From positions 1 through 26,237 of the IMG/VR virus record IMGVR_UViG_3300011443_000047: a DNA stretch of 26,237 bases, one strand, 5' to 3'. Source of the stretch: a virus. Its lineage: Duplodnaviria > Caudoviricetes. Position 1 is the first letter of the stretch, and the number at the start of each line of letters is the position of its first letter. The position numbers and the translations under genes are program-made. Below are positions 1-26,237 of this stretch, one piece after another. Below the pieces are notes generated by a model. The model was not told the origin of the DNA and did not search any database. It saw only the letters and a list, made by a program, of their open reading frames with translations.

Positions 1-372
1 AGGTTCTGCAAGTATGACGAGGCTGTCTTCTGTATGCAAGGCAGGGCTGACCGCTGAGCCAGCAACAATTGGTGCCACACAACTGAGCGCTACCTCGTCT
101 AGAAATTCAGGCTCGTTCACTGCCGGGTCTGTAACAAATCCCTGCACACCCATCACGGAGAACTGTTCACAGTCTACAAGCGTGTTATTCTTCACGCGTA
201 CTGTGTCGTCAGCAACAGCTGCTACTGCCAGTCGTCGTCGCAGTACGCTGGCCCTGTCTTCGAAACCCCCAGCGCCTATTCCCGGTCTTTCTGCCAGTCG
301 CGCTACGGCATTCAAATCCTTTGCTAGGATTTGACGACCCTTTTCAAATCGTGGACCAATTACAGTACTCAT
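1..372 (-). CDS. Putative tail-tip/virion protein, partial (runs off the left edge; not in the ORF track)
   Basis: ATG at 372 overlaps the TGA of the upstream gene (ATGA). Open to base 1: MSTVIGPRFEKGRQILAKDLNAVARLAE...VRVKNNTLVDCEQFSVMGVQGFVTDP...LVILAEP. Two genes downstream of the tape measure. Confidence 0.75.
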   Translation of the reverse strand, partial: MSTVIGPRFEKGRQILAKDLNAVARLAERPGIGAGGFEDRASVLRRRLAVAAVADDTVRVKNNTLVDCEQFSVMGVQGFVTDPAVNEPEFLDEVALSCVAPIVAGSAVSPALHTEDSLVILAEP

Positions 373-1142
373 AGTTTACCTACCCATGATACAGCTGGGA
401 AATTCTTATACGGCGTTGTACTGTTCAATAGGTACATTGAAGCCCACGACTGCGTACTCGCGCGCCAGAACTTATTCCACCCATTTCTGCGGTATGTGAA
501 TCGGTACGTGACGTCCAGAGACCCCAGATCGTTACGTTCAACGCTGGGTCCGTGAAACAACAGCGTTTCAGACGCAAAGGTTCTGCCTAGGGTAGGTGAA
601 ACGACTGACCCGTCATTCACAGTCTCTATCAGAGCTTCAACCGTAGCAGGCAGTTGCGATACTTGATACCGTGTAAGCGTCCACTCCCACCCACGTATAA
701 GTTTGCCGGGTGCTTCTTCAGGTTTCAGTCCTGTGCGTACTGTTCCGTCTGACCACTCAAACTCGTCCGGTGGCAGTGTAATGAATTCTGCTACGGGGTC
801 CAGCCGTTCTGATATCAACCCCCACCCAGGTATCGGTACGATGGTGACAGTAGACTGTTCATAGAACAGTTCTAGTATCGCGTCCACGTACGTAGGTGCC
901 GTAGTCCGCAAACTCCCGGGCTGCATCTGACCGCCTGGAAACGGTTTGACTTGTATTCGTACACAGCGAGCAGGATTTGCAGCTGGTGTTGTGACAAACG
1001 GATACACCCCAAACAGCAACTGCCCGCGCACATTCTGCCGATCAGCCCACGGGCACTTCAGAGTTCGTTGCGCAGAAAATAAGGCCTCATGCGTTTCAAC
1101 AGGCGACCCCTTCATCTCTTCGTATGCTGCTCTCTCAGCCAT
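369..1142 (-). CDS. Putative distal tail (Dit-position) protein
   Basis: 257 aa, directly abutting the tape measure stop; beta-rich with aromatic residues. Function inferred from position only. Confidence 0.6.
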   Translation of the reverse strand: MAERAAYEEMKGSPVETHEALFSAQRTLKCPWADRQNVRGQLLFGVYPFVTTPAANPARCVRIQVKPFPGGQMQPGSLRTTAPTYVDAILELFYEQSTVTIVPIPGWGLISERLDPVAEFITLPPDEFEWSDGTVRTGLKPEEAPGKLIRGWEWTLTRYQVSQLPATVEALIETVNDGSVVSPTLGRTFASETLLFHGPSVERNDLGSLDVTYRFTYRRNGWNKFWRASTQSWASMYLLNSTTPYKNFPAVSWVGKL

Positions 1143-3362
1143 TTAGCCTGCTACTCCTACTAGCATACCGCTCTGAATGAATCGTCTCATTTCATCCAGA
1201 ATCAGTTCTAGTGTAGTGTTACCAAGTTTCGCGCGCTCAGACGCCTCACGCGTGCTCTTTTCAACGTTCTGGGATGAACTCAGTATGCTGCGCTGCGTAC
1301 TGTCGCTGCTGCTGCCTGCCAACGATTCCTGGGTACGACGAAACAGGGACTGCGAACTCTCTATCTGTCCGACGATCGAACGTGCGCTGTCCTGACGGTT
1401 TGCAGCGTTTATAGCTTCACGTTCGATCATGAGCGCTTGTATTTCAGACAGCTGCTGTTCCCCGACCCCGCGCTCTCGTAGCTTCCGAACCTCTACGTCT
1501 ACCTTGTTCTTGCGCCCAGTGAGAACGTCCAGTTCGTCCTGCAAGTCTCGCAGCGACTGCGCCGCGTCATCCGTTGCTTGTTTGCTGTCCTCACGCTTTT
1601 TCTTCTCGTCTTCCATCAACTGTATGCCGCGATCAACCGCTTGCAGGTACCGTATTTGCGCGTCGGACAAATTCTCCAGTCCGATTTCCATCATGCCTGT
1701 TTCAATGTCGGACTTTCCAAAACCGAGCAGAGAATTTCGCGACCGTTCCATTAGGTCGCTAATGCTGCGCTGTGTGTCCTCAAACTTTTCGTTCTGTTCA
1801 ATAGCGTCAGCTGTGGATTTAATCAGCGCACTCTGCTCGTCGGTTAGACTCGCCACGCCCAGCTTCAGAATCTCGATCTCACCGCGTGTCTTGCCGAAGC
1901 TAGCAGCCTCGATTTGCAGAGCAGCGATAAGCTCTTCTATCTTGGACGTGGCTTCGCTACTGGCTTCGCTGAACTCTTCAGTTTCCCGCGTAGCCTCCGC
2001 CTCACGCTCAGCCAGCTGCGCTATTTCCAGATCAATCGTACTAAGTTCGTCGCGCAGACTGCTCTGTATAGACAGCAATCGCCGGGACCCTGCTGTCATA
2101 CTTTTGATCTTTGCTTCGATGAGGTCGGAATCTTGAATCATTCCCGTGTCACGCTCTCTCATCATGTCAGCTTCGTTCTCTTGCAGTGCACGGTCTGCTG
2201 CTGCGATAGCTTTAGCGGTAAGATCCTTTCTTGTTTTCAAACCGCTCATCGTGGACGTGTCGACCTTACCGGCCTGCGCACGGAGTGCACTGAGCTCGTT
2301 CAGTCCGCTATTGCTGCCTGTCACAATGCGGCTGTCGTCCTCTCCAAACGGACCTTTGAAAGTGCCTGGCTTGAACCCCATAGCCTTCTCTTGTCTACCG
2401 ATAGCGCGCACGCCTGTCACATTCGCGCCAACCGCCATTCCTGCCGCAGCTAATGCTCCCAGTCCAGGATTTGCCGCTATAAAACTAAGGGCCGCTCCAA
2501 CACCCTTCAGCAGCGATATCAGTTTAGGCAATACGAATACTGCTGCCGTCAAACCAGCTACCCACTTGGCCGTACTGACCACCAACCCCGCGTTGATACG
2601 AGCCCACTCTGCTAGCGGTATCAGTGTCTCGCGCAACTTGTCTACCAGCTTGGTCAAGTCTGGGATGAGTATGCCACCGAGCGTTTCAGAAAACTCGTCA
2701 ACTTGCCGTTTGAGAATCTCCCACTTGCCGCTGAAGCTGTTCGCTGCCGCCACTGCTGTTCCACCGACCTGCCGTGACACTTCATCCAGAACGAGCCGCT
2801 GTGCGCTCAGTAGTTGATTGGTCTTGACCAGGTGCTTAATCGTTTCCATCTGCGATTTGCTGAATGAGATACCGCTACGTCGCAGGGCCGTCACTCCCAG
2901 AACCGGGTCTTGCAGCGCCTTGCCCAGCTGTAGTGCAGCACCACGCATGTCGTTGCCCATTACTTCAGACAGGTCAAGAGCGAGCTCCGTGGCTCTCTGG
3001 AACTCATCACCTTTCAAATTTCGGAAGGTTGCTAACAGCGCTTGCATTCCTATGATAGCGTCGTCCGACCTGCCGGTGAGACTCTGGAGAGATGAGGCGT
3101 GGTTGATCATCTCGCGTGCGCTTATGTTAGCAGCGCCACCCGTTGTACGTATGACCTGCTCCAGTCTTCGCTCTGCGCGTTCCTGTTCTGCTGCTGCTCG
3201 TACGACCAGGGCAGCAGCACCGCCACCGGCTAGCAACAGGTTTCTGGCGTGTGCAGAAGCTGATTGTGCTACAGATGCCAAACCGCGGATTGCACGCTCA
3301 GTAGCAGCTACACCGCTCATGACACCGCGATTTTTTAGCAATAGTTCAATAATTGCTTGCAC
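1143..3362 (-). CDS. Tail tape measure protein
   Basis: 739 aa, Ala/Leu-rich and helical. TMP-like core (ALDLSEVMG..AALQLGKALQDPVLGVTALRRSGISF), central hydrophobic Gly/Ala segments, C-terminal coiled coil. GTG start with GAGGAG SD; follows the chaperone genes. Confidence 0.92.
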   Translation of the reverse strand: MQAIIELLLKNRGVMSGVAATERAIRGLASVAQSASAHARNLLLAGGGAAALVVRAAAEQERAERRLEQVIRTTGGAANISAREMINHASSLQSLTGRSDDAIIGMQALLATFRNLKGDEFQRATELALDLSEVMGNDMRGAALQLGKALQDPVLGVTALRRSGISFSKSQMETIKHLVKTNQLLSAQRLVLDEVSRQVGGTAVAAANSFSGKWEILKRQVDEFSETLGGILIPDLTKLVDKLRETLIPLAEWARINAGLVVSTAKWVAGLTAAVFVLPKLISLLKGVGAALSFIAANPGLGALAAAGMAVGANVTGVRAIGRQEKAMGFKPGTFKGPFGEDDSRIVTGSNSGLNELSALRAQAGKVDTSTMSGLKTRKDLTAKAIAAADRALQENEADMMRERDTGMIQDSDLIEAKIKSMTAGSRRLLSIQSSLRDELSTIDLEIAQLAEREAEATRETEEFSEASSEATSKIEELIAALQIEAASFGKTRGEIEILKLGVASLTDEQSALIKSTADAIEQNEKFEDTQRSISDLMERSRNSLLGFGKSDIETGMMEIGLENLSDAQIRYLQAVDRGIQLMEDEKKKREDSKQATDDAAQSLRDLQDELDVLTGRKNKVDVEVRKLRERGVGEQQLSEIQALMIEREAINAANRQDSARSIVGQIESSQSLFRRTQESLAGSSSDSTQRSILSSSQNVEKSTREASERAKLGNTTLELILDEMRRFIQSGMLVGVAG

Positions 3363-3365
3363 AGT

Positions 3366-3641
3366 TTAGCTCCTCAGTTTTCCGCCCATGCCGCGTACCC
3401 GCTGCCACTCTCTGCGGTTCTGATACCGCACAGTGCCGTGTCCTGTCTTTGGATTTGTACCGCTAGTCAGGTACATCATCTCCTGTGCCATGGTCAACTT
3501 GCCAACAATTTGAGGACCCCAGCCGTACTTCTCTGCGAAATACCGATATACAGCGCCGCGGTCCCGGACGTTTATGCCCGTCGACTTTTTGACGTCTTTG
3601 GCACCTTCCCGCGCTTGCTCGCGGGCGAGGGGACAAAAGGG
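3366..3641 (-). CDS. Frameshifted C-terminal extension of the tail assembly chaperone (gpGT-like)
   Basis: The -1 frame is open from the slippery site CCCTTTT (plus 3635-3641 aaaaggg) to TAA at 3366-3368. It reads ...VYRYFAEKYGWGPQIVGKLTMAQEMMYLTSG..., typical of gpT-like extensions, and ends 3 nt before the TMP start. Confidence 0.8.
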   Translation of the reverse strand, partial: PFCPLAREQAREGAKDVKKSTGINVRDRGAVYRYFAEKYGWGPQIVGKLTMAQEMMYLTSGTNPKTGHGTVRYQNRREWQRVRGMGGKLRS

Positions 3642-4036
3642 TTTCCGACACCGGGTATTTTTGCACTCGCCCTTTCCATGGCAGCCGGATCTGCCATAAG
3701 AGCCTTGTGTACGTCGTTCTCTGTAATCGACGGGTCGCTTTTTCGGGCGCTCAACCAGACCATCTTGACAGTTCCCTCCAGGGTACCGAGATGTCTGATC
3801 GTGATAGCGTCGAACATGGTCACTGTGACCGCCTTTGCGTATGCCGACTCCATCAAACCCTTTTGCACTTCGACCGGCAACCCCTCGCAGTTACGGCGCG
3901 CAATGTCCATCAGGCGGTCTTCAACCCACCGCTGTAGAACTCCAAAGTCGTCGTTGTCCATTGGGTGCAACAACCACTTTTTCTGATCGATCACTATCTC
4001 AGTCGGGGCTGCTGAGGCGTCAGCAAAACTAGTCAT
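3572..4036 (-). CDS. Tail assembly chaperone (gpG-like)
   Basis: 154 aa between tail tube and TMP; ends ...GNPF at an in-frame C CCT TTT heptamer; AAGGAG SD. Confidence 0.8.
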   Translation of the reverse strand: MTSFADASAAPTEIVIDQKKWLLHPMDNDDFGVLQRWVEDRLMDIARRNCEGLPVEVQKGLMESAYAKAVTVTMFDAITIRHLGTLEGTVKMVWLSARKSDPSITENDVHKALMADPAAMERASAKIPGVGNPFVPSPASKRGKVPKTSKSRRA

Positions 4037-4074
4037 ACTTTCACGCTCCTTACCGAACAGTACAACGCTTCAGG

Positions 4075-4917
4075 TTATGCTGGTGGCCAGTACGCAACCG
4101 CGCCTGGTTTGTTGATCAAACCGACCGTGGGTGTAGCCGACACCAGTTGAAATCCATCCATACCGAATACGGACACCGCAGACACCGGCTGTCCTGTCTC
4201 AATGTCGACCTCCATATCGGTGGCGTCCTCGCACCGCATCCAACGCAGGTCGTAGAAATCCGTTGCGTTGACGAACACACGAATCTGCTTAACGACGTTT
4301 TCGCCGACAAGCAAACTGAAGTCGTCCACGTAGCGACCATACTGCAGTCGCACATCCAGGTTTGCCTTCACGCGCTGAGTGACACCCGCAGTGCCACTGC
4401 TCGTATACGTGGGTTGATCCTGGGTGAAAGTCAACGTGATCGTACGAACGTCTGCGTCCTCTGTGAAGGTGGGTGGTTGAGTACCGACCGGTCCCGTCTG
4501 TATTTTACATCCAACAGACGAGGTGAAGTTCGGTACGACCGTATCCGCAATATCCGGATCTGCCACGTACGCTCGGTTAAGCGTACCTTTCGCGCCGAAC
4601 CGGACCACGTGCGATATCGGTAAACCGCTTTCGATATCGATCGTAATCTCGGCTTCCTGCGCGAGCGCGAGGCCTTGCACGCACTTGTTGCCGTCGATAG
4701 ACCCGGTGAAAGTGAACTGATCACCAGGCATCTTGGCTGGCGTATGACCGTACGCACGATACTCACCGGACCAGTCAATGTTACCGGTGGTTCGACCAGT
4801 ACCCGTACGGGTACTAGAAGCGTGATACGGAGCAGGGTTACCGTTGGACTGCACCGACCAACCACGAACGTGGGGAATGGTATCGACCAGTCCACCTACG
4901 CTTGAAATTACTCCCAT
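4075..4917 (-). CDS. Major tail (tube) protein made of two homologous halves
   Basis: 280 aa, Thr/Gly/Val-rich, between the terminator-position gene and the chaperone. Halves are similar (VRGWSV..ASS.T..GTGR..GNID..IDIESGLPIS..FG vs VRTITL..TSSGT.GVTQR..ANLD..VDIETGQPVS..FG). GGAGG SD. Confidence 0.75.
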   Translation of the reverse strand: MGVISSVGGLVDTIPHVRGWSVQSNGNPAPYHASSTRTGTGRTTGNIDWSGEYRAYGHTPAKMPGDQFTFTGSIDGNKCVQGLALAQEAEITIDIESGLPISHVVRFGAKGTLNRAYVADPDIADTVVPNFTSSVGCKIQTGPVGTQPPTFTEDADVRTITLTFTQDQPTYTSSGTAGVTQRVKANLDVRLQYGRYVDDFSLLVGENVVKQIRVFVNATDFYDLRWMRCEDATDMEVDIETGQPVSAVSVFGMDGFQLVSATPTVGLINKPGAVAYWPPA

Positions 4918-4918
4918 G

Positions 4919-5437
4919 TCAAACCTCCGCTAATATGTCCGGGGTGGAGAACCACATCTCCACGTCACACATCCAAACAGTCGCCCATCCCGTGATATGA
5001 CCGTGATCCTCTCCACGAAAGAGACTATCGGCCACGTCAGCAAGACGGGTCATTTTCACGAATTTGTTTCCGCGCCAAGTAAGGCTAGTGAGCACTTGCA
5101 GCCACTTGCCCATAGCACAGTACACCTCCCACTGAGATGGCAGCAGTTCGTGGGTTACCTGCCGCTCGCCCGTGGACACCTGCACCGCAAAACGCTTTGT
5201 AAGTGAACTGCTGCTACTCGTTCGATGCAAGTGCGGTATAATTGCAACCGGAGTTATACGAATCTCAGGCAGGTCCGCAGAGAGCACTGTCACCTTCTCT
5301 GGAGAGCGATCGTCAGGGTTGTCTAACCGTACGCGGTTGCCCAGCTTGAACCGTTTGCGTATAGACTCCCGAGAGAGCAGCAACTCCCACAGTGCGGTGT
5401 ACACTTTCGACAGCGGATCAGCCTCTAGCTCTGGCAC
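4919..5437 (-). CDS. Putative tail terminator/completion protein
   Basis: 172 aa immediately upstream of the tail tube; 'DLPEIRI' strand and alpha/beta pattern typical of this position. Confidence 0.55.
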   Translation of the reverse strand: MPELEADPLSKVYTALWELLLSRESIRKRFKLGNRVRLDNPDDRSPEKVTVLSADLPEIRITPVAIIPHLHRTSSSSSLTKRFAVQVSTGERQVTHELLPSQWEVYCAMGKWLQVLTSLTWRGNKFVKMTRLADVADSLFRGEDHGHITGWATVWMCDVEMWFSTPDILAEV

Positions 5438-6026
5438 GTTCCACCAACCGTTCTACGGCGCGCTCTACATCCAACGCCATTTGCACTTTGACCTTCTCGT
5501 CCGGTTCTACGATTATCTCGCGTCGCGGTACTCGTCCCTTTCCAAAGTGGTGCACTTCCGCTATCTGTGCTACGGTAAGTGTACTGTCACCAGACCGCCC
5601 ACTGCCACCGTACCCCACACGGACGCCGCCAGGTATCATCTCTTGCAGCTGTCCAGGTCGGTTGGTAAACGCCGGACTCAGCGCAGCTTTCATTGTCCCT
5701 TTGTCTACCAGAATAGCTACTGCACCTCCAGAGGCCACGCGCGAAAACCCGCCACCGCTATTCCTGCGTACGGTACCGCCAGGATTTGTACGCTTAGCGA
5801 TCCCGCGCTTACGCGCGAGCGTAGCAGGCGCCAACGGAGCCCAGTCACCGCCACCCTTAGTGAACGTATCAAATCTCTCCAGGGCCCAGCTGCGGTATCG
5901 AACAGCCCACTGACGGTACAACCTGTCAGTCTCTGCGTCGAATCCTACAGCGCCAGCAAACCGTATAAGCGCGGTGAGAAATCTCTGGAGAGGTTCGAGG
6001 TTCAGTTTGATTTCGATACCGATCAT
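5418..6026 (-). CDS. Mu gpG-like virion morphogenesis (neck/tail completion) protein
   Basis: Motifs WAPLAPATLARK, ILVDKGTMKAAL, IAEVHHFGKGRVPRREII match the Mu gpG / Phage_tail_S pattern. Confidence 0.85.
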   Translation of the reverse strand: MIGIEIKLNLEPLQRFLTALIRFAGAVGFDAETDRLYRQWAVRYRSWALERFDTFTKGGGDWAPLAPATLARKRGIAKRTNPGGTVRRNSGGGFSRVASGGAVAILVDKGTMKAALSPAFTNRPGQLQEMIPGGVRVGYGGSGRSGDSTLTVAQIAEVHHFGKGRVPRREIIVEPDEKVKVQMALDVERAVERLVERARARG

Positions 6027-6032
6027 GCTAGC

Positions 6033-6449
6033 TTACCGTGACATTACAGTGGCCGCTTCGTCGTCGCTGAATCCGTGACCGGGTGTTTCGAAATCAACCG
6101 GCCTGCCCGTGTTGATAATGCCTGCTGGTTTGGCCGGTGGCTCAGGGGGCAGCCACCACTTTTGCCCACGGTACCATGTCCGGCCTGCCATCAGCTGCGC
6201 GCACTCTGCGTCTTGCTTGCCGCGTAGAATGTCACGCACTACAGAGCCTGCGCTACCGGGATCAGCATCAGGCGCTGCGGCAGCGATGATAGCGATCGCT
6301 TCACCCACACCGTCCAGCTTGTCTGACACGGCACCAAACTCGTCAGGCGGACCTAGCGACTCAACAAGCGCGGCTAGTTCCGCGTACCCAGGGTGGTCTG
6401 CGGACAGCAGGTCTTTGACCTGCGACGCACCCCACGACTTTGCACTCAT
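6033..6449 (-). CDS. Hypothetical protein in the neck module
   Basis: 138 aa; ATGA overlap with the gp36-like gene and GAGGAGG SD. Confidence 0.7.
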   Translation of the reverse strand: MSAKSWGASQVKDLLSADHPGYAELAALVESLGPPDEFGAVSDKLDGVGEAIAIIAAAAPDADPGSAGSVVRDILRGKQDAECAQLMAGRTWYRGQKWWLPPEPPAKPAGIINTGRPVDFETPGHGFSDDEAATVMSR

Positions 6450-6874
6450 ACGGCCTCCTCATCTAAATCGAAGGCCTCGGGAACGACGCTGTGGGCTAGC
6501 TCCGCGTCCAGGATTAAATTCCCTCCGCGAATTTCGGCCAGCGCGTCCCGTGCCTCGTCCCGGAGTTTTTCGGGATTTGATTTCTCTCCGTCGCCCGTAT
6601 CGGCTAACCCGCGACTCGTATATAGCCAGCAGCCTGCAATCTTCGCAGCTGCGTCAACGATTACAACTGGCGTGCCACCTTCTGACAGTACAATGGGCAG
6701 AGCGTACAACCCGTTTCGCAACCGGTTGTTGACCTCGTCATCAGCCACTGCCAGCGCCTTTGTAATGCGCGCGGTTATAGTAGCAGATACTCCGTCGTTG
6801 TCCAGGTCCGCCCACTTGTCGACATTGGGCTTACCGAACACTTCGTTTAGGTCAGACCTTGTTGCGTAACTCAT
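6446..6874 (-). CDS. Mu gp36-like (DUF1320) head-tail connector
   Basis: MSYATRSDL...ITKALAVADDEVNNRL..LYALP...AAKIAGCWLY...LAEIRGG matches the gp36/DUF1320 pattern; directly after the capsid gene. Confidence 0.88.
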   Translation of the reverse strand: MSYATRSDLNEVFGKPNVDKWADLDNDGVSATITARITKALAVADDEVNNRLRNGLYALPIVLSEGGTPVVIVDAAAKIAGCWLYTSRGLADTGDGEKSNPEKLRDEARDALAEIRGGNLILDAELAHSVVPEAFDLDEEAV

Positions 6875-6910
6875 TGCTCACTGTTCCTTCTAGCTCAGGC
6901 TGAGCCCTTA

Positions 6911-7918
6911 CTAGTTCGTGCTCTCACCCTTGCAGCAGACTTCCGGAACCGTGCAGTACGGCAGCGGATTGCTCTGAGTGTGAATAGACACGCCTTTGTC
7001 GTGGTCGAGCAGAGCCTGCGACGCGTAGAACTCCAGACCAGGCGTACCGACGGCACCCATCTGATCCGCAGGAGCGTACGCGACTTCGAACAGGCCAGGC
7101 GCGCCGACTGGGAAGAACCGCGCCTGCTTCGGGTCGACGAACGCTTGGTCGCCCACAGAACCGGGGTACTCTTCGAAGATGATGCCAGCGAAGGGGAACC
7201 CCGACCGCGGATCGTTGCGACGCATGACACCGTCCTGGAAGCGATCGTACGCTGCCAGTACGTCCTTGTGGTCGATGAGCCGCTGGAAGAAGTCGTAGCC
7301 GCAGAAAGCGTGAATGTGGTCGTACGGCACACCGCCGAGTTTTTCCTCGATGAACCGCTTGACCTTCAGGCAGATTTGCCGAATCTTCGTCGCGTCTGTC
7401 CCGAGCTTGAAATCGAAGCTTTGCTCGGTGACGCTGAAAATGGTGAACAGGTCGGCCAGTACGCCCACGCCGTCACTGTCGAGAACCTTGCCTTTCAGCG
7501 CGCCCATATACAGCCACTCGCGCGTGACCTGATGGTCTTGCTTCATGCGAGTGAGGCGATCGTTCACGACACCCACGACCGTCTGCATTTGGTCCGCAGA
7601 CCCGAACTGCCGAACACCGATGATGTCGTCCGGCTTGACGTGGCTGTCGTGCGGAAAGTGCGGTACAGGAACGGACCGCACGGTACGCTTCACCGGCGGT
7701 ATCACTGACGCGGGCGAGCCGCGCGGCTTGCTGGGGATGAGCGACAGCTTACCCTTCTGCTCTTCCAGCAGGGCAATTGTGGTCGTGATCGGTTTCGGGG
7801 TGAACAACCCCATACTTCCGATACGGCCAGGGGTGAAAGGCAGCCGGTTCATGGACGTCGTCAGAGACGCCATGTTGAATGCCGGACTGCCGAATACGTC
7901 CGCCATCTCGTTGGCCAT
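6911..7918 (-). CDS. Major capsid protein, lambda gpE-like family (HK97 fold)
   Basis: FNMASLT..MNRLP...MGLF, RGSPA, VPHFPHD, TREWLYMGALKG, FPFAGIIFEEY, HTQSNPLP. ATG at 7918 chosen as start (AGGAGG SD; the ORF-track TTG at 7927 is too close to it). Confidence 0.93.
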   Translation of the reverse strand: MANEMADVFGSPAFNMASLTTSMNRLPFTPGRIGSMGLFTPKPITTTIALLEEQKGKLSLIPSKPRGSPASVIPPVKRTVRSVPVPHFPHDSHVKPDDIIGVRQFGSADQMQTVVGVVNDRLTRMKQDHQVTREWLYMGALKGKVLDSDGVGVLADLFTIFSVTEQSFDFKLGTDATKIRQICLKVKRFIEEKLGGVPYDHIHAFCGYDFFQRLIDHKDVLAAYDRFQDGVMRRNDPRSGFPFAGIIFEEYPGSVGDQAFVDPKQARFFPVGAPGLFEVAYAPADQMGAVGTPGLEFYASQALLDHDKGVSIHTQSNPLPYCTVPEVCCKGESTN

Positions 7919-7991
7919 TGTAGTCAAAGCCTCCTATCGTTGGACCTTCTGAACCAGAAAACTACAGTACCGAAACCACGAGGCGTCGGAC

Positions 7992-9029
7992 TTAGAGCGA
8001 CTCAGTGTTCAACGGCTGTCGCAGGCACTGAATGCCGGCCTTTTCGAGAGCCGTTACGATGTCAGCCAGAACAGCGCCCGACGGAATGTCGAGCATGTTC
8101 ACGTTCACCTGACAGTTGCGAACCGCGAACGTTGCACGGATCGTCTTCTCCGAAGCAGCGGTCGTGAGCTCCTGGAGACAGACAGCGGACGGGAAACCGT
8201 CGCCCGGAGGTCCGCCTTGGGTCGTCTCGACCATACTCGCGCCCGTGCAGCCTTCCAGCAGCGTCACGTCGATCACGATCATCGGCTGATTGATCTGCGT
8301 ATACCCAGCACCCGCGAAGGTGAAGGTATTCGCAGTGATCGCAGTGCCACCGACCGTGCAGGCACCCGAACCCAGAACGGTGTTGACCGCGTTCTGGATT
8401 GCCGTGTTGTCGGCGTTGTACGCCAGGGCAATCGTGGTCCCCTTCGTACCGTCCTTTTTAGTGAAGGTCAGAGTGAAGGTACCGGCCGTCAAAGTGCCGG
8501 TGATCGCCATGGTTTGCACTTCGTCAGCGCCTGCCCCAGCGGACTGCCCACCCTGGGTGGTACGGGTCACGGACGAATCTTCCTCACCGGTGAGGCCGTC
8601 GGTGTCCAGTTCGACGATCGGCCACGACTTGCCCGCGTACCCTGCTCCAGAGAAGGTCAGAGTGGTTGCGGTGATCGCAGTGCCGCCAGCGACGATCATG
8701 CTGGAACCGAACGCGTCGTCCAACGCGGTTTGGATGTTGGCGACGCTGGCGTTGTGCGCGATGTTGGCCGTGATGCGCTCAACGCCGTTCTTGTCGGTCC
8801 CTTTAATCTGCCAGAAACCACCAGACAGAGTGCCAGTGATAGCAATCGTCTGAACCTCGTTGGTGTTGGACGCGATTTTCTTCATCCGACCGGCCACGCC
8901 GCGTCCACATACGGTGCCGATCTTCAAGGTCTGACTTTCGTCAACCAAGAGCGCTTCGCGCGACATGCGCGCGGGCTGCTCCATCAAGAGCACGTCCCCT
9001 ACTCGGGTGGGCTCAGTTGCTGTACCCAT
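7992..9029 (-). CDS. Head decoration protein (gpD/HDPD-like) with two inserted ~105-aa repeats
   Basis: N-terminus (EPTRVGDVLLME...SRE...LKIGTVCGR) and C-terminus (SAVCL...AVRNCQVN...ALEKAGIQ) match head-decoration proteins that precede gpE-type capsids. The centre has two repeats starting NEVQTIAITGTL and DEVQTMAITGTL. Confidence 0.8.
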   Translation of the reverse strand: MGTATEPTRVGDVLLMEQPARMSREALLVDESQTLKIGTVCGRGVAGRMKKIASNTNEVQTIAITGTLSGGFWQIKGTDKNGVERITANIAHNASVANIQTALDDAFGSSMIVAGGTAITATTLTFSGAGYAGKSWPIVELDTDGLTGEEDSSVTRTTQGGQSAGAGADEVQTMAITGTLTAGTFTLTFTKKDGTKGTTIALAYNADNTAIQNAVNTVLGSGACTVGGTAITANTFTFAGAGYTQINQPMIVIDVTLLEGCTGASMVETTQGGPPGDGFPSAVCLQELTTAASEKTIRATFAVRNCQVNVNMLDIPSGAVLADIVTALEKAGIQCLRQPLNTESL

Positions 9030-9232
9030 ACGGTTTGTAACCTCTCAGCCCGTTGCCTTTGGTTAACCGGGTTAGGTGGGTTAGGGCCGTTGCCCCACCT
9101 CCGGTGAAACGGACGCGCCCTGGCCCAGTTACGCCAAGATTACCTTGGTCTGGGCTTGGCCATCCAACCTGTCCCACGCAGCTCTACAAACGGTACGGTT
9201 CTTCAGTCTGCCGCACCGGGCAAAGCCGGTAC
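9030..9232 (-). promoter_or_regulatory. Candidate structured cis-regulatory RNA leader upstream of the decoration/capsid genes
   Basis: ~205-nt non-coding gap with several stems on the mRNA strand: ACCGG/CCGGT, GCCCAG..CCAAG/CTTGG..CTGGGC, AGGTGGG/CCCACCT enclosing GGC-AACG-GCC, and a closing GTTTGTA/TACAAAC next to the GAGAGG SD. Confidence 0.5.
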
Positions 9233-9236
9233 TCTT

Positions 9237-9773
9237 CTACTTCTTGGCTGCCGCGCGGCGCTCAGCGTCCTTGACCAGGAGGTCGCTCTCACCTTCCCCG
9301 TTGTTGGGGTTGGACAGACTGAGCGACTGCGGACCAGTCTTCTCCTTCAGCGCGACCGGGTCATTGAGCGACAGCACACCGATGAGCTTGTCGAACTCAG
9401 ACTGCGTGCCGTGTTGCAGCGACAGTTCGACCGCCGAGTTGCTGGGCCCAATGTACAGCGCAGCCATCTGATCCCGAACCGCTGGTGTGATGCGCGCCGC
9501 GGCCACGAGACCGTCGAGCTTCATCTTCCGGTTGTCGGCAGCCAAACTGACCAACGTTGCGTCCGGCTTCGACTTGTTGCCTGACGACGCTGAGATCGTC
9601 TTGACCTGGTTGGTCAGTTCGAGGATCTTCTCTTCCAGGGTTTTCTTTTCCTGGGAAAGACTCGTGTTGGTCTTCACGAGCTCTGATGCGCAGGCTGACA
9701 GCTGCTGCTCCGCCGTCTCCTGCTTGAACTCCTTCACGCCGAGCAGCTCAGCGAGTTTCTTCAACCACTCCAC
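9237..9773 (-). CDS. Probable internal in-frame scaffolding protein (Mu gpZ-like)
   Basis: AAGGAGG-7 nt-GTG at 9773, in frame, at the protease/coiled-coil boundary (..QGGHP|VEWLKKLAELLG). Confidence 0.7.
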   Translation of the reverse strand: MEWLKKLAELLGVKEFKQETAEQQLSACASELVKTNTSLSQEKKTLEEKILELTNQVKTISASSGNKSKPDATLVSLAADNRKMKLDGLVAAARITPAVRDQMAALYIGPSNSAVELSLQHGTQSEFDKLIGVLSLNDPVALKEKTGPQSLSLSNPNNGEGESDLLVKDAERRAAAKK

Positions 9774-10430
9774 AGGGTGGCCTCCTTGATGCGACGCCGC
9801 TATCGGCACAAAGGCACCGAGACCCGGAACGACCGGATCTGTACACAGAGCCACGTGCGTTATCGGCTGGTGATACCTGATCCCATTTCCGTCTATGAAC
9901 TCAGCAGGGGAGTGAATGCTCACGTCGCTCCGCGCTGCTGCTAGAATTCCGTCTTCACCGATCATGCTGCATTCCATGACCAGTTCGTCGCCCTCGATAC
10001 GCATGTGATCAACATACCCTCGGTTCATGTCCGGGTTGCCGTCACCTGCGTGAGTACTGGGAATAGGGACACGAATGCCGTTCGATTTCATCTCGGCAAA
10101 GGTTTCAGCCCAGTGCTCCAACATTGACAGGTCTACGTGCACCTTCTGATTTGTCGACGCCTTGAACCACTCGCCGCGCTTGATGACGGTTTTCTTGAAC
10201 TTCTGAACCGGTTGACCGTTGATCGTTTGGCGGTCGCCCTTGGCCACGAACGGTTTACCCGACGCGCAGATGAACACGCTGGACATTGCAGTGCCGCCTG
10301 TCCACCGTCGCTCGCAGACCGCCGTACGCTGCGTCTTGTCAGGGAACTCCTCGTTCATGACAGCGTCGCCCACACAGCGAGTAATAAACCCGTCTCTGCT
10401 TTCGCCTTGGTTCGGTTTTGGCAACGGCAT
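9237..10430 (-). CDS. Mu gpI-like prohead protease / scaffold
   Basis: Between MuF and the decoration gene. Motifs IKRGEW, VPIPSTH, DVSIH, ITHVALCTDPVVPGL, then a coiled-coil scaffold region with 'VAAARITPA'. Confidence 0.85.
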   Translation of the reverse strand: MPLPKPNQGESRDGFITRCVGDAVMNEEFPDKTQRTAVCERRWTGGTAMSSVFICASGKPFVAKGDRQTINGQPVQKFKKTVIKRGEWFKASTNQKVHVDLSMLEHWAETFAEMKSNGIRVPIPSTHAGDGNPDMNRGYVDHMRIEGDELVMECSMIGEDGILAAARSDVSIHSPAEFIDGNGIRYHQPITHVALCTDPVVPGLGAFVPIAASHQGGHPVEWLKKLAELLGVKEFKQETAEQQLSACASELVKTNTSLSQEKKTLEEKILELTNQVKTISASSGNKSKPDATLVSLAADNRKMKLDGLVAAARITPAVRDQMAALYIGPSNSAVELSLQHGTQSEFDKLIGVLSLNDPVALKEKTGPQSLSLSNPNNGEGESDLLVKDAERRAAAKK

Positions 10431-10434
10431 CGTA

Positions 10435-11385
10435 CTAGCTCCGTACTAGGTGCACTAATGCACCAGGGTTGAAGTCGAATCCCTTGTCCGGTCCTGGAGT
10501 AATCACTTCGCCGTCCAATTCGAACGGATCAGGTACCGGTACGATCTCACGCTCTTCGAATATTGGTATCACCTGACAACGGCAAGCATAGCCGTTAGGT
10601 GGCATAATCTGTTCCCACGCAGGGTCGTCTTTTGGCAGTGTTACACCTTCAAGCGCCGCGTGCTCTGGACGGACCCGGCCATCGCCAGCGGTTACATATT
10701 TGTAACCCCAGAGGATTTCTGCAACAGCCGGGTCCTGCTCCAGCGACCGTTGGCCAACCGACAGGGCCAGTTGTGTCTGTGTACGGTAAATCAGTTCAAG
10801 AGTGAACGCGTTATCAGGTACGATACCCAGCGCTTCGAAGGCGTCATCCAGCATCTGTACACCACGACGCAGTGAAACGTCTTGCGTACGAATAGCGGCC
10901 ATGACACCTTGCAGTTGCCGGTCCACGCGTTCGTCCAGAGTCGTTAGCAACCGAGCAGCCACAGGGGAGTACATTTGCTCAAGAGCATTTAGCTCTGCAA
11001 AAGTCAACCCCGCGCGACGGCGCAGGAAATCAGACGACACTTCCAGAAGACGGTTGGCTGAGATAGCCAGTGAGACTGACGGTGGCACTATCCACTGAAC
11101 CCGTCTCTGGAAGGTGATGAGCTGAGCCCGTATCACTTCATTGGTCATACCGACCAGGTGCGCGTTGACAAGCGCCCGCACAGCAAGACGGTTTAAAGCT
11201 AGCAGCTGCTGACGTACTGCCGTGCTCGGGTTACCGCCCTCGCGCAGAGCGCGCTTGCTCGCGGCTCGAGCGCGCGTAAGCACAACGCGCGAAGCTGCCA
11301 GTGCACGTGCCACTGTCAGGTTCAGTCGACGCTGTTGCTTTGCAGCCACGCGCCGTTCGTATGCAGTTGTCTTACTCGTCGGCAT
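10435..11385 (-). CDS. MuF (Mu gpF / SPP1 gp7-like) minor head protein, short form without a toxin tail
   Basis: LELIYRTQTQLA, YVTAGDGRVRPEHAALEG, DDPAW..IMPPNGYACRC, PDKGFDFNPG are MuF motifs. TAATG overlap with the portal gene. Confidence 0.93.
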   Translation of the reverse strand: MPTSKTTAYERRVAAKQQRRLNLTVARALAASRVVLTRARAASKRALREGGNPSTAVRQQLLALNRLAVRALVNAHLVGMTNEVIRAQLITFQRRVQWIVPPSVSLAISANRLLEVSSDFLRRRAGLTFAELNALEQMYSPVAARLLTTLDERVDRQLQGVMAAIRTQDVSLRRGVQMLDDAFEALGIVPDNAFTLELIYRTQTQLALSVGQRSLEQDPAVAEILWGYKYVTAGDGRVRPEHAALEGVTLPKDDPAWEQIMPPNGYACRCQVIPIFEEREIVPVPDPFELDGEVITPGPDKGFDFNPGALVHLVRS

Positions 11386-13367
11386 TACAGTTCTTCTAGT
11401 TCAATTGCCACGCCAGGTTTTCCGCCGAAGGTCGTAGACTTAACACTAAGCACCCGGTGACGCGCACCTTTTGGCAATATAACCTCTTTTTGTTTCGGGT
11501 ACCGAGAGAACTGACCTCTTGACATTCCTGACTGCGTCGTAACTTTCATTACTACAGCGTGTGACTGAACCGATTCGTTTCGGAACCCTGTAGCGAACTT
11601 CTTCGCCATTTTGGGATCTTCAGTGAAGCTCGTGAACGAATCAGTTGTCAAGACGTCTCCAGGCTTTGCATTTAAAATCGCGTTGCCTTCACTAACATTC
11701 ATCCCGCGATACGCGTCACCTTCGAACTTCGGCGCCTTAGCGTATGCAGACTCCAGGTCGTGAACTTGATCAGTCACCCAGTCTTGAGCCTCCGACGGGT
11801 TTATTTGCGCATTCTTGAGAACCCAGCTGCTTTCTTCCCACGACTCAAGAGCCAATTGCTCGTTGTGGGTTAAGTTTGAATCCCAGTTATCGATACGCTG
11901 TTCAAAAGATTGTCCTGCCGCAGACGGAGTTTTACCGATCAGGTCCGACGGCCCTTTTTCTATCTTACCGTCTTTGATAAAGACGCGTGCACCGTTGATC
12001 GTTACCCACCGTCCAGAACCGTCTTCTGATAGGCTAAGCTCTGTCTCAGCCTTCTTGCGTTTTGCCGGATCCATACCGGGGTCAGGCTCTGATTCTGGAC
12101 GGTCGACCGGGTTCTCATTCAGCGGAATGTCCAGCTGCTCTTGAACGCTGCCCCAGTCAACGCGATCAATCAGTTCAATAGCCACCTCGCCCTGCAAGGC
12201 AATCTTGTACAGCTCACGCAGGAACGCGGACTGTTTATCCGTCAGCGGCATAGGATCGCACCACACCGCTCCGCGCGCCCGTTCCCCGAAGTTCAATACC
12301 AGCAACCGGTCGGTGATCTGCTGGTTGAACGACACTGTTATCTGCTTGTGCTCTTGAGCGCGGATGAGCAGTGACAGGTCTGCATGTTCCCCAGAATCTG
12401 CCTTCGTACCGAACTGGCCTTCAAGAGCAGTTCTCTCTGGAGTGAGAAGACCGCGAACGAACCGCTTGTCCAGGTCGTTCAACCGGGTTGAGAAGTTCCC
12501 CTGTTTCGGATTGTCGTCCGACAGCATTTCGAACCGCCACTGCAAGGCCTCTTGCAATTCCTTCTCAAGCTGGGCCTTGGTGGTAGCGCTGCCGATCAGC
12601 GGCACTGAGATTCCGATATTGGGCTTTGTCAACTGGCGAGCAAACTCCTTAGCGATATCGGCATTGGACTGCTCAACGCCACCCACCTTGTTCTTTCCTG
12701 GAGGGAAGTGGACAACAGGCTTGACACCCGCAACCTTGGCGTCGTAGTCAGCGGCGACAGTGTCAGCGGAGTTCCACTTGTTGTAGGTATCGCGCACGTT
12801 CTCTAGTAGGGGTTCACCGTACCAGTTCGACCCCTCGACGTTGAACGAGAACAGCAATCCCTGCTCGGCCGGAAGCACGACTTCAGTTCCTACCGGGGTC
12901 CTCTGGGAGAAACCTGTGTATTCGCCGTTCTCGATATTGACGCGAATCTCTGTGATGTCGTGCAGCAGCTGCTTGACTTTCTTGATCACAATGTAGCCGG
13001 TCTGCGGGTCGAATACGTAGACAACTTCGAACCCCACCCAGCCAAAGTCGATTCGTCCCAGAAGCATCGCAGCGCGCACAACATGGTCGTGCAGCTTCAA
13101 CAGGTTATCGCGCACGAAATCGACCCATTCCTGCTCAGCGTCTTTGCGTGACGAGATACCCCACCCTGCTGCGATGGCGGGCGCGGCCACGAGCTCGCGA
13201 GCGAGCGCGACAGTGGGCTGTTTCCGAATCGTACGGTACGTGCCGTAGTTTGGTCGCAGTGGGGCTGCCAGTCGCGTGTCGACTGTGACAGACGCCAGTT
13301 GTGGTCCCGTCATTTCGGACGCGACAGTCTTCGGCTCGCTGACTTTCTTTGCTGCGCGTTTCGCCAT
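11385..13367 (-). CDS. Portal protein (Mu gp29/DUF935-like) fused to a C-terminal ADP-ribosyltransferase domain
   Basis: Directly after TerL. First ~415 aa portal-like (FGWVGFEVVY, NWYGEPLL, ITDRLLVLNFG). Last ~165 aa has the ART R-S-E triad: AYRGM, SFTSFT, PKQKEVILPKG. One uninterrupted frame. Confidence 0.88.
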   Translation of the reverse strand: MAKRAAKKVSEPKTVASEMTGPQLASVTVDTRLAAPLRPNYGTYRTIRKQPTVALARELVAAPAIAAGWGISSRKDAEQEWVDFVRDNLLKLHDHVVRAAMLLGRIDFGWVGFEVVYVFDPQTGYIVIKKVKQLLHDITEIRVNIENGEYTGFSQRTPVGTEVVLPAEQGLLFSFNVEGSNWYGEPLLENVRDTYNKWNSADTVAADYDAKVAGVKPVVHFPPGKNKVGGVEQSNADIAKEFARQLTKPNIGISVPLIGSATTKAQLEKELQEALQWRFEMLSDDNPKQGNFSTRLNDLDKRFVRGLLTPERTALEGQFGTKADSGEHADLSLLIRAQEHKQITVSFNQQITDRLLVLNFGERARGAVWCDPMPLTDKQSAFLRELYKIALQGEVAIELIDRVDWGSVQEQLDIPLNENPVDRPESEPDPGMDPAKRKKAETELSLSEDGSGRWVTINGARVFIKDGKIEKGPSDLIGKTPSAAGQSFEQRIDNWDSNLTHNEQLALESWEESSWVLKNAQINPSEAQDWVTDQVHDLESAYAKAPKFEGDAYRGMNVSEGNAILNAKPGDVLTTDSFTSFTEDPKMAKKFATGFRNESVQSHAVVMKVTTQSGMSRGQFSRYPKQKEVILPKGARHRVLSVKSTTFGGKPGVAIELEEL

Positions 13368-13368
13368 G

Positions 13369-14670
13369 CTACCTCGCAGATATCATTCCAATGTCACCTA
13401 CGTCGTCGAAATCCAACGGCACTTCAATCGGGAACAGCTGATACACCGCGTACCCTACCGCGTCAGTCATGTGCCCTATGTCACCGCGTTTGTCCGCGTC
13501 ACGAGTACCCGGCTTGTAGCCCGTACGCTGGAAATCCTTCACCGTGAACTTGCATCGTTTACTGAAGAACATTCTACGGTCGCCGTCTGCATTGCACAGC
13601 ATAGCGTTGACGGCAGCCCACCGATCTTGCTGCGCCGGGTTGCTGTCCTTGTAGTACACAGCTCGACCGGCCTTGCGGAACCTTGCGTCGCTCTCAATCA
13701 GTTCATAGTCGGACTGTGTTGCATTACCGCCGGCACGCGCCTTGCTTGTTGCGTCACCGTAGAACTCGAACCCCATCTTGTGTGACGCATACCGGGTCCA
13801 CAACTCGTTCAGCGTCTCAGCGGTATTGGAGTCGCGCAACACAATTTCGTCGAACCATTCCATTCGGTTTTCCCACCGGTGACCGATAGCCCAGCACATC
13901 GGCGTGATGTTGAAGTCCGATGCCACTACGATAGGCTTATCCTTGTGATACTCACACGGTCGAACATTGGCCTCGCTGAAAGCGTAATAGATACCGCCAC
14001 CTACTGTTTGCCACAGAGCACAGAACTGCTCGTTGAAGTCCTGCTCCGTCATATGCTGCCGTGCATACGTTAGCAGGTCTTGCGGCACGATATCGCCTGA
14101 CTCCCAGGTGAAAGCTTCACTCACCCCGTCCGTGCAGGCCATAGCGTTTTCGAAGGCCTCACGAAATTCTGGAGCTGAGGGACCGGTCCGCTTCGGGACA
14201 CCGATACGCCATGCCCATCCTGAACGGTGCGTGAGCGCCGGAAGAATGTTCAGGTCGAACACGCCTGGCTTCTGATCACACGACTCGTCGATTACACAAC
14301 CGTCCCACTGAACGCCTTCCACTCGCTGCGGTGCGTCAAGACCAACGCACCATAGTTGGCTTCCGAATATCGTCTCAATATACAGCTCACTGCGGTTGAT
14401 ACTCGCAATCCAATTCCTGGGACAGAGGTTGACGAGATCGTTCCAAGCGATACGCTTGGCCTGTTGGACAGTGGGCCCTCCGTAGAAGTACCTGGGGTCA
14501 CGCCACGGTTTCGGTTGTGGCAGTTGTGCTACGAGTTGCCGCTTGGCCAGTTCAGTTTTCCCCGAGCCCCGCCCTGCAACCACCAGCTTGAACCGCGCCT
14601 TCGACCGCCACAGCCGGTGTTGCACCGGGTGGTGTCGTAGTTGGGACCAAGCTGGGCTGAGTCGAATCAC
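13369..14670 (-). CDS. terL: Terminase large subunit
   Basis: Walker A AGRGSGKT, PTVQQAK, Walker B CVIDES, nuclease motifs ASDFN and HMTDAVGY. Confidence 0.96.
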   Translation of the reverse strand: MIRLSPAWSQLRHHPVQHRLWRSKARFKLVVAGRGSGKTELAKRQLVAQLPQPKPWRDPRYFYGGPTVQQAKRIAWNDLVNLCPRNWIASINRSELYIETIFGSQLWCVGLDAPQRVEGVQWDGCVIDESCDQKPGVFDLNILPALTHRSGWAWRIGVPKRTGPSAPEFREAFENAMACTDGVSEAFTWESGDIVPQDLLTYARQHMTEQDFNEQFCALWQTVGGGIYYAFSEANVRPCEYHKDKPIVVASDFNITPMCWAIGHRWENRMEWFDEIVLRDSNTAETLNELWTRYASHKMGFEFYGDATSKARAGGNATQSDYELIESDARFRKAGRAVYYKDSNPAQQDRWAAVNAMLCNADGDRRMFFSKRCKFTVKDFQRTGYKPGTRDADKRGDIGHMTDAVGYAVYQLFPIEVPLDFDDVGDIGMISAR

Positions 14671-14999
14671 GTCAGTTCAATCTTTCCATTGCGAACAAAA
14701 AAGTGCGCACGACATCCGCTGGTTAAAAGGATAGAACTACTGCCTGCCTTCAATGTCAGGTCGACTAAACCAGTACCTTCCATTTCCCAGCGACCTGGTC
14801 CTGGCGGTCTGGGTGCGTCTACGCGCGGTCGCCAGCAGAGCACCCAATGTGTGCCGCGCGAGCCTTTATTTTTCTGATAGCACACAGGGCACATGAACAT
14901 GACACCGTCTGCTTCAGCTATGGCGACGCCGCGCTTGTGCGTCGTATCGTCAACGATACGCACGAATTCTGCACCTAACTGGGTTAGTGTCAAGCTCAC
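14667..14999 (-). CDS. DUF6527-like Cys/His small protein
   Basis: FMCPVC...HWV...W..EGT...LTL..GSSSILLTSGCRAHFFVRNGKI resembles the DUF6527 pattern (CP.C, W, TL.PS, C..H..I..G.I). GTGA overlaps at both ends. Confidence 0.65.
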   Translation of the reverse strand: MSLTLTQLGAEFVRIVDDTTHKRGVAIAEADGVMFMCPVCYQKNKGSRGTHWVLCWRPRVDAPRPPGPGRWEMEGTGLVDLTLKAGSSSILLTSGCRAHFFVRNGKIELT

Positions 15000-15325
15000 A
15001 GATTCTCTTTCACTAAGAACCGGATGATATCACTACGGAATATCATATCGGTACCGAACTCTACGCGCACCTGCCATTGCCAGTGCCCTGCGACATCAAA
15101 GAAATCAATCGGAGAGTCCCAGTGCAGTCTTCCGTCCGTCGGGTCATTTGGATTGGCCCACTGCACTTCCTGATCGGCCTCGACCGTACCGTCCGGTCGC
15201 TTGAATACGTAGTACGCGTTCGACATGTTTGTGAGGTCGATCACCGTACCGTCCAGGTCGATGCACGTTACAACGAACCTTGCACCGTAGTCACCAAGCT
15301 GAATACTTCGCTCCGCGAAACTCAT
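14996..15325 (-). CDS. BppU N-terminal-like baseplate/tail adaptor protein
   Basis: IQLGDYG..F.V...D.DG..IDLT...VFKRPDGT...DGRL.....DVAGHWQWQV.V.F....FRSD...F.VKENL is the typical BppU-like pattern. Confidence 0.75.
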   Translation of the reverse strand: MSFAERSIQLGDYGARFVVTCIDLDGTVIDLTNMSNAYYVFKRPDGTVEADQEVQWANPNDPTDGRLHWDSPIDFFDVAGHWQWQVRVEFGTDMIFRSDIIRFLVKENL

Positions 15326-16920
15326 ACGGGTGCCCTCACTGCTTGGCGACTGGGTGTCTTGCCGAATACGAACCGGTTGCTAACTGGGATACCAAACCTG
15401 GCCTGATGCTCGGGATTTTTACAGAACACGAATCGCTGGTTGCCGCGCCCGAAGTTGAACTCCTGCTCCGGGGTCTTGCCGAATATGAACCCTTGCTCTA
15501 CCAAGACGCGGTCCAATTCGATTACGCCAATAGCTTCGACACTAGCACTGCCCGACATCACTAAGACAAACTGCGCAGCGCGGTTGGCCACGCACTGCAA
15601 CGTCGAGTCCCCTTGCAGCACAGCTTCGCCCGTTATCGCACCCAGAGTAAGCTGACAGTTAGACTCTGCCACCATACTGCAAGTTGCGAACATTGTACGC
15701 TTCGCGGTTACGTCGAATGTGGAGTCGCCGGAGTCGGATACCCCTCCAGAAGCCGCGCGGGTAGCATCTGCTGTAAAAGTCGAATCGCCTTCGACAGCAA
15801 CCACACCCTGCGCGGCTCTCCCACTTTGGAGGTCTGAATAGCTATCGCCTTCCAGGAGAACCACTCCCTGGGTGATGAGTCTGGCGACGCACGCAAATTC
15901 ACTGTCACCTTGTACTGCACTGTCACCTTGTCGGGCGGCATTCGCGACACAAGCAAAATCTGACTCAGCTACGGGCGACGCTATAAGCTGCGCTGCCCGG
16001 TTTGCTGCGTGTACGTATGTTGAGTCGCCTTCTAGCAAAGCAGACGCAGATATCGGAACTTTCTTTCCGCCGAACCGAGTAGCAGCCTGCCACAGAACGT
16101 GAGGGTCTCGGGTCAAACGGCTAGCTGCGTCTTTCGAGAGACAGGTATCGTACAGCAACAGCTGAGAGGTCCAGTACCCGGCGCGGCTGCCTGACGCTGA
16201 GGCGCGGGCATTGATCAGGGCGGGTTGAGCGTTCACGTGGGCCGCTACGATATTGTTATCAACCTCACCAATAGCAATTTCGTACCCGTCCAGGAACAAG
16301 TGAGACCGCGCAGATCGAAGGTCTGTCCCTCCCGCGAGCGTGTTCAAACACCACGCCATTGTGAACCACCGGTTCGTAGGAATCGTACCCGTACCCGTAT
16401 CCAGTACCTGGTTTCCAGCACCAAGAGTTGCCTGGTTGCCGTCTGCACACGTCGCAATAAAGTTTCCGTTTGATGAATCTAAGAAAATAATAATGCCACG
16501 GAACTTCAAACTAGGAACTGTTTGCGCTCCGTCAGTACAGAACTGATAAATGCTGTGCGCACCGGTCCAGTAACATGTGATGACAACCGTGCAGGGAAGA
16601 TTGACCTTCCACTTGTGTCGGTAGGACGAAGATCCTGCTATTCGCAGTTGACAGGCGTTATCGTTCGTACCGTTGGTACTGCCTACGTTGTAGCCCCACG
16701 GACAGTCACCGCGACTGTCGTGAGTAGCGGCATTGTCAATTGCCCACGCTAGCGACGGCGGAATGAAATCGTACATCGCTGACGCGGGCGCAGCAGCAGT
16801 ATTGAATCCTATGCCCGCCAAACTGGGAGCGCAGACACCGACAAGGCCACGCCAGAGTTCTGGGTAGAGTGCTTCCGAGGGGCATCGAGCGATTTCACCT
16901 CGGGCACTTTTAACTATCAC
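15322..16920 (-). CDS. Putative virion appendage: LamG/ConA-like N-terminal domain plus ~21-aa repeat stalk
   Basis: N-terminal LWRGLVG..., NRWFTMAW..LFLDG, LLYDTCLS resemble LamG-like jelly-roll features. About eight (G/A)(D/E)S-centred repeats and three F-x-F-(G/C)-K-x-P repeats at the C-terminus. Confidence 0.6.
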   Translation of the reverse strand: MIVKSARGEIARCPSEALYPELWRGLVGVCAPSLAGIGFNTAAAPASAMYDFIPPSLAWAIDNAATHDSRGDCPWGYNVGSTNGTNDNACQLRIAGSSSYRHKWKVNLPCTVVITCYWTGAHSIYQFCTDGAQTVPSLKFRGIIIFLDSSNGNFIATCADGNQATLGAGNQVLDTGTGTIPTNRWFTMAWCLNTLAGGTDLRSARSHLFLDGYEIAIGEVDNNIVAAHVNAQPALINARASASGSRAGYWTSQLLLYDTCLSKDAASRLTRDPHVLWQAATRFGGKKVPISASALLEGDSTYVHAANRAAQLIASPVAESDFACVANAARQGDSAVQGDSEFACVARLITQGVVLLEGDSYSDLQSGRAAQGVVAVEGDSTFTADATRAASGGVSDSGDSTFDVTAKRTMFATCSMVAESNCQLTLGAITGEAVLQGDSTLQCVANRAAQFVLVMSGSASVEAIGVIELDRVLVEQGFIFGKTPEQEFNFGRGNQRFVFCKNPEHQARFGIPVSNRFVFGKTPSRQAVRAPV

Positions 16921-17453
16921 TGTATCTCATCCGGCATCGGGAACAGAACAAAGAAATGGTCTCCGTTCGTTGCCGATAGCGTACGACTCGTTCGGTTTAC
17001 CCAGCAGATACCAACGAAGTCGCAAAGCAGCGTCACAATACCGCTAGCGGTAAAGTGCTCGTTAGAGTCTGCCTTATCGATCATGATCGGTTCGATTTGC
17101 TGCATGTTCAGCAGCTTATCGAGAGACGACAGAGCAGCATCTGCATTTGCTTGATTTCCGTCCGCATAAACAGTTGCACCGGGGTGCGTCCATGCGCGAA
17201 TGATACGCTGCTCAATATACTCGCCAACGACAGGGTTACCGCCTGTGACCTTCGTACGCGCGAGCCACCCGAACCGTGTTGGGCGCGGGTTCAACGGATT
17301 GCTGCTGCCAGCGCCATTCAACATCGAGAGGTCCGCCCACTCGCTCACTCGCCCAGCAGGAGTGTTAGCAAGACTGGTAACACCAAAGGCGTTATTCCCA
17401 GCAGGCGCGAACTCGACATTCGTAATGTTCTGAGCTAAGATGATATTCGGCAC
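16917..17453 (-). CDS. Hypothetical beta-rich (probably virion) protein
   Basis: 178 aa; GTG start with GGAG SD; GTGA overlap with the next gene. Confidence 0.7.
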   Translation of the reverse strand: MPNIILAQNITNVEFAPAGNNAFGVTSLANTPAGRVSEWADLSMLNGAGSSNPLNPRPTRFGWLARTKVTGGNPVVGEYIEQRIIRAWTHPGATVYADGNQANADAALSSLDKLLNMQQIEPIMIDKADSNEHFTASGIVTLLCDFVGICWVNRTSRTLSATNGDHFFVLFPMPDEIQ

Positions 17454-17488
17454 AGGTCAGTCTCCGGCAATCGCTGCTGTCGGAAGCA

Positions 17489-17935
17489 TTACAGTTCGCT
17501 AACGGTCAAACCGCCGATCGCGATTTCCAGTTCGTCGCCGTTGTTGATCGTACGCGACGTTGTCAGCGCACCGTAGTACAGACAGTTGCCCGCGCTACTG
17601 GCATCCCAAATCGACGCGTGTGTGATCGTGCCCCAGTTGCCGCCACTGCACAGGAACGTCATCGCGACCGTATTCTGGGCGGAACCGGACGAGGCTGCGC
17701 CGAAAGTAACGGCCTGGCGGCTGTAGTTGTTGCCTGAGACCTCACCCGTCGCACCTGTTTCACCGGGGTTGCTCGTGTGCAACGCCACGTACAAGTTCGC
17801 GGGCGAGGTGAAGTTGCGCGTGCCCTTTCCGAGCGCGTGATCGAGCAGCTTGTCTTCCAGGTAGTTCGACTTCGCGTCCGCCATGGGCAAGTAGGACGCC
17901 AGTACCAACAGTGCAATTGCGATATACATCCACAT
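17489..17935 (-). CDS. Small phage tail-fibre-associated protein with an N-terminal hydrophobic leader
   Basis: SNYLEDKLLDH, LYVALHT..PGE.G..GEVSG..YSRQAVTF, WGTITH..IWDA...GN.LYYGAL...RTI..GD is a widespread phage virion family. AAGGA SD at the first Met. Confidence 0.8.
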   Translation of the reverse strand: MWMYIAIALLVLASYLPMADAKSNYLEDKLLDHALGKGTRNFTSPANLYVALHTSNPGETGATGEVSGNNYSRQAVTFGAASSGSAQNTVAMTFLCSGGNWGTITHASIWDASSAGNCLYYGALTTSRTINNGDELEIAIGGLTVSEL

Positions 17936-17948
17936 AACCAGCGTCCTT

Positions 17949-18122
17949 TCAGGTCGGGTCTACAGGTTTCATCGGGTCCAGTACCGGTGGGGTATAGCCA
18001 CCAAGCACTGCAATCAGTTCGTCACGGGTCACGATACTTTCAGTTGCGTCAGGCGCAGTGACCACAAACCGTCCGTCACCCAAAGGCTCGATCAGCAACG
18101 TGACACTTACCGTGCCGCTCAT
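17949..18122 (-). CDS. Small hypothetical protein (57 aa; not in the ORF track)
   Basis: MSGTVSVTLLIEPLGDGRFVVTAPDATESIVTRDELIAVLGGYTPPVLDPMKPVDPT. ATGA overlap with the upstream gene and AAGGA SD; fills the gap. Confidence 0.7.
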   Translation of the reverse strand: MSGTVSVTLLIEPLGDGRFVVTAPDATESIVTRDELIAVLGGYTPPVLDPMKPVDPT

Positions 18123-18562
18123 AATCTATTCCTTCGATTGACGGTTTTCTCTACACGCCACTTGTGCGCGAACACCGACGCAATGATTACACCAACCGCT
18201 CCAAGAATACCAGACAGCGTCTGACCGTCTGCGTACCACGGCGGAAGCTCCGGCCGATCACTCCTATCCTCATCGTTACGCAGTGCGTTAGACCGGGGTT
18301 CGGACGGGTAAGGGGGCCCAGCCGGAGCCTGCGGCGTGGTAGGCATATTCTGGAAAGGAAAACCCTCGGGCATTTTCAATGTAATGCAACCGTACGCTAG
18401 CCCTGCCAGTACGGCAGCAAAGAAAACCCGGACGGCCCACGCACGGACGCACATGGACCGCCGGGAACCAGGACACGGAACCTGTTCGGTGGGTGGAGGT
18501 GGGCAGTTGATCGGGCGCACCATACCCGGAGCGTGAAGAGTTGCCGTGCCTTGGTATTTCAT
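18119..18562 (-). CDS. Putative lipoprotein with a C-terminal transmembrane helix (u-spanin-like topology)
   Basis: Hydrophobic segment VRVFFAAVLAGLAYG-C, Pro-rich middle, C-terminal LSGILGAVGVIIASVFA followed by basic residues. Start codon uncertain. Confidence 0.55.
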   Translation of the reverse strand: MKYQGTATLHAPGMVRPINCPPPPTEQVPCPGSRRSMCVRAWAVRVFFAAVLAGLAYGCITLKMPEGFPFQNMPTTPQAPAGPPYPSEPRSNALRNDEDRSDRPELPPWYADGQTLSGILGAVGVIIASVFAHKWRVEKTVNRRNRL

Positions 18563-18602
18563 CGCGTCATCTCCAGTAGCCGATCACCGGCTCGTCCGCG
18601 TA

Positions 18603-19124
18603 CTACCCACCTTCGCCCGGCACGGGTTGCGTGGCCACCCCTGCAGGCGGCGCGCCTTGTCCGTTCCAGATGATCACCGGTGGCGTGCTCGTAGCGGGTC
18701 GACCCGGTCCGACAGTGTCTGCGTGGCGGTAGGTCAGCAGCTTGATATACATTTCTTCGGTCGCAGGATCAAGCTGCCCTCCCATCACCGCGGATAGTAA
18801 CGCGTTCTGTACGTCTTTCGACATCTGCTGGCCGTGGCCTTCAGTTTGAGCCTCCGCGCGGCCGTTGACACCGGCAATGCGTGCGCCGATCACAGCCTCC
18901 ATTCGCATGTACCGTTCGACCGCCGGGTCTTGGAATGCGACGTCGGCGCCTGCCAGGAACTTATCCATGACGCCTTGGTCTTTGATGAGATCGACGGTGG
19001 CATCGGCGATCTTCTCGGCCGTACCGGTCGTGGCATTCTGAATGCCCAGCGCCCCGAGCGAGCCTTTGCAGCCTGCGATATTGAATAGCAACAGAAACCC
19101 TACAAGATACTTCAACCAGTTCAT
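18603..19124 (-). CDS. Lipoprotein
   Basis: Start reassigned to ATG 19124 (AAGGAG SD): MNWLKYLVGFLLLFNIAG-C, lipobox IAGC; Pro-rich C-terminus. Confidence 0.75.
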   Translation of the reverse strand: MNWLKYLVGFLLLFNIAGCKGSLGALGIQNATTGTAEKIADATVDLIKDQGVMDKFLAGADVAFQDPAVERYMRMEAVIGARIAGVNGRAEAQTEGHGQQMSKDVQNALLSAVMGGQLDPATEEMYIKLLTYRHADTVGPGRPATSTPPVIIWNGQGAPPAGVATQPVPGEGG

Positions 19125-19176
19125 TTTGCTTTTCTCCTTTATCAGAACCAAACTGTCCCGTACGCTCGCGCGGGGT

Positions 19177-20127
19177 TTACTCTTTACGCTTGTACTGCGC
19201 CAACACTTCGCCACCAGCAGTCAGCATCACAGTGCCCGGTGGAGAGTTTGGCTGATTGCTGCCGAAACCTGCTACGACGACCGCTTGTGTATTCTGGGCA
19301 AGACCGTGGACGCCATAGTCGCTGATCGTGACCGATATCGGCGCGGTGTCCTTGTTCACTCGCGACAGCGCTATCAGAAACCCGTTGACACCAGGACCGT
19401 ACACATTGACACGACGCAGGGTCACGGACGTAAGACGATCCTTGGTATTGTTCGGTTCGATGTCGACACCGGCCTGGGGCGGAACTCCGCGTACGTTGTA
19501 GATGTCGAGATCGTTGATGTCGCACAACTGGCAAGAACAGATACTTATCCCGTTGCGGTACGCGCTCACCTCGCCCTCGGGCGCGCGTAACTCACAGCGG
19601 TTCATCACGAGACTGCTGGCTGTTCCCAGAATGTGAGCGTCCAGCACGCCGTCCTGTGGCGCGGTATCTGCCAGCTTGTTGCCGACATAAATAGCGTCAC
19701 CGCGATTGGAGCTAAACGTGCAGTTCGTAAACTGAAGAGCCTCGCCATTTGTATTAACAGCGTGCGGCCCGAACCCGTCGACAGTCGTGTCGGTACCCGT
19801 GTAATACATACGGATGACGCAGTTCAAGAAATGCGCGCCTGAGCCTGACGGTATGATGAAGTTTTGCCGCTTAGGCGTACGCATCACCAGAGACGAGCCA
19901 GGCTGGCAGATGACGGTGCACGGTCCTCTGGGGTGAAGAGGCTCCGTGAACTCGTAGGCGCCATCGACCTGGATCACCGTAGCGCCGTTGTCGAATGCCG
20001 CCTGTAGAGTGGTCTCTTTCGACGCGAACCCCGGTGAGACCGCCGTCGTATCGACTGCTCCTGTGAGCGCTCCTGCGAGCGCGAGTAAGGTAGCCAGAAC
20101 CGAAGCTGTTACACGCATTTCTGTCAC
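19177..20127 (-). CDS. Secreted right-handed parallel beta-helix (pectin-lyase-like) protein
   Basis: Signal-like N-terminus (MRVTASVLATLLALAGALTGA); TLQAAFD, NRGDAIYVG, YRNGISI, PPQAGVDIEPN are beta-helix repeat motifs. Confidence 0.75.
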   Translation of the reverse strand: MTEMRVTASVLATLLALAGALTGAVDTTAVSPGFASKETTLQAAFDNGATVIQVDGAYEFTEPLHPRGPCTVICQPGSSLVMRTPKRQNFIIPSGSGAHFLNCVIRMYYTGTDTTVDGFGPHAVNTNGEALQFTNCTFSSNRGDAIYVGNKLADTAPQDGVLDAHILGTASSLVMNRCELRAPEGEVSAYRNGISICSCQLCDINDLDIYNVRGVPPQAGVDIEPNNTKDRLTSVTLRRVNVYGPGVNGFLIALSRVNKDTAPISVTISDYGVHGLAQNTQAVVVAGFGSNQPNSPPGTVMLTAGGEVLAQYKRKE

Positions 20128-20402
20128 GCTCCTTCGAATAGGCCACCCGTAGGCCGATCACCCACGGTAGTAGCCGCATTGTTAGGGTCTGCGTACGGAG
20201 ACGGCAACTGCAACGAGCAATCGCGACACCGTACGCATCCACAGTTCTCAACCCAACCGTGCAGTAGGTTGGTCGCCTGTCCGAGTGTCATCTGCGCTGA
20301 CAGCTCAACCGCATCGCTGCATACTTCACAGCGAACGACAACCGATCCGGTACGCAGAACACCGGATAGTACAGCGAGTAGGTGAAGTACGCCAGCGAGC
20401 AT
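20124..20402 (-). CDS. Hypothetical Zn-binding protein
   Basis: 92 aa; hydrophobic N-terminus, CEVC and CRDC pairs; TGATG and GTGA coupling with neighbours. Confidence 0.55.
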   Translation of the reverse strand: MLAGVLHLLAVLSGVLRTGSVVVRCEVCSDAVELSAQMTLGQATNLLHGWVENCGCVRCRDCSLQLPSPYADPNNAATTVGDRPTGGLFEGA

Positions 20403-21049
20403 CAGGGTTTCTTCTTTAGGTCTTCAGGTTTCACCGGGTTTACCTTCTGGAGGAAGTGCTCCATCAGGGTGTCGATATTCCGGCGGTTTGCTTCAATCTG
20501 GTCCTGCATACCCGGTATTGATTGGATCAAAGGGCCGCGATCTTCAAGCTTGCGGTCAACCTCCGCTTGCTTGACCAGCATACTGTTCTGCTGGGTTTGA
20601 ATCGACGCGATGAGCGACACCTTATCCTGATACTCGTCGAGACGGCGACGGTGATCTTTTGAGTCTGCTTGCAGTTCCTTGGTATCGCTGTCCATTCGAC
20701 CCAGGCGCTGCTCCAAAGTCTCAGTCACCTTTTGCTGAAGCATGTCAACCTTTCGGGACAGCGGATCTGTCTCGGCCTTAATCGCCAGCGCGACCGTGGC
20801 AGTGATATCGTCCTGCGACGGCTGTGCGCGGGTAGCAAGGTACCCGGTACTGCCGCTTGACAGCGCTGCCGTGATCATTGCACCGATCACCGCCTTTATC
20901 ACTACGTGATTAGACACCGGTACCGCTGGCACTGCTGGTGCTGCCGCCGATGGTGCCGCTGTTTGCGCCCGTAGCAGGTCCATCAGCTGCTTCATTTCCT
21001 CTGACGTTGGCATCCCCGACTCTCCCGTTTTGGTTTCCGGTTTGTCCAT
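20402..21049 (-). CDS. Membrane-anchored coiled-coil protein (holin- or i-spanin-like, unproven)
   Basis: Single hydrophobic segment VVIKAVIGAMITAALSSG followed by a long heptad-rich region; GGAG/GAGG SD. Confidence 0.65.
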   Translation of the reverse strand: MDKPETKTGESGMPTSEEMKQLMDLLRAQTAAPSAAAPAVPAVPVSNHVVIKAVIGAMITAALSSGSTGYLATRAQPSQDDITATVALAIKAETDPLSRKVDMLQQKVTETLEQRLGRMDSDTKELQADSKDHRRRLDEYQDKVSLIASIQTQQNSMLVKQAEVDRKLEDRGPLIQSIPGMQDQIEANRRNIDTLMEHFLQKVNPVKPEDLKKKP

Positions 21050-21221
21050 GCCTCAGTCTCTCCTTACGACGTAACACGTACTTGCGTTGGTATCCGATAG
21101 CCTGCGAACGACACTTGCGACACCACAGTCGACTCGAGTCCTCTCGATCACCACCGCATTTCGGACACAGGCCTTGACGCGCCCGTGCTCGATACTTCAA
21201 CACGTCGTTTGGACCGCTCAT
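20910..21221 (-). CDS. Small basic Zn-finger protein (CPKC...CRKC)
   Basis: ATG 21221 just after the upstream stop: MSGPNDVLKYRARARQGLCPKCGGDREDSSRLWCRKCRSQ...; its tail overlaps the next gene by 140 nt. Confidence 0.6.
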   Translation of the reverse strand: MSGPNDVLKYRARARQGLCPKCGGDREDSSRLWCRKCRSQAIGYQRKYVLRRKERLRHGQTGNQNGRVGDANVRGNEAADGPATGANSGTIGGSTSSASGTGV

Positions 21222-21223
21222 GG

Positions 21224-21898
21224 CTATTCCCTTGGCGGCACCAACCGGTACTTGTCTGGATTCAATCCGTACGAAGCCAGCTTGGCGTCGCTCCATTCTG
21301 GGAGAGTAGGTTGCCGTTCGTATGCACAGTCGCCGCAGTATGGACTGATCTCGAAGGTCGCAGTGGCCGTGCGAGGCTCGACCGCGAGTCGCGAGAAGAA
21401 ACCGCGATTGTCCTCTACGTCCGCCCAGAGTAGGCAGTGGGAGATAGTGACGTCGAACCGTGGGCTGGTCAACGCTTGCATGAATACGAAGTCGGGCTGC
21501 AGCGGTGAACTGGCTGCGTGGTCGCCCATCACAGCGCGTCCGTTCGGTTTGTAGCATATGAGCACAGGCAGATACTCGCCTTCGTTGCCGCCGACGGTAA
21601 CTTCGATCGTCATGCCGCGTACGAACGGTTCGAAGTCGAAGCGTAGAGGACTAGGCCCACCGCCCATCTCGGTATCGCCGCACGATTGCGTCATGATCAG
21701 GCTACCGCCCAGCCAGTGCTCTGGTACGCCACTCGTACCTTCAGGCAGTCGCATGAGAGCGATCGGCTGATCCGCGCGGTAGGCTGTTACGTACACGCCA
21801 TTGTCCGTGAATGCCGACAGGTTCGCGGTCTCGATACAGTCAAAAGACGCGAACCCTAGAATGGCTCGCAGCGCCCAGAACACCAACTCCGATACCAT
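21224..21898 (-). CDS. Hypothetical protein
   Basis: 224 aa with TAAGGAG SD; mildly hydrophobic N-terminus; no family recognised. Confidence 0.7.
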   Translation of the reverse strand: MVSELVFWALRAILGFASFDCIETANLSAFTDNGVYVTAYRADQPIALMRLPEGTSGVPEHWLGGSLIMTQSCGDTEMGGGPSPLRFDFEPFVRGMTIEVTVGGNEGEYLPVLICYKPNGRAVMGDHAASSPLQPDFVFMQALTSPRFDVTISHCLLWADVEDNRGFFSRLAVEPRTATATFEISPYCGDCAYERQPTLPEWSDAKLASYGLNPDKYRLVPPRE

Positions 21899-21984
21899 AT
21901 TTAAAACTCCTTACTGATTCGTACCCGTTCGTACCAATACGTCTTTTGGGTATACGCGACTGTCCGGTTCCAGTTGGTCAGACA

Positions 21985-22089
21985 TCAATATCGTAATACC
22001 CATATGAGGATTACAGCAATAACAGCCAACAGGCCTTGCACAAACCAGTGCGCTGCTCTACTGTTTCGCTCTCTTGCTGCTCGGTTCAC
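21985..22089 (-). CDS. Micro membrane protein (34 aa; not in the ORF track)
   Basis: GTG with GAGGAG SD and GTGA overlap: MNRAARERNSRAAHWFVQGLLAVIAVILIWVLRY. Confidence 0.6.
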   Translation of the reverse strand: MNRAARERNSRAAHWFVQGLLAVIAVILIWVLRY

Positions 22090-22412
22090 GTCAGCTCCTC
22101 AGCCTTGTCCGGCGCGGCAGCCGGAGTAACACCCATCAGCTGTTGAAAGGCACCCAGCTTGCCGTCGGGGTTCACGTACTGGTGTCGGTACCGTACGCAC
22201 TTCTTAGCTTTGTATCCGCTACCGCACGGACACAGCTCATTGCGACCCGTCCGGTCTTTCGCTCTCGCGAGTGGCGGAACGTACACCTTGCCGCGATTCT
22301 TAGAACGGTAGAACCGAGCTTGAGCTTCTGCTAGTTGCTTCTCTTGCTGCGCGTCAGATTCGTTTAGCAGAACCTGTCGCACGCTTTGGCTCATTCCGTC
22401 CATACCGATCAC
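22086..22412 (-). CDS. SEC-C motif protein
   Basis: GRNELCPCGSGYKAKKC. Confidence 0.8.
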   Translation of the reverse strand: MIGMDGMSQSVRQVLLNESDAQQEKQLAEAQARFYRSKNRGKVYVPPLARAKDRTGRNELCPCGSGYKAKKCVRYRHQYVNPDGKLGAFQQLMGVTPAAAPDKAEELT

Positions 22413-22415
22413 TCG

Positions 22416-22664
22416 TCACCTATTCGCCGCAACAACCACCGCAGCAGGGTCACTATTGCCCACCACGTCCGGCTGCGGGGCGCGGAGGGAGACAGGCTCT
22501 GAGCATCGCTCTCGCCAGTCGGGCAGAAACGAGTCCATCTCTGCTGCCGAGAACCCGCCACGCTCGGCAATCCGTTGAAGCGTCTGCGTTTCGTGCTTAG
22601 ACGCATACCTGCTGTAGGCCAACTCGGCGACGAACCACGGCACCGTTGTCGGATGCGGTTTCAC
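22416..22664 (-). CDS. Hypothetical phage protein
   Basis: VPW..AE.AY......QTLQRIAERGGFS..E resembles a recurring small phage protein motif; GTGA overlap with the upstream gene. Confidence 0.65.
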   Translation of the reverse strand: MKPHPTTVPWFVAELAYSRYASKHETQTLQRIAERGGFSAAEMDSFLPDWRERCSEPVSLRAPQPDVVGNSDPAAVVVAANR

Positions 22665-22870
22665 GTTCCGCGACGATTGAATGGGGAAGTCCCATTATCC
22701 TCGTTCCTTTCGGGGCACTCGGTTCTGGTCGATGATGGTGACTCCTGGCCTCGACCACTGGACCGTGTTCGCTGCGAACGACGTGGCGGCATGAACGGCC
22801 CAACGACTGTCATCCGGAGCCTGGTCATCGGCTGCAGCGTTGCACCGTCAATTGTCAGTGGTCCGTACAT
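22661..22870 (-). CDS. Hypothetical protein
   Basis: 69 aa with AAGGAG SD; tiles with neighbours. Confidence 0.55.
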   Translation of the reverse strand: MYGPLTIDGATLQPMTRLRMTVVGPFMPPRRSQRTRSSGRGQESPSSTRTECPERNEDNGTSPFNRRGT

Positions 22871-22887
22871 TGGTGTCTCCTTTAGCG

Positions 22888-23514
22888 TTATCGTCCTAAC
22901 AGACCCCGTACTAGTTTTGCATCTTCAGACGCCTGGCGATTTTCTGGAGAAAGACTGTCCGGTGCGGTTGTGTCCTGCATGTCGCGAATCTGTTGCAGAA
23001 TCATCGAACCTGTCAGCCCTTGTCCCTGGTCCATTCGCAACCCGAGCAGCTTGTTCAGTTCGCGCTGGGCGAGTGTCATACCTCTAGAGTCGCCGGAGGC
23101 GTACGCGACCCGGTACGCTTGCAAGTGCCGCTGCTGGGCCATTCGCAGTTCATAGTCCGGGTCGAACTTCTCAGCGTGAATCCGTCGCAGGCATTCGGTG
23201 TGTATTGCACGACACATTATCGAACTGCCTGGCTGCCAGTACCACTTGCGTCCTACCTTCACTCTCACATCGAACAGCGGATGCTTGGTACACTTGTCAA
23301 CGATCTGGGGTCTTGTGAATCCCAGTATGATTTGGTTGGTTACAAACGAGATCCGACGTTCTGTAAACTCGGACTGATAGTCGCGTCTCGCGCGCTGTCG
23401 TTGTTTAGCTGCCTCAATACCCGGCTCATCCCACTGTGATACCGGTGGCTTTTTACCGGGCACTCGAACCTTGAGTCGCCCTACCGGGATTTTTTTGGTA
23501 CTCCGTTTGGCCAT
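22888..23514 (-). CDS. Possible terminase small subunit / helical DNA-binding protein
   Basis: Start probably ATG 23514 (MAKRSTKK). Basic N-terminus, HTH-like GFTRPQIV, and AYASGDSRGMTLAQRELNKLLGL, similar to TerS-like oligomerisation helices. Confidence 0.5.
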   Translation of the reverse strand: MAKRSTKKIPVGRLKVRVPGKKPPVSQWDEPGIEAAKQRQRARRDYQSEFTERRISFVTNQIILGFTRPQIVDKCTKHPLFDVRVKVGRKWYWQPGSSIMCRAIHTECLRRIHAEKFDPDYELRMAQQRHLQAYRVAYASGDSRGMTLAQRELNKLLGLRMDQGQGLTGSMILQQIRDMQDTTAPDSLSPENRQASEDAKLVRGLLGR

Positions 23515-23698
23515 CGCTATTTTGTCCGTGTTTCCGTCTCGCGATCGTTGATGATTTTTAACATTTTGCGATAGAATGCACCAAACATCCCGCATACCAA
23601 AACATGAAACCGACCAGGAGTATAGCTCCCGCATCGGTTTCAGCAGCGACGTCTCGTTCAGTCGGTTACTCGGCAGCCCAGGCCAGTTTTAGCCCGTT

Positions 23699-23968
23699 TT
23701 AGCCATTGTACGGTGGATTCAGCTGCTCGGGTTTGTGTCCGTCTCCGTCCGGGTCATTTGCACGTATCACCGCTTCATACCGCATATTCTCTGCCCACTG
23801 CACTCCAGCTTCTGACGCTTCGTAGGCCGTCTCGTACGTCTTCTCATGCAGATACGGCACCCCACCGTACCGTGTGCACGTAAACACATACCGTCCGCGC
23901 CAACTGTGCACGTCCACGTACACCCGAGTCTTAGGTTGCTTGCGTGTCAGTCCTGTTTGTCCGTTCAT
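23699..23968 (-). CDS. Hypothetical protein
   Basis: 89 aa with AAGGAGG SD. Confidence 0.7.
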   Translation of the reverse strand: MNGQTGLTRKQPKTRVYVDVHSWRGRYVFTCTRYGGVPYLHEKTYETAYEASEAGVQWAENMRYEAVIRANDPDGDGHKPEQLNPPYNG

Positions 23969-24003
23969 AGTAGCCTCCTTGCCGTCTCTCGCCTCCCTAC
24001 GTA

Positions 24004-24306
24004 CTACAGCAGTGTCTCCGCTCGCGTCACCGAGAACCGAATCTCGTCCACCTGCATCTCACCACCCATAGCACTTTGCTTCAACTCCCGCCAGATCACC
24101 AGACAGTCATACCCGTCCGGTGTCATGTATACCAGTACCTTCTTATCCGGCTTATGCCGTTGCTTCCACCGGTTCTCACCCGCCAGCTTGTGCACTGCTC
24201 GTGACAGGTCTACGTCCAGACCCACGTACTCCTGCGACCTGGGCGACAACCGGTCCATTCTCGCAGCCAACTGGAACACCTGTCCTAGCAACTGTTCATC
24301 CCGCAT
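24004..24306 (-). CDS. Hypothetical protein
   Basis: 100 aa with AAGGAG SD. Confidence 0.7.
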   Translation of the reverse strand: MRDEQLLGQVFQLAARMDRLSPRSQEYVGLDVDLSRAVHKLAGENRWKQRHKPDKKVLVYMTPDGYDCLVIWRELKQSAMGGEMQVDEIRFSVTRAETLL

Positions 24307-24369
24307 TTTCTCGCTCCTTTTCTACTGGCCACCAACCAAGTACAGATGCCGGTCCGGCGGGAAATCGTT

Positions 24370-24444
24370 TCACCACGCCCAATCCATCGCGGCGGCTACC
24401 GCTAGCAGCAGAATTGCGCCGAGTACGGCGACCCAAATCGTCAT
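24370..24444 (-). CDS. Micro membrane peptide (24 aa; not in the ORF track)
   Basis: ATGA overlap with the Lar-like stop: MTIWVAVLGAILLLAVAAAMDWAW. Confidence 0.5.
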   Translation of the reverse strand: MTIWVAVLGAILLLAVAAAMDWAW

Positions 24445-24635
24445 TGCTTTTCAATTTTCCCTCCGTTCCAAATGGCGATAGCTTTCAATCTCCCGCGAAT
24501 GAAAGTAGTCCGTGGCATCACTATGCAATCACGGCCCCGACACCGCACCGTGTAGTATCTTTTGTCGAGACACTCCTGCTGCACAATAGCCCTCGCTCCG
24601 CAGAACGGGCACGCCCTCGCCTTCTCTTTCTTCAT
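24441..24635 (-). CDS. Lar-family (restriction alleviation) Zn-ribbon protein
   Basis: ACPFCG...VRC...C......AIAIWN matches the Lar-like signature. Confidence 0.75.
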   Translation of the reverse strand: MKKEKARACPFCGARAIVQQECLDKRYYTVRCRGRDCIVMPRTTFIRGRLKAIAIWNGGKIEKQ

Positions 24636-24714
24636 CCCTCGTCTCCCACCAGTCCGGCGTATTCGGCGTCATGGTGCTCCTCCAATTTAACGCTCCTTTT
24701 TGGCCCGATCAAAC

Positions 24715-24912
24715 TTACACGGCATACACACACACTGCTCTGCGTCGTTGCAGCAACACTCTATCTGCACCCCTTGTGAACCTTCTGCCGTGCGTTGTAT
24801 TGGCTGTCAATGGCATCAACGGATAGAACTGTTTGCGACCTTTCACTGTACGCACAGCAACCGGGTACTGACCCTTTAACCAGCACCCTACCACCTCTCG
24901 GTACGTCAACAC
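24715..24912 (-). CDS. Hypothetical protein
   Basis: 65 aa; GTG start 7 nt after AGGAGG. Confidence 0.55.
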   Translation of the reverse strand: MLTYREVVGCWLKGQYPVAVRTVKGRKQFYPLMPLTANTTHGRRFTRGADRVLLQRRRAVCVYAV

Positions 24913-24915
24913 TAT

Positions 24916-25314
24916 TCATCCTCCTGTCGTCTCCGCCGTCTCGTTGCCGCTGCTCAACAGGCCGAGATGCGCAGCAGTCGCCCACATAGCAGCACACACG
25001 GCTCCGTGTGCCCGATCACAAATCGTACACGCTAGCACCGGTGTCCGCAATATGAACGCTTGCGGGTCGTTCACCGGAGCCTGAATCTCTACGTGCCCCG
25101 ATATGCGCCCAACGGTCTCGCCCGCTTCCCGTGTAATACTGAGATGCACACCGATCTCGTACTGATCTTTCATCTCGTCACTAGCCGCGTACGACATCAT
25201 AAGGTCCCACACCGCTGTCTGACACGCTGCAATCAACTTCCGCAACAAAAACTTCACCGTCTCTTCATCCTTAGCACAGCGGTCAAACAGCGGACCCGTC
25301 CCGGGGAACACCAT
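24916..25314 (-). CDS. Hypothetical protein
   Basis: Start reassigned to ATG 25314, 1 nt after the phosphoribosyltransferase stop (MVFPGTGPLFDRC...); one CxxC. Confidence 0.6.
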   Translation of the reverse strand: MVFPGTGPLFDRCAKDEETVKFLLRKLIAACQTAVWDLMMSYAASDEMKDQYEIGVHLSITREAGETVGRISGHVEIQAPVNDPQAFILRTPVLACTICDRAHGAVCAAMWATAAHLGLLSSGNETAETTGG

Positions 25315-25315
25315 G

Positions 25316-26086
25316 TCACGCAGTTCGAACTTCTTTAGCAAACGCTTTCTCAAGATCAACCTCCTCTCGTCTCGTTGACCAAATCTGCGGCAGCATACGG
25401 TACTGTCCATGACAGTCCAACCCGCAACCTGTCACGAACCCTTGATGCTTCAGCGGATGTATAGCAGCCCACACCGTGTCAGCGCCAGTATCAATCTCAC
25501 CCACGTCAGGCGTATTCCGCGATAATAGGGCCATGAAGTGCACTGCTCTCGGACCGAACCCTGCCAACCCTTCCGTCACGACATCAAACGTCCGACCGCT
25601 GTCGATCATATCATCCAGCACAATCACGTGGCGATCCTGTACGTCTACAACCGACAGGTCACCCCAGTCCACTTTCGGTTTCAGCGGCGTCACGTTGTTG
25701 CCGTACGAACTGACCCGTATGAACTTCACACGCTGTGCACCTAACATTTCTTGTCCACGAGTACTGGTCATCCAGGTCATCACAGCGTATATGACACGGG
25801 ACGCAAACCAGTACCCACCCTCTAGTATCACTACCCATGTCACGTGTCGCGAACTGCATCGCTGCTCTACGAGATCGATAGCGTAGCGAATAGCTTCTGA
25901 CACCGCAGCTGCAACCTCTCGCTCCGTATACAAACACGTGTCCGGTACCATCGGACGCGGGTACTTCTCGAACAGGCGATGTGCCAGGTATTTCACCAGG
26001 TCATGTTCATTTGCCCGGTCACCATTGTACTCTTCTAGCCACCGTGCCACCGGATTGTCTTGCGTCGTTGTATTTTCAGCTGCCAT
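25316..26086 (-). CDS. hpt: Hypoxanthine(-guanine) phosphoribosyltransferase-like protein
   Basis: VILEGGYWF, FIRVSSYG, PRPP loop VLDDMIDSGRT, ALLSR and FVTGCGLDCHGQYRMLP align with HPRT motifs (LKGG, VSSYG, VEDIIDTGLT, LLDK, FVVGYGLD..YRNLP). GGAGG SD before ATG 26086. Confidence 0.82.
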   Translation of the reverse strand: MAAENTTTQDNPVARWLEEYNGDRANEHDLVKYLAHRLFEKYPRPMVPDTCLYTEREVAAAVSEAIRYAIDLVEQRCSSRHVTWVVILEGGYWFASRVIYAVMTWMTSTRGQEMLGAQRVKFIRVSSYGNNVTPLKPKVDWGDLSVVDVQDRHVIVLDDMIDSGRTFDVVTEGLAGFGPRAVHFMALLSRNTPDVGEIDTGADTVWAAIHPLKHQGFVTGCGLDCHGQYRMLPQIWSTRREEVDLEKAFAKEVRTA

Positions 26087-26200
26087 ATTTTCCTCCATTT
26101 AGTGCTCTGTGGTTTTTTCCCACCGCGCTTTACCCCCCTTATAGAGCGTCAACCATTTCGTTGAACTTCCCCTTATACCCCTTCCCCAACTCGGGTAAAG

Positions 26201-26237
26201 TTAGGTTAGCTGAGCGCTTAGCTTAGCGCTTAGCGCA
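26201..26237. repeat. Short tandem GCTNAGC / TTAGC repeat array at the window end
   Basis: GCTGAGC 26209-26215; GCTTAGC 26216-26222, 26221-26227 and 26228-26234; preceded by TTAGG TTAGC. Confidence 0.7.

What the first reader, a model, noticed from the sequence alone, without database searches (positions are those of the whole stretch)
11385..13367. Portal protein fused to an ADP-ribosyltransferase toxin-like domain
Seen: one 660-aa ORF in the portal position (TerL-portal-MuF-protease). Its last ~165 aa carry a full R-S-E ART triad: AYRGM (~11705), SFTSFT (~11630), QKEVILP (~11480). Known: phage ART domains usually occur as C-terminal tails on MuF proteins or as stand-alone packaged enzymes such as T4 Alt. 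Here MuF is the short toxin-free form and the enzyme is on the portal. Portal C-termini face the capsid interior and portals are dodecamers. Inference: each virion would carry about 12 ART copies at the DNA exit, ready for injection (host takeover or anti-defence). No immunity gene is adjacent; MuF starts on the stop codon (TAATG).
Basis: partly seen in the sequence, partly recalled or inferred. Interest (0 to 1): 0.92.

Follow-up and report, generated by a model that had tools for sequence, protein, structure and literature searches.

The report
Phage portal carrying releasable ADP-ribosylating cargo
This bacterial virus has an ADP-ribosylating enzyme domain fused to the end of its DNA-gate (portal) protein, behind a likely protease cut site and a short unnamed tag that recurs on many phage head proteins, so the enzyme is probably cut loose inside the head and delivered to the host; such fusions were predicted in print before, but I found no description of the tag.

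Summary
The fusion is real: one 660-aa ORF with a Mu-type portal (aa 1-416) and an R-S-E ADP-ribosyltransferase (ART; R554, S580, E628; model pLDDT 84, closest structure Vis). Contigs from two other runs tile the junction without differences. Its Q-x-E loop argues against arginine targets. It is not unique: portal-ART fusions are mentioned in print (Iyer 2022) and I found three more (L117, L163, L162). The linker is the new part. It holds LSLS, which in 27 window proteins occurs only here and at a conserved site of the Mu-like protease/scaffold, followed by an unnamed hairpin tag (GxWVTINGxxVFI). The tag starts stand-alone cargo genes (13 of 37 occurrences) and follows portals of Mu, HK97 and lambda type. 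Phage Mu's own portal loses its C-terminal 124 residues, attributed to protease I. Best reading (0.55): the tail is cut off in the prohead and delivered as free cargo, not held as 12 tethered enzymes. Cleavage, activity and delivery are untested, and one motif test failed. Host probably Planctomycetota.

The parts
12120..13367 (-). Mu-type portal core, aa 1-416
   Evidence: PF06074 40.2 bits, phrog_113 E=1.9e-12; 35 homologs at 27-43% identity; profile hits two PDB portals
12039..12119 (-). Charged, proline-rich linker, aa 417-443, likely disordered
   Evidence: 76% D/E/K/R/P/S/G over aa 417-453; disorder inferred from composition
12027..12038 (-). LSLS, aa 444-447: predicted prohead-protease site
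   Evidence: LSLS occurs 2 times in 7,454 aa of 27 window ORFs, here and in the protease/scaffold; not ranked by a 6-position matrix
11949..12014 (-). WVTING tag, aa 452-473, predicted beta-hairpin or meander; likely cargo-loading tag
   Evidence: no fitting Pfam or NCBIfam model
11385..11900 (-). R-S-E ART domain, aa 490-660 and stop: R554 (11708-11706), S580 (11630-11628), ARTT loop SRYPKQKE aa 621-628 (E628 at 11486-11484)
10435..11385 (-). Short MuF (316 aa), no C-terminal cargo, start overlaps the portal stop
   Evidence: PF04233 E=7.4e-14
9237..10430 (-). Mu gpI-like prohead protease/scaffold; H127, S171, H192 as likely catalytic residues; LSLS at aa 370-373 (9323-9312)
   Evidence: 20 of 31 alignment members hit Mu-like_Pro, the window's own protein does not; conservation; 22 of 29 homologs have phi-x-L-[SAG] at the C-terminal site
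13369..14670 (-). Terminase large subunit
   Evidence: phrog_2 E=3e-21
6911..9029 (-). Decoration protein (7992-9029) and major capsid protein (6911-7927)
   Evidence: HDPD E=1.1e-5, Phage_cap_E E=1.4e-91

Best explanation
The gene encodes a Mu-type portal with an ADP-ribosyltransferase domain on its C-terminus, and the phage's prohead protease likely cuts the tail off at LSLS (aa 444-447) inside the procapsid, which would leave a 50-kDa portal and free a 23.5-kDa tagged enzyme that is probably ejected with the DNA. Shown: the fusion, the intact R-S-E residues, the ART fold of the model, the recurrence of site and tag at cargo boundaries in relatives. Inferred: up to 12 copies are loaded because the portal is a dodecamer; the cut; retention and ejection helped by the WVTING tag, which becomes nearly N-terminal after the cut, as it is on stand-alone cargo genes; ADP-ribosylation of a non-arginine target (an asparagine-type residue or a nucleobase, from the Y-x-x-Q-x-E loop) early in infection, for takeover or counter-defence. 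The tail is an exchangeable cassette gained from elsewhere.
For: Mu gp29 lacks its last 124 residues in virions, attributed to protease I, and the portal stays in the contracted particle (PMC11915804). The protease gene is of the Mu gpI family by homologs. phi-x-L-[SAG] follows the conserved Q near the protease C-terminus in 22 of 29 homologs against 5.2% of 10-aa windows in portal cores; LSLS is found only there and in the portal linker among 27 window ORFs. 9 of 10 internal cargo tags in this clade have the site within 16 aa upstream (background 8.8%; 5 of 6 by locus), against 1 of 23 internal tags in other phages. 6 of 7 long portal tails have the site in their first 110 aa and 4 of 7 carry a tag, against 3 of 13 and 0 of 13 long MuF tails (Fisher p 0.017 and 0.007), as expected if portal cargo must be cut free and MuF cargo need not. 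L117 is a portal with ART, tag and 2H/Acb1-like modules, most opened by an L-x-L or L-S site plus a short tag. L010 repeats LALAG/LMLAG plus tag three times inside and begins with the bare tag. The tag is N-terminal in 13 of 37 occurrences; four genes behind the portal of L191 each start with it, one an ART by its motifs. Tail GC3 0.50 against 0.69 in the core, p=6e-6. 123 of 128 non-redundant clade portals have tails under 200 aa, median 30.
Against: No experiment on cleavage, activity, packaging or ejection. The site pattern is short and was chosen after seeing the sequences, and the tags are not independent (three from L010, three from L117). A 6-position matrix trained only on protease C-terminal sites did not put aa 444 among the four best sites of this portal; a site in the folded core scored highest. 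Two other phages with Mu-type head genes (L178, L192) and the portal-tag-ART fusion L163 lack the strict site within 16 aa of the tag. L045's tail has neither site nor tag. The cleavage specificity of Mu gpI was not found in the papers I could read. A piece cut before DNA packaging could leave the head instead of staying. No immunity gene or ADP-ribosylhydrolase was found among 30 window proteins scanned (record about 51% complete). MuF and the tape measure gene also have low GC3 (0.55, 0.56), so low GC3 is not peculiar to the tail.
Confidence: 0.55

Rival explanations
1. The ART works in the producing cell late in infection, while still on unassembled portal, for example against host defences that sense the portal or terminase; any later cut only clears it away.
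For: PMC9503650 raises this alternative for head-module ARTs. Late expression with no immunity gene is tolerable if the cell is about to lyse. A fused 2H/Acb1-like domain in L117 shows counter-defence cargo on such portals.
Against: It does not explain a tag shared with stand-alone cargo genes of the head module, nor why tags and sites mark portal tails and not MuF tails.
Confidence: 0.2
2. The tail is a recently inserted cassette that is cut off and lost, or is catalytically weak, and does little for the phage.
For: No second phage with this ART on this portal was found; tails are rare (5 of 128 at 200 aa or more) and scattered on the portal tree; the STS motif reads S-F-T.
Against: R, S, E and the aromatic ARTT residue are all intact; the model is a complete ART fold; no differences in other runs; the same layout arose on other portals.
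Confidence: 0.12
3. One reading: the ART stays attached, twelve copies crowning the portal in the virion, and acts from there or is dragged out with the DNA.
For: In-frame fusion with no stop or frameshift; the matrix test did not single out the site.
Against: The Mu portal remains in the emptied particle and is C-terminally shortened (PMC11915804); a covalently attached domain could not leave.
Confidence: 0.07
4. The tagged ART is also made as a separate protein from an internal start at M432, and the fusion is incidental.
For: One ATG lies in the linker, 22 codons before the tag's W; stand-alone tagged cargo genes are common.
Against: No purine-rich ribosome-binding motif in the 20 bases before it, whereas the portal start has GAGGT.
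Confidence: 0.04
5. The fusion is an assembly or sequencing artefact that joined a portal gene and a separate ART gene.
For: Most homologous portals end within about 30 aa of the core; coverage of the supporting contigs is low, depth 2 to 8.
Against: Identical sequence across the junction in a separate contig and in contigs of runs X2 and X4; the same architecture in L117 and L163.
Confidence: 0.02

Closest known systems
Portal- and head-fused effectors predicted by Iyer, Aravind and colleagues (PMC9503650; PMC5512222)
   Same: [quoted passage not shown]
   Different: In the passages read no release site or shared tag is described; Figure 5a and the cut part of the supplement were not seen.
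MuF polymorphic toxins (Jamet 2017, PMC5576092; Bxa, PMC11699363)
   Same: ART cargo encoded in the head module on a structural carrier; in this clade close ARTs sit on MuF (L133 33.6% identity, L084, L085, L063, L046, L226).
   Different: [quoted passage not shown]
Phage Mu portal gp29 (gpH) and protease I
   Same: Same Pfam families (Portal_Mu, Mu-like_Pro, Mu gp36 adaptor); C-terminal 124 residues absent from virions, attributed to protease I (PMC11915804).
   Different: Here the removable tail is 214 aa and carries an enzyme; cleavage is not shown for this phage.
T4 Alt
   Same: R-S-E ART packaged in the head and injected (passage in PMC5512222); phrog_832 weak hit E=0.008.
   Different: Alt is a stand-alone gene; arginine specificity and protease processing of Alt are recalled, not checked; this enzyme has Q-x-E.
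Vis (PDB 4xzj) and C3/ScARP-type Q-x-E enzymes
   Same: Best sequence and fold match is Vis; the X-X-aromatic-X-X-Q-X-E loop matches the C3/ScARP type (PMC7827354).
   Different: 27% identity to Vis, which has E-x-E in the alignment; no secretion or cell-binding part; target unknown.

Membership tests
Mu-type portal (PF06074) | Score above Pfam's cut-off | tested here: met
   40.2 bits against 23.9
Mu-type portal (PF06074) | Position between terminase and MuF/protease/capsid genes | tested here: met
Mu-type portal (PF06074) | Dodecamer in the virion with C-terminal processing | not testable with these tools
   Known for Mu gp29 (PMC11915804); inferred here
R-S-E ART (Alt/VIP2-like) | Catalytic R, S and E in register | tested here: met
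   R554, S580, E628 are the three most conserved non-glycine columns of 13 phage ARTs
R-S-E ART (Alt/VIP2-like) | ART fold | tested here: met
   pLDDT 84, pTM 0.80; Foldseek top hits are all ARTs, best E=2.5e-12; Atlas 0.96 to ADPrib_exo_Tox clusters
R-S-E ART (Alt/VIP2-like) | Pfam ADPrib_exo_Tox or ART cut-off | tested here: inconclusive
   22.5 against 23.4 and 20.7 against 22.3 bits
R-S-E ART (Alt/VIP2-like) | NAD+-dependent transfer activity | not testable with these tools
   needs an assay
Arginine-specific ARTs (iota/Vis/Bxa type) | E at the sixth ARTT position (E-x-E) | tested here: not met
   SRYPKQKE has Q626; rule from PMC7827354
MuF polymorphic toxins | N-terminal MuF domain on the toxin | tested here: not met
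   N-terminus is a portal; MuF is a separate 316-aa gene
MuF polymorphic toxins | Immunity gene next to the toxin | tested here: not met
   MuF start overlaps the stop codon; upstream gene is TerL
MuF polymorphic toxins | Variable C-terminal cargo among homologous carriers in the head module | tested here: met
   Homologous portals carry GNAT, InPase, C39-like, ART plus 2H tails
Polyvalent proteins (Iyer 2017) | Several effector domains in one chain | tested here: not met
   One enzyme domain here; L117 and L010 of the same clade do fit
Capsid-targeting signal of the T4 internal-protein kind (recalled) | Short peptide sufficient to load a protein into the prohead | tested here: inconclusive
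   Distribution of the WVTING tag fits; sufficiency untested; no sequence relation to T4's signal examined

The most novel reading that the evidence does not exclude
The WVTING hairpin is an undescribed, portable head-cargo tag shared by tailed phages with unrelated portals and proteases, and portals act as twelve-copy dispensers: effector modules are strung on the portal tail, each opened by the phage's own protease site plus a tag, cut loose in the prohead and ejected. This would be a general loading and release code for injected phage effectors, and tag searches would list them.
Probability: 0.35. Interest if true: 0.82.

Novelty: new variant of a known kind. Interest (0 to 1): 0.58.

Why it matters
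How small phages load and release injected effectors is largely open outside T4. Portal-fused enzymes were predicted, but a portal does not leave the virion, so the prediction lacked a release step. This locus offers one (Mu-type protease site) and a candidate tag that also marks stand-alone cargo, both directly testable with purified proteins. The tag could be used to mine injected anti-defence and takeover enzymes. A Q-x-E phage ART, probably from a Planctomycetota phage, may also have an unfamiliar target.

Tried and rejected
Single-sequence scans of viral contigs with the portal core and with the tail found no relative. A protein search with the tail found only the window's own protein among 714 candidates of 363-1155 aa; a search for portals of 880-2510 aa found none among 8,000 scored, although L117 (1,301 aa) exists, so that search is insensitive. 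Folding the tail without an alignment failed (pLDDT 43). Alignment-based locus searches could not run for the portal in genomes and for the ART in viral contigs. The profile search over 1.84 billion representatives was not available, so the count of portal-ART fusions is a lower bound. Complex prediction for two copies of the tag gave no answer, neither for nor against self-association. A 6-position site matrix did not rank aa 444 (counted against the best explanation). No promoter or terminator excess around the gene. Protease profile found no solved relative by sequence. Paper searches for the tag's letters returned only unrelated text (30 of 194 listed); searches for Mu gpH cleavage and for the P2 gpO consensus gave nothing usable, so a recalled likeness to the P2 site is not used. 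Runs X3 and X4 hold small shares and are not used for habitat. Rejected: artefact; MuF-toxin membership; arginine-specific Alt-like chemistry as the default.
Full report
OBSERVATION. The ORF 13367-11385 on the minus strand is 660 aa. It lies between a terminase large subunit (phrog_2) and a 316-aa MuF whose start overlaps its stop as TAATG, followed by a 397-aa gene, a decoration protein, the major capsid protein and a Mu gp36-type adaptor. The record is a 26,237-base virus contig, about 51% complete. Residues 1-416 are a Mu-type portal (PF06074, 40.2 bits, cut-off 23.9). Residues 490-660 match Vis at E=3.8e-12. With a 13-row alignment the domain folds at pLDDT 84 and its best structural matches are R-S-E ARTs (Vis E=2.5e-12, TM 0.75); the Atlas gives 0.96 to ART clusters. 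R554, S580 and E628 are the conserved columns. The domain is just under Pfam's cut-offs. The junction is supported by an identical 406-aa protein from a 1,467-base contig, by one X1 contig over 10000-14000, which may be the source, and by overlapping X2 and X4 contigs from 12314 to 11341 with no differences (16 of 21 pieces were shown).

HOW COMMON. I collected relatives from three searches: 35 proteins besides the window's own, the best 80 of 238 viral loci and the best 80 of 361 metagenome loci, one being the window itself and dropped. Of 195 portal hits, 187 were complete at the 3' end and fell into 128 non-redundant sequences; the median tail is 30 aa, 9 of 128 have 120 aa or more and 5 of 128 have 200 or more. 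These five carry GNAT (P0025, P0027), InPase plus a further domain (L078), a C39-like peptidase (L045), and ART plus 2H/Acb1-like domains (L117). On a FastTree tree of the cores the window's nearest neighbour is tail-less and the tailed portals are scattered, apart from P0025, P0027 and L045, so tails were gained more than once. In the same clade ARTs more often sit on MuF: L133, L084, L085, L063, L046 and L226; 14 of 54 complete MuFs have tails of 100 aa or more. The closest ART to ours is the MuF-borne one of L133 (33.6% over 146 aa). The tail has GC3 0.50 against 0.69 for the core (p=6e-6), though MuF and the tape measure gene are also low (0.55, 0.56). Outside the clade, L163 is Portal_Mu plus tag plus ADPrib_exo_Tox and L162 a lambda-type portal plus tag plus ART-PolyVal; two BFVD entries named as portals match the ART model (ranks 16 and 23 of the 50 shown). 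The fusion is thus recurrent, not unique.

THE LINKER. Between core and ART lie a charged proline-rich stretch, then ELSLSE, then GRWVTINGARVFIKDGKIEKGP. The 397-aa gene has no Pfam hit itself, but 20 of 31 alignment members hit Mu-like_Pro, and H127, S171 and the HVALC histidine are kept; their role as a catalytic set is inferred from herpes-type proteases (recalled). Near its C-terminus 22 of 29 homologs (window and one ClpP-fused row left out) have phi-x-L-[SAG] within 10 aa of an invariant Q, against 5.2% of windows in portal cores; in the window this reads LSLS, and LSLS occurs only there and at portal aa 444 in 7,454 aa of 27 ORFs. I read these as maturation sites; that is inference. In the Mu virion the last 124 residues of portal gp29 are absent, which the authors attribute to protease I citing Grimaud 1996, and the portal remains in the contracted particle (PMC11915804, passages; Grimaud not read). 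A cut at 446/447 would leave 49.7 kDa of portal and free 23.5 kDa.

THE TAG. Two DNA-pattern scans of viral contigs built from the window's motif gave 11 and 48 stretches, reducing to 37 occurrences in 36 proteins; the conserved letters are conserved by construction. Thirteen are at the N-terminus of stand-alone genes. The others include nine portals of Mu, HK97 and lambda type (one with a weak Pfam hit; three HK97-type ones are close kin), one MuF and two head proteases (S78, DUF2213), with cargo such as ART, ART-PolyVal, LPD3, GNAT, topoisomerase IB, zeta toxin and an L,D-transpeptidase-like domain. Several phages have two to four tagged genes; in L191 four genes behind the portal each start with it. 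No fitting Pfam or NCBIfam model was found. A second short tag (F/Y-D/N-x-x-Q/K-x-R/P...G-x-W/F) plays the same role in L010, L078 and L117. Within the clade 9 of 10 internal tags have phi-x-L-[SAG] within 16 aa upstream (background 8.8%; 5 of 6 by locus), against 1 of 23 in other phages once L176, the same contig as L070, is moved over. Upstream letters in S78-protease phages tend to be lysine-centred (L182, L188, L205), a small and only suggestive sample. Long portal tails have the site in 6 of 7 cases and a tag in 4 of 7; long MuF tails in 3 of 13 and 0 of 13. MuF has the site at aa 60-125 in 41 of 54 cases against 34% background.

AGAINST. The pattern was set after seeing the sequences, is four letters long and the cases are partly related. 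A matrix trained on 23 protease sites did not place aa 444 among the four best portal sites, although it did pick domain borders in L117, L078, P0025 and P0027. L178, L192 and L163 have Mu-type head genes and no strict site within 16 aa of the tag. Nothing here shows cleavage, activity, packaging or ejection, or what the tag binds.

CHEMISTRY AND HOST. The ARTT loop is SRYPKQKE, an exact X-X-aromatic-X-X-Q-X-E. By PMC7827354 (passages) E at the sixth place goes with arginine targets and Q with asparagine (C3) or guanine (ScARP). So an arginine-modifying, Alt-like or Bxa-like activity is the less likely one; the target is unknown. A pattern scan of genomes gave 11 loci, 9 with a related portal; the 7 closest (31-40% identity) are in metagenome-assembled genomes titled as Planctomycetota, one on a 233-kb contig. 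The host is therefore probably a planctomycete and relatives can be prophages; binning errors are possible. The two best-holding runs are freshwater sediment metagenomes.

MECHANISM. Most likely (0.55): the fusion is built into the procapsid as part of the portal ring, the Mu-type protease cuts at LSLS, the tagged ART stays inside and leaves with the DNA to modify a host target early. Rivals: action in the producing cell against portal- or terminase-sensing defences (0.2), a discarded or weak passenger (0.12), permanent tethering (0.07), internal start at M432 (0.04), artefact (0.02).

LITERATURE. [quoted passage not shown] PMC5512222 (passages) lists PBECR, 2H and InPase fused to portals. PMC5576092, PMC3482391 and PMC11699363 (passages) cover MuF toxins. 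PMC8541194, PMC2628397, PMC3091744 and PMC7824862 (passages) added nothing. Searches found no description of the tag or of a release site for portal cargo; the library lacks most subscription journals. Look-ups of this scan's earlier notes found none on this genome or sequence and none with the tag.

VERDICT. Observation confirmed; interpretation partly supported. A new variant of a known kind: portal-borne effector with a likely protease release site and an unnamed cargo tag. Interest 0.58.

Noticed in passing
L117:3926-7831: 1,301-aa portal carrying an ART, a WVT-tagged module, further modules and a 2H/Acb1-like phosphoesterase; a stand-alone gene at 1438-1995 begins with LQLA plus the same FDESQHPRD tag.
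   Followed up: partly
L191:132-3160: Four small genes directly behind an SPP1-like portal each start with the WVT tag; one has ART motifs. No protease gene seen in the stretch held.
   Followed up: partly
L010:7410-11198: 1,263-aa gene right after the portal, made of modules each opened by LALAG/LMLAG plus a YxxxQRRNQGGRW-type tag; includes HD-like and metallopeptidase-like parts.
   Followed up: partly
L017:4633-7233: Terminase large subunit and portal in one 867-aa reading frame; a true fusion or an assembly error.
   Followed up: no
L207:1976-4969 and L210:2417-5911: HK97-type portal fused through the tag to topoisomerase IB; and a tagged zeta-toxin plus kinase-like protein near a T4-type portal.
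   Followed up: no
L058:7208-8995: MuF interrupted by an intein/HINT domain.
   Followed up: no
L188:3388-4980 and L202:2884-4608: The WVT tag lies inside prohead protease genes (S78 and DUF2213), behind the protease domain.
   Followed up: no
window 7992-9029: Decoration protein of 345 aa with a two-repeat insertion (NEVQTIAITGTL / DEVQTMAITGTL) inside the lambda gpD-like fold; homologs range from about 120 to 470 aa.
   Followed up: no
window 9237-10430: The protease has an N-terminal extension of about 45 aa before the core; homologs carry different, exchangeable extensions.
   Followed up: no
window 25316-26098: Phosphoribosyltransferase-domain gene (PF00156, E=2e-13) at the end of the record; a link to nucleotide or NAD metabolism was not examined.
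   Followed up: no
window 22888-23634 to 14670: A likely small terminase-like gene at 22888-23634 (by position and sequence character only, no family hit) is separated from TerL by about 8 kb of structural-looking and membrane genes (Gp80 fibre, beta-helix, BppU-like).
   Followed up: no
L222:2436-4808: Mu-type portal in a genome titled Dehalococcoidia with a tail of about 330 aa that opens with LVLS, VSLA and VDLS.
   Followed up: partly
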